From: a virus | Virus genome (UHGV): UHGV-0327824 | Length of the DNA: 13,131 bases | Reading direction: 5' to 3' (one strand) | The notes under the pieces: model-generated | Told to the model about the DNA's origin: nothing | Seen by the model: only the letters and a program-made list of their open reading frames with translations | The model's database searches: none | Translations under genes and position numbers: made by a program | Shown: positions 1-13,131 of the stretch, piece by piece | How positions within the stretch are numbered: position 1 is the first letter of the stretch | Layout of the letters: each line of letters starts with the position of its first letter

Positions 1-29
1 CGCACATCTGTAACAAGAGGATTGCCGCA

Positions 30-395
30 ATGATTCTCGCCAACGACTTTCTTGAATACCTGCTCAACACAGAGCGTGATCTTGCCGTTCGCGTGCGTGA
101 ACGTTATGACATGTACCTGAAATCCCTGCCTGTACCGCAGCTCGCTGACGGAAAGATTGTTATTGATGGTCGCTACATGATTGACAGCCACGAGGGAAAT
201 TACAGGCTTTACCGCATTGAAGGCGGCACCCCGTCCGTTATTGGCATTTACCAGCGCCCATCCTCTGCGATCGTCGATGTGATTGCCGACAGCATCCGCA
301 TCACACACCACCATGCCGACACAGAAGACACTGTGCTGGAGATTCAGCGGCTGGCTGCCGTTTGCCGTGACACTCTGAATGGCATGACGAAGTAA
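30..395 (+). CDS. Hypothetical phage protein (121 aa) immediately upstream of replication gene A
   Basis: Complete ORF with RBS-like AAGAGGA about 8 nt upstream of ATG at 30; stop 7 nt before the A start; GC and codon usage like the neighbouring phage genes. No recognisable motif. Confidence 0.55.
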   Translation: MILANDFLEYLLNTERDLAVRVRERYDMYLKSLPVPQLADGKIVIDGRYMIDSHEGNYRLYRIEGGTPSVIGIYQRPSSAIVDVIADSIRITHHHADTEDTVLEIQRLAAVCRDTLNGMTK

Positions 396-401
396 ATCAG
401 T

Positions 402-3224
402 ATGACGACAGAGTACATCAGGGACTGGCAACAACCGCGCCACGCAGTAGGACGTGAAGGAACGGAGATCCCCGCACCTGAATCCGCACTTTCCTCCTGG
501 CTGGATGCCTACCGGGCAGAGAACGAGCGCCGCCAGGAAATGGCTGATGCGGCGTTCTCCGCCACGCCGCTGGGCAACCTGATTAATAAAAGCCTGGACG
601 CACAGGAAAAACAGGACAAAACAATCACACTGGCAGGAGACGCCAGAAAACAGGCACGCGGCGCGGTAGATGAGGCCATGGCCTCACTGCGCCTGCTGCC
701 GTCCTATCTGCGCGATCCGCTTATTCGCCACCTCTCCTTCCTGCGCAAAAAACAGGAAGCCGATCGTCAGAAAGGAAAAAACGCCAGGCAGGCAGAACGC
801 TATGCGCGTGGGACCCTGCGCAAAATATTCGAACGTCTGGAGCGCACCGATCACCGCTGGCTGACATCGGGTTATCGCTCCCTTGCCGGACGTGAACGCC
901 TGGACGATTTGCTTTACCTGCCGCAACTCAACAAACACCAGATACAGACGCTGGCCACCATGACGGCGGCGATGTTCAGCAGCACCTTCGAAAAACTCTG
1001 CGATGGTTTTGGCGCGACTGATGGCGAGCTGACCATGGATGTAACGCTGAAGGTGTATCAGATGCTGGCCCGCATGGCATTACATCTGCACACCATGCCG
1101 CCACATTATGACGCACTGACAACAGACAAAGACCGGAGGAACGAACCAGACACGGAGCTGCTGCCGGGCGCAATTCTTCGCCTGACCTGTGCGGAATGGT
1201 GGAAGCGCAAACTGTGGCTTTTACGTTGCGAGTGGCGGGAAGAACAACTCCGCGCCGCCTGTCTGGTTTCCAGAAAAACATCGCCCTATCTGAGCCAGGA
1301 CGCGTTAAGCGAGTTTCGCGCACAGCGCGAGAAAACACGCGATTTCCTGAAAAGTTTCATGCTGGAAAACGAAGACGGGTTCACGATTGATCTCGAGACA
1401 GTGTATTACGCGGGAGTAAGTAACCCGGTTCACCGTAAGGCAGAAATGATGGCCACCATGAAGGGGCTGGAACTTCTGGCCGAAGCCCGTGGCGACAAAG
1501 CGGTGTTTCTGACTGTCACCTGCCCGTCAAAATACCACGCCACAACAGAGAACGGTCATCCGAATCCCAAATGGAACGGGGCCACCATGCGCGACTCCAG
1601 CGATTATCTGGTTAACACGTTTTTTGCGGCGGTCCGCAAAAAACTGAACCGCGACGGCCTGCGCTGGTATGGCATCCGCACGGTGGAGCCTCACCATGAC
1701 GGCACCGTGCACTGGCATATGATGGTCTTTGCTCATCCGGAAGAAATCGACAGCATCGTGGCCATCACCCGCGATATTGCCATTCAGGAAGACCGCCACG
1801 AGCTGGGCAATGATATTACTCCGCGCTTTAAGGTGGAGTATGTCGACGGCTCAAAAGGCACACCAACCAGCTATATCGCGACCTACATCGGAAAAAACCT
1901 GGACAGCCGCGCCGTCGATGGCATCGACCCGAAAACGGGCAAGCCACGCGTTGACCACGAAACCGGAAAATCAATGGCCGAGAGCGTGGAGCGCGCCATC
2001 GGCTGGGCGCGCCTTCACCGGGTCCGTCAGTTCCAGTTCTTTGGCATCCCCTCCCGTCAGGTGTGGCGTGAACTGCGCCGCCTTGCCAGCCAGATGGCAC
2101 GCAATCCGGAAGGCCCGCAACGGCTGAAAGATGATGCAATGGATGCGGTACTCGCTGCCGCCGATGCCGGGTGTTTTGCCTCCTACATTGAAAAACAGGG
2201 TGGCGTGCTTGTTCCACGCAAGGACTACCTGATTCGCACCGCCTACGACCTCGCAGATGAGCTGAACGATTACGGCGAACAGAGCGTACAGATTTACGGG
2301 ATCTGGTCACCACTCATCGGGGAATCCTCCCGTGTGTGCACGCATCCGGATAACTGGAAGTTGGTAAGACGTAAACCAGAACCAGAAGACAACGCCCACG
2401 AAAATGGTTTTGACCTTCAGGGCGGCCCTGCCGCCCCTTGGACTCGTGGCAATAACTGTCCCCGTGTACAGGAAACGGACAACAACGGGACAGAACAGCC
2501 GGAAGAACGGCCAGCACCGTGGCCGCAGCTTCCTGACGGCGTTGACGTGAACGAATGGATGCGCTCACTGAAACGGCACGAACGCCGGGCGCTGATGCGT
2601 TCGCTGCGTGACAAACAGGCAAAAAACAGCAGTGATGGAATGCAGAGCTGGACACAGAGCCGCAAACAGCAGCGGCCTTTGCCTGATAACCACGAATTAC
2701 TCGCTAAAGAATGGCGGGAATCTGCCGAATCTCTCGGCCTGCATATCGGTGAACAGCAGATGCAGCACCTGTTACGGGGCGGCAGCCTGTACGTTGACGG
2801 CAGCATCATTGCACCGCAGGGATTTGAAATTGTACGCAAACCGGATACCCGCCCGGACAGCCGAATCACGCAGCTCTGGCAGCGCCTGAGCCGTAATCAC
2901 GGCGTAAGCAGCACGGAGATCCGCCATAACCCGGTCGCCAGCTATCTGGAACAGCTGGGGGCATCAGACCCCGAAGCCGCCGCACGTCTGGCATCCACAC
3001 TTCAGCAGGACCAGAACACCATGACCCCCCCCGTTACCGTGCTTTCTGACATGCTGCGCGCCATCCGCGACGCAGAGCACGCACAGAGAATCAGTGAAAC
3101 CACTGAACGTGCCCGCCGCAAAGCAGACCTGCTGCGGGGTGGCCTGACCAGTGGAAACAAAAAACAGACAGAAACGGGATTCACAAATCCCGTAAATGAG
3201 CAAAAAACGCGCCGCGATATATGA
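402..3224 (+). CDS. A: P2 gpA-family rolling-circle replication initiation endonuclease (940 aa)
   Basis: Translation contains a HUH-type motif (VHWHMMVF) followed by paired tyrosines (YIATYIGKN), as in P2/186 gpA. Context supports it: Ogr, D, FI, FII, E in the same window. About 180 aa longer than P2 gpA as I recall it (about 761 aa). Confidence 0.88.
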   Translation: MTTEYIRDWQQPRHAVGREGTEIPAPESALSSWLDAYRAENERRQEMADAAFSATPLGNLINKSLDAQEKQDKTITLAGDARKQARGAVDEAMASLRLLPSYLRDPLIRHLSFLRKKQEADRQKGKNARQAERYARGTLRKIFERLERTDHRWLTSGYRSLAGRERLDDLLYLPQLNKHQIQTLATMTAAMFSSTFEKLCDGFGATDGELTMDVTLKVYQMLARMALHLHTMPPHYDALTTDKDRRNEPDTELLPGAILRLTCAEWWKRKLWLLRCEWREEQLRAACLVSRKTSPYLSQDALSEFRAQREKTRDFLKSFMLENEDGFTIDLETVYYAGVSNPVHRKAEMMATMKGLELLAEARGDKAVFLTVTCPSKYHATTENGHPNPKWNGATMRDSSDYLVNTFFAAVRKKLNRDGLRWYGIRTVEPHHDGTVHWHMMVFAHPEEIDSIVAITRDIAIQEDRHELGNDITPRFKVEYVDGSKGTPTSYIATYIGKNLDSRAVDGIDPKTGKPRVDHETGKSMAESVERAIGWARLHRVRQFQFFGIPSRQVWRELRRLASQMARNPEGPQRLKDDAMDAVLAAADAGCFASYIEKQGGVLVPRKDYLIRTAYDLADELNDYGEQSVQIYGIWSPLIGESSRVCTHPDNWKLVRRKPEPEDNAHENGFDLQGGPAAPWTRGNNCPRVQETDNNGTEQPEERPAPWPQLPDGVDVNEWMRSLKRHERRALMRSLRDKQAKNSSDGMQSWTQSRKQQRPLPDNHELLAKEWRESAESLGLHIGEQQMQHLLRGGSLYVDGSIIAPQGFEIVRKPDTRPDSRITQLWQRLSRNHGVSSTEIRHNPVASYLEQLGASDPEAAARLASTLQQDQNTMTPPVTVLSDMLRAIRDAEHAQRISETTERARRKADLLRGGLTSGNKKQTETGFTNPVNEQKTRRDI
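3172..3196. promoter_or_regulatory. Palindromic site copy 1 (AAACGGGATTCACAAATCCCGTAAA), inside the 3' end of gene A
   Basis: Arms ACGGGAT / ATCCCGT are exact reverse complements with a 6 nt spacer; a near-identical copy lies 73 bp downstream. Confidence 0.45.
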
Positions 3225-3244
3225 AGCGCACACAAAACAGGCAA

Positions 3245-3269
3245 AAACGGGATTTCAGAATCCCGTAAA
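3245..3269. promoter_or_regulatory. Palindromic site copy 2 (AAACGGGATTTCAGAATCCCGTAAA), about 30 bp upstream of the ParM-like start; candidate operator/centromere
   Basis: Same 7-6-7 inverted repeat as copy 1, followed by an AT-rich -10-like stretch (TTAATTAAT) and the RBS AAGGAAAA of the ParM-like gene. Confidence 0.45.
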
Positions 3270-3300
3270 CGATTAATTAATCAACATAAGGAAAAGCGAC

Positions 3301-4260
3301 ATGAAAATTTGTATCGACGACGGCTCCACCAACATCAAGCTGGCATGGACTGAGAATGGCGAACGCCGCAACGCCATCAGCCCGAACAGCTTCAAGTCGG
3401 AATGGTCTGCGCCGTTCGGTGGCATGCAGCCCGCGAACTACATGCTTGATGGCGTGCGCTATGGTTTTGATCCGGTTAGCGATCGCTTTGTCCAGACGAC
3501 CGACACGCAATACCAGTACAGCGATGTGAATGTAATCGCCATTCATCACGCGCTGGTCAAATCAGGCATCACGCCACAGGAGGTGGATGTGGTTGTCACC
3601 CTGCCACTGAGCGAGTATTTCGACACAAACGCACAGCCGGACATGGCCAACATCAACCGCAAAAAAGCGAACGTTATGCGCCCGGTGGAGTACCAGAACG
3701 GCGAAGCATTCACTATCCGTAACGTGCGGGTTATGCCTGAATCCATTCCGGCTGGCTTTAAAGCACTGGCTGACATGAGTCCGTTTGAATCCCTGCTGAT
3801 TGTGGATTTAGGCGGAACCACGCTGGATGTGGCAAAGGTTCAGGGGCAACTGGCAGGTATCAGCCAGGTGTTTTGCGATCCACACGTAGGCGTCTCCCTG
3901 ATGGCCGGTGCCGTGCTGTCGGTGATGGCCGCTAACGGTATGCGTACCAGTCACCACATCGCCAATACCATTATCGAACATCGCCATGATGAAGCCTGGT
4001 TGCGCCAACACATCCACAATGACGCGCATTACGCCAGCCTGATGGCGGTTATTCGTGAAAAGGAAGAAACACTGAAACAACGCGTGATCCGCGCGCTGGC
4101 GGGTTTTTCGGGTTACGGGCGGGTGATGGTTGTCGGTGGCGGGGCGGAGATTGTGGCACCCGCTATCCGCGAAGCCTGCGGAGTTAATGTGACTTTCATC
4201 GCGGACGAGGTGCCACAGTTTGCTCTGGTTAATGGGCTGTACGCAATGGACAAGGAGTAA
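3301..4260 (+). CDS. parM: Actin-like plasmid segregation ATPase, ParM/StbA family (319 aa)
   Basis: N-terminus MKICIDDGSTNIKLAW matches the ParM/StbA phosphate-1 motif (R1 ParM begins MLVFIDDGSTNIKLQW from memory). Further shared blocks: ISPNSFK, YSDVNV..HHAL, RKKAN, VMPESIPAG, SLLI(V/I)DLGGTTLD, GVSL, V(M/V)V(I/G)GGGAE, LVNG(M/L)Y. RBS AAGGAAAA before the ATG. Confidence 0.85.
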   Translation: MKICIDDGSTNIKLAWTENGERRNAISPNSFKSEWSAPFGGMQPANYMLDGVRYGFDPVSDRFVQTTDTQYQYSDVNVIAIHHALVKSGITPQEVDVVVTLPLSEYFDTNAQPDMANINRKKANVMRPVEYQNGEAFTIRNVRVMPESIPAGFKALADMSPFESLLIVDLGGTTLDVAKVQGQLAGISQVFCDPHVGVSLMAGAVLSVMAANGMRTSHHIANTIIEHRHDEAWLRQHIHNDAHYASLMAVIREKEETLKQRVIRALAGFSGYGRVMVVGGGAEIVAPAIREACGVNVTFIADEVPQFALVNGLYAMDKE

Positions 4261-4264
4261 ACCA

Positions 4265-4579
4265 ATGACGACACCAACCAGACGGATAAGTTTCTATCTG
4301 AAGCCAGTCGCCGTCAATAGTGAACGGGAGGCGTGTAATTACCTCGACAGCCTGCCAGCCTCTGAACGCAGCCGCGCGCAACGCGCGGCCTTTCTGGCCG
4401 GGCTGGCACTCATAAAACGCGATCCTGCATTTGCCTATTGGTTGGCCGAATGGCCGGAAGAAGGAGCTGCGCCAGCCAAGAATAATATTCAGAGTAAATA
4501 TGCCAGCACACCTGCCACCGGAAGCAATCACAGCACTAGCGAGATAAGAAAGAACATTCAGTCATTTTTCCCAGAGTGA
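4265..4579 (+). CDS. parR: ParR/StbB-like centromere-binding adaptor (104 aa)
   Basis: Directly downstream of the ParM-like gene (4 nt gap, RBS GGAG). Resembles R1 ParR as recalled: ISFYLKP vs IAFKLNP, LDSLPASERSRAQRAAFLAGLAL vs LDSIPQGERSRLNRAALTAGLAL. Start taken at ATG 4265, not the longer in-frame ORF from 4220. Confidence 0.7.
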   Translation: MTTPTRRISFYLKPVAVNSEREACNYLDSLPASERSRAQRAAFLAGLALIKRDPAFAYWLAEWPEEGAAPAKNNIQSKYASTPATGSNHSTSEIRKNIQSFFPE

Positions 4580-4598
4580 AAACAGGAGAGGAGCATCT

Positions 4599-5060
4599 AT
4601 GGCAACTATCCCCAAAAAATGGTTACAACGCAAAATTGCAGACCTTGAATCGTGTCGTGAAGACATCCCGTTTGGCCTTGATGAAAACGATCACAATATG
4701 TTAATCGCACTGAAAATCGCACTCACATCGCTGGAAGCAGAGGCAGTTATGTTCTGTATATCAGGACAAAATGTAGATTCAGAAGAACATGTATCAACCA
4801 GCAAAGCGGTTGTTGATGCCTGGGTTGAAGAATGGAATCAGGTTGACGGAAGTCCTGGCGAACCACTGTACAAAACTATGCCACTCTACTATCACGCTGC
4901 CTTGCCAGCGCCGGTAGTGCCGGAAGAAGCAACTCCGGAAAACGTAGAAATGCTCTCTGGCTATGTTTCCACGTACAAATTAACCGATAGCGAGCGCGAT
5001 ATTGCTGCCGAAATATGGAACGCCTGCCGCGCCGCTATGCTTCATGGGAAAGGAGAGTGA
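4599..5060 (+). CDS. Hypothetical acidic protein (153 aa), third gene of the parMR operon
   Basis: Strong RBS AGGAGAGGAG 5 nt before ATG 4599, 19 nt after the parR stop. Acidic composition, no motif I recognise. Noticeably more AT-rich than the flanking phage genes. Confidence 0.6.
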   Translation: MATIPKKWLQRKIADLESCREDIPFGLDENDHNMLIALKIALTSLEAEAVMFCISGQNVDSEEHVSTSKAVVDAWVEEWNQVDGSPGEPLYKTMPLYYHAALPAPVVPEEATPENVEMLSGYVSTYKLTDSERDIAAEIWNACRAAMLHGKGE

Positions 5061-5061
5061 T

Positions 5062-5325
5062 ATGGCAACTTTAACAAAAAAAGAACGGGCATGGTTGAAC
5101 GAATTACAGGACGTTCTTGATCGCTGCCCATCACCGAAAAAAATTGGTTTTTACACCATTGGCGATAAAAGCATTTACCTGTATGACCTGCGCCGCATGG
5201 ATGAAATCATGGAGGCTCTTGATAATCGTTCGTCAATGGATTGGTGTGTTGCTGTCCATGATATGAATGCAGGGTTTGATGAAAAGATTTTGTTCCCCTC
5301 ATCAGTTGAAAGCACAGCAGGATAA
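5062..5325 (+). CDS. Hypothetical protein (87 aa), translationally coupled to the preceding gene
   Basis: ATG 5062 lies 1 nt after the upstream stop (TGA 5058..5060), with GGAGAG RBS inside the upstream gene's 3' end. Intrinsic terminator follows at 5362..5385. Start is at the internal ATG, not the 5002 ORF-track start. Confidence 0.6.
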   Translation: MATLTKKERAWLNELQDVLDRCPSPKKIGFYTIGDKSIYLYDLRRMDEIMEALDNRSSMDWCVAVHDMNAGFDEKILFPSSVESTAG

Positions 5326-5361
5326 GGACCCAGCAAATATACACAACCTATAAAACACTAA

Positions 5362-5385
5362 AGCGCCTCAGGGGCGCTTTTTGTT
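5362..5385 (+). terminator. Rho-independent terminator closing the parM-parR-orf-orf operon
   Basis: Stem AGCGCC / GGCGCT with a 5 nt loop, then TTTTTGTTT. Confidence 0.7.
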
Positions 5386-5412
5386 TGCACAAAAGTGCAC
5401 AAATTTGCACAA
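5386..5412. repeat. Three direct repeats of TGCACAA at exact 10 bp periodicity
   Basis: TGCACAAAAG / TGCACAAATT / TGCACAATTT directly after the terminator; the middle copy forms the palindrome GTGCAC. Confidence 0.5.
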
Positions 5413-5784
5413 TTTTTTTGAACGACTTTTTACCCTTCCGGCCCGCATGGCGGCTGGATCCGTCAAGGATCCGTGCGTGCACAAAAAAACGCGTTTTTTC
5501 TGCGCGCAGGTGACGGGGGAACAGCCCGCGTTTCAGGGGGTAAATAGCATTCCCTGAACGATGTCGCAGAGACACAACAGAATGGCCATATTTCTCACGC
5601 TGAGCATGAAAAAGGCGTGAGGGCTTTTGATTTGATGGGGTGAAAGGTAAGGCCGTCAAAATCGCACTGAGGCAGCGAGAACATGCAGTCAACGCGGTGG
5701 AATTGCGTAAGAGTCTGACCGTCGATGGTGGCGATAAACTGGAAGGCGTCGTGAAATTATCTGATTGATACAGGAGCTGGAGAG

Positions 5785-5811
5785 CCGGGGCATAAATTTT
5801 TTATGCCCCGG
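5785..5811. promoter_or_regulatory. 27 bp perfect palindrome (CCGGGGCATAAA-TTT-TTTATGCCCCGG), about 100 bp upstream of the 174 aa orphan gene
   Basis: 12 bp arms are exact reverse complements around a 3 nt centre. No T-run follows on either strand, so it reads as an operator-like site rather than a terminator. A weak sigma70-like promoter (TTGCCG-17-CAAAAT) lies between it and the gene. Confidence 0.4.
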
Positions 5812-5911
5812 CGAAGCAGCAGACAAGCGAAGCGCGTCAGCGATACGGCACCTTGCCGACCATACTTCATAAGTGCAAAATACGAGCAAAGAAATCAATG
5901 GAGGCTGTCTT

Positions 5912-6436
5912 ATGGTCATTAATTACAAGCAGTTAAGAGAAAAACGGGAGCAGGTAAAGGAGAGCTTTCGCCGCAATGAAGATCTGACCCCGCTTGTACG
6001 CCTTGCCCAGGGCATTGTTGATGCTTATGAAATCTCGCTGGAGCTGCCATCACAGACCTGGACAGATAGCGACGGTAATCGCCAGCATTACGTTTCATGC
6101 GGACTGGAAGCAGCCGAAGGATTTCGCAGAATGCCTTTATCCCAGATCCCTGCCGCTACCCCCAAAGCACGGGGCAGCAATGATGAGCGAAAACTGACTT
6201 TTAGTATTGAAACGGTGGTTGACGACACACCTGGCGAAGTCGCGTTCGTGCACACGCCTGTTTCGATCGCAATGTATAACGATGAAATACAGGTTCGCGT
6301 TAATAATAATATCGTGCCACTTAAAGAAGGTAATTCACCCTACACCACCGTTTGTGAAGCCATTCAATATTACGTTCTCTCTGAAATTGATAATCTCAAG
6401 CCTGACGGCACCCAGAAAATGGTTCAACTCTGGTAA
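5912..6436 (+). CDS. Hypothetical protein (174 aa), orphan cargo gene
   Basis: ATG 5912 preceded by GGAGG at 7 nt spacing; the ORF-track start at 5873 is a GTG without an RBS. Ends at TAA 6434..6436, followed directly by a hairpin terminator. No recognisable motif; AT-rich relative to the phage genes. Confidence 0.6.
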   Translation: MVINYKQLREKREQVKESFRRNEDLTPLVRLAQGIVDAYEISLELPSQTWTDSDGNRQHYVSCGLEAAEGFRRMPLSQIPAATPKARGSNDERKLTFSIETVVDDTPGEVAFVHTPVSIAMYNDEIQVRVNNNIVPLKEGNSPYTTVCEAIQYYVLSEIDNLKPDGTQKMVQLW

Positions 6437-6441
6437 AAAGG

Positions 6442-6467
6442 ACAGCCCCATCACGGGGCTGTTTTTT
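6442..6467. terminator. Bidirectional intrinsic terminator between the convergent 174 aa gene and the tape measure remnant
   Basis: Stem ACAGCCCC / GGGGCTGT with a 5 nt loop; T6 run on the plus strand, and a weaker TCCTTTTT tail when read on the minus strand. Confidence 0.65.
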
Positions 6468-7939
6468 CATCAAGAAGAGCATAAGAGTTAAAACGGATCA
6501 CCTCTTCGCCAAGCCAGTCATTGATGTGCTTCATAGCCTCCATGACGGGCATCAGCTCGTTAATTGCGTAAACCGTCACCCGCCGCATCAACGAGTGCCA
6601 TAAACGATGTGAAAGCCTCTTCCCCGGCGATGTCCTTAAAGAAGGATACCCGGTCAACTTCCCCGTATTTGCGGGTAGCTTTATAAAGGTCAGCCAGCAG
6701 ATCTTCCATCGGGCGCATTTTGCCCCCGGCATCCGAGACGGACACGCCCAGCTCTTTCAGAGCTTCTGCCGCCGCCTTTGGCGGTGATGCCAGACGAGCC
6801 AGGCTGGCACGCATTGCCGTCCCGGCATCACTCCCTCTGATGCCCATATTCGCCAGCACGCCCGCCATCGCTGCGGCCTGCTCCAGCGATATCCCCAGCT
6901 TACCCGCCACCGGACCGGCATATTTCATGGTTTCGCCCAGTGCGCGAAGGTCAGTGTTGGTACGGGTAAACGCTGCGGTGAGTGTGTCTCCGACCCGGTC
7001 CATCTGGTCAGCAGAAAGGCCGAACTGCGTCAGGATATTTGAGCCAATATCTGCCGTCTCGCCGAGATCCATACCGCCAGCCGTTGCCATGCTCAGTACG
7101 CCGGGAAGCGCAGCCTGAATGGCCTGCGGAGTGAAGCCTGCCATTGCAAGAAATGCCTGCCCACTGGCGGCATCGCCTGCGGTGAACTGCGTTTCAGAGC
7201 CAAGTTTTAACGCCTGCTCACGCAGCGCCTTAAACTGCGGGCTGTTTTTGTCGATTCGCGTCAGTGCCTGAACGCGGGACATCTCTTTCCCGAACCCGAT
7301 CGCAGGCTGCAAAAAACGCCCGGCAGCATAGCCGCCAGCCGCTGCCGCACCAATTGCCAGCGCACCACCTGTTTTCAGTTTTCCTGCTGTTTCCTGCGCG
7401 CGCGAATACCGCTCACGCGCACGCGTTACACGCGCAAGCGCCTGCCGTTCGCGTTCAAGCTGATTGTTGTACTGTTCGGTGCGTCTGATGGCCTGCTGGA
7501 TGGTGTTATCGCTGCCTGTCAGGGAAATGCCGTGGCGTTTCAGCTCTCCGCCAAGCTCCCGCATTTTCTGAATTTCCCGTGTGCGCGATTCATTCAGGCG
7601 TTCAAGCCGGGTGCTTAACTGCTGCATCAGCTTTTGTTGTTTTTCGCTGAGCACTGTACCCGTGCGTTGTAACTGATTAAGGGCGTTAAGCTGGCGTCGT
7701 GCTTTCACGATGCCAGCATCCGCTTTACTGACAGCGTCACGGGCGCGCTCAAATGAACGCGCCTGACGCTCGAGATTTTTGATCGCCCCCTGCGTTCGCT
7801 GGATGGAGTCACCAAACTGCCCCATCAGGCGGCGGGCGTTTTCGGCAGGCCGGGTCAGCCTGTCAACGGCGCTGAAAGCGACCCGGATATCAAGAGTCTT
7901 CATTGTCTGCATTCCCGCTGCGAAGTGCCGCCCGCTCAC
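6451..7939 (-). pseudogene. T: Truncated/frameshifted tail tape measure gene (P2 gpT-like): 459 aa N-terminal ORF plus an out-of-frame 93 aa tail
   Basis: Starts overlapping the end of E', as in P2. N-terminal region is coiled-coil-like with long Ala/Gly-rich stretches, typical of tape measure proteins. ORF 6560..7939 stops at 459 aa against about 815 aa recalled for P2 gpT; a different frame continues to 6451 into the terminator. No U gene follows. Start codon ambiguous (GTG at 7939 or ATG at 7912/7903). Confidence 0.65.
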
Positions 7940-8419
7940 GCCAGCTAACCACTTCGCCGGGCGTCATCATGAAGATTTCAGCGGGCGACCAGTTAAAAAT
8001 AACGGCAATATCTGCCACAAAGTCTTCTATGTGCTCAAAGCACACAACCGTGATCAGGCTTCCGTCGCCTGTTCGTTCTTCCCGCCAGAGTCCGCACCGC
8101 TCAAAAAATTTACGGCAACCACACATAACTGAATAAAGTCACGGGATGCCATTTTTTTGATCGTCACTTCATCCAGTCGCGGTGATGTCACGCGTGACAG
8201 CAGCGTAAACATGGATTCCGCTTTCAGATTCAGCACATCAGACAACGACAAATCTCGCAGAGATCCAGCCTGCTCAATAGCTCCGGTGATCTCCACATAC
8301 GTGATTTTTTCGCCGCCTCGCTCAATTGGTTGGGTAAGTTTTACGCCACGCTCACTGGTTTCTTTCACAGTGTCAGTAACTACCGTGTTTTCGGTATCGA
8401 TGTTTTTCGTCTCTTTCAT
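7890..8419 (-). CDS. E': gpE+E' fusion made by programmed -1 ribosomal frameshift at TTTTTTG (plus-strand 8102..8108)
   Basis: Zero frame reads ..VAVNFLSGADSGGKNEQATEA-stop. The -1 frame from the slippery site reads ..KFFERCGLWREERTGDGS...NADNEDS-stop, ending at 7890 and overlapping the T start. Verified codon by codon on the minus strand; same arrangement as P2 E/E' and lambda G/GT. Confidence 0.7.
8054..8419 (-). CDS. E: Tail assembly chaperone gpE-like (121 aa)
   Basis: Sits between FII and T as in P2. RBS AAAGGAG before ATG (8417..8419 complement). Contains the slippery heptamer TTTTTTG near its 3' end. Confidence 0.8.
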   Translation of the reverse strand: MKETKNIDTENTVVTDTVKETSERGVKLTQPIERGGEKITYVEITGAIEQAGSLRDLSLSDVLNLKAESMFTLLSRVTSPRLDEVTIKKMASRDFIQLCVVAVNFLSGADSGGKNEQATEA

Positions 8420-8473
8420 CAGGAAACTCCTTTCAGTCAGAGGCGACGCACTGCGCCGCCTGCATATTACTTA

Positions 8474-8986
8474 TCAGCCAAGCCCAAGCGCGGAACGGAT
8501 ACGGTCAGGCACAATGTCCTTGCCGTCCTTCCGGTAAATGAAGTTCAGCAGGTCAATCTCCCACAACGGGCGATCGTTAACACTCAGCTTGTAGTAGGTG
8601 TTTTTAATGGCGTAAGTGTGTGATGTGGCTTCGCCCTGTTTGGCTTCCCCCATATCAATTTCCGTCACACGTCCGCGCATTTCGACTTCATACAGGTCGC
8701 TTTCTGCATCGGTGTAGTATTCACCCGCAAAACGCAGCAGCGTGCCGTCAATCGTACCGCCATACTTAAGGAACAGCTCACGAACTGCGCCCCCCATGAC
8801 AAAGCTCGCATCAAGCGCGGAGTCGTCCAGACCGAGATCAATACTTACCGCACCCATCATGCCACCACCCCGGTAGCTGTCGGTTTTGCGCGTCAGTTTA
8901 GGCAGAGTGACGGACGTCACCTTACCCACTTCGTTTTCACCATCCACAAACAGCGTAAAAAAGCGAAGATGTTTTGGTACAGCCAT
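8474..8986 (-). CDS. FII: Tail tube protein, P2 gpFII-like (170 aa)
   Basis: Size matches P2 FII (about 172 aa). Start ATG overlaps the FI stop by 1 nt (ATGA). Lies between the sheath gene and E. Confidence 0.88.
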   Translation of the reverse strand: MAVPKHLRFFTLFVDGENEVGKVTSVTLPKLTRKTDSYRGGGMMGAVSIDLGLDDSALDASFVMGGAVRELFLKYGGTIDGTLLRFAGEYYTDAESDLYEVEMRGRVTEIDMGEAKQGEATSHTYAIKNTYYKLSVNDRPLWEIDLLNFIYRKDGKDIVPDRIRSALGLG

Positions 8987-10170
8987 CAGGCACCTCCCAG
9001 CACCGCAAATGCGGGACCAAAGAATTCATCAGTAAACGACTGGTAAAGCTCCATGTCTTCCAGCGGGGGAACTGGCGTATATTTGTAGCGAATACGCACA
9101 CGTCCCTGACGTAAACCCGTGGTGCTGTTATCCACCACGTCATACCAGCACTCCGCGCCAATCAGTTTCCCGGCAGTAACCAGTGAATCCAGTTTTGCCC
9201 TGATGGCACTGATAACATCCTTCACGTTCGCAGGCGTCAGTGGACTGTCGATGGTTTCAAACTGCGCTTCCGCAATTGAATCAGCCAGCACCTGTGCGGT
9301 TCGGGTATACACCTCAAAGATGTAGGCGTTCGTTTCCGGTGTGCGGTTGCCCCAGAAGCGGAACCCGTTACGACGAATAATGGTCGTGATTTCTTTGTTG
9401 TTAAGGCTGTTGGCATCGCTGTCTTCGGCCTGCAACGACCAGAACACATGCCGGGACATCCCCAGCACATTTTTAACCGGAACGTTGGACAGTGATTTGT
9501 GCCAGCCCTGCTCATGGTCAATGTACGCACGAAGGCCGCACGCATAAGCAGGCGCGGGGAACGTTTCGTTTTTGCCACTTTTCGGGTTGTAGGCGATGAA
9601 GTCCGGCCATAAGAGCATCACCTCACGTTCGTTGAATTTCTGGCGGTAGGTAATTGCCTCTGCCATCGTGTTACAGCCATGACATGAGGCATACACAAAC
9701 GCGCGCAGTTTACCCGCAATCACGCACAGGGATTTTGTCACCGCCTCCGTGTCCAGCTCCGGCGCGGCCAGAATACGCGGACGGTATCCGATGCTTTCAT
9801 CCTGCTCTGCAACAAGCAGCGCATACATCCCCGTATAGCTGCCGTCAGATTCAGAACCACCGATAACCAGTTGATCCTGCGTCTTTCCGTTTTCTTCTTT
9901 GTGTTCAGCCACGCGAACGACGATCACCTTTGTGCTCACCTGGTCTGCGATGGCCTTAAGCGCACGATAAAGCGTCCCCGTTGTCCCGCATTTTCCCAGC
10001 ACGTCATTGACGCGGGTCAGCAGTGTGGGCTTGTTCAGCGGGAACAGCTTCGCGTCCGCATCATCCGCCGTTGCCACGATACCGATAACGCTGGAATCAA
10101 CATCGTTAATCGCTGTTACCAGGTCGGTACTTTCCGTAACACGGGCACCATGAAAACGAGTTTCACTCAT
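8986..10170 (-). CDS. FI: Contractile tail sheath protein, P2 gpFI-like (394 aa)
   Basis: Size matches P2 FI (about 396 aa). First gene of the FI-FII-E-T block, coupled to FII. Confidence 0.88.
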   Translation of the reverse strand: MSETRFHGARVTESTDLVTAINDVDSSVIGIVATADDADAKLFPLNKPTLLTRVNDVLGKCGTTGTLYRALKAIADQVSTKVIVVRVAEHKEENGKTQDQLVIGGSESDGSYTGMYALLVAEQDESIGYRPRILAAPELDTEAVTKSLCVIAGKLRAFVYASCHGCNTMAEAITYRQKFNEREVMLLWPDFIAYNPKSGKNETFPAPAYACGLRAYIDHEQGWHKSLSNVPVKNVLGMSRHVFWSLQAEDSDANSLNNKEITTIIRRNGFRFWGNRTPETNAYIFEVYTRTAQVLADSIAEAQFETIDSPLTPANVKDVISAIRAKLDSLVTAGKLIGAECWYDVVDNSTTGLRQGRVRIRYKYTPVPPLEDMELYQSFTDEFFGPAFAVLGGA

Positions 10171-10327
10171 AGCTTCAGCCCCTTGTATCCGTTAAATGAT
10201 TCGGCAACAATCATCACCCACCACGCGCGTAATCTCACCCCTGCGCCGTTCTCCCGCCACGGCGACAACAAAAAGCAGTAACCCCCTCCGCACGCACATG
10301 CGACCATGCCGCACAGGGAGGGAGCAG

Positions 10328-11437
10328 ATGACCGACACCACCATGCAATTGCTCAGTCAGGGCACAGACCCCGTAAAAATGCCGGATTTTGATATTCTCG
10401 CGGAGGGTAAAACGCTGTCAGGCGTGGCAGAGCGCCTGATGAGCCTGTCACTGACCGACAACCGGGGATTTGACGCGGACCAGCTCACCATCACGCTGGA
10501 TGATGCGGATGGTCAGTTGCAGCTACCGCCACGGGGCGCGCGCCTGACGGTTCTCATTGGCTGGAAAGGAGAACCGCTGACAGAAAAAGGCACTTACATT
10601 GTTGATGAAATCGCTCACGAAGGACCGCCGGACAGGCTGACTGTTTCAGCCAGAAGCGCAGATTTTCGGGATGAATTTAACGTTAAACGTGAGGTGTCCT
10701 GGCATGATGTGACCGTTGAGCGTGTGGTATCCGCCATCGCTCATCGGTATGGTCTGAAACCGCAAATCAGCGAAATGCTGATGGATATCGAAATCGACCA
10801 CGCCGACCAGACCGAAGAAAGCGACATGTCCTTCCTTACGCGCATGGCGGAAATGCTGGGCGCAATCACCACGGTAAAAAGCGGCAATCTGTTATTCATC
10901 ATGCCAGGTGGTGGCGTGAACGCACAGGGCCAGCCGTTGCCCTCGTTCGCCATTACACGCAGCAGCGGCGATCGCCATCAGTTCCGCATTGCTGACCGCG
11001 AGGCGTATACGGGGGTACGCGCCTACTGGCTTGATCTTAATTACGGGAAAAAGAAAAAAGTCAGCGTGAAACGCCGTAAACCGCCAAAACCCAAAAAGGA
11101 GAAAAGCAGCAGCCGTGAAGGTGATTATATGGAAGGCGCGGAAGGCAATGTGTTTGTGTTACGCAAGACTTATCAGAACGAGCAGGCAGCAAGACGCGCA
11201 GCGGCGGCAAAGTGGCAGCAACTACAACGCGGAGCCGCATCATTCTCCATCACGCTGGCGCGTGGACGTGCAGAACTCTACCCCGAAATGCATGGCACGG
11301 TAACAGGATTTAAAAGCGAGATTGATAATAAGGACTGGATCATTGCAAAAGCCGAGCACACCATTGATAACAGCGGTTTTACCACGCAGCTTGAGCTTGA
11401 GGCAAAAATCCCGGAATGGATAGCGGAAACAGAGTGA
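10328..11437 (+). CDS. D: P2 gpD-like tail/late control protein D (369 aa)
   Basis: Start chosen at ATG 10328 with RBS GGAGGGAG 3..10 nt upstream, not the longer ORF from 10196. Size close to P2 gpD (about 387 aa). Immediately followed by ogr, as in P2. Confidence 0.85.
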   Translation: MTDTTMQLLSQGTDPVKMPDFDILAEGKTLSGVAERLMSLSLTDNRGFDADQLTITLDDADGQLQLPPRGARLTVLIGWKGEPLTEKGTYIVDEIAHEGPPDRLTVSARSADFRDEFNVKREVSWHDVTVERVVSAIAHRYGLKPQISEMLMDIEIDHADQTEESDMSFLTRMAEMLGAITTVKSGNLLFIMPGGGVNAQGQPLPSFAITRSSGDRHQFRIADREAYTGVRAYWLDLNYGKKKKVSVKRRKPPKPKKEKSSSREGDYMEGAEGNVFVLRKTYQNEQAARRAAAAKWQQLQRGAASFSITLARGRAELYPEMHGTVTGFKSEIDNKDWIIAKAEHTIDNSGFTTQLELEAKIPEWIAETE

Positions 11438-11477
11438 GCAACTTAGAATAGGCAGCACCACGTTAAGGGAGGTCGCT

Positions 11478-11738
11478 ATGTTCCGTTGTCCGCTTTGTGG
11501 CGCATCTGCCCGTATCCGCACCAGTCGTCCGGAAAATGATTCAAACACCGTGCGGCAAAAGTATTACCAGTGTAACAATCTGGAATGCGGCGTATGCTTC
11601 TCAACACTGGAAGCTTTCCATAAATTCACATCAAAACACGCCTCCGGCGTTCACTCTTCAGAAGGTATCCCGTGGCATGAGCTGCCAGCTTCACACAGGG
11701 GAAACAATCAGATGAGTTTGCCTTTATCTCAGAATTAA
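11478..11738 (+). CDS. ogr: Ogr/Delta-family zinc-finger late transcription activator (86 aa)
   Basis: N-terminus MFRCPLCGASARIRTSR...YYQCNNLECGVCF matches P2 Ogr (MFHCPLCQHAAHARTSR...YHQCQNVNCSATF) with the C-x2-C...C-x4-C zinc finger. RBS AAGGGAGG before the ATG. Confidence 0.88.
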   Translation: MFRCPLCGASARIRTSRPENDSNTVRQKYYQCNNLECGVCFSTLEAFHKFTSKHASGVHSSEGIPWHELPASHRGNNQMSLPLSQN

Positions 11739-11928
11739 CAGGCAGAATTGCCGGAGTAACAAAAAAGCGATAGATTACGCGCGGGTGCCTTTCGGCTGAT
11801 GGTCGGAGGGAATACCCGAAGGCCAGATGTGGAAAGGCCCCGGAAAACATTTCTGTTTAACCGAGGCCCTGACCATCTAACCTTAGCAAGTGATAGGTTA
11901 GCGCCTCCCTGAAAAAGGAGCAAGCGCT

Positions 11929-12069
11929 ATGTCGCAAAAATCGCTTATGGCCATCACGTTCTGCGTGACGGCAATCCTCATCATCTGGATGCTGCACGGT
12001 TCGCTGTGTGAAATACGGATGAGCTTCTGGGGAGCGGAGTTTGCGGCGTTCTTACAGTGTAAGCAGTAA
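11929..12069 (+). CDS. hok: Hok/Gef-family type I toxin (46 aa membrane peptide)
   Basis: MSQKSLMAITFCVTAILIIWMLHGSLCEIRMSFWGAEFAAFLQCKQ: hydrophobic TM segment, then SLCEIR and AAF as in Hok (..[27 protein letters not shown]). RBS AAGGAG 9 nt upstream. About 165 nt structured leader with a small upstream ORF (11799..11912); a stable hairpin follows the stop (12079..12100) and a terminator at 12159..12190. Below the ORF track's size cut-off. Confidence 0.7.
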   Translation: MSQKSLMAITFCVTAILIIWMLHGSLCEIRMSFWGAEFAAFLQCKQ

Positions 12070-12158
12070 GGAAACCGCGACGGGGGAGCAATCCCCCGTC
12101 AATCGGTTGCCAGGGTAAGGTCGATAAGGCACCCTATCTCACAGACATGAACAACAAA

Positions 12159-12190
12159 CCCGCAGCGTAAGAACTGCGGGTTTTCTTTTT
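12159..12190. terminator. Bidirectional intrinsic terminator between the hok-like locus (+) and the secreted-protein gene (-)
   Basis: Stem CCCGCAG / CTGCGGG with an 8 nt loop; TTTTCTTTTT on the plus strand and a T-rich tail (TTTGTTGTT) on the minus strand. Confidence 0.65.
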
Positions 12191-12258
12191 GGAACTATCA
12201 CTAGCTAGTGTACCGTTAACGGCACATAATGCTCGCACAACAAACCTGTTAAAAGAGA

Positions 12259-12540
12259 TTACTCAGCATTCTCCTGCTTCCATTGCCGGATCATTTCATC
12301 GGTAACATCACCCTCATAACATACCACGTCATACCCTCCATTACGGCTATATGCACTGCGTCCACCACATCTACTACCATTCCTTGCATGATTATAAGGA
12401 CACGCACAATTGCCTGGATAAGATTCAATGGATTCTTTAATTATTTCTTTTTTGATCTGAGCATCAGACTTTCCTGTTGCTGCATATCCGCTAAAAGATA
12501 CTAAACAAAGGCAGATTGCCATTAATAAACCACATCGCAT
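12259..12540 (-). CDS. Small secreted cysteine-containing protein of unknown function (93 aa precursor), AT-rich gene
   Basis: Start taken at the internal Met giving a signal peptide (MRCGLLMAICLCLVSFSGYAA | TGKSD). Mature part about 72 aa with four Cys (NCACPYN..RCGG..VCYEG). Markedly AT-rich against its surroundings. The ORF-track N-terminal extension to 12654 has no RBS. Confidence 0.55.
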   Translation of the reverse strand: MRCGLLMAICLCLVSFSGYAATGKSDAQIKKEIIKESIESYPGNCACPYNHARNGSRCGGRSAYSRNGGYDVVCYEGDVTDEMIRQWKQENAE

Positions 12541-12769
12541 ACCGATACACTCTATTACTAACCAATCATAGCCCACATCATAAAATCGAGATGAGGAGTA
12601 CAATACCTTTAACAAGAAGGTGTCATAACGATAATATGTCGTGCAATTCATCAAAAAAAAGATCTATATCAAAGAGATAGAACTCTTATCAGTGCTTCAG
12701 ACATCGGCATTCGAGGCAGCAGAAAAACAGTAAATCTGACGAATTTGCCTTTTCCCAAGATGTTGTCAG

Positions 12770-12926
12770 ATTAAAAAGATAGATTAGCGCAGGTACCTGT
12801 TGGTGGATTGCAGGAGGAAAAATGAAGTCGAGTGGAAAAATCCCAGAAAAATTTTTGTTTAACAGAGGTCCTGGCTCACTATGCGAAATACGGAGGAGCT
12901 GCAGAAGAATTCTGCTTCATCCTTAG
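12770..12926 (+). pseudogene. Deletion remnant of a second hok-type locus (leader fused to the hok C-terminal coding part)
   Basis: The leader is about 75-80% identical to the first locus's leader by eye (GATAGATTA.., ..TTTCTGTTTAACCGAGGCCCTG vs ..TTTTTGTTTAACAGAGGTCCTG), then jumps to sequence matching the hok 3' coding part (TCACTATGCGAAATACGGAGGAGCTG vs TCGCTGTGTGAAATACGGATGAGCTT). The TM-coding part is missing and the reading frame differs. Confidence 0.5.
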
Positions 12927-13012
12927 AGTTTAAACAGCACGTGCACTACCATTGTTTCTGCATATCGCCACACCATCGCCACTCAACCGCCATTGCACAA
13001 AATACAAATACG

Positions 13013-13034
13013 AAAAAACCACCCGAAGGTGGTT
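13013..13034 (-). terminator. Intrinsic terminator downstream of the tRNA gene (minus-strand transcript)
   Basis: Minus-strand reading: stem ACCACC / GGTGGT with loop TTCG, then TTTTTT; about 45 nt after the tRNA CCA end. Confidence 0.7.
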
Positions 13035-13078
13035 TCACGACACTGCTTATTGCTTTGATTTTATTCTTATCTTTCCCA

Positions 13079-13131
13079 TGGTACCCGGAGCGGGACTTGA
13101 ACCCGCACAGCGCGAACGCCGAGGGATTTTA
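13079..13131 (-). tRNA. leuZ: 3' portion of tRNA-Leu(UAA), leuZ-like; gene continues beyond the window end
   Basis: Reverse complement reads ..TAAAATCCCTCGGCGTTCGCGCTGTGCGGGTTCAAGTCCCGCTCCGGGTACCA: anticodon loop with UAA, a long class II variable arm, T-arm GGTTCAAGTCC, acceptor 3' strand and encoded CCA. Only about 53 nt are in the window. Confidence 0.85.

Follow-up and report, generated by a model that had tools for sequence, protein, structure and literature searches.

A complete actin-type ParM/ParR segregation module directly downstream of gene A in a P88-type P2-like prophage

Gene content of the locus

The window analysed here is a stretch of viral DNA of 13,131 nt (UHGV-0327824). 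It contains a P88-type P2-like prophage with a complete actin-type ParM/ParR DNA-segregation module directly after the replication gene. Gene A (402–3224, + strand) encodes a P2-type rolling-circle replication endonuclease of 940 aa (Pfam Phage_GPA, 1e-130). In L001, a locus with 99.9% identity, PGAP labels the gene 'replication endonuclease'. Gene A is the upstream neighbour of parM in the same transcription unit and ends 76 bp before it. The original prediction, made from the sequence of this locus, had proposed a ParM/StbA and ParR/StbB pair after gene A that is not part of canonical P2. Both points were confirmed: the genes form a bona fide type II pair at the predicted positions, and canonical P2 is without the cassette. 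The module is already annotated in databases, where PGAP and PHROGs name the genes. The protein database also contains clusters of shortened ParMs, with lengths of 188, 229 and 261 aa, and hundreds of sequences fall into each of them. No experiments on this ParM/ParR module were found in the searchable literature.

The parM gene (3301–4260, + strand) encodes an actin-fold ATPase of 319 aa. Profile searches showed that ParM and ParR both match their own Pfam profiles far above the curated cut-offs, with E-values for ParM of 2.7e-82 (StbA_N) and 3.1e-67 (ParM C-terminal domain). The R1 ParM structure 1MWK matched residues 2–316 at 1.2e-92, with about half of the residues identical. The alignment with R1 showed that IDDGSTNIKL, MPESIPAG and DLGGTTLD are conserved, which contain the phosphate-1 motif DDGST, the equivalent of E148, and DxGGTT with the equivalent of D170. 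D170 is the classical ParM ATPase residue (PMC5539076). Among 14 diverged ParM homologues, D6, D7, G8, E147, D169 and G171–T174 were invariant. Purifying selection on parM is strong (dN/dS = 0.05, 69 alleles), and ParM was full-length in 86/86 sampled loci.

The parR gene (4265–4579, + strand) encodes an adaptor of 104 aa belonging to PF10784 (Plasmid_stab_B; 3.8e-25, 88 bits against a cut-off of 25 bits). It begins 4 nt past the parM stop, and its Shine-Dalgarno sequence AAGGAG (4251–4256) lies inside the end of parM. The start codon is most likely ATG 4265, 8 nt after AAGGAG, as PGAP also annotates; TTG 4220 is the less likely start. ParR has an N-terminal DNA-binding domain, predicted to be a ParR-type ribbon-helix-helix, which a variable linker joins to a conserved C-terminal tail ending in RKNIQSFFPE. 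The structure of pB171 ParR (2JD3) was matched at E = 0.004 with the single ParR sequence and at 1.9e-16 with the family profile. The single-sequence AlphaFold model of ParR reached a pLDDT of only 48.7. The pN/pS values were 0.12–0.15 for the N-domain, 0.5–0.7 for the linker, and 0.07–0.19 for the C-tail, so the DNA-binding domain and the tail are constrained, the linker is relaxed, and constraint tracks the domains. The motif (K/R/Q)N-x3-(L/F/M)F at the extreme C-terminus was conserved in all aligned phage and plasmid ParRs, in which N97 and F102 were invariant.

Two small ORFs (4599–5060 and 5062–5325, + strand) of PHROG families of unknown function follow parR, and a bidirectional terminator-like hairpin (5360–5380) closes the transcription unit in the terminator scan. 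The two ORFs are variable cargo outside the partition module, and other lineages carry different cargo there. The same scan detected no + strand terminator between gene A and parM. A crude consensus scan, which gives only a weak negative, found no sigma-70 consensus at 3100–3300. Across five lineages it found no promoter usable for parM and none within parC that could be autoregulated: there were 0 matches in E. coli, Hafnia and Plesiomonas, and Serratia and Enterobacter had a single sigma-70 match each, overlapping the parM start codon. Since parMR directly follows gene A, is not separated from it by a terminator and lacks a recognisable promoter, it is most likely co-expressed with the early replication operon. 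There could nevertheless be a promoter that is weak or regulated by ParR, which would permit expression in lysogens.

The prophage in the window is a deletion remnant that has lost the stretch from most of the portal gene into the tape-measure gene, part of which is gone as well. The window is collinear with both P88 and the intact prophage L001, except for this internal deletion and an insert of 631 bp. An intact ParMR is also kept in a deletion remnant of O157. The retention of the pair in these remnants is uninformative on function either way.

Distribution and relation to plasmids

The region 3100–4700 is 94–98% identical to P88 and other Xuanwuvirus records. The gene A, tail sheath, tail tube, E, T, D and ogr genes, together with the near-identity to P88, place the prophage in the P2-like (Peduoviridae) genus Xuanwuvirus, the taxonomy being that of the database record. 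The cassette was detected in 1304/5426 complete E. coli genomes, and about a quarter of E. coli genomes carry P88-like P2-family phages. The active plaque-forming phages P88 and phiSM also carry it (phiSM: PMC6456863).

ParM relatives with 54–62% identity were found in Hafnia, Plesiomonas, Serratia and Enterobacter, in all cases between a Phage_GPA gene and a portal gene. The ParM homologues of 52% identity or less were found in plasmid or ICE contexts, and all plasmid ParMs fall within this range. ParMR is the constant part of the gene A–portal interval, and the variable cargo, which includes HicAB and a KAP NTPase in other lineages, is distal to it. The cassette had been described as embedded in the prophage, a word that hints at a foreign insert. 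It is not a recent plasmid insert but a long-conserved backbone module of a whole P2-like subclade, always in the gene A–portal slot. For annotators, a ParM/ParR pair alone is no evidence of a plasmid or phage-plasmid contig.

Little speaks for an episomal or phage-plasmid phase, one of the suggestions of the original prediction. The cassette was chromosomal in 1442/1444 E. coli occurrences, and every lineage whose sequence was read beyond the start of gene A, on its upstream side, carried the integrase, C and cox. No plasmid-type replication module (Rep/iteron, theta-type) was seen; the only replication gene was the rolling-circle gene A, and the intact-prophage annotations contained no Rep. 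With integrase, C and cox and a chromosomal location, these elements differ from phage-plasmids, which lysogenise as autonomous plasmids. The sole exception is NZ_CP148288.1, a complete circular P88-like genome of 34,461 bp filed as a plasmid. Its integrase type was integrated in the chromosome in 311/311 cases and was on no plasmid. The Plesiomonas homologue lies on a contig of 32,167 bp whose integrase end has no host gene, and its phage-only status was inferred from its size. The hints of an episome are limited to these two records, and the evidence for a plasmid lifestyle is thin.

Two readings give the extrachromosomal form a larger part. We speculate, tentatively and with the odds against it, that P88-like phages lead a dual lifestyle, in which, following infection or a transient excision, a low-copy, A-driven circle partitioned by ParMRC would behave like a plasmid for generations before integrating or re-integrating. 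If the dual lifestyle is true, P88-like phages would be facultative phage-plasmids, the phage counterpart of SXT/R391 ICEs. Another speculation is that ParM filaments would organise phage DNA while the phage multiplies lytically in E. coli. It is unlikely that P88-like phages are facultative plasmid prophages, persisting as low-copy circles as an alternative to or beside integration, with ParMRC as the partition system of that state, either still at work or a recent legacy of a phage-plasmid ancestor. The two records above are consistent with such a state, and elsewhere ParMRC is characteristic of low-copy plasmids. Among other phages in the database, a homologue of this ParM type was detectable in one record only, that of D6, whose StbA-type gene is 47.8% identical. 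D6 is a P1-like phage of 91 kb that is maintained as a plasmid in its lysogens, so its need for partition is obvious, unlike that of an integrating P2-like phage. The chromosomal location of nearly all occurrences, the integration genes and the lack of a theta-type replicon noted above speak against plasmid prophages, and spontaneous induction in culture can yield circular phage-sized records.

Repeats upstream of parM

The parC-like region (3157–3272) consists of two copies of a 43-nt direct repeat (3157–3199 and 3230–3272); in both, an A-rich stretch flanks a palindromic core. The repeat search showed that the copies are 81% identical, with a start-to-start distance of 73 bp. They were at fixed positions in all ~85 E. 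coli-clade loci examined. Site 1 (ACGGGATTcacaAATCCCGT, 3174–3193) is a candidate ParR-binding site with a GGG-N10-CCC core, located 125 bp upstream of parM within the final codons of gene A (stop 3222–3224). Site 2 (ACGGGATTtcagAATCCCGT, 3247–3266), the second candidate, is located in the gene A–parM spacer, 52 bp upstream of parM. Two near-identical palindromes of 25 bp had been predicted here, 73 bp apart. Their place and spacing are real; the perfect palindrome is 20 nt (8+4+8), and a length of 25 nt counts the A-rich flanks.

Within the window, ACGGGATT-N4-AATCCCGT occurs at 3174–3193 and 3247–3266 only, and a search for this pattern with 3 mismatches allowed gave 2 matches against 0.09 expected by chance. 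Both sites were absent from the rest of one full phage genome. Exactly two GGG-N10-CCC sites were found upstream of parM in each of three diverged lineages, at −125/−52 in E. coli, −128/−55 in Hafnia and −131/−59 in Plesiomonas. Their spacing was 72–73 bp throughout, at a background density of 0.2–0.5 per kb. The suggestion that the palindromes act as a parC-like centromere or operator gained from this comparison, since position, spacing and core are kept where ParM is only 62% identical, and we regard them as good candidates for such sites. In E. coli, the coding constraint of gene A could account for some of the conservation seen at site 1; site 1 is retained even with an unrelated overlapping upstream ORF. 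The Serratia/Enterobacter group differs in both the ParR beta-strand (NRK vs TRR) and the repeats.

It is improbable that the palindromes act as hairpins, either as leftward terminators shielding gene A from antisense transcription or as single-strand signals for rolling-circle initiation, with the real parC elsewhere or absent. Both score as terminator-like on the minus strand, where each is followed by a T-rich run, both adjoin the replication gene, and their folding energies in single-stranded DNA are −8.1 and −8.2 kcal/mol (z-scores −4.5 and −3.8). However, the homologous sites of Hafnia and Plesiomonas fold at only −1 to −3.2 kcal/mol. The pair and its spacing are thus kept and the hairpin stability is not, which fits ParR-binding sites. 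Arm variants in the E. coli clade are one-sided, with ACGGGACT paired with AATCCCGT in >25 loci and no compensatory change, and the unit is already ended by the bidirectional terminator at 5360–5380.

Proposed role and comparison with known systems

We propose that the cassette is a functional type II (ParMRC) segregation module that acts on extrachromosomal phage circles and forms part of the conserved backbone shared by P88-like phages (Xuanwuvirus) and their temperate relatives in the P2 family. We hold this reading with moderate confidence, judging it somewhat better than even. ParR dimers would bind both GGG-N10-CCC palindromic sites, 73 bp apart and just upstream of parM, and the ParR C-terminal tail would capture growing ParM-ATP filaments. 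These filaments may push apart or position phage DNA circles. The pair would be expressed along with the early replication genes once the phage has infected a cell or been induced. Its cargo would be the extrachromosomal circular phage genomes that arise from A-dependent rolling-circle replication, and not the integrated prophage. The likely effect would be that fewer excised or incoming circles are lost or clumped at division, or that circles are organised for replication and packaging. The original prediction had also offered a co-opted stabilisation module, which is plausible if it serves the excised or infecting circle and not the integrated prophage. A point against the proposed role is that lytic P2-type replication gives many circles, for which pairwise segregation by ParMRC has no obvious benefit.

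The module resembles R1/NR1 ParMRC (StbAB) in the gene order cis sites, parM, parR. The ParMs are homologous over their full length with the ATPase motifs kept, and the phage ParR belongs to PF10784 and has a similar C-terminal tail. It differs in being carried by an integrating P2-like phage, whereas R1 is a low-copy plasmid, and its ParM forms a clade of its own, at most 52% identical to any plasmid ParM. R1 parC consists of ten 11-bp direct iterons, in two blocks of five around the promoter. Unlike these iteron arrays, the candidate centromere of the phage comprises two 20-nt palindromes 73 bp apart, with four half-sites, and no promoter consensus was found in this region. With only four half-sites, far smaller than R1 parC, the palindromes could be a mere operator. 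ParR of pB171 (StbB) was the only solved structure matched, in an alignment that spans the N-terminal DNA-binding domain plus the helices after it. The identity is low, the pB171 protein has 130 aa against the 104 aa of the phage ParR with its hypervariable linker, and the DNA sites are unrelated.

Two systems on integrating elements offer parallels. The srpMRC locus of SXT/R391 ICEs reduces loss of the excised, rolling-circle-replicating form (Carraro et al. 2015, PMC4489591). It is likewise an actin-type partition system on a normally integrated element with a rolling-circle initiator when excised, and its centromere, immediately before the ATPase gene, is made of four short repeats grouped in two pairs (PMC4489591). 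The element is an ICE and not a phage, and SrpR, unlike the genuine PF10784 ParR of the phage, has no detectable ParR similarity. Function was demonstrated for srpMRC; the phage module is known from sequence. In Corynebacterium, AlpAC/alpS of the integrated prophage CGP3 is induced early and is required for efficient phage DNA replication (PMC4446434). It encodes an actin-like filament former and a co-transcribed adaptor, AlpA, which binds repeats upstream of the operon, and circular phage DNA is linked to the filaments (PMC4446434, PMC5539076). AlpC belongs to another actin-like family, the adaptor is unrelated, the host is Gram-positive, and alpS is a short repeated TTAAnnG motif instead of paired palindromes.

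Actin-like partition is a textbook plasmid kit, yet one of the most common E. coli prophage families, an integrating one, has a complete set that is strongly selected. Should the module segregate or position excised or incoming phage circles, the parallel with srpMRC and AlpAC would reach a widespread group of enterobacterial phages, and the boundary between prophage, ICE and plasmid would be further blurred. P88 and phiSM would offer a tractable E. coli system for asking why integrative elements need cytoskeletal segregation.

A role in the integrated state has a low probability. ParR, alone or with ParM, would then be expressed from the prophage. The role could be lysogenic conversion or competition, through centromere incompatibility that excludes related incoming phages or plasmids, an influence on chromosome segregation, or anti-phage defence in the variable hotspot of P2. 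The gene A–portal interval is a defence hotspot of P2-like phages and holds variable cargo, and the deletion remnants retain an intact ParMR. The phiSM paper names the gene a possible 'fitness factor' (PMC6456863). However, neither ParM nor ParR nor the downstream ORFs matched a PADLOC defence model, the promoter scan detected none belonging to the module itself, and ParMR is constant while the cargo is distal. The ATPase motifs, the putative ParM-binding tail and the paired sites are all conserved, and a mere repressor or excluder would need fewer of them. Finally, a decaying, non-functional plasmid-derived cassette carried along with the prophage, as the shortened ParM clusters and the defective prophage of the window might suggest, is very improbable and already largely refuted by the selection data on parM and ParR, with the gene pair kept in its slot across five genera at 54–62% protein identity and carried by plaque-forming P88 and phiSM.

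ParM, ParR and the defective prophage that carries them

The early operon of a P2-like prophage is represented in the window by its right-hand part. Gene A (402-3224, + strand) encodes a protein of 940 aa that matched the Pfam family Phage_GPA (1e-130). The gene parM (3301-4260, + strand, 319 aa) starts 76 bp after gene A, and its product matched the Pfam StbA_N domain (2.7e-82) and the ParM C-terminal domain (3.1e-67). The gene parR (4265-4579, + strand, 104 aa, ATG start) starts 4 nt after parM, with an AAGGAG ahead of it that sits within the 3′-end of parM, and its product matched Plasmid_stab_B (PF10784, 3.8e-25). ParM aligned end to end with the sequence of the R1 ParM crystal structure 1MWK (1.2e-92), and the phosphate-binding IDDGST, MPES, and DLGGTT motifs were retained in this alignment. 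As a single sequence, the window ParR matched the pB171 ParR 2JD3 weakly (0.004); a profile of phage and plasmid ParRs searched against PDB sequences matched it at 1.9e-16. The single-sequence AlphaFold model of ParR was unusable (pLDDT 48.7), thus the identity of ParR comes from the Pfam and PDB-sequence profile matches.

Both proteins are clear members of known families by these matches and had been annotated before: PGAP already labels them "plasmid segregation protein ParM" and "plasmid partitioning/stability family protein", and PHROGs places both in "partition protein" families. The original prediction of a ParM/ParR pair directly after gene A was therefore borne out by the Pfam, 1MWK, and PF10784 matches, and the profile check that it proposed against the ParM/StbA and ParR/StbB families recovered both proteins. 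The predicted ORFs and palindromes were present, and the palindrome length and the ParR start needed small corrections. The tRNA and Rfam scans of the window found nothing.

The region 3100-4700 was 94-98% identical to P88, other genomes of Xuanwuvirus (Peduoviridae), and phiSM of Citrobacter rodentium. The cassette region was detected in 1304 of 5426 complete E. coli genomes, with 1442 places on chromosomes and 2 on plasmids. Intact relatives carry, in order, int, C, cox, ..., A, parM, parR, some small ORFs, portal, terminase, capsid, lysis, baseplate and fibre genes, and an invertase; after these come U, T, E, FII, and FI, encoded on the opposite strand, and then D and ogr. The window is collinear with an intact prophage up to 5844. 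A 631-bp insert starts at 5845 and carries an ORF (5873-6436, 187 aa, phrog_5091) without an assigned function. The 3′-end of the portal gene survives as a 99-bp stub (6476-6574), which joins the inside of the tape-measure gene (6560-7939, minus strand) at about 6573. The window has lost the genes for portal, terminase, capsid, lysis, baseplate, and fibres, as well as U. Given this internal deletion, the window copy is a remnant and has lost the ability to produce virions. Despite the deletion, A, parM, and parR match their counterparts in an intact prophage at 99.9% identity. The exact deletion arrangement was found in no complete E. coli genome of the collection searched.

Another P2-like remnant was seen in E. 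coli O157 strain 180-PT54 (locus L100, 902-5079), with IS3 and IS30 insertions, a tape-measure frameshift, and no head genes; its gene A, parM, and parR are all full-length. In this phage group, FI, FII, E, and T (also U in intact copies) are opposite in strand to D and ogr (window 6560-11738), and a DNA invertase gene adjoins this opposite-strand tail block in intact relatives. The tail genes on the P2 map are a single co-directional block.

Context of the module in phages and plasmids

The translated search of 72,556 plasmids matched at least 5,000 records and showed no plasmid ParM between 60% and 95% identity among the 5,000 matches listed. The six records at 95-99% were copies of the prophage module, and genuine plasmid ParMs reached about 52% identity at best, again among the matches listed. 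A homologue was found in the phage collection solely in Xuanwuvirus members and phage D6 (48%). Intermediates came from the search of 5.8 billion proteins: Hafnia, Plesiomonas, Serratia, and Enterobacter have ParMs of 54-62% identity. Every intermediate looked up lay in a P2-like prophage, with the gene pair 3′ of a Phage_GPA gene and 5′ of portal and terminase genes. The homologues of 52% identity or less that were looked up adjoined Rep3, ParA, or Tra genes, that is, plasmid or ICE contexts. Two more viral contigs, 74-75% identical to the Serratia type, were compared on the gene pair and the upstream repeats only, and shared both. The species-representative genomes, scanned with ParM alone, gave at least three near-identical loci; the diverged relatives were obtained by the protein search and contig look-ups.

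The interval between parR and portal holds variable cargo, such as HicAB, a KAP NTPase, and small ORFs without an assigned function. Because this cargo is distal, ParMR is the constant A-proximal part of the interval. The neighbour-joining tree of 106 ParMs placed the P2-context proteins in one group of 16 leaves on a short basal branch without a support value, which is suggestive only of their monophyly. Judged by this sequence context, the cassette is a backbone module of these phages and not a recent plasmid insert. The earlier description of a plasmid-type cassette embedded in the prophage was not supported as far as an insert is meant, since the same slot is occupied in other genera and plasmid ParMs reach about 52% at best among the matches listed.

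The interval between parR and portal is a variable "hotspot" of P2-like phages. It contains HicA/HicB and a Y1 transposase in a Serratia locus (L009, 7450-9394), a KAP-family NTPase in an Enterobacter locus (L010, 7411-8757), and two small ORFs without an assigned function in the window (4599-5325). One locus (L004, NZ_JBQPOM010000071.1) is labelled Vagococcus sp. WN89Y, a Gram-positive genus, and its ParM is 97% identical to that of the E. coli phage; assembly contamination or mislabelling is likely.

The original prediction also suggested an episomal phase, and the evidence for a true plasmid state of a P88-like phage is thin. One complete P88-like genome is deposited as a 34,461-bp circular plasmid, pZ1323PEC0009-2 (NZ_CP148288.1), and its integrase adjoins the ogr/hok/methyltransferase end, as in an excised attP form. 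This record could be an episome or a product of spontaneous induction, which can yield circular records of phage size. A 32,167-bp contig of Plesiomonas shigelloides (WEKF01000002.1) appears to hold phage DNA only; its integrase stops about 140 bp from the one contig end that was read, which would fit an excised or episomal form. However, the occurrences are nearly all chromosomal, integrase, C, and cox are present, and a plasmid replicon is absent. The integrase type of the circular record was integrated in 311 chromosomes and 0 plasmids.

Paired palindromes upstream of parM

The palindrome ACGGGATT-N4-AATCCCGT occurs at 3174-3193 (site 1) and 3247-3266 (site 2) and at no other place in the window. 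Two matches were found in the window with three mismatches permitted, against 0.09 expected. A full 34-kb phage genome has no further copy of the palindrome. Each palindrome makes up the core of one 43-nt direct repeat, the repeats are 73 bp apart, and site 1 falls inside the final codons of gene A. Both sites were fixed in the E. coli clade (approximately 85 loci), at −127 and −54 from the parM start. The arm variants in this clade were one-sided, with ACGGGACT opposite AATCCCGT in more than 25 loci without a compensatory change. The clade was too similar for column conservation around the palindromes to be informative.

Hafnia has exactly two GGG-N10-CCC sites (−128/−55, spacing 73), as does Plesiomonas (−131/−59, spacing 72), compared with −125/−52 in the window, at a background density of 0.2-0.5 per kb in the same loci. 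The sequence around the sites has diverged in both, and the overlapping ORF upstream in Hafnia has no relationship to gene A. The separate 167-aa ORF 5′ of the Hafnia parM was considered as a counterpart of the C-terminal extension of the 940-aa gene A product and rejected for lack of similarity. The palindromes might instead act as a terminator or a single-strand signal. We consider this very improbable, because hairpin stability was not conserved across lineages (−8.1 and −8.2 kcal/mol in E. coli vs. −1 to −3.2 in Hafnia and Plesiomonas) while the half-site pair and its spacing were retained. Paired short half-sites at a fixed spacing, present twice and about seven helical turns apart, are the conserved feature, and such an arrangement is the hallmark of a site at which a protein binds duplex DNA, here a candidate site for ParR. 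The srpC centromere of the SXT/R391 elements, with its four half-sites arranged as two pairs, is a precedent.

The upstream repeats of the Serratia/Enterobacter group differ, with 20-nt inverted arms 26-28 nt apart. The Serratia locus also has a CCGTTTAAACGG palindrome, which is imperfect in the other three loci of the group. The ParR beta-strand starts with NRK in this group and with TRR in the others. The beta-strand and the repeats thus may co-vary, a weak indication because just two classes were compared.

Between site 2 and the Shine-Dalgarno sequence of parM is a 9-mer, ATTAATCAA (window 3276-3284; about 5976-5984 in locus L006 and 5972-5980 in the Plesiomonas locus L008). It is kept in E. 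coli, Hafnia, and Plesiomonas though the neighbouring bases differ. Its reading as a −10 element was rejected, as it is too near the ribosome-binding site.

Expression, proposed role and selection

No terminator was found on the + strand between gene A and parM, and the next convincing one is a bidirectional hairpin at 5360-5380. The scan for a sigma-70 consensus upstream of parM gave nothing convincing or usable in the window and four other lineages. Together, these results suggest that parMR is read through with gene A from the early promoter. R1 differs in that its promoter is situated within parC, whereas no promoter consensus was seen upstream of the phage parM. This arrangement suggests that parMR would be expressed after infection or induction and not in the repressed lysogen. 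The phage genome would at that time exist as a circle outside the chromosome, with the A protein replicating it, and we infer that this circle is the only sensible cargo of ParMRC.

Two close analogues have been studied experimentally. In SXT/R391 ICEs, which are normally integrated, srpMRC stabilises the element once it is excised and replicating by rolling circle (PMC4489591). AlpAC/alpS of prophage CGP3 is induced early and couples circular phage DNA to actin-like filaments; efficient phage replication needs it (PMC4446434, PMC5539076). By analogy, the phage ParMRC may stabilise circles across divisions, as srpMRC does, or organise replication, as AlpAC does, and the evidence favours neither. 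A defence function was set aside, as no ORF of the window had a PADLOC match. The searchable literature on ParM in P2-like phages, Peduoviridae, Xuanwuvirus, and prophages yielded no functional study of the module; the phiSM paper mentions it only as one possible "fitness factor" (PMC6456863). The points of interest are the role of the module in an integrating phage and its compact candidate centromere of paired palindromes.

A full-length parM ORF was present in all 86 loci, and the mean dN and dS over 69 distinct alleles were 0.0045 and 0.087 (ratio 0.05). The viral-contig scan supplied 80 near-identical copies, which served for population statistics and were too alike for covariation. Three diverged loci came from a second scan, run with a Serratia-first alignment. 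The pN/pS of ParR was 0.12-0.15 in the N-terminal 64 residues, 0.5-0.7 in the linker, and 0.07-0.19 in the last 12 residues. All aligned ParRs from phages and plasmids have the motif (K/R/Q)N-x3-(L/F/M)F at the extreme C-terminus, and N97 and F102 do not vary among them. The C-terminal peptide of R1 ParR is reportedly the part that binds ParM (4A62 work). The constraint and the tail motif are the pattern expected of a working adaptor with a DNA-binding head, a floppy linker, and a putative ParM-binding tail.

The E. coli ParR is dimorphic, with a P88 type and a window type among otherwise near-identical phages (L002-L092). Its linker (approximately residues 65-92) is hypervariable while ParM remains 98% identical, and megablast matches to P88-type records break off inside parR, around window position 4317. 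These features point to recombination or diversifying change in the ParR adaptor.

Truncated ParMs of 261, 229, and 188 aa form clusters of 414, 649, and 555 member sequences (P0006, P0009, and P0017). The 188-aa form was located on a 5.1-Mb contig. Judged by these clusters, parM seems to be disrupted in some clonal E. coli lineages.

Follow-up and report, generated by a model that had tools for sequence, protein, structure and literature searches.

Mosaic ORF-A and conserved ORF-B form an acquired two-gene cassette downstream of parMR in a P88-like prophage and probably act independently on the host

The DNA analysed here (the window) is the whole 13,131-nucleotide stretch of virus genome UHGV-0327824, a P88-like (Xuanwuvirus) prophage. 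The genes gpA, parM and parR make up the conserved backbone of the genus Xuanwuvirus, in which parM is found after gpA in P88, 520873, PhiR44_2 and Shae_phiSM, and gpA bounds the P2-type A-Q hotspot on its left (Table 1). Two further genes, here called ORF-A and ORF-B, lie behind parR. An identical locus, in the order gpA-parM-parR-ORF-A-ORF-B-portal, is present in BEC1-S17, where the prophage (BEC1-S17-ESBL-09 type) spans 4,443–4,466 kb of NZ_AP022298, and the parR start adopted in Table 1 follows the PGAP start in that locus.

Table 1. Genes, modules and sequence signals of the gpA-parMR-ORF-A-ORF-B locus (window coordinates).
Feature	Coordinates	Strand	Basis or content
gpA, replication endonuclease, 940 aa	402..3224	+	Pfam Phage_GPA (E 1e-130); PHROG 91 'nicking at origin of replication'
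43-nt direct repeat, two copies	3157..3272 (3157-3199 and 3230-3272)	strandless	repeat search and motif scan
parM, actin-like segregation ATPase, 319 aa	3301..4260	+	Pfam StbA_N (E 3e-82); ParM C-terminal domain (E 3e-67)
parR/StbB, partition adaptor, 104 aa from ATG at 4265	4265..4579	+	Pfam Plasmid_stab_B (E 4e-25)
ORF-A, acidic, 153 aa, three-module mosaic with EaA/Ea22 frame	4599..5060	+	PHROG 5117 and 660 matches
ORF-A module 1 (aa 1-47), helical, N-terminal, ending in linker ALTSLEAE	4599..4739	+	ST64T EaA similarity; DNA matches nt 1-140
ORF-A module 2 (aa 48-108), central, acidic, ending in linker LPAPVVP	4740..4922	+	DNA matches nt 128-328
ORF-A module 3 (aa 109-153), C-terminal, with final helix WNACRAAMLHGKGE	4923..5057	+	DNA matches nt 306-462
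Portable translational-coupling junction GGGAAAGGAGAGTGAtATG	5047..5064	+	ORF-B ribosome-binding site, upstream stop, one spacer base, ORF-B start
ORF-B, conserved 87-aa alpha/beta protein, orphan fold	5062..5325	+	PHROG 1714 'ST64T Orf-87'
Intrinsic-terminator-like hairpin and T-rich tail	5360..5388 (hairpin 5360-5380)	+	9 pairs, 5 of them G-C; then TTGTTT

The layout described by the first-pass annotation was confirmed. The 153-aa and 87-aa genes are one nucleotide apart, are packed tightly behind parMR in the same orientation (19 nt separate the parR stop at 4579 from ORF-A), and end at a terminator-like hairpin. Both proteins are acidic, with a pI of 4.56 for ORF-A (26 acidic and 12 basic residues) and 4.83 for ORF-B (15 and 11), and both genes are AT-richer than the backbone (GC 0.473 and 0.425, respectively, versus 0.554 for parM and 0.55–0.59 for gpA). 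Each of the two 43-nt repeat copies just upstream of parM contains the palindrome ACGGGATT-N4-AATCCCGT, and this position makes them candidates for a parC centromere or an operator. Homology of the backbone to the aligned relatives stops near position 4417, and the 3′ part of parR (~4418–4579) differs from that of most relatives.

A consensus scan of the plus strand from 4047 to 5360 yielded no promoter-like or terminator-like site. Because no promoter or terminator is predicted between them, ORF-A and ORF-B would be co-transcribed with gpA-parMR and may thus be read from the early/replication transcript. Against this view, a ParR-regulated promoter belonging to parMR itself could be active in the lysogen. 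The hairpin downstream of ORF-B, which was also detected on the minus strand, marks the end of the gpA-parMR-cargo transcription unit and may work in both directions.

ORF-A and ORF-B are real genes and not chance open reading frames. ORF-A begins with an ATG at 4599, just downstream of the ribosome-binding site AGGAGAGGAG, ends with a TGA at 5058–5060, and matches PHROG 5117 with an E value of 6e-27. It had no match in Pfam (E ≤ 0.1) or NCBIfam, and a PDB search with the single sequence returned noise and no real match. The gene is a mosaic: its DNA breakpoints fall at nt 128–140, 306–328 and ~446, its module borders coincide with conserved linker sequences, and its relatives exchange every module. 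Residues 39–99 are ~92% identical in Stx2a and Stx1a phages, while module 3 is attached to other middle modules in the database proteins P0220, P0226 and P0233. Full-length ORF-A was found in 15 of 5426 complete E. coli genomes and its modules in 547. The AF2 model places helices at residues 6–18 and 29–46 of module 1 and has a pLDDT of 59 (<50 in the central part); because this model is poor, a relationship at the level of the fold could have escaped notice.

The modules of ORF-A are set in a frame also found in EaA. In BLASTP comparison with ST64T gp09 (EaA), residues 1–71 of ORF-A share 48% identity (E 4e-18) and residues 103–150 share 39% (E 1e-5), and ORF-A carries the N-terminal module, PAPVVP linker and NACRxAML C-terminal helix of that protein. 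PF04447 occupies residues 139–233 of ST64T EaA (E 6e-46) and is followed by PAPVVP...NACRNAML; no PF04447 (DUF550 dATP/dGTP pyrophosphohydrolase) domain was recognised in ORF-A. This frame runs from a helical N-terminal module through an ALASLEAE linker, then a swappable central domain and a PAPVVP linker, to a NACRAAML helix at the C-terminus.

The central and C-terminal regions of ORF-A are also common to Ea22-family proteins of the Stx-phage type. A PF13935 Ead_Ea22 N-terminal domain is fused to ORF-A-type central and C-terminal parts in P0129, which shares 98% identity with ORF-A over 73% of its length, and ORF-A itself carries the annotation 'Ea22 protein' in phage 689R5. The N-terminal Ead_Ea22/coiled-coil domain was not recognised in ORF-A (Pfam E ≤ 0.1). 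Direct homology to lambda Ea22 was considered and rejected (BLASTP E 24). Ea22 of lambda and Stx phages is pro-lysogenic and tetrameric (PMC7093339, PMC10834534), and the Ea22 variants of Stx phages are mosaics with acidic C-terminal regions (PMC10834534). The central segment of ORF-A may correspond to the 63-aa segment of Ea22 described there.

ORF-B (ATG at 5062, TAA at 5323–5325) is a full-length member of PHROG 1714, with an E value of 9.6e-51 over residues 1–87 of 87, and nearly all of its homologues are 80–90 aa long. It is present in 978 of 5426 complete E. coli genomes (~18%). Homologues also occur in P22-like ST64T, in phages of Vibrio, Aeromonas and Yersinia, and in Chivirus FSL SP-030 and Avunavirus Av-05, both of which we take to be virulent phages. 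The protein is under strong purifying selection. Twelve distinct DNA alleles from E. coli phages encode an identical protein at dS values of 0.04–0.14, the close alleles with any amino acid change have dN/dS ratios of 0.02–0.05 (eight alleles) or 0.17 (one allele), and the C-terminal tail, ..FPSxVESTAG, is highly conserved.

ORF-B had no match in Pfam or NCBIfam, a PDB search with its single sequence returned only noise, and its predicted fold, although modelled with high confidence, matched none of the solved structures. The best PDB match of a 97-member ORF-B profile, a Prp19 WD40-blade-like hairpin (E 0.025), was rejected as a local beta-hairpin motif. None of the 97 remote homologues had a meaningful Pfam match, and the proteins to which remote homologues are fused had no recognisable domain.

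ORF-B travels with its own translation signals. The gap between ORF-A and ORF-B consists of position 5061, with GGAG lying within the last ORF-A codons, and AAAGGAGAGTGAtATG recurs behind otherwise unrelated upstream genes ending in ..GIRIKGE or ..HGKGE. A stop-to-start gap of one nucleotide precedes ORF-B in ~85 of 92 loci, which have the junction sequence in common. Since the ribosome-binding site of ORF-B lies in this short portable junction, ORF-B would be translated in tandem with any upstream gene. The upstream genes belong to at least six unrelated classes and include those encoding an XF1762/Mom-like protein, a 72-aa protein, Chivirus gp44, Av-05 gp128 and a gpA-like protein. This diversity contradicts the idea of an obligate two-protein system. 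An ORF-A-type gene is paired with ORF-B in ~30 of the 92 loci. The usual context, that of lambdoid nin/ea regions, is cII-O ... ORF-B-EaA ... RusA-Q without parMR, and ParM or gpA accompanies ORF-B in only ~8 of the 92; co-occurrence with ParM/ParR across genomes is therefore not seen. In one database protein, P0283, an upstream Ea22-like protein is fused in frame to an ORF-B homologue. Taken at face value this fusion hints at a joint function and is a point against independent action of the two proteins; an indel of one base at the junction would also be expected to give such a fusion.

The site occupied by the pair is a known one. Rousset et al. (2022; PMC9122126) defined the gpA-gpQ hotspot (the old/tin locus) of P2-like prophages, with 1,650 arrangements among 18,150 loci, and the first-pass annotation had placed the pair there correctly: ORF-A and ORF-B lie between the replication endonuclease and portal genes of a P2-like prophage, at a site whose content varies among relatives. 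Defence systems are enriched in this hotspot (Rousset et al., 2022; PMC9122126), and this richness is a point against the explanation we favour below. The arrangement gpA-parMR-ORF-A-ORF-B had been regarded as undescribed; it is in fact already listed, with the same protein accessions and uncharacterised, in Table S5 of Rousset et al. (2022; PMC9122126), where the ParR allele WP_000211293 occurs together with cargo of the ORF-A/B type. Among relatives, parR is followed by a ClpX-zinc-finger protein and small ORFs in P88, a single 89-aa ORF in 520873, a reverse-strand DUF4760 gene and a 280-aa gene in PV468777, memP in Shae_phiSM, and four genes, the last of which is ORF-B, in PhiR44_2. The stretch from 4714 to 5328 shares 95–99% identity with 57 Stx-converting and other lambdoid phages, and the flanks are P88-like backbone. 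The region 4599–5325 is accordingly an acquired two-gene cassette in the gpA-gpQ hotspot, with defined boundaries and variable cargo among relatives, as the first-pass suggestion of acquired cargo had it.

The first-pass annotation regarded the pair as a candidate accessory system fused to the parMR operon. It is very unlikely that ORF-A and ORF-B, as cargo of a prophage at the P2 defence hotspot, make up a two-component system of the anti-phage defence or toxin-antitoxin kind. Such a system would fit the location, the one-nucleotide spacing, the fused homologue P0283 and the recurrence of the pair, but the partner of ORF-B is not conserved, the spacing is a property of the ORF-B junction and not of a specific pair, and a single-base indel would suffice to yield the fusion. 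Both proteins are acidic, and no promoter of their own is predicted. PADLOC-DB 2.0 (E ≤ 1) had no match for ORF-A, ORF-B, the 174-aa protein, ParM or ParR, and no defence, toxin-antitoxin or partition family matched ORF-A or ORF-B; ORF-B also occurs in Chivirus and Avunavirus phages, which would be unusual for a host-defence gene. The proposed defence role thus finds no backing. Hardly credible at all is the view that the two proteins are accessory factors of ParMR partition, such as adaptors for ParM filaments or regulators of them. They do share an operon with parMR, immediately downstream of parR, and the WP_000211293 allele does recur with cargo of their type, but parMR is absent from most loci with ORF-B and from every lambdoid locus with an ORF-A-type gene, and most Xuanwuvirus relatives have parMR without either gene. 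Relatives that keep parMR with quite different cargo argue likewise against a functional link. In type II partition systems, moreover, ParM, ParR and parC suffice.

Two other explanations concern the proteins singly. ORF-A in its exact form is unlikely, but not absurdly so, to be a by-product of linker recombination without selected function, with ORF-B as the sole selected passenger. The rarity of full-length ORF-A relative to its modules, its poorly ordered AF2 model and the position of its module borders at conserved linkers all agree with this view. Against it, ORF-A has an uninterrupted reading frame behind a good ribosome-binding site, an identical copy of it is carried by the BEC1-S17 prophage, which is apparently intact, and the N/central/C arrangement has been retained across many combinations, among them the enzyme-bearing EaA, a retention which suggests that the frame itself is functional. 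Somewhat easier to entertain, if still doubtful, is a sharper version of our preferred explanation, in which ORF-B, alone or with ORF-A, would be an early-made anti-defence protein that blocks a host immune or nuclease component. ORF-B is small, acidic and strongly conserved up to its C-terminal tail, and is found in both temperate and presumably virulent phages, invariably within accessory regions of the early, replication or recombination type. Among its neighbours are a protein of the XF1762 family, whose match to the Mom family is weak and below threshold (E 1e-4), the EaA dATP/dGTP pyrophosphohydrolase and, in ST64T, the anti-RecBCD genes abc1/abc2. Against anti-defence, ORF-B resembles no characterised protein in sequence or fold, and a sequence-motif search of the supplementary files of one large screen of accessory genes (PMC12373910) did not find it. 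ORF-B also looks unlike a DNA mimic, since its net charge is modest. Anti-restriction proteins of the Ocr/ArdA type imitate the DNA backbone with a strongly acidic surface; ORF-A is acidic overall (pI 4.56) but had no sequence match in the PDB, and its AF2 model (pLDDT 59) is of too low quality to reveal such a surface. Literature searches on nin-region anti-defence, and on the PHROG identifiers, Xuanwuvirus and parM of P88/P2-like phages, returned nothing on the ORF-A and ORF-B genes.

We consider it probable that 4599–5325 is a two-gene cassette drawn from the ea/nin early-gene pool and lodged in the P88-like hotspot, with each gene acting on the host independently. Nothing ties the function of ORF-A or ORF-B to the parMR partition genes or to one another. 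ORF-A is a mosaic, and ORF-B is autonomous and strongly conserved; on genomic context, two independent early accessory proteins acting on the host are the most likely explanation. The source would be a pool of small accessory genes of the early 'ea/nin' kind, which enterobacterial phages exchange freely by recombination. Each protein alone would be a non-essential modulator of the host cell that benefits the phage, with possible roles in taking over the host, in counter-defence or in swaying the lysis-lysogeny decision as Ea22 does. Neither would be a defence system of the prophage or an accessory to partition.

This reading removes a tempting false lead, that of a parMR-linked defence system. 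It also accounts for the origin of the cargo: the short conserved linkers ALASLEAE, PAPVVP and RAA(M/G)...KGE-stop-ATG allow phages to exchange protein modules, and also whole genes together with their ribosome-binding site, among lambdoid, P22-like, P2-like and other phage types. ORF-B is a compact and tractable piece of viral dark matter, with a predicted orphan fold and an occurrence that spans several phage lifestyles. More speculatively, ORF-B could found a family with an orphan fold that serves as a plug-in cassette in phages of Enterobacterales, Vibrio and Aeromonas and neutralises a widespread host factor, while the EaA/Ea22 frame could be a general scaffold for interchangeable domains. 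If so, the host factor would most plausibly be an immune or nuclease component.

Compared with known systems, ParM and ParR of the window are bona fide homologues of those of ParMRC (R1 stbAB), and the repeats upstream of parM could be parC; no described ParMRC system includes ORF-A or ORF-B, which are overwhelmingly found without it. Like other cargo of the gpA-gpQ hotspot, the pair is flanked by the replication endonuclease gene on one side and by the portal gene, next to cos, on the other, and content at this site differs widely among closely related prophages. [quoted passage not shown] ORF-A resembles Ea22 of Stx phages in its mosaic make-up, acidic character, central segment and C-terminal part, and differs from it in having an EaA-type N-terminus and in being located in a P2-like phage rather than in the exo-xis region. 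With P22-type EaA it shares the same frame, including the NACR(A/N)AML helix, but the centre of EaA is the enzymatic PF04447 domain, whereas that of ORF-A is an acidic segment of ~60 aa without a recognised domain. ORF-B belongs to a family, PHROG 1714, without a Pfam model or a solved or similar structure; it shares 59% identity with ST64T Orf-87 (gp10), from which it does not differ in kind, and in ST64T this homologue directly adjoins EaA.

The window belongs, by megablast, to the P88-like relatives of P2 (genus Xuanwuvirus), which all keep gpA-parM-parR but differ in what lies from parR to the portal gene. In P88 this interval carries three small ORFs besides a ClpX-zinc-finger protein, in phage 520873 only one 89-aa ORF, in PV468777 a DUF4760 gene and a second gene, both on the reverse strand, in Shae_phiSM a reverse-strand membrane protein, and in PhiR44_2 four forward genes, of which ORF-B is the last. 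It is the gpA-gpQ hotspot, with 18,150 loci and 1,650 arrangements (Rousset et al., 2022; PMC9122126), as the first-pass annotation had supposed of the region after gene A. The features described in that annotation (gene positions, 1-nt gap, terminator, AT-richness and acidity) are all present. ORF-A starts 19 nt after parR, its stop codon (5058-5060) is 1 nt from the ORF-B start, and the GGAG for ORF-B is located within the last codons of ORF-A. A consensus scan of the plus strand from 4047 to 5360 found no promoter-like or terminator-like sites. The predicted pI values are 4.56 (ORF-A) and 4.83 (ORF-B).

Coordinates of features in the window
Feature	Position	Strand	Remarks
gpA replication endonuclease, 940 aa	402-3224	+	Pfam Phage_GPA, E 1e-130
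43-nt direct repeat, two copies	3157-3199; 3230-3272		73 nt apart
ParM	3301-4260	+	StbA_N and ParM C-terminal domain (Pfam)
ParR/StbB	4265-4579	+	Plasmid_stab_B, E 4e-25
Divergent 3′ third of parR	4418-4579		Backbone identity stops near 4417
ORF-A, 153 aa	4599-5060	+
ORF-B, 87 aa	5062-5325	+
Hairpin	5360-5380		9 pairs, T-rich tail
(G/T)TGCACAA motifs	5385-5412; 5477-5484		Three, then a fourth
Acidic 174-aa protein	5912-6436		PHROG 5091; no Pfam match
Portal gene, final ~120 nt	6451-6573
Truncated tape-measure protein, 459-aa ORF	6560-7939	-	PhageMin_Tail
131-aa ORF	12259-12654	-	GC ~0.40; no Pfam match

Positions 4714-5328 share 95-99% identity with lambdoid phages, including 48 Stx2a-converting and nine Stx1a-converting phages (megablast), and GC content is 0.47 in ORF-A and 0.43 in ORF-B against 0.55-0.59 in the backbone. 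The ORF-A/ORF-B segment is therefore lambdoid-origin cargo in the A-Q hotspot, and its earlier description as acquired cargo holds. An apparently intact prophage of E. coli BEC1-S17-ESBL-09 has parR, ORF-A and ORF-B in an identical stretch with the portal gene after it; there, PGAP annotates the two proteins (WP_000201248 and WP_000224227) as hypothetical. Since both accessions are listed beside StbA and Plasmid_stab_B in Table S5 of Rousset et al. (PMC9122126), the arrangement, earlier put forward as possibly undescribed, is already catalogued, though nobody has studied it. The families (PHROGs; Table S5) and the hotspot were known before; the present analysis contributes a map of the ORF-A modules, identifies a portable coupling junction for ORF-B, and describes the wide distribution of the ORF-B family and its orphan fold. 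ORF-B is the sole part that merits experiments.

We analysed 92 loci, comprising 89 that encode ORF-B homologues and three further loci. In about 85 of them, the stop codon of the upstream gene lies 1 nt ahead of the ORF-B ATG, while the identity of that gene varies. It may encode an ORF-A-type protein (C-terminal end ..ACRAAMLHGKGE), a 163-aa XF1762 family protein (..GIRIKGE), a 72-aa protein (..INPYKEN), or one of several others ending ..IRIKGE; in Chivirus and Av-05 the upstream proteins are unrelated. The pre-ATG DNA, ..GCATTCGCATCAAAGGAGAGTGAtATG or ..CATGGGAAAGGAGAGTGAtATG, is common to otherwise unrelated upstream genes, so the 1-nt coupling belongs to a portable initiation junction of ORF-B and is no marker of a specific ORF-A/ORF-B pair. 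The two-gene system proposed in the first-pass annotation is accordingly not supported; ORF-B is a conserved, autonomous gene. A single database protein (P0283) reads through the junction as an in-frame fusion, to which we give little weight because a one-base indel would yield it.

The XF1762 protein is a common upstream neighbour (PhiR44_2, at 5087-5578 of locus L001; L013, L017 and other loci), and matches the Mom DNA-modification family weakly, below threshold (E 1e-4; 22.4 bits, cut-off 27.1). In the Stx2a phage Stx2_716 (2757-3390 of locus L101), the ..GIRIKGE-stop-ATG junction is followed by a different gene of ~64 aa, and the junction therefore seems to be a docking point of general use that accepts several small genes.

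ORF-B is clearly functional, as an identical protein is encoded by twelve distinct DNA alleles (dS 0.04-0.14). Nine close alleles do carry amino-acid changes; eight of these have a dN/dS of 0.02-0.05 and the ninth has 0.17. Its AF2 model (32-sequence alignment; pLDDT 92) has a predicted order of helix, two strands, two helices and strand. Foldseek against PDB gave only E > 2, and BFVD yielded a single unnamed homologue. Searching 1.84 billion cluster representatives with a profile recovered 209 family members, nearly all of 80-90 aa; no recognisable domains were found in the extensions of the few longer ones, and no remote homologue had a meaningful Pfam match. The most conserved positions in remote homologues are E8, W11, P23 and a G34-D35 turn, and closer homologues also conserve a C-terminal ..FPSxVESTAG tail. 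As modelled, the family is a well-folded orphan.

Most often ORF-B is found in a lambdoid region of nin type (cII-O ... ORF-B-EaA ... YdfU-RusA-Q), and in a Pectobacterium P2-like prophage a homologue lies directly 3′ of a gpA-like gene. ORF-B was found by tblastn in 81 phage records, including P22-like phages (e.g., ST64T Orf-87, in the ea region adjoining eaA), Chivirus FSL SP-030 (gp43), Avunavirus Av-05, and Vibrio, Aeromonas and Yersinia phages. Chivirus and Avunavirus are virulent phages. ORF-B DNA occurs in 978 of 5426 complete E. coli genomes, in up to four copies per genome.

Several observations concern the surrounding sequence. Over its 3′ third, parR departs from the aligned relatives, the ParR allele of the window (WP_000211293) accompanies ORF-A/B-type cargo in Table S5, and in a STEC306 prophage a 79%-identical parR precedes an 84-aa gene starting with the ORF-A N-module; the left crossover of cargo exchange may lie inside parR. 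The hotspot has a second cargo gene of variable presence, that for the 174-aa protein, which PhiR44_2 and PV468777 carry and BEC1-S17 and P88 lack. The 43-nt repeats, one in the gpA 3′-end and one in the gpA-parM spacer, each contain a 20-nt palindrome (ACGGGATT-N4-AATCCCGT), and could be a parC centromere, a ParR operator or minus-strand-read terminators. Directly past the hairpin, three (G/T)TGCACAA motifs have an exact 10-bp spacing, with a fourth ~70 nt beyond; the rest of the 13 kb has only one further copy. BEC1-S17 and P88 keep this stretch as conserved backbone irrespective of cargo, and it may be a protein-binding array or cos-proximal element. The 131-aa ORF, AT-rich and cysteine-rich in its C-terminal part, lies beyond ogr close to the prophage right end, and may represent either host DNA or another cargo site. 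The prophage itself is defective. Homology to PhiR44_2 ends at ~6573 and restarts within the tape-measure gene ~16.7 kb further along PhiR44_2, from which we conclude that the portal, terminase, capsid, lysis, baseplate and tail-fibre genes have been deleted.

ORF-A and ORF-B would be transcribed together with gpA-parMR, in an early or replication unit, and each would act separately on the host, possibly by taking it over, by countering its defences or by influencing lysis-lysogeny as Ea22 does. Because the position behind replication/recombination genes recurs in temperate as well as virulent phages, an early role benefiting the phage is favoured over a defence expressed by the lysogen. Lambdoid-origin cargo encoding separate, early, host-directed proteins is, on balance, the probable account; within it, that ORF-B is specifically an anti-defence protein is a tentative suggestion. 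A two-component defence or toxin-antitoxin system would draw on the adjacency of the two genes, but the junction is ORF-B's own and neither protein matches known defence, toxin-antitoxin or partition families; we consider it very improbable. An accessory role for ParMR, suggested by the shared stretch, is least credible of all: gpA and ParM accompany ORF-B in only ~8 of 92 loci (P88-like), and outside Xuanwuvirus neither ORF is linked to ParMR, so the proposed functional coupling is not upheld.

ORF-A is a mosaic. It matches PHROGs 5117, 660 and 60, none with an assigned function; no model of Pfam, NCBIfam or PADLOC matches it. Among its relatives, three modules are exchanged independently of one another, the exchange points being conserved linkers (ALASLEAE(P), AAPPAPVVP and ACRAAMLxGKGE), and E. 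coli genomes give separate matches to nucleotides 1-140, 128-328 and 306-462. ORF-A is represented, at least in part, in 547 of the 5426 complete genomes, and as the full-length combination in only 15; that this exact form is a mere by-product of recombination nonetheless seems unlikely. AF2 models ORF-A poorly (pLDDT 59): helices span residues 6-18, 29-46, 64-80 and 130-149, and the central part is disordered. The N-terminal part of ST64T EaA is 48% identical to module 1, and that protein shares the overall module frame of ORF-A, but its centre is a PF04447 dATP/dGTP pyrophosphohydrolase domain, unlike that of ORF-A. Lambda Ea22 has no detectable similarity to ORF-A; in a related database protein (P0129) the PF13935 Ead_Ea22 N-domain is fused to modules 2 and 3. 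Ea22 variants of Stx phages are themselves reported to be mosaics that contain an additional 63-aa segment and have C-terminal regions that are acidic but unlike one another, one variant showing a DUF551 signature (PMC10834534). Module 2 is encoded in Stx phages at ~92% identity, and from the published description of these variants we infer that this central module is probably their 63-aa segment.

Follow-up and report, generated by a model that had tools for sequence, protein, structure and literature searches.

A probable cos region with four conserved TGCAC boxes in the non-coding spacer of a deleted P88-like prophage

Organization of the locus

The DNA described here is a stretch of 13,131 nucleotides (UHGV virus genome UHGV-0327824; hereafter the window), which matches to P88-like phages identify as a P88-like prophage of the genus Xuanwuvirus (Peduoviridae, P2 family). 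Its left part encodes the replication endonuclease gpA, ParM, a ParR/StbB-like protein and two cargo genes of unknown function (Table 1). This early, replication and cargo operon is closed by an intrinsic terminator (-13.5 kcal/mol; z = -3.07 when its folding is compared with shuffles) that adjoins the first features of a long spacer. At the right end of the spacer, a cargo insertion lies between a large palindrome and the portal gene, and the 174-aa protein encoded there matches phrog_5091, itself of unknown function. Homology to the cargo-less phages P88 and P88_4B11 stops at 5844, and 5845-5911 therefore belongs to the inserted cargo gene, as its leader.

Beyond the insertion, portal gene Q is present as a 3' remnant. 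Homology to intact prophages breaks at 6574 and picks up again inside the tape-measure gene; this prophage has lost most of the portal gene together with the terminase, head, lysis, baseplate and tail-fibre genes, and gpM is not encoded in the window. The deletion junction was found in none of 5426 complete Escherichia coli genomes.

Coding status and repeats of the spacer

The stretch from 5300 to 5950 is 100% identical to an intact reference prophage, L015, in which RefSeq annotates no gene at the equivalent of window 5326-5912. The open reading frames internal to the spacer have no Pfam or PHROG matches, in agreement with the initial annotation, which had regarded two overlapping minus-strand reading frames as artefacts. 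A 42-aa reading frame at 5640-5768 is annotated in some phage records, but its variable sites number 22, 17 and 14 at codon positions 1, 2 and 3, respectively, and 5 of 40 distinct variants do not keep it intact. The spacer is non-coding, and 5640-5768 is a pseudo-ORF.

The same annotation had listed five repeat features in this region, all of which are present at or near the positions given for them. The TGCACAA triplet with its exact 10-bp spacing, the GGATCCGT doublet and the A7-CGCG-T6 palindrome AAAAAAACGCGTTTTTT were found as described. The hairpin beginning at 5594 does have complementary arms (CTCACGC at 5594-5600 and GCGTGAG at 5615-5621) and a T-rich tail, but it folds no better than expected by chance, and the large palindrome is indeed perfect but has arms of 13-3-13 rather than 12-3-12. 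To these can be added a fourth TGCACAA on the same strand, at 5478-5484, which was absent from the earlier list. Four of the five TGCACAA copies in the 13-kb window fall within 99 bp. A density of at least four same-strand TGCACAA per 100 bp was reached in 0 of 5000 dinucleotide-preserving shuffles, and no 7-mer occurred three times at 10-bp spacing in any of 2000 shuffles. The length of the spacer, which had been thought unusual for a compact phage genome, is less exceptional than it seemed, as P2 itself has ~350 non-coding bases around cos.

Table 1. Features of the window and positions of the TGCA boxes. Positions relative to the nick are counted from the first base of the 19-mer (the predicted top-strand nick); occurrences refer to 103 distinct P88-type cos loci.
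Feature	Window position	Strand	Position relative to nick	Remarks
Replication endonuclease gpA (gene A)	402-3224			Left of spacer
ParM	3301-4260			Left of spacer
ParR/StbB-like protein	4265-4579			Left of spacer
Two cargo genes, function unknown	4599-5325			Left of spacer
Intrinsic terminator	5360-5384	+		Stem AAAGCGCC/GGCGCTTT, then T-run; adjoins spacer features on the left
Conserved cos block	5386-5542	+	-123 to +33	~157 bp; from conservation profile
Box 1, TGCACAA	5386 (boxes 1-3 span 5386-5412)	+	-123	TGCAC in 67/103
Box 2, TGCACAA	5396	+	-113	TGCAC in 72/103
Box 3, TGCACAA	5406	+	-103	TGCAC in 82/103
T7-GA run, then conserved spacer element TTTnTnCCCTTcc-GCCC	5413-5444	+	-96 to -65	Profile columns -96 to -65 conserved
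GGATCCGT doublet	5456-5474	+		Copies at 5456 and 5467; 42/103
Box 4, TGCACAA plus A-run	5478-5489	+	-31	TGCAC in 95/103
A7-CGCG-T6 palindrome	5483-5499			Perfect A6+CGCGT5+ form in 23/103
Predicted 19-nt 5' cohesive end GGTGACGGGGGAACAGCCC	5509-5527	+		By homology with P2 and 186
P88-lineage-specific non-coding filler	5546-5783			Includes 5594-5621 hairpin and pseudo-ORF 5640-5768
13-3-13 perfect palindrome (29 bp)	5784-5812			Folds at -24.9 kcal/mol
Cargo insertion between palindrome and portal gene	5845-6436	+		Upstream region plus 174-aa gene (5912-6436)
Portal gene Q, 3' remnant (last ~120 bases)	6451-6574	-		By homology to intact prophages
TGCAC boxes, window and phiT5282H			-123, -113, -103, -31	
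TGCAT boxes, P4 and 186			-124, -111, -101, -29	
TGCAT boxes, P2			-123, -111, -101, -29	

A predicted cohesive end in the spacer

The accepted cos core of P2 and P4 is described as 55 bp in length with 19-nt 5' cohesive ends (PMC3931495; PMC9594776, both citing Ziermann and Calendar, 1990). A comparison with P2 cos had been among the checks proposed by the initial annotation, and it proved decisive. The window was aligned with P2, P4 and 186, each joined at its ends, and with representatives of three other genera (Klebsiella 3LV2017, Enterobacter phiT5282H and Klebsiella ST16-OXA48phi5.4), and the core aligns with all six without a gap. In this alignment, the counterpart of GGTGACGGGGGAACAGCCC in P2 and P4 is GGCGAGGCGGGGAAAGCAC and in 186 it is GGCGTGGCGGGGAAAGCAT, both of them mapped 19-nt cohesive ends. 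By a hand count, 13 of the 19 positions are identical between GGTGACGGGGGAACAGCCC and the P2 sequence, ungapped, in the same orientation, and with the same flanks and distance to box 4; in the window the predicted 19-mer is directly preceded by GCGCGCA. By homology, the top strand would be nicked between 5508 and 5509 and the bottom strand between 5527 and 5528. The early/replication operon ends on one side of this site and the portal gene has its 3' end on the other, exactly as at cos in P2 and 186.

To avoid selection on the repeats themselves, 52 loci were picked by their portal protein only, from contigs representing one genome per species. In all 39 Enterobacterales loci of this sample with enough sequence, exactly one motif of the 19-mer type occurs past the portal stop codon, usually at a distance of 200-340 bp and never on the other strand. 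The motif is either of the P88 type, GGTGACGGGGG, or P2-like, GGCGAGGCGGGG.

We consider it probable, from these sequence comparisons, that the spacer contains the cos region of a P88-like P2-family prophage and that its boxes serve most likely as terminase recognition sites. None of the phage records and IMG/VR contigs sampled starts or ends at the predicted nick, most of them being prophage cut-outs, and mapped ends for the P88-like lineage were not found in the records or literature searched. A single linear record, that of P88_4B11 (NC_049391), starts inside the region, at the equivalent of window 5432 and 77 bp upstream of the predicted nick; it was rejected as a physical end, as it shows no end duplication and no conserved element is present at that point.

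A cos site in a P2-family phage is an already known kind of element. The P88-type 19-mer did not appear as a cos sequence in the literature searched, where it returned unrelated primer matches only, and on sub-sites within P2 cos that literature yielded only the statement of a 55-bp cos. The original 1990 paper on P2/P4 cos lay outside the search, and within this scope no earlier description was found of the P88-type cohesive end or of the conserved four-box architecture described below.

A replication origin, which the initial annotation had also considered for the spacer, was rejected. The rep_origin of P2 is annotated as a nick site inside gene A, and gene A of the window lies 2 kb from the spacer; the origin of P2-family phages is thus placed inside that gene and not in the spacer.

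Four boxes at fixed distances from the predicted nick

Box 4 corresponds to the TGCAT at -29 in the known 55-bp core of P2/P4 cos, and boxes 1-3 have counterparts far upstream of that core (Table 1). The same box positions recur across some 30 species in the portal-picked sample. They also recur in 111 IMG/VR loci chosen solely by the P88-type 19-mer, where TGCAC is found at -31 in 93 loci, at -103 in 80, at -113 in 74 and at -123 in 69, while six chance matches to the 19-mer in unrelated DNA are accompanied by no boxes. A further 120 loci, chosen solely by the P2-type 19-mer, include 18 P4-like satellites and 86 P2-type phages. All 18 satellites carry TGCAT at -29, and 17 of them carry it at -124, -111 and -101; among the phages, 82 of 86 have it at -29, 60 at -101 and 53 at -111. 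In the loci with the P2-type 19-mer, the stretches that separate the boxes can often not be aligned. Box 1 is the least conserved of the four, and P2-type phages tolerate a missing or shifted box 1. At 10.4 bp per turn, the box distances amount to 11.8, 10.9, 9.9 and 3.0 helical turns; these values are near whole turns, and all four boxes should therefore face the same side of the helix as the top-strand nick. A sigma-54 promoter or an Ogr-type TGT-N12-ACA site at the boxes was rejected in a by-eye check, in which the spacing did not fit.

The presence of genes for ParM and a ParR/StbB-like protein ~0.8 kb upstream of the boxes offers another reading, since phased direct repeats are typical of parC sites: the TGCACAA repeats might form the parC centromere of this adjacent system, with ParR bound to them and ParM filaments segregating a plasmid-like prophage. 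A centromere-like site had also been suggested by the initial annotation. However, boxes at the same positions are kept in elements with no ParM/ParR nearby, namely phiT5282H, 3LV2017, P2, 186, P4 and the E. coli island L013 described below, and their position is tied to the cohesive-end sequence rather than to parMR. The window also has separate repeats directly upstream of parM, where AATCCCGT occurs three times between 3186 and 3272. In plasmid R1, parC lies directly upstream of parM. A centromere at the boxes thus appears extremely improbable.

What reads the boxes is suggested by the distribution of their two variants. The host species are the same for phages with TGCAT (P2 and 186) and phages with TGCAC (P88), and each satellite matches its helper in box variant, which argues that the reader is phage-encoded and not a host factor. 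The boxes are probably recognition sites of a phage-encoded terminase component, with the small subunit gpM as the putative reader. The gpM proteins of TGCAC phages are 51-58% identical to P88-type gpM and those of P2 and 186 33-35%, a split by box type that agrees with this reading and is not independent evidence, because the overall phylogeny splits in the same way.

It is also conceivable that the region is a cos site whose boxes attract a nucleoid or accessory protein of the host, as IHF acts at lambda cos, or serve a step such as end protection, circularisation or ejection. The boxes keep their position relative to the nick, they are found at the genome end that is remote from the terminase genes, and the T-tracts and A-run point to an architectural role. 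The coexistence of TGCAT and TGCAC in phages of one host species, with satellites that match their helpers, is nevertheless hard to reconcile with a single host factor, and the IHF consensus WATCAANNNNTTR has no match with one mismatch or fewer within 5386-5545. Such a role for the boxes seems unlikely, and recognition by terminase is the reading followed below.

Extent of the conserved block and its presence in a satellite-like island

A gapless conservation profile was calculated from 22 non-redundant P88-type loci and 15 loci with the P2-type 19-mer. Conservation across genera is confined to 5386-5542 and falls to background level on both sides. The block is carried by 1146 of 5426 complete E. 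coli genomes, and in most of these the homology starts exactly at box 1.

Only 5386-5545 of the window has a counterpart in the E. coli island L013 (strain DLI.6n), at 81% identity, and all four boxes and the 19-mer are intact there. Besides an integrase and a toprim primase, L013 encodes an ogr/Delta-like protein and a P2-family capsid protein of its own, with neither portal nor terminase, and 55 complete genomes contain most of this island. Sharing of the block alone would be expected of a site that suffices in cis for packaging by a helper.

The extent of the block points to a functional cos ~3-fold longer than the usual 55-bp core in P2-family phages and their satellites. A related observation comes from cosmids, where one with longer P4 cos flanks was transduced ~2000-fold better than one with shorter flanks (PMC9594776); the supplement of that paper does not give the cosmid sequences.

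Other elements of the spacer

The T-run that follows box 3 is present in 85 of the 103 distinct P88-type cos loci and the A-run after box 4 in 91, and the T-tract-rich stretch 5413-5444 may form an intrinsic bend. Two of the repeats that first drew attention to the region behave differently from the boxes. The GGATCCGT doublet is essentially confined to the P88 group of E. coli and Salmonella, and of its two copies the P88-type lineage conserves only the GGATC of the second (5467-5471, -42 to -38), with a Dam GATC site that is found at -41 in 74 of 103 distinct loci. The A7-CGCG-T6 palindrome is part of a looser inverted repeat (5474-5488/5494-5508) located between box 4 and the GCGCGCA that precedes the nick. 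Both the doublet and the perfect palindrome are absent from phiT5282H and L013, the palindrome of L013 being reduced to A6...T5, and on this comparison both are taken to be lineage-specific.

A dyad at about -70 to -50 (GCCC...GGCG; CGCCAG...CTGGCG in 186-like cos) also recurs among cos sequences and is too irregular to score.

To the right of the block, the filler at 5546-5783 is conserved within the P88 group only, and its variation is even along its length with no third-position excess. It is followed by the 29-bp palindrome, which folds far better than expected (-24.9 kcal/mol; z = -5.5 and -6.3 for the two strands) and lacks a U-tail on both strands. The portal stop codon of cargo-less P88 is ~30-60 bp to the right of this palindrome, and the palindrome occupies the place of the annotated tQ of P2 and tW of 186. 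It is better described as the hairpin that closes the leftward portal/terminase operon at its 3' end than as a canonical terminator.

A long non-coding stretch with hairpins, one of which (5594-5634) has a T-rich tail, might instead encode a small regulatory RNA or act as a transcriptional control hub with operators for phage regulators, both of which are close to what the initial annotation had envisaged. The covariance analysis proposed there gives no support for an RNA: RNAalifold applied to the cos block of 17 diverse homologues returns -13.4 kcal/mol with a covariation term of only -0.34 kcal/mol, and no Rfam family matches the region at E <= 1, the one sub-threshold match, sok-like, lying elsewhere in the window. 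The 5594 hairpin is no better than shuffles (z = -1.75; equalled or surpassed by 11 of 200), and its conservation does not extend beyond the P88 group. The sole promoter-like site in 5250-6000, at 5258-5285, is on the minus strand and to the left of the spacer. What is conserved, moreover, is a set of short boxes at fixed spacing rather than paired stems, and these features keep a fixed distance from the cohesive-end sequence and not from any gene. A small RNA or a transcriptional hub is accordingly very unlikely. The broader idea of a non-coding, protein-binding DNA site does carry over from the initial annotation to the cos region proposed here, although as a regulatory hub, origin, centromere or small RNA locus the spacer finds no support.

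Proposed mechanism and implications

The phage terminase would assemble on the ~157-bp block and introduce staggered nicks on either side of GGTGACGGGGGAACAGCCC, leaving the 19-nt 5' cohesive ends that homology with P2 and 186 predicts. The four same-strand boxes, near whole helical turns from the nick, would be read by a component of the terminase, probably gpM. The T-tract-rich gap of 72 bp between box 3 and box 4 could allow the distal triplet to fold back to the nick site, in a manner resembling lambda cosB. On either side, the terminator at the left would end the early operon, and the 29-bp palindrome would end the leftward portal/terminase operon. As the portal, terminase and head genes are lost from the window, its orphaned cos would be usable only in trans, by an intact helper phage.

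For the annotation of such prophages, a puzzling "repeat hub" becomes an ordinary, well-understood element, and the comparison indicates which of its repeats are likely to matter. Neither this reading nor the uses that follow from it are likely to surprise a specialist. The analysis provides a predicted cohesive-end sequence for a lineage carried by about one in five complete E. coli genomes (1146/5426). A longer functional cos would bear on the design of P2/P4 cosmids and transducing particles, and the TGCAT and TGCAC boxes are a possible simple marker for which satellites ride which helpers.

A more speculative extension, which we put forward tentatively and regard as possible rather than likely, is that the TGCA-box array, which lengthens the accepted 55-bp P2/P4 core to ~157 bp, determines packaging specificity in P2-family phages. 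It would then define separate helper-satellite compatibility groups, one with TGCAT, comprising P2, 186 and P4-like satellites, and one with TGCAC, comprising P88-like phages and capsid-encoding islands of the L013 type. If so, a satellite or cosmid would be redirected to a different helper by an exchange of its boxes. Deleted prophages of the kind seen in the window, which keep replication genes and cos and have no terminase, could be mobilised as incipient satellites.

Comparison with known systems

With the parC sites of ParMRC systems, the region has in common phased short direct repeats near parM and parR genes. It differs in that the boxes lie 0.8 kb downstream of parR rather than upstream of parM, are kept in elements without parMR and are tied to the cohesive end.

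The cos of phage lambda is organised as cosQ-cosN-cosB, with the gpNu1 sites R1-R3 and the IHF site I1. The block in the window would likewise be multipartite, with a nick site and an array of short repeats distributed over ~120 bp and a bendable spacer between the proximal and distal repeats. As in cosB, several copies of a short sequence lie near the nick at conserved positions, gpM binding being putative here. There is no sequence homology between the two, the block lacks an IHF consensus, and the predicted overhang is 19 nt rather than 12. The repeats of the window are direct and lie on the side away from the terminase genes, and the analogy with cosB is functional only, because the boxes sit on the opposite side of the nick from that of lambda.

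The gpA-gpQ interval beside cos is known as a hotspot for variable and defence genes (PMC9122126). The layout of the window conforms to it, with cargo at 4599-5325 and 5912-6436 flanking the conserved cos block. The hotspot papers, in their available text, use cos as a landmark and do not describe its internal architecture. P2 and P4 have essentially nothing but cos in common (PMC9594776), and the satellite-like L013 and the P88-like window similarly have only the cos block in common.

The closest counterparts are the cos sites of P2, 186 and P4 themselves, from which the window differs in several details. Its predicted cohesive end is GGTGACGGGGGAACAGCCC, its boxes are TGCACAA at a strict 10-bp spacing rather than TGCAT at 12-13 and 10 bp, a GGATC is conserved at -42, and ~240 extra non-coding bases precede the portal-operon hairpin. 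The shared features are the location, with the early operon ending on one side and portal gene Q at its 3' end on the other, the orientation, a G-rich 19-mer identical at 13 of 19 positions, GCGCGC flanking the nick, and a TGCA box ~30 bp upstream with three more at 100-125 bp upstream. To these are added a hairpin that closes the portal operon, flanking cargo that varies on both sides, and a satellite that shares the block alone.

Conserved sub-elements and evolution of the cos site

The cohesive end and the cos boxes do not change together within one portal clade, whose members share 67-78% identity with the P88 portal. In this clade the cohesive end alternates between the P88 type and the P2-like GGCGAGGCGGGGGAGCAAG (L029-L053, loci picked by portal homology only, and L007), and the boxes remain TGCAC whichever cohesive-end type is present. 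As the cohesive-end type switches while the boxes stay TGCAC, these comparisons indicate that nick-site and box sequences evolve separately.

Further sequences are conserved within the site. In P88-type cos sites (loci L017-L066), positions -42 to -38 from the predicted nick hold a conserved GGATC (window 5467-5471) that includes a Dam methylation site, with GATC found at -41 in 74 of the 103 distinct P88-type cos loci; GGATC was seen neither in the sequences of the portal-selected sample that combine a P2-like 19-nt cohesive end with TGCAC boxes nor in their consensus. The box nearest the nick (the proximal box) has GGCGCGGTCTGA starting 27 nt upstream of it in both P4 and the P88-type cos sites, and a GC-rich dyad lies upstream of its position in 186, P4, and many others. 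This is an additional conserved cos sub-element, and one that is lacking in P2 itself. The linear GenBank record of P88_4B11 (NC_049391.1) both starts and ends within the cos block (base 1 of L002 and last base of L004, respectively), at a point corresponding to approximately window 5432. The predicted nick lies 77 bp downstream of this point, and there is no duplication between the two record ends.

Features of the prophage, the satellite-like island and related cos sites
Feature	Location	Remarks
AATCCCGT, three copies	window 3186-3272	two direct, within 3186-3199 and 3259-3272; one inverted, 3247-3254
Variable cargo genes of unknown function	window 4599-5325 and 5912-6436	flank cos block on both sides
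sok-like RNA match (RF01794)	window 11783-11942 (+)	right prophage end; adjoins Hok/Gef-type ORF
Hok/Gef-type ORF	window 11929-12069 (+)	right prophage end
GGCGCGGTCTGA, P4	L010 11569-11580	
GGCGCGGTCTGA, phiT5282H	L008 ~2584-2595	
Satellite-like island	L013 1-8700	E. coli DLI.6n, NZ_CP103974.1 4029009-4039168; adjoins hpt
P88-type cos block of island	L013 5001-5160	

Cargo, repeats and deletion in the prophage

The cargo genes flanking the cos block match phrog_5117, phrog_1714, and phrog_5091, none has a Pfam match, and their placement is consistent with the hotspot next to cos that has been described in P2-like phages. At the right end, the sok-like match (42.7 bits, E = 6e-7, under the gathering score of 59) and the Hok/Gef-type ORF represent hok/sok-type toxin-antitoxin cargo. 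The AATCCCGT repeats, which extend across the end of gene A into the 76-bp gap preceding parM, are a better candidate for a ParM/ParR parC centromere or operator.

The prophage has lost ~17 kb internally (junction at window 6571-6574, context 6451-13131). On the minus strand, the deletion leaves the portal gene's 3' end joined to the interior of the tape-measure gene, and none of the 5426 complete E. coli genomes contains this junction. It removed most of the portal gene along with every terminase, head, lysis, baseplate, and tail-fibre gene; the tail sheath, tube, gpD, ogr, and right prophage end are retained.

A satellite-like island with a P88-type cos block

The island of E. coli DLI.6n encodes a toprim primase, an integrase, an ogr/Delta-like zinc finger protein, and MazEF, together with a P2-family major capsid protein of 423 aa and an unknown protein of 236 aa; neither a portal nor a terminase gene is among its contents. 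Of the complete E. coli genomes, 55 carry at least 80% of L013 4217-8002. In comparison with classical P4, the island is missing psu and sid and possesses its own capsid gene.

Follow-up and report, generated by a model that had tools for sequence, protein, structure and literature searches.

A probable moron-type cassette with a phrog_5091 gene beside the portal gene of a P88-like Escherichia coli prophage

Accessory genes of P2-like phages and the locus under study

In P2-like phages, the cos-proximal interval between gpA and gpQ is a hotspot of anti-phage systems, in which old and tin of P2 as well as many validated defence systems are located (PMC9122126; PMC9519451; PMC13586616). The same interval also holds partition systems, toxins such as the cytolethal distending toxin, and other cargo that does not serve defence (PMC9122126), and the prior for an antiviral role of an unknown gene from the P2 hotspot is only 15-35% (PMC13586616). 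Defence hotspots are known to contain both defence and anti-defence genes (PMC12629846).

The DNA analysed here, called the window throughout, is a stretch of 13,131 nt from a defective, P88-like (Xuanwuvirus, P2-family) prophage of E. coli. An ORF for a protein of 174 aa (5912-6436, + strand, stop codon included) lies between gpA and gpQ, and thus in the cos-proximal accessory hotspot known from P2. The protein is a member of phrog_5091, a family without functional annotation. It is identical to RefSeq WP_000236495, which is recorded in Table S5 of Rousset et al. 2022 (PMC9122126) with at least 167 entries as a “hypothetical” resident of the gpA-gpQ interval; in that paper the accession occurs in Table S5 only and is absent from Table S2, where the tested systems are given. 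The protein was not found in the supplementary tables of DefensePredictor that were searched, and a literature search for the accession and for the PHROG identifier returned neither from any main text.

Three described kinds of element invite comparison. The first is the cargo of the P2 hotspot (PMC9122126; Vassallo et al. 2022, PMC9519451), which the gene resembles in its gpA-gpQ location, its optional character, its distinct composition and its variable occurrence. It departs from this cargo in that (i) the protein matches no known defence model; (ii) the gene is not among the swapping cargo beside ParMR; (iii) it occupies a fixed micro-site on the portal side of a conserved block, which is either empty or filled by a phrog_5091 allele. 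The second kind is the moron, a term from Hendrix and colleagues that reportedly denotes a gene, equipped with a promoter and a terminator of its own, that has been added between two genes which are neighbours in related phages. The locus agrees with this picture as a single gene with its own terminator and a GC content below that of its surroundings, present or absent between the same flanks, and its homologues are found at the classic moron sites of lambdoid prophages (Q to holin, and Rz to terminase). It differs in having a promoter that is only inferred (8/12 consensus matches) and in having replaced the last five portal codons, which is not a clean insertion between genes. The third is Tin of P2, a single-protein exclusion factor against T-even phages. 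Both proteins belong to the same hotspot, both are single and non-membrane, and stoichiometric binding is plausible for both; Tin, however, has 253 aa against 174 aa and another position and orientation within the hotspot. Kinship between the two was rejected, given an hhalign probability of 0.4% and no sequence relationship.

The gene, its cassette and the flanking DNA

The gene order of the window begins with the replication endonuclease gene gpA (402-3224), followed on its 3' side by ParM (3301-4260) and a ParR/Plasmid_stab_B protein ending at 4579. The upstream cargo continues with two small acidic ORFs at 4599-5060 (phrog_5117) and 5062-5325 (phrog_1714), and about 590 bp with no credible gene separate these from the 174-aa ORF. 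Beyond the ORF, on the - strand, lies the 3' remnant of the portal gene gpQ, reduced to its last 41 codons (6451-6574), in which homology to intact phages ends at about 6574. It is fused to the N-terminal 459 codons of the tape-measure gene (6571-7939, - strand; PF10145, E = 1.7e-58), after which the tail genes E, FII and FI follow on the same strand, and then gpD and ogr on the + strand. Since the alignment to intact phages jumps from the portal gene to the tape-measure gene at about 6571-6574, the prophage has been deleted for head genes, lysis genes and most tail genes. The portal/tape-measure junction was found in none of 5426 complete E. coli genomes.

The ORF runs from an ATG at 5912 to a TAA at 6434-6436. 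Its start, MVINY, is common to all aligned homologues, the same CDS is annotated in RefSeq, and a Shine-Dalgarno sequence, GGAGG (5900-5904, + strand), stands 7 nt before the ATG and is kept in the alleles compared. The rival view, that non-coding DNA beside cos here contains an ORF by chance or a remnant in decay, draws on a nearby ORF of 42 aa (5640-5768), annotated in some records, that does look spurious; it was rejected as coding because its variable sites are spread over the codon positions as 18/18/17, with no periodicity. Between E. coli alleles of the 174-aa ORF, however, 20-22 synonymous differences stand against only 6-7 non-synonymous ones (dN/dS 0.06-0.08), and the ORF is a real gene under purifying selection. 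Moreover, start codon and length are conserved among 49 homologues from 100% down to about 22% identity, 63 alignment columns are invariant over alleles with 46-96% identity, the AlphaFold model is confident (pLDDT 90.3), and both a strong ribosome-binding site and a terminator are present. By these data on selection and conservation a spurious ORF is effectively refuted and hardly credible.

The extent of the mobile unit has been determined by comparison with related prophages in which the site is empty. In blastn alignments with two such prophages (L006 and L007), identity is 94-96% over 5361/5378-5840 and again from 6476 on, and homology is lost at 5840; 21 bp stand in the empty site where 635 bp stand in the window. 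The breakpoints are thus placed at 5840/5841 on the left and at about 6470-6476 on the right. The left one immediately follows what is left of the portal stop codon of the empty site (behind the final G of GCGTCAG), and an allele of 56% identity from another E. coli prophage (L023) diverges at exactly the same point. The cassette, about 635 bp long (5841-6475), comprises a leader, the ORF, a terminator and new last portal codons; the five C-terminal residues of the portal protein are supplied by it and read EKTAP before the stop, versus TQPTA in the empty-site allele.

Among the 5426 complete E. coli genomes, 397 (about 7%) match at least 80% of positions 5700-6450, and about 745 further genomes match 5702-5844 only. 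In the rows listed for this ORF-less class the match lies under or beside a portal annotation, and in the two loci aligned (L006 and L007) the flank reaches straight to the portal stop codon. In complete E. coli genomes, the cassette is found at about one third of such prophage sites. All 41 ORF-carrying IMG/VR loci have a convergent portal gene 3' of the ORF, with a gap of 18 nt in the 39 close alleles, and all 41 have the conserved flank block on the 5' side, which measures 397-463 bp in the 39 close alleles, one contig being cut at 44 bp. The two divergent alleles, of about 66% identity, retain only some 158 bp of the flank block and have no recognisable leader.

The neighbouring cargo does not follow the gene. 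Of the 41 loci, only 4-5 contain any part of the upstream acidic ORFs of the window (4599-5325). An identical protein, or a near-identical one (99.4% at the DNA level), is combined with at least four different sets of upstream cargo, and the pair present in the window recurs in FORC_069. These comparisons of loci show the cassette to be evolutionarily independent of its neighbours. The earlier note had counted the gene and the two acidic ORFs together as about 1.8 kb of cargo; this grouping does not hold, because the gene is uncoupled from these ORFs. Other parts of that description stood up better. The gene had been called a self-contained unit, and 5841-6475 is indeed an insertion/deletion polymorphism against otherwise collinear prophages; its strong ribosome-binding site is the GGAGG named above; and its distinct composition is seen in a GC content of 0.46-0.51 over 5800-6600, compared with 0.55-0.60 in the phage backbone of replication and tail genes. 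Conservation, whose absence the note had named as what would speak against its reading, was confirmed together with strong purifying selection, and the description as an uncharacterised accessory gene of a P2-like prophage has been strengthened by the presence/absence comparison. Since it is present or absent between the same two flanks in otherwise collinear prophages, 5841-6475 is very probably a portable, autonomous cassette of moron type, composed of leader, ribosome-binding site, one gene and a bidirectional terminator.

The cassette-specific region upstream of the ORF is 71 nt long (5841-5911, + strand), starts at the left breakpoint, and consists of the leader with a putative promoter. 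It is 94-100% identical in 38 of the 41 ORF-bearing loci and 86% identical in one more, and it has no match in the two divergent alleles. A putative sigma-70 promoter, TTGCCG-17 nt-CAAAAT, lies at 5853-5881 (+ strand) with 8/12 consensus matches; a consensus scan upstream of the ORF gave no promoter with at least 9/12. The Salmonella allele has TTGTCT-17-CAAAAT at the same place and spacing although the surrounding sequence has diverged, and the leader of the 56% allele (L023) is 38 nt long and has no obvious promoter. The promoter-like signals reported earlier thus amount to one 8/12 element, conserved in position in Salmonella, and to none of higher score. From this weak element the gene may be transcribed in the lysogen. 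The low promoter score and the 38-nt leader are observations that count against a role in competition between phages; the position shared with the Salmonella allele counts for it.

An intrinsic, bidirectional terminator occupies 6437-6467 on both strands; its stem (6442-6449/6455-6462) is extended by an A-tract and a T-tract, so that T-runs occur on both sides. It folds with -19.9 kcal/mol (z -7.0) on the + strand and -16.6 kcal/mol on the - strand, and none of 200 shuffled sequences folded as well. The 174-aa gene uses it on the + strand and the portal gene on the - strand, with the portal stop codon inside the hairpin loop. A hairpin terminator had thus been recognised correctly, but its convergent partner is the portal remnant and not, as had been stated, the tape-measure remnant, which begins only at about 6571-6574. 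No Ogr-type late promoter (TGT-N12-ACA) was found within 200 bp upstream of the ORF; this is a weak negative, because across the window the motif is as frequent as chance would give. The whole window was also scanned against Rfam, with no match.

To the left of the cassette, and outside it, extends a conserved non-coding block (5378-5840), which lies beside the portal gene whether the ORF is present or absent. It contains TGCACAA repeats (5386-5416) and a perfect palindrome or hairpin with arms of 13 bp (5784-5812). The palindrome had been assigned to the gene's own control region; it belongs to the conserved flank, as it is also found in phages that lack the ORF. The record of phage P88_4B11, laid out like a P2 virion with the portal gene first and gpA and the cargo last, is linearised at the position that corresponds to 5430/5431 of the window, and in P2 cos is 186 bp from the Q stop codon. 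Neither the 19-nt cos sequence of P2 nor the P2 cos region was found in the window. From the linearisation point of that one phage record, cos is probably located in the conserved block; the cassette would therefore lie on the portal side of cos, apart from the classical hotspot cargo on the gpA side. In P2-like phages the portal stop codon marks a second insertion point, which is very precise and appears to be reserved for phrog_5091 alone.

The phrog_5091 family and its genomic contexts

The protein matches the phrog_5091 profile (PHROGs v4) over its full length (E = 1.4e-67, 227.5 bits; residues 1-168 on profile positions 1-164 of 164), and all 49 aligned homologues match this profile and nothing else. 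An exhaustive profile search yielded 89 cluster representatives at E <= 0.001, nearly all of 155-185 aa and aligned end to end, with fragments and a few N-terminally extended forms among them; a word-indexed search returned close enterobacterial relatives only. Two Ig-repeat proteins among the profile matches were set aside as false positives. The longer matches consist of these and of the N-terminal extensions, and no domain fusion was found among them. The members come from E. coli, Salmonella, Klebsiella, Serratia, Xenorhabdus and Trabulsiella and are all annotated as “hypothetical”.

Scans against Pfam, NCBIfam and PADLOC gave no family match for the query and nothing usable for the 49 homologues; against the 5027 PADLOC defence models the query had no match, and the homologues had only two isolated, marginal ones (E = 0.005-0.009). 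This lack of a convincing PADLOC match, for query and members alike, is an observation against a function in competition between phages. The protein had been called an orphan with no placeable motif: the absence of Pfam, NCBIfam and PADLOC matches agrees with this, but as a member of phrog_5091 with 89 clusters of homologues it is no orphan. Homology to a structural or host housekeeping family, named in the earlier note as what would speak against its reading, was looked for by profile and structure search, and comparison of sequence and fold found none.

The protein is soluble, mildly acidic (pI 5.0) and of alpha+beta type, with no hydrophobic segment, transmembrane segment or signal peptide. 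The AlphaFold2 model, built from the 49-sequence alignment (pLDDT 90.3, pTM 0.81), predicts an antiparallel sheet on which three helices are packed, two N-terminal and one C-terminal. Structures that resemble it weakly are for the most part protein-binding modules (FP domains, capping protein, immunity proteins, chaperones). Designed helical-repeat proteins, which a PDB search with a shallow alignment had returned with E-values down to 2e-10, were rejected as composition artefacts, because they were lost with a deeper alignment. The conserved positions form the pattern SLxLP..W.D..G...YV and a TVxDD(S/T)P loop and contain no recognisable catalytic or nucleotide-binding signature; the loop could nevertheless be catalytic or metal-binding. 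Neither the strongly acidic surface nor the DNA-mimic fold of the acidic anti-restriction proteins (Ocr/ArdA-like) was found.

With regard to genomic context, the earlier note had suggested a look at synteny in other P2-like prophages. The homologue abuts the portal gene in those of E. coli (56% allele) and Salmonella (63%), and in a Trabulsiella prophage (46%) it follows gpA on the 3' side, is itself followed by HicAB and Phd-Fic modules, and is not beside the portal gene. The company of these modules is an observation in favour of a function in competition between phages. In lambdoid prophages of Klebsiella, Serratia and Xenorhabdus, and on a metagenomic contig, the homologue lies between the antiterminator gene Q and the holin gene, co-oriented with the lysis genes and usually with its own terminator on the 3' side; in one E. 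coli prophage it stands between the lysis genes (Rz) and the terminase genes. One further homologue is a solitary gene in a chromosomal islet, where the genes called over about 7 kb to its left and to its right include no phage gene. Family members are always single genes at accessory sites, and the examination for a multi-gene or toxin-antitoxin arrangement found no conserved partner, the neighbours being different in every context examined. Among 50,697 phage genomes only four carry any member, all of them P88-like temperate phages. As far as these surveys of genomes reach, phrog_5091 was found here to be restricted to Enterobacterales, in temperate phages and prophages and the one chromosomal islet.

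These contexts bear on two further explanations of the gene. According to the first, the protein is an accessory factor for the phage's own late functions, dispensable but advantageous, and acts in lysis timing, in packaging or cos recognition, or on portal or terminase activity. Its appeal is positional: the gene is always near late or packaging genes, abutting the portal gene and the probable cos in P2-like phages and lying immediately 5' of the holin gene or between Rz and the terminase genes in lambdoid prophages, and the cassette alters the last five portal residues. Yet about two thirds of closely related prophages do without the gene while their portal and terminase genes are near-identical, and the one family is spread over carriers with unrelated portal and terminase types (P2-type; Terminase_3 with Phage_portal_3; GpA-type with Phage_portal_2). 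Position itself is not uniform either, since the Trabulsiella homologue is beside gpA and toxin-antitoxin modules instead of the portal gene, and the member in the islet is not accompanied by any called phage gene for about 7 kb in either direction. Finally, in the window the gene is intact in a prophage stripped of head and lysis genes. An accessory late function is therefore rather improbable.

The retention of the gene in a degraded prophage counts in favour of the second explanation, that of a lysogenic-conversion factor directed at the host or its environment (stress tolerance, metabolism, colonisation or virulence) and not at other phages. The moron architecture fits such a factor, and so does the Q-to-holin site of the lambdoid homologues, which is the position of stx in Stx phages. 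The gene is also widespread in human and animal isolates of E. coli, and virulence cargo such as the cytolethal distending toxin is likewise found in the hotspot. The protein, however, has neither a signal peptide nor a transmembrane segment; no similarity to toxin, effector, regulator or enzyme families and no DNA-binding motif were found in it; and no link to a particular pathotype is seen among the matches listed. Lysogenic conversion of this kind is thus again rather improbable.

Possible role of the 174-aa protein

We tentatively favour, at a level of belief somewhat short of even, the reading of the 174-aa protein as a non-enzymatic factor of inter-phage competition, expressed in the lysogen and serving exclusion or defence. 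This reading has been chosen because the gene lies in the hotspot, has the anatomy of a cassette, stands as a single gene, is restricted to temperate phages and encodes no catalytic motif; the part that takes the protein for a binder and not an enzyme rests on the lack of recognisable motifs. The gene would be expressed in the lysogen from its own weak sigma-70 promoter, the protein would act stoichiometrically by binding a phage or host protein, and this binding would exclude or handicap competing phages through superinfection exclusion or defence, much as Tin does in P2.

The lambdoid homologues are situated 3' of a late antiterminator gene, a position that fits late lytic expression at least as well as expression in the lysogen. 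The protein might instead serve counter-defence, as a small soluble binder that neutralises the immunity of the host or of a competitor, perhaps by capturing a sensor or effector, and thereby aids the phage's own lytic growth. A small, mildly acidic, cytoplasmic protein with no enzymatic motif would suit this task; the lambdoid homologues, which stand first in the late operon with Q before them and the holin gene behind, would be strongly expressed in lytic growth; and the mixing of defence and anti-defence genes in hotspots (PMC12629846) provides a setting for it. Late expression would nevertheless come too late for most such roles, and in P2-like phages the gene faces the late P-Q operon in convergent orientation and, within 200 bp upstream, has no TGT-N12-ACA of Ogr type. 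The family is, moreover, absent from all virulent phages among the 50,697 genomes, and one homologue is alone in a chromosomal islet. Counter-defence is accordingly considered unlikely.

A wider form of the preferred reading, inter-phage competition, can also be formulated, and it is more doubtful than that reading itself. Here phrog_5091 would be the founding family of a new single-protein, non-enzymatic weapon of phage against phage, for exclusion and defence or for counter-defence, with a fold that has no solved counterpart. Its cassette of promoter, gene and terminator would move between unrelated temperate lineages of Enterobacterales (P2-like and lambdoid), and in P2-like phages it would have its own insertion point at the portal stop codon, across cos from the classical cargo.

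Taken for itself, the 174-aa gene is a solid but ordinary finding with nothing extraordinary about it, because the kind of element is well known, the protein has already been catalogued and no mechanism emerges. Should the protein prove inert against phages, it would be an ordinary uncharacterised moron. A large share of E. coli genomes, however, contain P2-like prophages, from whose cos-proximal hotspot new immune systems have been obtained time and again. A gene carried by about 7% of complete E. coli genomes, whose product has a confident model with no solved relative, is a cheap and well-defined candidate for phage challenge. For genome architecture, the locus adds a precise insertion point at the portal stop codon, and in lambdoid prophages members of phrog_5091 are again found at a moron site, the one between Q and the holin gene.

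The non-coding block adjoining the portal gene

The region between 5378 and 5840 forms a non-coding block of about 460 bp, which adjoins the portal gene and is retained in P88-like phages both with and without the 174-aa ORF. The block carries the sequence TGCACAA three or four times (5386-5416 and 5477-5484), along with a hairpin whose 13-bp arms pair perfectly (5784-5812; dG -24.2). The phage genome record LR595891 is linearised at the position equivalent to window 5430/5431, which suggests that cos is located in this block; a search for the actual cos sequence of P2 found no match in the window. The block also contains a 42-aa ORF (5640-5768, plus strand), which several records of phages and of RefSeq list as a "hypothetical protein". 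Among its 40 distinct sequences, variable sites are spread evenly over the three codon positions (18/18/17), a distribution indicating that this ORF is probably not a gene.

Cargo and partition genes

Two ORFs encoding acidic proteins are located on the plus strand at 4599-5060 (pI 4.6) and 5062-5325 (pI 4.8), with a bidirectional terminator on their 3' side (5360-5380). They match phrog_5117/phrog_660 and phrog_1714, none of which has an assigned function. These ORFs constitute a cargo unit separate from the 174-aa gene (5912-6436), and they occur in just 4-5 of the 41 IMG/VR loci carrying that gene. Directly 3' of gpA, on the same strand, lies a ParM/ParR partition module (StbA and Plasmid_stab_B; 3301-4579). 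Such modules have been described for approximately one quarter of P2-like phages, and the possibility of plasmid-style maintenance of these phages has been raised in the literature.

The deletion junction and the right end

The last 41 codons of the portal gene (6451-6574) are joined to the first 459 codons of the tape-measure gene (6571-7939). A single deletion removed the head genes, the lysis genes and most of the tail genes, and the prophage is therefore defective. A search of 5426 complete E. coli genomes found no copy of this junction. Homology to P88-like phages stops at about 12190, and the remaining AT-rich 0.9 kb (~12190-13131) matches a chromosomal region that virtually every E. coli genome carries, where the annotation reads "hypothetical protein | tRNA-Leu". 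This segment is probably host flank together with the attachment region; ARAGORN detected no complete tRNA in the window.

Homologues of the 174-aa gene

A profile from the shallow alignment of the 174-aa protein family matched de novo designed helical-repeat proteins in the PDB (E down to 2e-10, residues 125-168). These matches disappeared with a deeper alignment, and the case is a warning that designed proteins can attract hits driven by composition.

Closely similar GC-rich terminator hairpins (A/GAGGC...GCCTT TTTT) lie on both sides of the homologue, or 3' of it, in lambdoid prophages, at positions 5746-5769 and 6542-6565 of locus L014, 6558-6581 of L025, 6498-6521 of L027 and 5619-5640 of L024. 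The arrangement resembles a tR'-type terminator that has been duplicated or shifted, as might result from insertion of the lambdoid homologue between pR' and tR'.

Follow-up and report, generated by a model that had tools for sequence, protein, structure and literature searches.

The 13,131-nt window, i.e. the whole stretch of DNA that was analysed, is with a probability of about 0.92 the right-hand 13 kb of an 18.6-kb P88-like prophage remnant (Xuanwuvirus, Peduoviridae) at leuZ of E. coli, in which a natively inverted tail gene block is combined with one deletion of ~18.1 kb. Judged by gene content, the element is an ordinary defective (cryptic) prophage, and heads, baseplates and complete tails would be beyond its gene set.

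Gene content and divergent FI/D layout

Searches with Pfam and PHROGs returned the gene identities and strands given in the original prediction, which had placed FI-FII-E-T on the minus strand and D-ogr on the plus strand, diverging from a spacer of 157 bp. The tail module had been taken to begin at 6451, where the sequence is in fact the 3' end of portal gene Q.

Features of the window (positions in nt; strand given where applicable)
Feature	Position	Strand	Evidence and remarks
Replication endonuclease A	402-3224	+	Pfam Phage_GPA (precomputed match)
ParM	3301-4260	+	Pfam StbA_N/ParM_N (precomputed match)
ParR-like protein	4265-4579	+	Plasmid_stab_B
Portal gene Q, 3' remnant (last 124 nt, 40 codons + stop), left side of deletion	6451-6574	-	blastn to P88 and vB_EcoM-569R5; PHROG 68
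T', truncated tape-measure gene, 447 aa	6560-7903	-	Pfam PhageMin_Tail; PHROG 28; exact protein on Logan contigs
Deletion junction, 4-bp microhomology AACC common to Q and T sides	6571-6574		Window compared with Q of P88/569R5 and T of P88/strain 1439
E' frame of tail chaperone E+E'	7890-8126	-	Pfam Phage_P2_GpE; 100% identical to P88 gp46; frame also delimited as 7890-8045
E, tail assembly chaperone	8054-8419	-	PHROG 103; 98.3% identical to P88 gp47, full length
FII, tail tube	8474-8986	-	Pfam Phage_tube, 7.5e-47; 100% identical to P88
FI, tail sheath	8986-10170	-	Pfam Phage_sheath_1 and sheath C-terminal domain; PHROG 23; 98% identical to P88, full length
Divergent FI/D spacer, 157 bp, putative bidirectional late-promoter region	10171-10327		One base different from P88 spacer
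Candidate Ogr-type late-activator site TGTTGT-N12-AGAAC	10248-10270	-	Found in FI-D and P-O spacers
D, tail/baseplate hub protein, 369 aa	10328-11437	+	Pfam Phage_GPD; PHROG 52; 98.6% identical to P88
ogr, zinc-finger late-gene activator, 86 aa	11478-11738	+	Pfam Ogr_Delta, 5e-14
hok/gef-family toxin gene, moron at prophage right end	11929-12069	+	Pfam HOK_GEF; PHROG 251
attR, right copy of 137-bp att repeat	12997-13131		Overlaps 3' part of tRNA-Leu(taa) leuZ; cut by window end

All 52 P88 proteins were compared with the window by tblastn. E', E, FII, FI and D proved to be full length at 98-100% identity and free of frameshifts, and A and ParM were 96-98% identical to their counterparts. Reading of sequence and frames located an intact -1 slippery heptamer TTTTTTG of E/E' at 8102-8108. 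D starts as in the RefSeq annotation of relatives, and ogr is 97.7% identical to an unannotated P88 copy at 34476-34733. Replication (A), partition (ParM/ParR-like), sheath and tube (FI, FII) and the late activator are thus kept, as had been proposed. None of the 22 P88 genes from P (large terminase) through U was found in the window, Q was represented by its C-terminal end only, and the P88 proteins detected no holin, endolysin or LysB-like gene there. T matched residues 1-444 of 935, at 99.8% identity. Genes essential for virion production are among the 22 lost morphogenesis and lysis genes, and the element is no complete Xuanwuvirus genome. These results bear out the view of a defective, truncated P2-like prophage in which U is absent, T is cut to about half and head, baseplate, fibre and lysis genes are missing. 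For the ORFs of the cargo region, which lies between par and Q, neither Pfam nor PADLOC returned a match; Rfam at gathering threshold gave none, and no Sok-type RNA was recognised beside hok.

In P2, FI-FII-E-T-U-D-ogr are colinear on one strand, D and ogr following U on the strand that carries FI, and the contrast with the window is real. The original prediction had regarded the tail module as inverted relative to D-ogr in this very element, with deletions following and the divergence itself as a mark of decay. However, P88, which forms plaques with a burst of ~65 and has a contractile tail (PMC5285337), and Chuche carry U-T-E'-E-FII-FI on the minus strand and D (with ogr) on the plus strand. 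The same divergent arrangement and 157-bp spacer occur in the intact phages PhiSM, PhiR44_2 and P884B11, of which PhiSM is an active phage (PMC6456863) and colinear with the window at the nucleotide level. Among relatives in IMG/VR, 80 of 80 loci are divergent with the 157-bp spacer, most of them with a T of 935 aa and U. The layout recurs in phiT5282H and Kp4877-2, which belong to two further Peduoviridae genera (Novemvirus and Reginaelenavirus, respectively), whereas the colinear order of P2 is also that of KP12 and of a Ralstonia Arsyunavirus. Moreover, the window is colinear with P88 from 6573 to 12190 (97.4% identity), and FI/D shows no breakpoint. An inversion within this element is hence extremely improbable: on these alignments the FI-FII-E/E'-T-U block is natively inverted relative to P2 in the P88 lineage, and FI and D diverge from the spacer for this reason. 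Of the proposed decay by inversion and deletion, only the deletion stands. The divergent layout, named beforehand together with a short tape measure as what intact relatives should show if the rearrangement model was wrong, is indeed native, whereas the short tape measure is not, because native-layout relatives carry U and the 935-aa T wherever the contig extends that far.

With FI-U inverted, D-ogr of the P88 clade needs transcription of its own. The element ACAACAAAAA is invariant across the FI-D spacers of three genera. P-O and FI-D spacers share three 9-mers, in one orientation only, and the motif TGTTGT-N12-AGAAC, which was defined post hoc from these same two sites, has only two copies in the entire P88 genome, one in each of these divergent spacers; the same holds for Chuche. 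It thus seems that the FI-D spacer has one central activator site, common only to the P/O spacer. The canonical P2 dyad TGT-N12-ACA matched three times in the window, with 3.4 matches expected by chance, and a sigma-70 scan of 6200-12300 returned four promoter-like matches, with 4.2 expected; in neither case was there a match in the FI-D spacer. By analogy with the P/O region, we infer that the FI-D spacer may be a bidirectional, Ogr-dependent late-promoter region. The comparison points to a pF promoter region that became a late promoter for both directions through the ancestral inversion and would also drive D-ogr. For the expression of D-ogr apart from the F operon, the putative site common to both divergent late spacers offers a small lead.

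The Q/T deletion at leuZ

In blastn, window 6476-6574 corresponds to P88 11379-11477 at the 3' end of Q, and 6573-12190 to P88 29578-35188 on the same strand. The Q match to vB_EcoM-569R5 runs up to 24794, and the matches in P88 and 569R5 both lie inside annotated portal genes. The remnant covers positions 306-342 of 344 of the PHROG 68 portal profile, and a terminator scan of 6200-12300 placed a hairpin at its end (6442-6462). The blastn segments of the two sides overlap in the AACC tetranucleotide. What is lacking relative to P88 amounts to ~18.1 kb (P88 ~11478-29577), with the last 124 nt of Q joined to codon ~444 of 935 of T; in T', ~443 T codons are followed by four codons read out of frame and a stop, which the Q remnant contributes.

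One deletion brought the Q 3' end up against the interior of T, which lies on the minus strand as Q does. Lost with it were the larger part of Q, the genes P, O, N, M, L, X, R, S, V, W, J, I, H, G and U, the lysis genes, the invertible fibre segment and, at the C-terminal side of T, 53% of its length (the distal 491 codons). The event was probably illegitimate and mediated by the microhomology at AACC. By comparison with P88, this deletion is the only lesion and accounts for every difference.

The surrounding locus (L009) shows what is expected of a cryptic prophage, i.e. att direct repeats at a tRNA gene and an integrase (333 aa). The 137-bp repeat lies at 4014-4150 and 22596-22732 of L009, 18,582 bp apart, and tRNA-Leu at 22678-22764; the remnant is bordered by host genes yecA/tyrP/ftnA at its left end and by leuZ at its right. 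Independent deletions are found at the leuZ site in O157 (IS3 and IS30) and in Eco_23-3571 (ParM to T), and D is lost there in O157 and in strain 1439. In E. coli, a series of P88-like prophages has thus eroded independently at this site, which illustrates recurrent prophage decay. No observation was made that spoke against the deletion model.

Two further explanations had to be weighed, namely that the join is spurious and that the gene set is kept by selection. At least 20 Logan samples (sequencing runs) contained the T' protein in exact form and a 7.7-kb contig of 100% identity, the NCBI E. coli assembly GCA_020265065.1 differs from the window by one mismatch in 13,131 nt, and all copies of the deletion allele found were identical. 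A chimeric or collapsed Q/T join masking an intact prophage would fit the facts that every supporting assembly (Logan and the third-party NCBI assembly) is short-read and that the junction was not found in 5,426 complete E. coli genomes; exact junction strings had no match in GTDB species representatives (two scans) or JGI metagenome contigs either. However, independent assemblies of different runs yielded the identical junction and contig, the two sides share only 4 bp and hence offer no repeat to collapse on, and the element lies unbroken within a contig of 150 kb, where att repeats and host genes border it. An artefact has therefore next to no probability: the Q/T junction is real, and its copies in many samples are a clone. 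This clonality also bears on selective domestication, which the original prediction had offered as an alternative to decay and according to which the host retains sheath, tube, chaperones, D and ogr because they serve it as a contractile-injection module or tailocin, or because they complement another prophage. The full-length, frameshift-free state of FI, FII, E, E' (including the slippery site), D and ogr speaks in its favor, as does the presence of the allele in at least 20 sequenced samples. Yet identical copies reflect a clone rather than selection, and other strains at the locus lose different parts, e.g. D. In the retained genes, identity is 98-100% to a working phage and, in DNA, 99.6% to a near-intact prophage at the same locus, so that their integrity follows from recency of the deletion, unselected. 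The dN/dS ratio would be uninformative here, since the deletion-allele copies are identical and divergence from intact relatives is older than the deletion. In addition, the baseplate genes V, W, J and I, the fibre and tail completion genes, X, R, S, U and the lysis cassette are missing, and none of these lies in the flanks. Without baseplate, spike, fibres, U, R, S and X, and with T cut at ~444/935, the element would be unable to build a tail, and going by the genes present a tailocin is impossible. We consider domestication highly unlikely and retain the reading as a defective prophage with one recent deletion.

Possible residual mobility

Besides int and hok, the remnant retains A with its origin, the immunity/derepression region, ParM/ParR-like genes and ogr. 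For this reason, and by analogy with prophage Sp13 of O157, it may still be able to excise and replicate. A role as helper-dependent hitch-hiker, which upon induction or superinfection by a Xuanwuvirus would excise, replicate, trans-activate late genes of the helper via Ogr and be packaged as Sp13 is, appears rather unlikely. Its basis is the gene set just named together with a conserved non-coding block (5386-5844) that abuts Q in intact relatives, is retained and represents a candidate packaging region. Furthermore, 18.6 kb is close to half of the P88 genome, and a dimer would fill a P88 head. The P2 cos GGCGAGGCGGGGAAAGCAC was sought, allowing as many as 5 mismatches, in the window as well as in P88, 569R5 and Chuche; the matches were at chance level only, and so were those from local alignment of the P2 cos region to window 5300-6460. 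No satellite genes (Sid/Psu capsid-size redirection, own primase) were detected by Pfam on tail-region and cargo ORFs, PHROGs on tail-region ORFs, PADLOC on cargo ORFs or precomputed Pfam matches for the rest of the remnant; the only replication protein among these scans is of the P2 A type.

Comparison with known systems

R-type tailocins such as the P2-derived R-pyocins resemble the element in having P2-type sheath, tube, chaperones and D but no head genes. They retain the full baseplate, fibres, a complete tape measure and the lysis cassette, none of which the element possesses.

P2 (Peduovirus P2, NC_001895) has homologous FI, FII, E/E' with the TTTTTTG frameshift, T, D and Ogr, at 37-49% amino-acid identity. 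It likewise uses an Ogr-type activator for its late genes, with one central activator site in the divergent P/O promoters. It differs in that FI-FII-E-T-U-D-ogr form a single F operon, whereas the FI-U block is inverted in the P88 clade, and its cos sequence and TGT-N12-ACA dyad are not recognisable in the element. P2 is thus an unsafe gene-order template across Peduoviridae, given that Xuanwuvirus, Novemvirus and Reginaelenavirus carry the inverted block, and a divergent FI/D junction should not be scored as prophage decay. Beyond correct annotation, the importance of this is small.

Sp13 (CP-933T), a defective P2-like prophage of E. coli O157:H7, is of the same phage type and sits at the same integration site, next to leuZ-cysT-glyW/pgsA. 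It is likewise a deletion remnant, in which int, A and ParM survive together with the early region and the FI-T tail block, and experiments have shown that it excises, replicates (~30-fold amplification on mitomycin C) and is found packaged without head genes of its own (PMC2669165). Its lesions are independent, comprising an IS3-associated deletion from par to the fibre-assembly gene, a full-length but frameshifted T, a D cut by IS30 and loss of ogr, with U present; in the element, by contrast, T is halved and U lost, while D and ogr are intact.

P88 (Xuanwuvirus P88, NC_026014), Chuche, PhiR44_2 and the Citrobacter phage PhiSM are 95-97% identical in nucleotide sequence over the retained parts; for P88, identity is 96.4% over 1-4317, in addition to the value for the tail region given above. 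P88 has the 18.1 kb that the element lacks, Q through U plus the distal 491 T codons; the par-to-Q cargo is different, and for the ParR-like protein identity is as low as 52%. The group shares order and strands of T-E'-E-FII-FI / D-ogr-hok, the 157-bp spacer and the A-ParM replication/partition module with the element, which by identity, gene order and spacer belongs to Xuanwuvirus, U and distal T having been lost through the deletion.

The divergent FI and D genes

In the original prediction, FI (sheath), FII (tube), E (tail chaperone) and T (tape measure) were placed on the minus strand, diverging across a 157-bp spacer from D and ogr (late-gene activator) on the plus strand. ORF listing, Pfam and PHROGs confirmed these gene calls, and in P2 the order FI-FII-E-T-U-D-ogr lies on a single strand, so that the original observation holds in full. 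The spacer comprises positions 10171-10327, exactly 157 bp. Read from its most upstream start, 10196, the D ORF would encode 413 aa and lie only 25 bp from FI, but this start was rejected: homologues, RefSeq annotations and the ribosome-binding site GGGAGGGAG favour 10328. The -1 frameshift signal TTTTTTG of E/E' (8102-8108) is intact and the frames are right.

Features of the window
Feature	Position	Strand	Remarks
Replication endonuclease A	402-3224		
ParM	3301-4260		
ParR-like protein	4265-4579		Plasmid_stab_B
Cargo ORF	4599-5060		153 aa; between par genes and Q remnant
Cargo ORF	5062-5325		87 aa; between par genes and Q remnant
Cargo ORF	5912-6436		174 aa; between par genes and Q remnant
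T' (truncated tape measure)	6560-7903	minus	447 aa; Pfam PhageMin_Tail
E' frame	7890-8045	minus	Pfam Phage_P2_GpE
E	8054-8419	minus	ORF listing, Pfam, PHROGs
FII (tube)	8474-8986	minus	Pfam Phage_tube, 7.5e-47
FI (sheath)	8986-10170	minus	ORF listing, Pfam, PHROGs
Candidate Ogr-type site	10248-10270	minus	motif match, TGTTGT-N12-AGAAC
D	10328-11437	plus	Pfam Phage_GPD
ogr	11478-11738	plus	Pfam Ogr_Delta
hok/gef toxin gene	11929-12069	plus	

The explanation offered for this layout, a rearrangement by inversion, did not hold, since the layout is native to the lineage. In a Megablast search of phage records, window 6573-12190 aligned colinearly with Escherichia phage P88 (Xuanwuvirus, Peduoviridae; 97.4% identity) and also with Chuche, PhiR44_2, P884B11 and Citrobacter phage PhiSM. 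According to annotation and tblastn mapping, the minus strand of P88 and Chuche encodes U, T, E', E, FII and FI, and D and ogr come next on the plus strand. Phage P88 can be induced and is plaque-forming, with a burst of ~65 and a contractile tail of ~137 nm (PMC5285337), and PhiSM has been described as a fully functional temperate phage (PMC6456863). In IMG/VR, 80 loci were compared whose D protein shares at least 99% identity with that of the window; FI and D diverge from a 157-bp spacer in every one of them, and wherever the contig is long enough these loci also possess a U gene and a T of 935 aa. Intact relatives hence have the divergent FI / D-ogr arrangement, but not the short tape measure. 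Divergence was also found in two phages with less similar D proteins, phiT5282H of Enterobacter (Novemvirus; 77% identity) and Kp4877-2 of Klebsiella (Reginaelenavirus; 70%), while a colinear FI to D order is present in P2, Klebsiella phage KP12 and a Ralstonia Arsyunavirus. The layout of this clade is accounted for by one ancestral event in which the FI-U block was inverted with respect to P2; this event did not take place in the UHGV-0327824 element itself.

The junction between Q and T

When all 52 P88 proteins were used as tblastn queries against the window, the 22 genes spanning P (large terminase) to U all went unmatched. Of the portal gene Q only the C-terminal end was detectable and T was matched over residues 1-444 of 935 (99.8%), while E', E, FII, FI and D were full length and 98-100% identical. 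The predicted loss of U, of about half of T and of the capsid, baseplate, fibre and lysis genes was thus borne out. By blastn against P88 and vB_EcoM-569R5, the window up to 6574 corresponds to P88 11379-11477, i.e. the 3' end of the minus-strand gene Q, and from 6573 on to P88 29578 onward, within T and also on the minus strand; the AACC at 6571-6574 is common to both sides. The Q remnant represents the last 124 nt of the gene, its portal C-terminus being confirmed by PHROG 68, and T' is composed of ~443 T codons followed by four out-of-frame codons and a stop within this remnant. Judged from these alignments, the lesion is a simple deletion of ~18.1 kb whose 4-bp microhomology is characteristic of illegitimate recombination.

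Database searches show this junction to be genuine, clonal and private. Nine Logan contigs encode the exact 447-aa T' protein, and window 5286-13042 is matched at 100% identity by a 7,757-bp Logan contig present in "20 or more" samples. The NCBI E. coli assembly GCA_020265065.1, reached via the exact A protein, carries the window on a 150-kb contig with one mismatch in 13,131 nt. None of the 5,426 complete E. coli genomes contains the junction, nor was it found in GTDB species representatives or JGI metagenome contigs. In GCA_020265065.1, 137-bp direct repeats (att) are located 18,582 bp apart, the right one overlapping the tRNA-Leu(taa) gene leuZ; the left side of the element holds an intact integrase and early region, beyond which follow the host genes yecA, tyrP and ftnA. 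As the element is bounded by att repeats and host genes, the missing morphogenetic genes, proposed to be sought in the flanks, are not next door.

The three cargo ORFs (4599-6436, ~2 kb) yielded no Pfam or PADLOC match. They occupy the slot in which P2 carries its old/tin accessory genes, and the content of this slot varies among P88, Chuche, 569R5 and E. coli strain 1439. Window 4714-5328 shares 99% identity with a segment of the Ea22 region in unrelated phages, e.g. vB_EcoS-689R5 (Megablast). The ParR-like protein shares only 52% identity with its P88 counterpart, whereas the adjoining ParM shares 98%, which points to mosaic exchange within the partition locus. Its partition genes have led to P88 being flagged as a potential phage-plasmid (PMC7969092).

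Non-coding candidates

The FI-D spacer contains a candidate activator site. In P2, the divergent P and O promoters have one activator-binding region halfway between them. In P88, the 154-bp P-O and the 157-bp FI-D spacers have three 9-mers in common in one relative orientation, while in the opposite orientation nothing longer than 7 nt is shared. The sequence ACAACAAAAA is invariant across the FI-D spacers of three genera. The composite motif TGTTGT-N12-AGAAC, defined post hoc from the two sites already seen, has exactly two matches in the 35.8-kb P88 genome, one per spacer, and likewise in Chuche. The centre of the site is ~90 bp away from the FI and ~68 bp from the D start codon; the corresponding distances for P and O in P88 amount to 73 and 82 bp, those in P2 to 79 and 95 bp. 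The FI-D spacer lacks the canonical TGT-N12-ACA dyad. We infer that TGTTGT-N12-AGAAC may be a single Ogr-type site serving both directions, a lead rather than a result. The ancestral inversion would have placed the pF control region beside D, rendering it bidirectional.

The conserved block 5386-5844 adjoins the portal gene in P88 and Chuche, but is parted from Q by a 630-bp insertion (5845-6475) in the window and in 569R5. It begins with three TGCACAA repeats in 27 nt, followed ~75 nt further downstream by a fourth copy, and it includes the palindrome GGATCC-N7-GGATCC. Small ORFs annotated here in P88 show lower conservation at the protein level (81-87%) than at the DNA level (93%), suggesting that the block is non-coding. 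It could represent a packaging (cos) region or a partition site; cos was not located when P2 cos was searched in the window, P88, 569R5 and Chuche and the block was inspected.

In the region around hok (11739-12260), Rfam at gathering threshold detected no Sok-type antisense RNA, nor any RNA family elsewhere in the window. Downstream of hok, the near-perfect palindrome TGTACCGTTAACGGCACA (12209-12226) fits the P2 activator dyad TGT-N12-ACA, a pattern matched in the window at chance rate. The palindrome closely follows a bidirectional terminator-like hairpin (12156-12183), and here P88 homology stops (12190) and homology to the O157 flank starts (12208).

Prophage decay at leuZ

The surviving tail genes might be regarded as a domesticated set or tailocin, since FI, FII, E, D and ogr are intact. 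However, baseplate, spike, fibres, tail-completion proteins, U, half of T and the lysis cassette are missing by tblastn, and what remains is unable to assemble or release a contractile tail. The intact genes share 98-100% identity with their counterparts in a functional phage and are what a recent deletion would leave, and all copies of the deletion allele found are identical. There is hence no evidence for the selective domestication that had been considered. The element represents a new allele of a familiar type of object, the defective P88-like prophage inserted at leuZ.

In Sp13 / CP-933T, the defective P2-like prophage of O157:H7, the part between par and the fibre-assembly gene is lost beside an IS3 fragment, T is frameshifted, IS30 cuts D and ogr is gone. 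Strain Eco_23-3571 has a different deletion joining ParM to T. Strain 1439 carries a near-complete prophage, 99.6% identical to the window across the tail region, with D disrupted, fibre genes disrupted or truncated and a longer T (1005 aa). O157 180-PT54, Eco_23-3571 and strain 1439 thus represent three mutually different decay states of one prophage type, reached independently and all at leuZ, a series that reflects ordinary, recurrent prophage erosion.

Sp13 excises and amplifies ~30-fold after mitomycin C treatment (Asadulghani et al., PMC2669165), and it is found in DNase-resistant particles although it lacks head genes (PMC2669165). As its early, replication and partition genes are the same as those kept by the UHGV-0327824 element, residual excision and replication of the latter are plausible. 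Conceivably, although this is improbable, the 18.6-kb remnant might act as a replicating hitch-hiker that depends on a helper, a behaviour that Sp13 also seems to show.

Follow-up and report, generated by a model that had tools for sequence, protein, structure and literature searches.

Positions 11748-12190 of the window (by which we mean the whole stretch of 13,131 nucleotides that was analysed) very probably constitute a hok/sok-type type I toxin-antitoxin module, which a P88/P2-like prophage carries as an accessory gene between its ogr and its attachment end. The toxin gene itself belongs to an ordinary and already annotated Hok-family locus, whose peptide cluster has been catalogued and toxicity-tested. 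The one mildly novel point is the way in which translation is switched on in a family that has no mok. The features on which this assignment is based are collected in Table 1.

Table 1. Features of the window, in order of position (coordinates are those of the window; strand as + or -).
Feature	Position	Strand	Remarks
gpA	402-3224		
Partition pair (ParM and partner)	3301-4579	+	ParM 3301-4260; partner 4220-4579
Tape-measure fragment, tube, sheath		-	between partition pair and gpD
gpD	10196-11437		
ogr	11478-11738		Pfam Ogr_Delta, 52 bits
Putative hok promoter	11748-11776	+	-35 TTGCCG 11748-11753, 17-nt spacer, -10 TAGATT 11771-11776
Predicted full-length hok mRNA	11783-12190	+	about 408 nt
hok leader	11783-11928	+	146 nt
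tac-like 5' element	11783-11796	+	GGGUGCCUUUCGGC; pairs with 12120-12134
Predicted Sok-like antisense RNA	11830-11888	-	single-stranded 5' tail of about 20 nt, hairpin, then UUUCC
ucb-like internal element	11832-11841	+	alternative partner of the mRNA 5' end
Leader hairpin	11836-11868	+	GGCCCCGG...CCGAGGCC; helix 5; GC>AU covariation in 6 sequences
Predicted sok promoter	11895-11923	-	-35 TTGCTC 11923-11918, 17-nt spacer, -10 TAACCT 11900-11895
SD-sequestering local hairpin	11905-11920	+	anti-SD CUCC 11905-11908 pairs with GGAG 11917-11920
hok coding sequence	11929-12069	+	46 aa, MSQKSLMAITFCVTAILIIWMLHGSLCEIRMSFWGAEFAAFLQCKQ; Pfam PF01848
Downstream box inside hok	12034-12049	+	pairs with start-codon region 11929-11944
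Hairpin just after hok stop	12079-12100	+	9 bp; helix 13, 5 covarying pairs
fbi-like 3' element	12120-12134	+	GUCGAUAAGGCACCC; pairs with 11783-11796
Intrinsic terminator	12156-12190	+	10-pair stem (12156-12183), then TCTTTTT
93-aa ORF	12259-12540	-	phrog_27544, 194 bits; function not assigned
Degenerate second hok locus (pseudogene)	12773-12937	+	found by blastn within the window
Terminator near attachment end	13015-13036	-	

The window is taken from a P2-like prophage of Escherichia coli (P88/Xuanwuvirus type) and represents its right end. Its DNA is present at 100% identity in E. coli TW10598, beside tRNA-Leu/Cys/Gly, pgsA and uvrC, and the prophage is integrated beside tRNA-Leu (leuZ). From about position 13010 on the sequence belongs to the core chromosome and is shared by 5425 of the 5426 complete E. 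coli genomes. The segment 13010-13131 forms the junction between attachment site and core chromosome and matches the attP regions of mEp390, phage 520873 and others; within it, the 3' part of the tRNA-Leu gene on the minus strand begins at 13079 and is cut by the end of the window. Between hok and the attachment end lies the minus-strand 93-aa ORF. The N-terminus of its product resembles a signal peptide and the C-terminal part is rich in Cys; the product belongs to no Pfam or NCBIfam family, and sequenced phage records contain no match to this stretch. An earlier note on this DNA had placed the toxin locus immediately after ogr, and the 10 nt that separate the end of ogr from the putative hok -35 hexamer agree with this. 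The same note put the locus next to a partition cassette and proposed stacked stabilisation functions. Such a cassette exists in the same prophage (ParM matches StbA_N with 275 bits, and its partner is the partition protein phrog_2515), albeit about 7.3 kb away rather than adjacent; because of this distance and because the prophage is integrated beside tRNA-Leu, we regard stacked stabilisation as unsupported speculation. The location of the cassette directly 3' of gpA, in a chromosomally integrated prophage, is odd for an integrating P2-like phage.

The peptide encoded by hok matches the Pfam HOK_GEF profile (PF01848) with 30.2 bits (E 3.5e-7; gathering cutoff 22 bits), residues 7-44 aligning with profile positions 5-42 of 42, and it matches PHROG 251, 'MokW-like host killing', with 80.3 bits. 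Its best NCBIfam match is chromosomal HokA of E. coli K-12, where the 33.3 bits obtained with the equivalog model NF007290 stay far below the cut-off of 89, so that the present gene is not a hokA orthologue. Both the transmembrane segment and the SLCEIR...AAF motif that the earlier note had read in a Hok/Gef-like peptide of 46 aa are found in it: the best hydrophobic 17-mer, residues 6-22, has a mean Kyte-Doolittle value of 2.59, compared with 2.66 for R1 Hok, and in an alignment that includes R1 Hok residues C27, E37, A39 and A40 are invariant, while S25, L26 and E28 are nearly so (at least 90%). RefSeq annotates a Hok/Gef family protein, WP_000078910.1, under DNA 100% identical to the locus.

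For comparative analysis, 47 distinct relatives were assembled and aligned from the mRNA 5' end to the 3' element. An alignment-based search yielded 7 loci in genome contigs and 80 in viral contigs, nearly all 98-100% identical; the diverse relatives were drawn from contigs encoding homologous proteins, and identity to the window ranges from 72 to 97% among 18 clustered representatives. An intact ORF of 46-47 codons is present in all 47, with dN/dS values of 0.15-0.38 relative to the window, and the peptide is therefore maintained: it is a 46-aa member of the Hok/Gef family under purifying selection. The peptide group corresponds to cluster 72 of a recent survey, a high-abundance cluster whose representatives were toxicity-tested (Escalera-Maurer et al., 2026 preprint, 10.1101/2025.08.07.668861). 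One of the 45 homologues tested there, 72_1621, was reported to be toxic on induction, and none of the three non-toxic sequences among the 45 is 72_1621 (10.1101/2025.08.07.668861, Table S2 and text). Since 72_1621 and the window peptide are only one residue apart (T7 against M7), the toxicity that the earlier note had proposed to look for has in effect been reported for a near-identical variant.

The elements surrounding the coding sequence follow the order that the earlier note had described, a long structured leader in front and a strong hairpin and a terminator behind (Table 1). Transcription of hok is predicted to start at about 11783, at GGGTGCC. The promoter assigned to it is a candidate read from the sequence, an 8/12 match that lies under the threshold of a sigma-70 consensus scan and was not called by it; position and conservation argue for it, a TAGAT, TAGAA or TAGAG hexamer occurring at a constant distance from GGGTGCC in the relatives. 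The full transcript folds with a minimum free energy (MFE) of -176.3 kcal/mol (z -6.74 against shuffles), and the consensus fold of the 47 relatives, obtained with RNAalifold and an explicit pair count, comprises 73 pairs with 98.6% of cells paired. Compensatory changes occur at 21 of these pairs, as compared with a mean of 10.4 in shuffles (0 of 500 as high) and at most 11 when the partners are slid.

Closure of the message between its two ends accounts for helices 1 and 2, which are 98-99% paired in the 47 sequences. In the perfect 9-bp core, which is nearly invariant, the first nine bases of the mRNA are complementary to 12126-12134, and in the extension all five pairs covary (UA>CG, CG>GC and GC>AU, in 12 sequences). 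The leader hairpin contains an SD-like GAGG (11863-11866), which nearly all relatives share, and is complementary to the terminator hairpin of the predicted Sok RNA. Further downstream, the start-codon region is paired with the downstream box (codons 36-41) in helix 8, whose 14 pairs are formed in 99.8% of cells; 8 of them never vary, 5 vary on one side and none on both, and covariation is accordingly neutral on this helix. By analogy with R1, processing of the mRNA is expected to leave the post-stop hairpin as its 3' end.

When the RNA is folded after truncation at its 3' end, 11783-11793 pairs with 11832-11841 instead, the leader hairpin is opened and CCGAGGCC is freed. This alternative helix is also conserved (97.4% of cells paired in the 47 relatives), and two of its pairs covary in 10 sequences. 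The mRNA 5' end has covarying partners at the 3' end and inside the leader; columns 10-11 of the 5' end covary with both, with the 3' element as well as with the internal element, and this is the signature expected of the switch between full-length and truncated mRNA in R1 hok. The leader structure that the earlier note had anticipated among homologues is thus conserved, with tac/fbi-type and alternative pairings that covary. If the locus operates like hok/sok of plasmid R1, as summarised in PMC9841398, the full-length hok mRNA would be inert until slow 3' trimming strips off the 3' element, whereupon the 5' end would pair with its internal partner instead. The leader hairpin would then open and expose the target of an antisense Sok RNA of about 58 nt, transcribed from the conserved minus-strand promoter, and pairing with Sok would lead to cleavage by RNase III. 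Once the supply of Sok stops, Hok would be made, insert into the inner membrane and depolarise the cell.

A conserved Sok-like antisense gene is predicted on the minus strand. Its promoter sits where the R1 sok promoter does relative to the hok SD, and the -10 hexamer reads TAACCT in 43 of the 47 relatives, TATCCT (complement AGGATA) in three and TAAGCT (complement AGCTTA) in one. The -35 variants TTGCTC, TTTACT and TTGCCT all keep the 17-nt spacing in the alignment, which was read by eye. A sigma-70 consensus scan did not call this element either; it is an 8/12-type match whose backing is its position and its conservation. With the ends placed according to the positions of promoter and hairpin, the Sok RNA would fold with an MFE of -24.9 kcal/mol (z -3.75). 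Of the antisense gene that the earlier note had thought worth searching for, a promoter-like element with conserved spacing is thus present on the minus strand, and its expression is a prediction.

Among known systems, we compared the locus with R1 hok/sok (the parB locus); an R1-type locus aligns recognisably with the present one in pairwise comparison. The toxins are 33% identical and share the N-terminal transmembrane helix and the SLCEIR...AAF core; at the RNA level the two loci have in common the 5'-3' closure of tac and fbi together with the alternative pairing of tac/ucb type, and the succession of post-stop hairpin, fbi and terminator. The predicted antisense gene of the present locus also resembles that of R1, in a promoter that overlaps the hok SD region, has hexamers 17 nt apart and carries a -10 of the form TAnCCT, and in a GCCUCG...CGGGGC hairpin of the antisense RNA. 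The R1 locus is plasmid-borne and encodes a Hok of 52 aa, whereas the present one is prophage-borne and its 46-aa toxin carries an extra C-terminal Cys (QCKQ). Unlike R1 hok, the present gene owns a strong Shine-Dalgarno sequence, AAGGAG, 8 nt upstream of its ATG. R1 has a mok leader ORF, which the present locus lacks at the equivalent site, and the hok/sok architecture claimed in the earlier note stands as far as tac/fbi and the alternative pairing are concerned, with Sok as a prediction and without the canonical mok leader ORF.

The distance between the two types is also apparent from covariance models. At the gathering threshold, Rfam gave no match in the whole window; below it, the leader model RF01794 aligns over its full length with 11783-11942 on the plus strand, at 42.7 bits (E 7e-8) versus a gathering score of 59. 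The R1-type locus (L104, 332-503) reaches 87.2 bits, while two other members of the 46-aa family score 42.1 and 38.3. With only 38-43 bits for this family, standard Rfam annotation misses the locus. The model, named 'sok antitoxin', in fact describes the strand of the hok-sense leader.

What the module does for the prophage could be the killing of cells that have lost it, help with lysis after induction, or the exclusion of other phages. One prophage hok locus has been tested experimentally, hokW-sokW of the Stx2 prophage Sp5 in E. coli O157 Sakai, likewise a prophage-borne hok/sok type I module, and it aids lysis after induction (PMC8621323). SokW has its own promoter and acts as antitoxin in a partly RNase III- and Hfq-dependent manner; after mitomycin C, sokW falls and HokW rises, and phage release is halved when the locus is missing (PMC8621323). 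A functional module that mainly serves host lysis and phage release after induction, and not post-segregational stabilisation, is hence conceivable here as well, and the orientation of hok, on the same strand as the late-gene activator gene ogr and starting shortly past its stop codon, would make read-through from late transcription possible. We nevertheless consider it rather unlikely that this is the main role. HokW is a different Hok of 51 aa, and the Stx-phage relative of the present gene is a separate one, a version about 82% identical in nucleotide sequence that is found in many Stx phages as a 46-aa gene downstream of lom; for the same reason, reading these Stx-phage matches as hokW was rejected. 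Moreover, the promoter-like element of its own and the closed fold of the mRNA should blunt expression by read-through.

In R1, hok is translated only if ribosomes have translated mok as far as the hok SD (PMC9841398). We therefore sought mok in the 47 relatives, in three frames and at the R1-equivalent site and with near-cognate starts included, and found nothing conserved. In none of the 47 does an ATG, GTG or TTG located 4-12 nt after GAGG open an ORF that reaches the hok SD; a near-cognate codon alone follows GAGG in 16, mostly AUU, and in the window AUC-UAA occupies the place of the R1 mok start. A mok-frame ORF does begin at ATG 11799, which is nucleotide 17 of the mRNA; no SD precedes this ATG, and the Sok target lies downstream of it. 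The window version of the ORF is closed by a TGA (11910-11912) 17 nt before the hok ATG, and in about half of the relatives the ORF starting from or near this ATG overlaps hok or stops just short of it. The TGA is present in only 3 of the 47 distinct relatives (the window, L028 and L037), the others having CGA, CAA or GGA. The hok SD is in turn engaged in a local hairpin with its anti-SD, which is present in the MFE folds of both the full-length and the truncated RNA and whose outer stem (AGCGC/GCGCU) corresponds to consensus helix 7. As a tentative proposal, to which we would give well below even chances, the prophage Hok cluster may run the mRNA refolding switch of R1 without a mok leader peptide, the freed GAGG lacking a start codon and hok being translated from its own hairpin-masked SD. 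The freed GAGG could then be a standby or loading site for ribosomes, or the target of Sok only.

The same observations might be taken to mean that hok is silent or decaying here, its toxin never translated since mok coupling is missing and the SD is locked in a hairpin, as in several inactivated chromosomal hok loci. The TGA in the mok frame, the AUC-UAA at the mok-start site and the persistence of the SD/anti-SD hairpin in both folds would fit such a copy, as would a clearly degenerate sister copy 850 nt downstream. We think this improbable, as the putative promoter, tac, fbi, the ucb-like element, the predicted Sok promoter, the SD, the ORF and the terminator are all intact in the window, the conservation of the ORF and its dN/dS values hold for every one of the relatives, and the covarying RNA pairings imply ongoing selection on regulation. 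The absence of mok is family-wide and no lesion peculiar to the window copy. Least of all is hok a small ORF that arose by chance in a spacer between genes, beside a terminator, for although it is short and the 2-kb region has 42 listed ORFs of 20 aa or more, this reading is refuted by the Pfam match (E 3.5e-7), by the 67 homologous clusters that a protein search returned from Escherichia, Shigella, Salmonella, Klebsiella and Citrobacter, and by purifying selection together with covarying RNA structure.

The sister copy matches 11764-11871 with 72% identity (E 3.5e-13) and 11998-12066 with 68% (E 7e-6). What is left of it corresponds to the leader and to the 3' half of the coding sequence; an internal deletion of about 126 nt has taken out the sok promoter and, of hok, the SD, the ATG and codons 1-23. 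A chance ORF, 12822-12926, joins leader sequence to 'GSLCEIR'. The copy is situated between the attachment end and the phrog_27544 ORF, and about 615 genomes carry it together with the same prophage. We also considered the downstream repeat as the relic of an older prophage end (ogr' plus a minus-strand ORF); this idea was dropped, as the matches to ogr and the ORF had E-values of at least 0.38 or were unreported and as the relic always accompanies the same prophage. The survey that defined cluster 72 reports an enrichment of hok in prophages as well as 'islets', groups of copies within 2 kb (10.1101/2025.08.07.668861), a pattern matched by the pair of intact gene and relic in the window. In two Salmonella loci (L098, 1001-1631, and L099, 1001-1635), two intact 46-aa hok genes are separated by about 490 nt; each possesses tac and fbi elements, and the pairs are tandem hok islets.

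The 461-nt locus is widespread: megablast against 5426 complete E. coli genomes found it in 1546, and the feature annotated over it is in every case a 'Hok/Gef family protein'. It is also carried by Escherichia phages P88, Chuche, P884B11, PhiR44_2 and 500465-2 and by Citrobacter phage Shae_phiSM; in P88-like phages hok directly follows the tail genes, and in phage records the present gene bears the label 'MokW-like host killing'. In Salmonella prophages the order gpD-ogr-hok is repeated at prophage ends. About half of the 80 viral contigs (L012, L027, L029, L033 and many other IMG/VR loci) end 3 nt after the hok stop codon. Gene-based calls of prophage boundaries therefore cut off the hok 3' UTR with fbi and the terminator.

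As RefSeq and phage records already name the gene, identification of the toxin has little significance beyond its correct annotation. It does carry a warning, namely that Rfam at its gathering score and gene-based prophage boundaries miss or truncate the hok locus. The cluster 72 study dealt with coding sequences only and left mok, Sok and mRNA structure unassigned (10.1101/2025.08.07.668861); what is provided here for the 46-aa family is a coordinate-level map of regulatory RNA elements that published surveys leave unassigned. In this family both states of the hok mRNA switch covary despite the absence of mok.

What the first reader, a model, noticed from the sequence alone, without database searches (positions are those of the whole stretch)
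11799..12926. Two hok-type leaders in direct orientation flanking an AT-rich gene; second copy is a deletion derivative; shared FLFNRGP leader peptide
The leaders at 11765..11930 and 12770..12880 are clearly homologous. The second has lost about 150 bp (leader 3' end plus the hok TM coding part), fusing a leader ORF to the hok C-terminus (MKSSGKIPEKFLFNRGPGSLCEIRR..). Both leader ORFs encode FLFNRGP with only synonymous differences (ttc/ttt, cga/aga, ggc/ggt), hinting at a conserved leader peptide. The direct repeats bracket the secreted-protein gene and could mediate its deletion or mark a duplication-insertion event.
Basis: seen in the sequence. Interest (0 to 1): 0.5.

Follow-up and report, generated by a model that had tools for sequence, protein, structure and literature searches.

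The report
Intact hok/sok plus decayed copy
At the end of a P2-like prophage in E. coli, a working-looking hok/sok toxin-antitoxin locus and a long-dead, internally deleted second copy sit on either side of a small phage cargo gene. The shared "FLFNRGP leader peptide" is a by-product of conserved RNA sequence, so the finding is ordinary.

Summary
Two homologous hok leaders lie in direct orientation, and the second copy (B) is a deletion derivative, missing 127 bp rather than about 150.

- **Setting.** The region is the attR arm of a P2/P88-like prophage integrated at tRNA-Leu leuZ. Order: ogr, intact hok/mok/sok locus A, terminator, AT-rich cargo gene (minus strand), relic B, 121-bp att repeat.
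- **The peptide.** The FLFNRGP codons lie in the terminator hairpin of the antisense Sok RNA. Every intact hok locus examined keeps that hairpin, with different inner-stem sequences and different "peptides". All B copies have lost it.
- **The leader ORF.** This is the Mok frame. Across 71 unique A-type copies it carries nonsynonymous polymorphism, early stops and frameshifts. In B orthologues the fused ORF is usually broken.
- **The B relic.** The deletion removed the Sok promoter, the Sok recognition tail, and the hok ribosome-binding site, start codon and membrane-helix codons. B is the fastest-diverging segment of the arm, so I read it as a pseudogene.
- **The repeats.** They are 72% identical, with a longest exact run of 10 bp. 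None of 5,426 complete E. coli genomes carries an A/B recombinant.

Ordinary, low interest.

The parts
11478..11738 (+). ogr (P2 late-gene activator). Context gene that marks the right arm of the prophage.
   Evidence: Pfam Ogr_Delta, 52.4 bits. RefSeq annotation of the identical record.
11748..11776 (+). Inferred hok-A promoter: TTGCCG (11748-11753), 17-nt spacer, TAGATT (11771-11776). Transcript start about 11783.
   Evidence: Read from the sequence. The Rfam hok-leader model starts at 11783. The consensus scan did not flag this promoter.
11783..12134 (+). hok-A mRNA. The 5' element GGGUGCCUU (11783-11791) pairs with AAGGCACCC (12126-12134), a tac/fbi-type closure.
   Evidence: RF01794 match at 11783-11942, 42.7 bits, E = 1e-7, below the gathering score of 59. 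The fold of 11783-12140 gives -160 kcal/mol, z = -6.8, with the 5' end paired to the 3' end.
11799..11912 (+). It is 37 aa here because of TGA at 11910-11912. In most relatives the same frame runs 70-87 aa across hok.
   Evidence: ORF list. Translations of 71 unique A-type copies.
11828..11887 (-). Predicted Sok-A antisense RNA of about 60 nt: 5' tail (11887-11870), terminator hairpin (11869-11836), then UUUCC. The FLFNRGP codons (11850-11870) lie inside the hairpin.
   Evidence: Hairpin fold -27.5 kcal/mol, z = -4.3. Positional homology with the annotated sokC and sokB of K-12. Hairpin present in all intact relatives.
11895..11923 (-). Inferred Sok-A promoter: TTGCTC (11923-11918), 17-nt spacer, TAACCT (11900-11895).
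   Evidence: It occupies the same position as TTGCCG-17-TAAGAT upstream of the annotated sokB start. The -10 hexamer is invariant and the -35 hexamer nearly so in 71 copies, while the spacer varies. It is weak by consensus and was not flagged by the scan.
11929..12069 (+). hok-A CDS, 46 aa, Hok/Gef family toxin.
   Evidence: Pfam HOK_GEF 30.2 bits, above the cut-off of 22. PHROG 251 'MokW-like host killing', E = 1.6e-22. RefSeq WP_000078910.1.
12156..12190 (.). Terminator-like hairpin on both strands, closing hok-A on one side and the convergent cargo gene on the other. Homology to phage P88 ends at 12190.
   Evidence: Terminator scan. BLAST against P88.
12259..12540 (-). AT-rich cargo (moron) gene, 93 aa. 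It has a signal-peptide-like N-terminus and is Cys-rich. Function unknown.
   Evidence: PHROG 27544, E = 7e-58, unknown function. No Pfam match above cut-off and no NCBIfam match. GC 0.35-0.41. RefSeq WP_001303543.1.
12773..12937 (+). Relic hok/sok locus B: leader 12773-12873, deletion junction at 12873/12874, frameshifted hok C-terminal remnant 12874-12937. The fused ORF 12822-12926 lies within it.
   Evidence: Alignments. No RF01794 match even at E up to 10. Sok hairpin lost. Same junction in all 20 unique B variants, and ORF not conserved.
12941..13012 (.). Phage arm next to the att core, holding ATCGCCAC-type direct repeats. These are possibly integrase arm sites, which is an inference only.
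   Evidence: Homologous stretch in L099, which lacks B. 88-94% conserved in the most diverged B-bearing lineage.
13013..13131 (-). attR: the 3' part of tRNA-Leu leuZ plus the 3'ETS-leuZ sequence. It is repeated at the other prophage end.
   Evidence: 121-bp repeat at 96.7% identity, located just past the integrase. K-12 homology starts at 13010 and covers 3'ETS-leuZ and leuZ.

Best explanation
**What it is.** The region is the attR-proximal arm of a P2-like (P88/Xuanwuvirus-like) prophage integrated at the 3' end of tRNA-Leu leuZ.

**Locus A** is a complete hok/mok/sok type I toxin-antitoxin module of the canonical kind.
- The hok mRNA is locked by pairing of its 5' end with its 3' end.
- A Mok frame has to be translated for Hok to be made.
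- A roughly 60-nt antisense Sok RNA has a 5' tail that pairs with the leader and a 3' hairpin that acts as its terminator.
- The 'FLFNRGP' codons are the DNA of that Sok terminator hairpin. Their conservation is at the RNA level, not the peptide level.

**Locus B** is an old paralogous hok/sok locus that died by a single 127-bp deletion.
- The deletion removed, together, the Sok promoter, the Sok recognition tail, and the hok ribosome-binding site, start codon and first 23 codons.
- A deletion that disables toxin and antitoxin at once is the kind a cell can survive.
- B has since drifted. It gained a frameshift in the C-terminal part, lost the Sok hairpin, has no 3' UTR (fbi) counterpart, and its ORF is broken in orthologues.

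**Between A and B** sits a phage cargo gene in a slot whose content differs between related prophages. The two hok copies are too diverged to recombine at a detectable rate.

**Shown:** homology, the deletion, the hairpin pattern, the population counts and the att boundaries.
**Inferred:** the Sok promoter and transcript start, that A is active, and that B is non-functional.
For: **Context**
- The window is 100% identical to E. coli TW10598. P88 homology runs to 12190 and K-12 homology starts at 13010.
- A 121-bp att repeat bounds the element, so B and the cargo gene lie inside it.

**Locus A**
- Pfam HOK_GEF above cut-off. RF01794 E = 1e-7.
- The mRNA fold has z = -6.8 with the 5' and 3' ends paired.
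- The Sok hairpin folds at -27.5 kcal/mol, z = -4.3.
- Annotated sokC and sokB of K-12 map to the homologous leader positions.

**Hairpin, not peptide**
- The antisense hairpin folds at -22 to -30 kcal/mol in A variants, L099up, an Stx phage, hokC and hokB, with different inner stems. It is more stable on the antisense strand than on the sense strand.
- The Mok frame is polymorphic, truncated or frameshifted among 71 copies.

**Locus B**
- The deletion junction is identical in 20 unique variants.
- The hairpin is lost, at -4.7 to -11.7 kcal/mol.
- The ORF is broken in 13 of 19 other variants.
- In the most diverged lineage the relic is 82-84% identical to the window, against 93-97% for the adjacent cargo gene, the cargo upstream region and locus A.

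**Repeats**
- Longest exact run 10 bp. 0 of 5,426 genomes hold the recombinant junction.

**Cargo slot**
- The cargo differs in L009.
Against: - Rfam's sok model scores A below its gathering threshold (42.7 against 59).
- The proposed Sok and hok promoters match the consensus poorly (about 6 of 12 for Sok) and were not flagged by the scan.
- In this window's copy the Mok frame stops 17 nt before the hok start codon. PMC9841398 reports that premature mok stops suppress R1 hok toxicity, so A may be attenuated.
- The same deletion derivative B has persisted in lineages up to about 18% diverged. That could be read as retention, although it sits next to the att arm, where loss may be constrained.
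- No sequenced phage record contains 12193-13009, so packaging of B in virions is not shown.
- No expression data were available.
Confidence: 0.85

Rival explanations
1. Relic B is retained by selection as a functional element rather than a pseudogene. Possible roles are a residual promoter or small ORF, an RNA decoy for Sok-like RNAs, part of the attP arm needed for integration or excision, or the conserved right-hand homology anchor that lets P2-like phages exchange cargo genes.
For: - The same deletion derivative is present in 688 of 5,426 E. coli genomes, in three sequence groups as low as about 82-86% identity.
- It always lies next to the leuZ att.
- The strong ribosome-binding site plus ATG at 12812-12824 and the first 8-10 codons (MK[S/L]SGKIPEK) persist in most variants.
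- The cargo between A and B differs in L009, while the 70 bp upstream of B and B itself are kept.
Against: - B is the most diverged segment of the arm.
- Its ORF is frameshifted or truncated in most variants, and the start codon is lost in the O157 type.
- The Sok hairpin has decayed and the Sok promoter and tail are deleted.
- A related leuZ-integrating element (L099/L100) has no B at all and keeps only the last roughly 60 bp of the arm.
- No Rfam family matches B.
Confidence: 0.08
2. FLFNRGP is a conserved functional leader peptide of hok loci, and the two direct repeats mediate deletion of the intervening gene or mark a recent duplication-insertion.
For: - All three nucleotide differences within the 21 nt are synonymous in the window's two copies.
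- The repeats do flank the cargo gene in direct orientation.
Against: - About 27% of single-base changes in these codons would be synonymous. Three out of three therefore has a chance of about 2% before allowing for picking the window after the fact, and a second frame is equally 'conserved'.
- The peptide varies within A-type copies and is absent from other intact hok leaders that keep the hairpin.
- B orthologues are frameshifted through it.
- The repeats are 72% identical with at most 10-bp exact runs.
- There are no recombinants in 5,426 genomes.
- A and B are about 28% diverged, so a duplication, if there was one, is ancient.
Confidence: 0.03
3. B and the cargo gene are not part of the present prophage. 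They are the right-end scar of an earlier P2-like prophage that occupied leuZ, joined to the present prophage by deletion or recombination between tandem elements.
For: - The leuZ-yecA site accretes elements in tandem. TW10598 has three att copies, with a roughly 39-kb defence island beyond the prophage.
- No sequenced phage record holds 12193-13009.
- P88-type phages share the arm only up to 12142-12192.
Against: - No att copy lies between A and B.
- The cargo gene belongs to a phage protein family, PHROG 27544.
- The A-cargo-B-att arrangement recurs in many prophage contigs and in three diverged lineages.
- Even if true, this only moves the origin of B back one step. B would still be a decayed hok locus in a P2-like right arm.
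Confidence: 0.04

Closest known systems
hok/mok/sok of plasmid R1 (parB), the type I toxin-antitoxin paradigm
   Same: Locus A has the following features in common with R1 hok/mok/sok.
- A Hok/Gef toxin.
- A structured leader that matches Rfam's hok-leader model.
- 5'-3' (tac/fbi-type) closure of the mRNA.
- An overlapping Mok frame.
- An antisense RNA gene with a terminator hairpin at the homologous place.
   Different: - Locus A is phage-borne rather than plasmid-borne.
- The leader is shorter, with the hok ATG at about +147 against about +174 in R1.
- The Mok frame starts far upstream (ATG 11799 or GTG 11829) rather than inside the target of the Sok tail.
- In this copy Mok stops before the hok start codon.
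- The Rfam score is below the gathering threshold.
- Activity was not tested.
hok ('MokW-like host killing') loci of P2-like phages such as P88, Chuche and Xuanwuvirus P884B11, and hok loci of Stx phages
   Same: - The ogr-to-hok-to-terminator stretch of these P2-like phages is 95-98% identical to window 11440-12190.
- The Stx-phage hok locus is 82.6% identical to locus A.
- The enrichment of hok in prophages is described in bioRxiv 10.1101/2025.08.07.668861.
   Different: - These phage records lack the AT-rich cargo gene and relic B.
- In the stretch of P88 examined beyond its hok terminator there is different cargo and no leuZ att sequence.
Inactive or decayed chromosomal hok loci of E. coli K-12 (hokA to hokE)
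   Same: Relic B is another hok locus that is no longer a working toxin-antitoxin system. The literature regards chromosomal hok loci as largely inactive or degenerating (bioRxiv 10.1101/2025.08.07.668861, citing earlier work).
   Different: - B was inactivated by one internal 127-bp deletion that removed toxin start and antitoxin promoter together. By my recollection, unchecked here, the K-12 loci were inactivated by insertion elements or point changes.
- B lies inside a prophage arm next to attR.
- B is unannotated in RefSeq (one search lists no features under it).
Tandem intact hok loci in a related leuZ-integrating P2-like element (loci L099 and L100)
   Same: Two hok loci lie in direct orientation between ogr and the leuZ att. 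They are about 75% identical to each other.
   Different: Both copies are intact there, there is no cargo gene between them, and neither is the orthologue of B.

Membership tests
[quoted passage not shown] | Encodes a Hok/Gef family toxin | tested here: met
   Pfam PF01848, 30.2 bits against a cut-off of 22. PHROG 251, E = 1.6e-22. NCBIfam HokA model matched only below its cut-off.
[quoted passage not shown] | Leader matches the hok mRNA / sok RNA family model (Rfam RF01794) | tested here: inconclusive
   Full-length match to the model at 11783-11942, 42.7 bits, E = 1e-7, but below the gathering score of 59. K-12 hokC and hokB score 118 and 110 bits.
[quoted passage not shown] | Long-range 5'-3' pairing (tac/fbi) that closes the full-length mRNA | tested here: met
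   In the minimum-energy fold, GGGUGCCUU (11783-11791) pairs with AAGGCACCC (12126-12134). Fold energy -160 kcal/mol, z = -6.8. This is in silico only.
[quoted passage not shown] | Antisense Sok gene with its own promoter and terminator hairpin opposite the leader | tested here: inconclusive
   The terminator hairpin is present and conserved. The promoter is placed only by positional homology with sokB and matches the consensus poorly. No transcript data.
[quoted passage not shown] | Mok reading frame that overlaps hok and is translationally coupled to it | tested here: inconclusive
   The frame exists and overlaps hok in most of 71 relatives, but stops at 11910-11912, 17 nt before the hok ATG, in this copy.
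[quoted passage not shown] | Toxicity of Hok and repression by Sok (post-segregational killing) | not testable with these tools
   Needs experiments.
[quoted passage not shown] | Intact hok CDS with start codon and membrane helix | tested here: not met
   127 bp are missing, corresponding to A 11872-11998. That includes the ribosome-binding site, the ATG and 23 codons. There is also a frameshift in the C-terminal part.
[quoted passage not shown] | Sok promoter, recognition tail and terminator hairpin | tested here: not met
   The promoter and 16 of the 18 tail bases fall in the deleted segment. The hairpin region folds at only -4.7 to -11.7 kcal/mol in all B variants. No RF01794 match at E up to 10.
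Conserved functional leader peptide (sequence-dependent uORF peptide) | Amino-acid sequence conserved beyond what nucleotide conservation explains, with the frame and start kept across homologues | tested here: not met
   Nonsynonymous polymorphism, early stops and frameshifts among 71 A-type copies. Other intact hok leaders encode different peptides over the same hairpin. B orthologues are frameshifted.
Recombinogenic direct repeats flanking a deletable segment | Long enough identical stretches, and natural deletion products | tested here: not met
   Longest exact run 10 bp. By established knowledge RecA needs roughly 20-30 bp of identity. 0 of 5,426 genomes carry the junction.
P2-like prophage integrated at a tRNA gene | Direct att repeats bounding the element, integrase next to one repeat, P2-type late genes | tested here: met
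   121-bp repeat covering the leuZ 3' part, about 100 bp past the end of the integrase gene. D, ogr, capsid and terminase genes are annotated. 95-98% identity to P88-type phages.

The most novel reading that the evidence does not exclude
The dead hok copy B is not just drift. Together with the 3' end of hok-A it forms the two conserved 'bookends' of a cargo slot beside attP in leuZ-integrating P2-like phages, and is kept because it supplies the right-hand homology (or part of the att arm) through which morons are swapped between phages. A related possibility is that the hypervariable Sok tail and its target (11871-11886) reflect selection for mutually orthogonal hok/sok pairs, and that B is the loser of such an incompatibility between two co-resident loci.
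Probability: 0.1. Interest if true: 0.35.

Novelty: new member of a known kind. Interest (0 to 1): 0.15.

Why it matters
The practical value is limited.
- It supplies an unannotated hok pseudogene. It also gives a clear map of hok mRNA, the Mok frame, Sok and attR for a prophage arm present in several hundred E. coli genomes, including O157:H7 and the 55989 lineage.
- It illustrates that apparent 'synonymous-only' conservation in a type I toxin leader can come from an antisense RNA gene rather than from a peptide.
- It gives a tidy example of how a toxin-antitoxin locus can die safely, through one deletion that removes the toxin start and the antitoxin promoter together.

None of this changes current understanding of hok/sok.

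Tried and rejected
- **Default MAFFT alignment of the two copies.** It misplaced the block after the deletion. Local alignment and BLAST fixed the junction.
- **Two genome contigs pattern scans.** One used a B-specific leader motif and the other an att-arm motif. Both found nothing, so no intact close relative of B was found outside E. coli.
- **Distant blastn of 12193-13009 against 50,697 phage records.** No match.
- **Distant blastn of B against E. coli genomes.** Apart from B copies themselves (full or partial), the listed hits were about 73-75% matches covering only the leader part. I took these to be A-type leaders, so no intact B-like parent turned up.
- **Consensus promoter scan.** It flagged neither the hok nor the Sok promoter. 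Both were therefore placed by eye and by positional homology only.
- **Single consensus structure on alignment A3.** I abandoned it because the inner stems of the hairpin are in different registers in different loci. I used per-sequence folds instead.
- **B as an orphan Sok (antitoxin-only) gene.** Considered and rejected, because the promoter and tail are deleted and the hairpin has decayed.
- **B closer to either hok of L099.** Considered and rejected.
Full report
**Where the window comes from.** Window 11440-13131 is 100% identical to E. coli TW10598. RefSeq annotates an ogr/Delta zinc-finger gene, a Hok/Gef gene, a hypothetical protein and tRNA-Leu, followed by tRNA-Cys, tRNA-Gly and pgsA. 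This is the glyW-cysT-leuZ operon. Isolated P2-like phages (P88, Chuche, Xuanwuvirus P884B11 and others) match the window at 95-98% only up to 12142-12192. K-12 matches only from 13010 onward, which covers the 3'ETS-leuZ sequence and leuZ.

A 121-bp direct repeat at 96.7% identity links window 13013-13131 with a site about 100 bp past the end of the prophage integrase gene. Everything up to 13012 therefore lies inside the att-bounded element, including the AT-rich gene and the second hok copy. The 817 bp between 12193 and 13009 occur in 618 of 5,426 complete E. coli genomes. In every locus I examined they lie next to leuZ, with a P2-like prophage or its remains. They occur in no sequenced phage record.

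**Checking the observation.** The two leaders are homologous.
- A 11764-11871 aligns with B 12773-12873 at 72% over 108 columns (E = 8.5e-14).
- A 11998-12066 aligns with B 12873-12937 at 68% (E = 1.7e-6).
- B lacks A 11872-11998, which is 127 bp rather than about 150.
- B has a further 4-nt gap in the C-terminal part of hok.
- The fused ORF at 12822-12926 exists.
- FLFNRGP is encoded in both copies. The three differences (ctg/ttg, cga/aga, ggc/ggt) are synonymous.
- Upstream of these 7 codons the two ORFs are out of register because of a 1-nt indel. A second frame is just as 'conserved' (FCLTEAL against FCLTEVL).

**Locus A.**
- The CDS at 11929-12069 is a Hok/Gef protein: Pfam 30.2 bits against a cut-off of 22, and PHROG 'MokW-like host killing'.
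- The leader matches Rfam RF01794 along the full model at E = 1e-7, although below the gathering score.
- The predicted full-length mRNA folds far better than shuffled controls (z = -6.8). Its 5' end GGGUGCCUU pairs with AAGGCACCC at 12126-12134, a tac/fbi-type closure.
- K-12 annotates sokC and sokB antisense to the homologous part of their leaders. Transferring those positions gives a Sok-A of about 60 nt on the minus strand. Its start is near 11887, its 18-nt tail covers 11887-11870, its hairpin covers 11869-11836, and UUUCC follows.
- The inferred promoter is TTGCTC-17-TAACCT at 11923-11895, positionally homologous to TTGCCG-17-TAAGAT of sokB. This promoter is weak by consensus and the scan did not flag it, so it remains an inference.

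**The 'leader peptide'.** A pattern scan of viral contigs, anchored in the hok coding region rather than in the leader, returned over 120 stretches. These gave 71 unique A-type copies.
- The ORF from ATG 11799 is the Mok-type frame. In most copies it runs 70-87 aa across hok. In this window it stops at TGA 11910.
- In 11 of 71 copies it stops at codon 7, and several copies are frameshifted.
- Within FLFNRGP the first F is F/S/L/Y/C, and there are L to M/P, N to T and P to T changes.

The codons 11850-11870 lie inside the Sok terminator hairpin.
- On the antisense strand this hairpin folds at -22 to -30 kcal/mol in A variants, the upstream hok of L099, an Stx-phage hok, and K-12 hokC and hokB.
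- The outer stem is conserved (GGCCUCGG / CCGGGGCC). The inner stems have different sequences but remain paired.
- The hairpin is markedly more stable on the antisense strand than on the sense strand, which points to selection on Sok.
- Those loci encode unrelated peptides over the same stretch, for example VNLNVNPRP.

**Locus B.**
- The deletion removed the Sok promoter, 16 of the 18 tail bases, and the hok ribosome-binding site, ATG and 23 codons.
- B has no 3' UTR (fbi) counterpart, no Rfam match even at E up to 10, and no Sok hairpin.
- Twenty unique B variants share exactly the same junction, so there was one old deletion.
- The variants fall into three groups at roughly 99%, 92-95% and 82-86% identity.
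- The fused ORF is intact only in window-like variants. It is frameshifted in 4 variants and truncated to 8-13 aa in 9, and its ATG is ATA in the O157 type.
- In the most diverged lineage the relic is 82-84% identical to the window. The figures for the same loci are 95-97% for the cargo CDS, 93-94% for the cargo upstream region, 94-96% for locus A and 88-94% for the att arm.

B is therefore the least constrained piece of this arm, which is how a pseudogene behaves.

**Do the repeats do anything?** The longest exact run shared by A and B is 10 bp. That is well below what RecA-dependent recombination needs, by established knowledge roughly 20-30 bp. A chimeric query joining the A leader to the B tail found no genome with 80% or more coverage among 5,426.

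A and B are about 28% diverged, so they are old paralogues rather than a recent duplication. A related leuZ-integrating element (L099/L100) carries two intact tandem hok loci about 75% identical to each other. It has no cargo gene between them and no B. Two hok loci between ogr and attP is thus a recurring layout, and in the window's lineage the att-proximal one has decayed.

The content between A and B is replaceable. In strain CREC-591 a zinc-ribbon gene and a TagO-like gene replace window 12145-12669.

**The gene in between.** Window 12259-12540 on the minus strand encodes a 93-aa Cys-rich protein with a signal-peptide-like start. It belongs to PHROG 27544 (unknown function) and has no Pfam match above cut-off and no NCBIfam match. 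It converges on the terminator-like hairpin at 12156-12183, which the scan reports on both strands.

**Verdict.** The structural observation is correct and well above chance. The interesting parts of the interpretation, a conserved leader peptide and recombinogenic or recently duplicated repeats, are not supported. What is there is a known kind of phage-borne hok/sok locus plus an unannotated decayed paralogue flanking a moron slot at the attR end of a P2-like prophage. Interest is low.

Noticed in passing
window 13013-13131; L006 24754-24872; L134 25511-25629: The att repeat is the 3' part of leuZ plus the whole 3'ETS-leuZ small-RNA sequence. TW10598 holds three copies. One is leuZ-linked. 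One lies at the far end of the prophage (96.7% identical). One lies next to yecA (119 bp, 100% identical). The second and third copies are separated by a roughly 39-kb island with integrases, a type I restriction-modification system, DUF262 genes and Hhe. The leuZ-yecA site therefore accretes elements in tandem, and the phage supplies the 3'ETS copy that is co-transcribed with the tRNA operon.
   Followed up: partly
window 11871-11886: Among 71 unique A-type hok loci the most polymorphic positions cluster here, with at least six alleles. This is the predicted target of the Sok 5' recognition tail. The flanking hairpin and the -10 hexamer are almost invariant. This could reflect diversification of Sok/hok specificity between co-resident loci.
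   Followed up: partly
window 11910-11912 and 11817: In this window's copy the Mok frame ends at TGA 11910, 17 nt before the hok ATG. Only 5 of 71 unique copies have T at 11910. Eleven of 71 copies have a stop at codon 7 instead (CGA to TGA at 11817). Whether such copies still translate Hok is unknown. GTG 11829, preceded by GAAGG, is an alternative Mok start.
   Followed up: partly
L099 (reverse-complement coordinates 2190-3100) and L100: A related P2-like element at leuZ has two intact hok loci in tandem after ogr, about 75% identical to each other. Each has its own leader (both hit RF01794 at about 40-43 bits) and its own terminator. They are followed by 167 bp and then the att sequence.
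   Followed up: partly
L009 1038-2268 (E. coli CREC-591): The slot between hok-A and relic B holds a different cargo here: a zinc-ribbon protein and a 'type VI secretion-associated TagO' homologue on the plus strand. The swap boundaries correspond to window positions of about 12144/12145 and 12669/12670.
   Followed up: partly
L004 956-2871 (E. coli strain H3): A TIR-domain gene and a SIR2-family gene (a Thoeris-like defence pair) are inserted between gene D and ogr of the same type of prophage.
   Followed up: no
window about 9300-10200 (L001 656-1731): The prophage in this window looks defective. RefSeq marks the tail-sheath gene and a tail gene as partial, and the lysis genes abut the truncated sheath gene, so most of the tail genes seem to be missing.
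   Followed up: no
window 12259-12540 (minus strand): The AT-rich cargo protein is Cys-rich, with 6 Cys after the signal-like segment. Its only Pfam hit is a weak sub-threshold match to Sclerostin (18 bits against a cut-off of 27), probably a cysteine-pattern artefact. It is present in 618 E. coli genomes including O157:H7. Function unknown.
   Followed up: no
L010 2501-2688 (E. coli EC13): Here an IS1 element abuts a truncated relic B (only the part matching window 12824-13011) next to leuZ, with no prophage left. The relic can therefore survive as the last scar of the element.
   Followed up: no

What the first reader, a model, noticed from the sequence alone, without database searches (positions are those of the whole stretch)
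12259..12540. AT-rich gene for a small secreted cysteine-containing protein between the two hok-type loci
Composition differs sharply from the neighbouring DNA, indicating separate horizontal origin. The product has a signal peptide and a short mature domain with four cysteines (CxC..C..C). Small exported cysteine-stabilised proteins as prophage morons are often host-interaction or exclusion factors.
Basis: inference. Interest (0 to 1): 0.45.

Follow-up and report, generated by a model that had tools for sequence, protein, structure and literature searches.

The report
Small exported four-cysteine prophage cargo protein
This is a real, conserved gene carried as cargo at the end of a P2-like prophage. 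It encodes a small exported protein built from a widespread, unnamed four-cysteine domain whose function is unknown.

Summary
Window 12259-12540 (minus strand) is a 93-codon ATG ORF with 40.8% GC, against 54% for the prophage. RefSeq annotates it as hypothetical protein WP_001303543.1.

It is a real gene. dN/dS is 0.12-0.19 among enterobacterial alleles. A profile search finds 2313 clusters (50% identity) of relatives. Thirteen residues are invariant, including the four mature-domain cysteines C45, C47, C58 and C74. 78 of 83 relatives have a signal-peptide-like N-terminus.

It lies inside the att-bounded P2-like prophage at tRNA-Leu leuZ (Sp13 type). The published sequence of the excised Sp13 attP junction matches the window up to 13012. 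Many related ogr-hok prophages lack the gene, so it is a moron.

Best reading: a Sec-exported, probably disulfide-stabilised binding module acting in the cell envelope; its ligand is unknown. The proposed exclusion or host-interaction role is untested. The second "hok locus" is only a 5' remnant.

The parts
12259..12540 (-). CDS for the 93-aa precursor (stop codon included). Identical to RefSeq WP_001303543.1, hypothetical protein.
   Evidence: dN/dS 0.12-0.19. PHROG 27544, E=7e-58.
12481..12540 (-). Codons 1-20: predicted Sec signal peptide (MRCGLLMAICLCLVSFSGYA). Inferred signal-peptidase I cut between A20 and A21. No lipobox.
   Evidence: Heuristic only. 78 of 83 relatives have the same hydrophobic N-terminus, variable in sequence. 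No SignalP was run.
12262..12480 (-). Mature 73-aa domain (about 8.1 kDa, pI 5.8): helix, cysteine-rich loops (YPGNCACPYN..NGSRCGGRSAYSR.GGY..C), helix.
   Evidence: Invariant residues S37 Y41 C45 C47 P48 G55 C58 G59 R61 S62 A63 G69 C74. AlphaFold2 pLDDT 83. No PDB relative.
12156..12183 (.). Bidirectional intrinsic-terminator-like hairpin between the convergent hok and small-protein genes.
   Evidence: sites on both strands, T-rich tails on each side.
12541..12700 (-). AT-rich (34% GC) upstream region. Weak Shine-Dalgarno AGAG at 12550-12553. Two TATGAT -10-like hexamers (12577-12582, 12565-12570) read by eye. No consensus sigma-70 promoter found.
   Evidence: The promoter is not established.
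11929..12069 (+). Intact hok (Hok/Gef) CDS of the neighbouring hok/sok locus. Context only, not part of the gene.
   Evidence: annotation. sok-like Rfam match at 11783-11942 below the gathering score.
12766..12885 (+). Remnant of a second hok locus: 5' leader only, no hok CDS.
   Evidence: alignment to 11740-12200.
13013..13131 (-). attR core of the prophage: 3'ETS-leuZ (13012-13078) plus the 3' part of tRNA-Leu leuZ (from 13079, cut by the window end). Phage DNA ends at 13012.
   Evidence: BLAST to K-12. K-12 annotation. Published Sp13 attL/attP/attR sequences. Primer matches.

Best explanation
The gene encodes a small exported protein. A 93-aa precursor is made from the ATG at 12540, exported by the Sec pathway, and probably cut after A20. 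This releases an 8-kDa periplasmic protein that is a single copy of an unnamed, widespread extracytoplasmic four-cysteine domain.

Shown: the ORF is real and under purifying selection. It belongs to a very large, tightly conserved family. It is cargo (a moron) in the variable segment between the ogr-hok module and attP of the leuZ-integrating P2-like prophage (Sp13 type).

Inferred: the four invariant cysteines form two disulfides that staple an otherwise irregular loop region between two helices. The domain then works as a ligand-binding module in the cell envelope.

The ligand is most likely a conserved envelope or extracellular polymer, with peptidoglycan favoured and nucleic acid second. 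The reason is that longer relatives fuse the same domain to SH3_3, PG_binding and TonB_C modules and to secreted SNase and HNH nucleases, or repeat it in tandem.

As a stand-alone protein in a lysogen it would coat or occupy that ligand in the periplasm. That would be a lysogenic-conversion function rather than a phage-propagation function.
For: Gene reality:
- The annotated CDS is identical in RefSeq.
- dN/dS is 0.12-0.19.
- 235 close hits were found, and 2313 clusters at E<=1e-3 with 1479 at E<=1e-10.
- 13 columns are invariant and 11 nearly so.

Export:
- Signal-peptide features occur in 78 of 83 relatives.
- All fusion partners are extracytoplasmic domains.

Prophage cargo:
- A 124-bp att duplication bounds int through the small ORF in strain 55989, and K-12 homology resumes at window 13010.
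- The experimentally sequenced attP of excised Sp13 carries the window's 13008-13012 flank, and the authors' junction primers lie at 12857-12880 and 12990-13012.
- The same end position is seen in Salmonella (68% identity) and another enterobacterial prophage (74%).
- The ogr-hok module occurs without the gene in many genomes.
- 616 of 5426 E. coli genomes carry the gene.

Binding-module reading:
- Of 49 longer relatives, 13 carry SH3_3, 7 SH3_4, 4 PG_binding_1, 2 PG_binding_2, 3 SNase (in both domain orders), 1 GmrSD_C/HNH and 1 TonB_C.
- Tandem repeats of the domain occur in P0121, P0124, P0138 and P0170.
- No partner gene is conserved across 80 genomes, so it acts alone.
Against: - No ligand, disulfide, export or expression has been measured.
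- No dedicated signal-peptide predictor was run.
- No sigma-70-type promoter was found upstream.
- The model coordinates could not be inspected, so disulfide and metal-site geometry cannot be told apart.
- The fusion partners are heterogeneous (cell-wall binders and nucleases), so the ligand guess is weak.
- The E. coli mature protein is acidic (pI 5.8) whereas the family domain is mostly basic (median pI 8.8). This sits poorly with nucleic-acid binding for this particular member.
- The extreme conservation of polar residues (S37, N50, N54, S56, R61, S62, S65, D78) would also fit a catalytic or metal site.
Confidence: 0.5

Rival explanations
1. Metal-binding module. The CxC...C...C set, possibly with N50, N54 and D78, coordinates Zn, Cu or Ca. 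The domain would supply or buffer metal in the periplasm, working like the Excalibur Ca-binding domain that accompanies secreted nucleases.
For: - Four invariant cysteines.
- Fusion to metal-dependent nucleases SNase and GmrSD_C/HNH.
- P0184 pairs the domain with an Excalibur-like segment (read by eye).
- Weak cysteine-pattern hits to a zinc-finger model, RIM2a_ZnF, in 7 of 83 members at E about 0.01.
Against: - Exported cysteines in DsbA-containing periplasms are normally oxidised.
- No Fur or Zur boxes upstream of 78 homologues.
- No metal-homeostasis neighbours.
- No Excalibur HMM hit in any of 83 members, and the DxDxDGxxCE motif is absent.
Confidence: 0.2
2. Proteinaceous inhibitor or orphan immunity protein. 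The conserved loop plugs the active site of an enzyme that acts in the periplasm, such as a lysozyme or lytic transglycosylase, a T6SS or bacteriocin effector, or a nuclease. This would protect the lysogen.
For: - Small, exported, cysteine-stabilised and stand-alone.
- Mobile: on prophage ends, small ColE1-type plasmids and Tn3 cargo.
- Tandem multi-headed forms exist.
Against: - 50-60% identity is retained across classes and phyla. This is unlike arms-race immunity proteins.
- No adjacent toxin or effector gene.
- No hits to Ivy, MliC/PliC or other inhibitor families.
- Covalent fusion to nucleases is odd for an inhibitor.
Confidence: 0.12
3. Phage-specific superinfection-exclusion or host-interaction factor.
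For: - Moron position at the prophage end, with its own terminator and foreign base composition.
- 189 IMG/VR viral-contig loci encode relatives.
Against: - Most family members are chromosomal or plasmid-borne, outside phages.
- No hit in 50,697 deposited phage genomes.
- No PADLOC hit.
- In one large IMG/VR group the homologue lies next to a host HIUase/transthyretin-family gene near the contig end, so it is probably host flank.
Confidence: 0.08
4. The real product is the longer 131-aa ORF from TTG 12654, as many metagenome gene callers predict (130 aa). The hydrophobic stretch would then be internal and the protein not secreted. Alternatively the ORF is not functional at all.
For: - The open frame extends to 12654.
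- Many database entries are 130 aa.
- No clear promoter and only a weak Shine-Dalgarno sequence.
Against: - The extension is not conserved. Diverged prophage alleles (P0013-P0015) and all other genera start at the signal peptide.
- RefSeq uses the 93-aa start.
- Purifying selection and a huge family.
Confidence: 0.05

Closest known systems
PHROG 27544 (unknown function) and RefSeq WP_001303543.1 (hypothetical protein)
   Same: Same protein and family (E=7e-58 over residues 13-93; identical CDS).
   Different: Neither carries any functional description. The family is much wider than phages.
Excalibur extracellular Ca-binding domain (Pfam PF05901; Rigden, Jedrzejas and Galperin 2003, cited from my own knowledge)
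   Same: A small extracytoplasmic accessory domain. It occurs both stand-alone behind a signal peptide and fused to SNase-type and DUF1524/GmrSD_C-type secreted nucleases. One relative (P0184) appears to carry both domains (by eye).
   Different: No sequence relationship. No Excalibur HMM hit in 83 members. No DxDxDGxxCE motif. This domain has four invariant cysteines and a helix-loops-helix layout.
P2-family morons (P2 Z/fun, tin, old, orf30) and exported moron products such as lambda Bor (from my own knowledge)
   Same: AT-rich, independently terminated cargo in a variable slot of a P2-like genome. Dispensable for the phage and present only in a subset of related prophages.
   Different: Different slot (between ogr-hok and attP), different protein, no homology. 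No exclusion or conversion phenotype is known.
Sp13 (P2-like prophage of E. coli O157:H7 Sakai at leuZ; PMC2669165, PMC8190617)
   Same: Same prophage type, same att core and same right-end DNA. The authors' attP primers and attP flank match the window. O157:H7 genomes carry the identical protein.
   Different: The window's prophage (strain TW10598 type) has a different deletion pattern. The paper does not discuss this ORF; its marked moron was ECs2638.

Membership tests
Sec-exported protein with a type I signal peptide | Positively charged n-region, hydrophobic h-region of 8 or more residues, and small residues at -3/-1 of the cleavage site | tested here: met
   R2; a 21-residue run free of charged or strongly polar residues; G18 and A20 at -3/-1. 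78 of 83 relatives pass. Heuristic only; SignalP was not available.
Sec-exported protein with a type I signal peptide | Demonstrated export and cleavage | not testable with these tools
   Needs PhoA fusions, fractionation or N-terminal mass spectrometry.
Bacterial lipoprotein | Lipobox [LVI][ASTVI][GAS]C at the end of the signal peptide | tested here: not met
   C10 is preceded by M-A-I and C12 by I-C-L. Neither fits the lipobox (sequence).
Prophage moron | Lies within the boundaries of the mobile prophage genome | tested here: met
   The 124-bp att duplication brackets it. The published attP of excised Sp13 includes the flanking DNA up to window 13012.
Prophage moron | Absent from otherwise related phage genomes, and of foreign base composition | tested here: met
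   The ogr-hok module (11478-12192) is found without the gene in many genomes. GC is 40.8% against 54%.
Prophage moron | Own promoter and terminator, and expressed from the repressed prophage | tested here: inconclusive
   A terminator-like hairpin is present. No consensus promoter was found. Expression is not testable here.
Excalibur (PF05901) | Match to the family HMM and the DxDxDGxxCE Ca-binding loop | tested here: not met
   No hit in any of 83 members at E<=5. The motif is absent from the sequence.
Any Pfam, NCBIfam or PADLOC family | Score above the curated threshold | tested here: not met
   Pfam gives only Sclerostin at 18 bits, below the cutoff of 27. NCBIfam gives none. PADLOC gives none.
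Known periplasmic lysozyme inhibitors (Ivy, MliC/PliC, PliG) | Sequence match to the family models, or fold similarity | tested here: not met
Cys4 zinc-ribbon or zinc-knuckle | Four cysteine sulfurs in tetrahedral geometry around a metal | not testable with these tools
Only weak pattern hits to RIM2a_ZnF in 7 of 83 members.

The most novel reading that the evidence does not exclude
The protein is a stand-alone copy of an undescribed extracytoplasmic domain that has a fold of its own, with no detectable PDB or Pfam relative. The domain is a cell-wall or extracellular-polymer targeting module that bacteria reuse in secreted nucleases and in SH3 or PG-binding proteins. P2-like prophages, plasmids and transposons spread the single-domain form because occupying that ligand in the periplasm protects or remodels the envelope of the carrier cell.
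Probability: 0.3. Interest if true: 0.55.

Novelty: new member of a known kind. Interest (0 to 1): 0.38.

Why it matters
About one E. coli genome in nine carries this gene (616 of 5426 complete genomes), including O157:H7, 55989-type and ETEC strains. It sits on a prophage that has been shown to excise and be packaged (PMC2669165).

Its domain defines a family of more than 2,000 sequence clusters with no Pfam entry, no solved structure and no published function. The sequence is nevertheless very tightly conserved across Proteobacteria and beyond.

Defining its ligand would annotate thousands of "hypothetical" exported proteins. It would also explain an accessory module of secreted nucleases and cell-wall-associated proteins. 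For prophage biology, it would add a conversion gene to the little-studied ogr-attP slot of P2-like phages.

Tried and rejected
- Sequence libraries: Pfam, NCBIfam, PHROGs and PADLOC scans gave only PHROG 27544 (unknown function) and weak partial hits. The Sclerostin, RIM2a_ZnF, norovirus protease and TGF-beta-mimic hits are sub-threshold cysteine or composition matches, and I rejected them.
- PDB by sequence: a single-sequence search found nothing at E below 0.29, and a profile search found nothing at all.
- Gene neighbourhoods: clustering neighbours in 80 genomes found no partner shared across genera, only lineage-specific synteny and the antisense shadow ORF. Plasmid and viral-contig neighbours are heterogeneous: Rop, mob, Tn3, Abi, Rha, Fic, KAP NTPase, HD-GAF.
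- Regulatory motifs: there are no Fur or Zur boxes. A PhoP-box-like TGTTTAATCAAT occurs in the Kosakonia group, but the PhoP-box score over 81 upstream regions is no better than shuffles.
- Tandem integration: I looked for a third att copy that would indicate two elements side by side. None was found.
- Deposited phage genomes: tblastn and blastn found no match.
- Literature: searches by accession, by peptide motif, and for CP-933T/leuZ or Excalibur/SNase found nothing on this protein. Source databases name it only "hypothetical" or "uncharacterized".

Full report
**1. The observation**

The minus strand of window 12259-12540 holds a 93-codon ORF that starts with ATG at 12540 and ends with TAA. 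The window is 100% identical to E. coli TW10598. RefSeq annotates exactly this CDS there, and in strain 55989, as WP_001303543.1, hypothetical protein.

The gene is AT-rich. The ORF is 40.8% GC (GC3 28.7%) and its upstream 160 bp are 34.4%. The prophage body is 54.0% (profile).

The product begins MRCGLLMAICLCLVSFSGYA|ATGKSD. By a simple heuristic it has a charged n-region, a 21-residue run free of charged or strongly polar residues, and small residues at -3 and -1. The mature 73-residue part has exactly four cysteines: C45-x-C47, C58 and C74. There is no lipobox.

The frame stays open upstream to a TTG at 12654, giving 131 aa. Diverged alleles and all other genera begin at the signal peptide, so the 93-aa start is the supported one.

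**2. It is a real gene**

Against three diverged enterobacterial alleles, dN/dS is 0.19 (80% identical protein) and 0.12 (74%). Synonymous sites are saturated against the Salmonella allele.

A word-indexed search found 235 relatives. All are 85-130 aa with a variable hydrophobic N-terminus and a near-identical core, SDAQIKxxIIxESIxSYPGNCPCPYNxARNGSRCGGRSAYSRxGGYxPxCYxxDVTxxMxxxYR. In an 83-sequence alignment, 13 columns are invariant, including all four cysteines, and 11 more are at least 90% conserved.

A profile search of 1.84 billion cluster representatives found 2313 matches at E<=1e-3 and 1479 at E<=1e-10. Genomic hits come from many genera:
- Enterobacterales, Acinetobacter, Pseudomonas, Xanthomonas and Aeromonas;
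- Sphingomonas, Caulobacter, Oxalobacter and Chromobacterium;
- Geomesophilobacter, and some cyanobacterial, melainabacterial and Omnitrophota MAGs.

The protein also matches 116 plasmid records: 35 Xanthomonas, 30 Pantoea, and small ColE1-type plasmids.

**3. Where it sits**

The window is the right part of a P2-like prophage. It runs through portal, terminase, capsid, lysis genes, truncated tail genes, a gpD-like gene and ogr at 11478-11738. After that come:
- an intact hok/sok locus (Hok/Gef CDS 11929-12069; sok-like Rfam match below threshold);
- a bidirectional terminator-like hairpin at 12156-12183;
- the small gene, on the opposite strand;
- a remnant of about 120 bp of a second hok leader with no hok CDS;
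- tRNA-Leu leuZ, cysT, glyW and pgsA.

In K-12, yecA is followed directly by 3'ETS-leuZ and leuZ. In strain 55989 a complete P2-like prophage lies between them. It is bracketed by a 124-bp duplication made of 3'ETS-leuZ plus 55 nt of leuZ. In the window, K-12 homology resumes at 13010, and there is no third att copy.

This is the Sp13 prophage type of O157:H7 Sakai, which sits at leuZ (PMC8190617). Asadulghani et al. (PMC2669165) showed that Sp13 excises, circularises, replicates and is packaged. Three details of their data match the window:
- Their sequenced attP junction has the flank "atacg" followed by the core aaaaaaccacccgaagg..., which is window 13008-13012 followed by 13013 onward.
- One of their junction primers matches window 12857-12880 with one mismatch.
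- The other matches 12990-13012 exactly.

The DNA that contains the small gene is therefore part of the mobile phage genome.

The gene also behaves as accessory cargo:
- It holds the same end position in Salmonella (tRNAs, gene, hok, hok, ogr, gpD; 68% identity) and in another enterobacterial prophage (74%).
- In O157:H7 an IS30 event removed ogr-hok but left the gene.
- The ogr-hok module (11478-12192) occurs in many further genomes without the gene. 1663 genomes match part of 11478-13009, but only 616 of 5426 carry the gene.

It therefore meets the positional, distributional and compositional criteria of a moron. Its promoter is not evident and its expression is unknown.

**4. What the protein is**

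No named family matches. Pfam gives only a sub-threshold Sclerostin hit. NCBIfam and PADLOC give nothing. PHROGs gives 27544, of unknown function. Scanning all 83 relatives at E<=5 shows no recurrent Pfam family. Neither sequence search of the PDB gave a credible match: the single-sequence search found nothing at E below 0.29, and the profile search found nothing at all.

**5. Clues to the mechanism**

There is no conserved neighbour. Clustering the ORFs around 80 homologues gave only lineage-specific synteny. Plasmid and viral-contig contexts are heterogeneous accessory DNA. The protein therefore works alone.

The domain is reused as a module. Among the 150 best representatives, 49 are at least 150 aa long. 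Pfam partners in those 49 are SH3_3 (13), SH3_4 (7), PG_binding_1 (4), PG_binding_2 (2), SNase (3, in both domain orders), GmrSD_C/HNH (1), TonB_C (1) and CBS (1). Four proteins carry two copies of the domain. By eye, one has an Excalibur-like segment and two have a YHYH-like motif. All interpretable partners are extracytoplasmic.

Tandem repetition, and attachment to both enzymes (nucleases) and binders (SH3, PG_binding), is typical of an accessory binding module. Cell-wall partners dominate, so peptidoglycan is my first guess for the ligand, followed by nucleic acid or a metal.

The invariant polar set (S37, Y41, Y49, N50, N54, S56, R61, S62, S65, D78) marks a specific site whose chemistry I cannot assign. 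I could not read the model coordinates, so two disulfides versus a Cys4 metal site remains open. Export into an oxidising periplasm favours disulfides.

Upstream regions of 78 homologues have no Fur or Zur box. A PhoP-box-like motif in the Kosakonia group is not significant overall.

**6. Verdict**

The "prophage moron" reading is well supported, including by published excision data. The "host-interaction or exclusion factor" idea is untested, and the broad non-phage distribution and modular reuse make it less likely.

I rate the anatomical statement at about 0.9: a real, exported, four-cysteine single-domain protein carried as P2-like prophage cargo. I rate the mechanistic statement at about 0.35: a disulfide-stabilised envelope-polymer-binding module. 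Taken together this gives an overall confidence of about 0.5.

It is a new, uncharacterised member of a known kind of thing: moron-encoded small exported proteins and accessory extracytoplasmic domains. Interest is moderate, mainly because a very large and tightly conserved domain family has no name, structure or function.

Noticed in passing
window 13012-13131; L084 4028-4151 and 39672-39795: The prophage att core is 124 bp and contains the whole 3'ETS-leuZ small RNA plus 55 nt of leuZ. Lysogens therefore carry a second copy of 3'ETS-leuZ next to yecA and int. Whether the extra copy is transcribed is unknown.
   Followed up: partly
window 12766-12885: The second "hok locus" is only a remnant of about 120 bp of a hok/sok 5' leader (about 75% identical to 11775-11900), with no hok CDS. 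Salmonella prophages at the same site carry two intact hok genes instead, both on the ogr side of the small gene (L090 6713-7351).
   Followed up: partly
window 9095-10170: In this strain the prophage is degraded. RefSeq marks a truncated tail gene abutting a truncated tail-sheath gene, so most tail and baseplate genes present in strain 55989 are deleted.
   Followed up: no
L172 5488-7031 (E. coli O157:H7 NE 1169-1): In O157:H7 an IS30 element replaces the gpD C-terminus, ogr and hok, but the small gene and the hok remnant are retained intact next to leuZ.
   Followed up: partly
window 11478-12192 versus 12193-13012: There is a module junction just after the hok terminator. Many E. coli genomes share the ogr-hok segment at 94-98% identity without the downstream 0.8 kb. 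That AT-rich 0.8 kb therefore appears specific to the prophage type that integrates at leuZ.
   Followed up: partly
L010, L056, L059, L062, L072 (Kosakonia and Enterobacter group), about 35-85 nt upstream of the homologue: These loci share a motif TGTTTAATCA(A/T)T that resembles a PhoP-box half-site pair. A PhoP-box score over 81 upstream regions was not above shuffled controls, so this may be shared ancestry only.
   Followed up: partly
window 12283-12504 (+): A 73-aa ORF lies antisense to the gene. The same shadow ORF recurs opposite homologues in 9 other loci. It is a by-product of the codon usage of the real gene, not a second gene.
   Followed up: yes
P0129, P0166, P0255, P0252, P0184, P0121, P0124, P0138, P0170 (relatives, not in the window): Multi-domain relatives exist: SNase fused on either side of the domain, one GmrSD_C/HNH nuclease fusion, one protein with an Excalibur-like segment, and proteins with two copies of the domain (one interleaved with Ig-like domains).
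   Followed up: partly
L088 3166-6294: An 80%-identical E. coli allele with a 4-residue IIKE duplication lies directly next to a copA-like gene (HMA/E1-E2 ATPase domains) at a contig end. This suggests a related prophage end at a different integration site.
   Followed up: no
window 12262-12480 (-): The mature E. coli protein is acidic (pI 5.8), whereas the domain is basic in most relatives (median pI 8.8; 65 of 83 are above 8).
   Followed up: no
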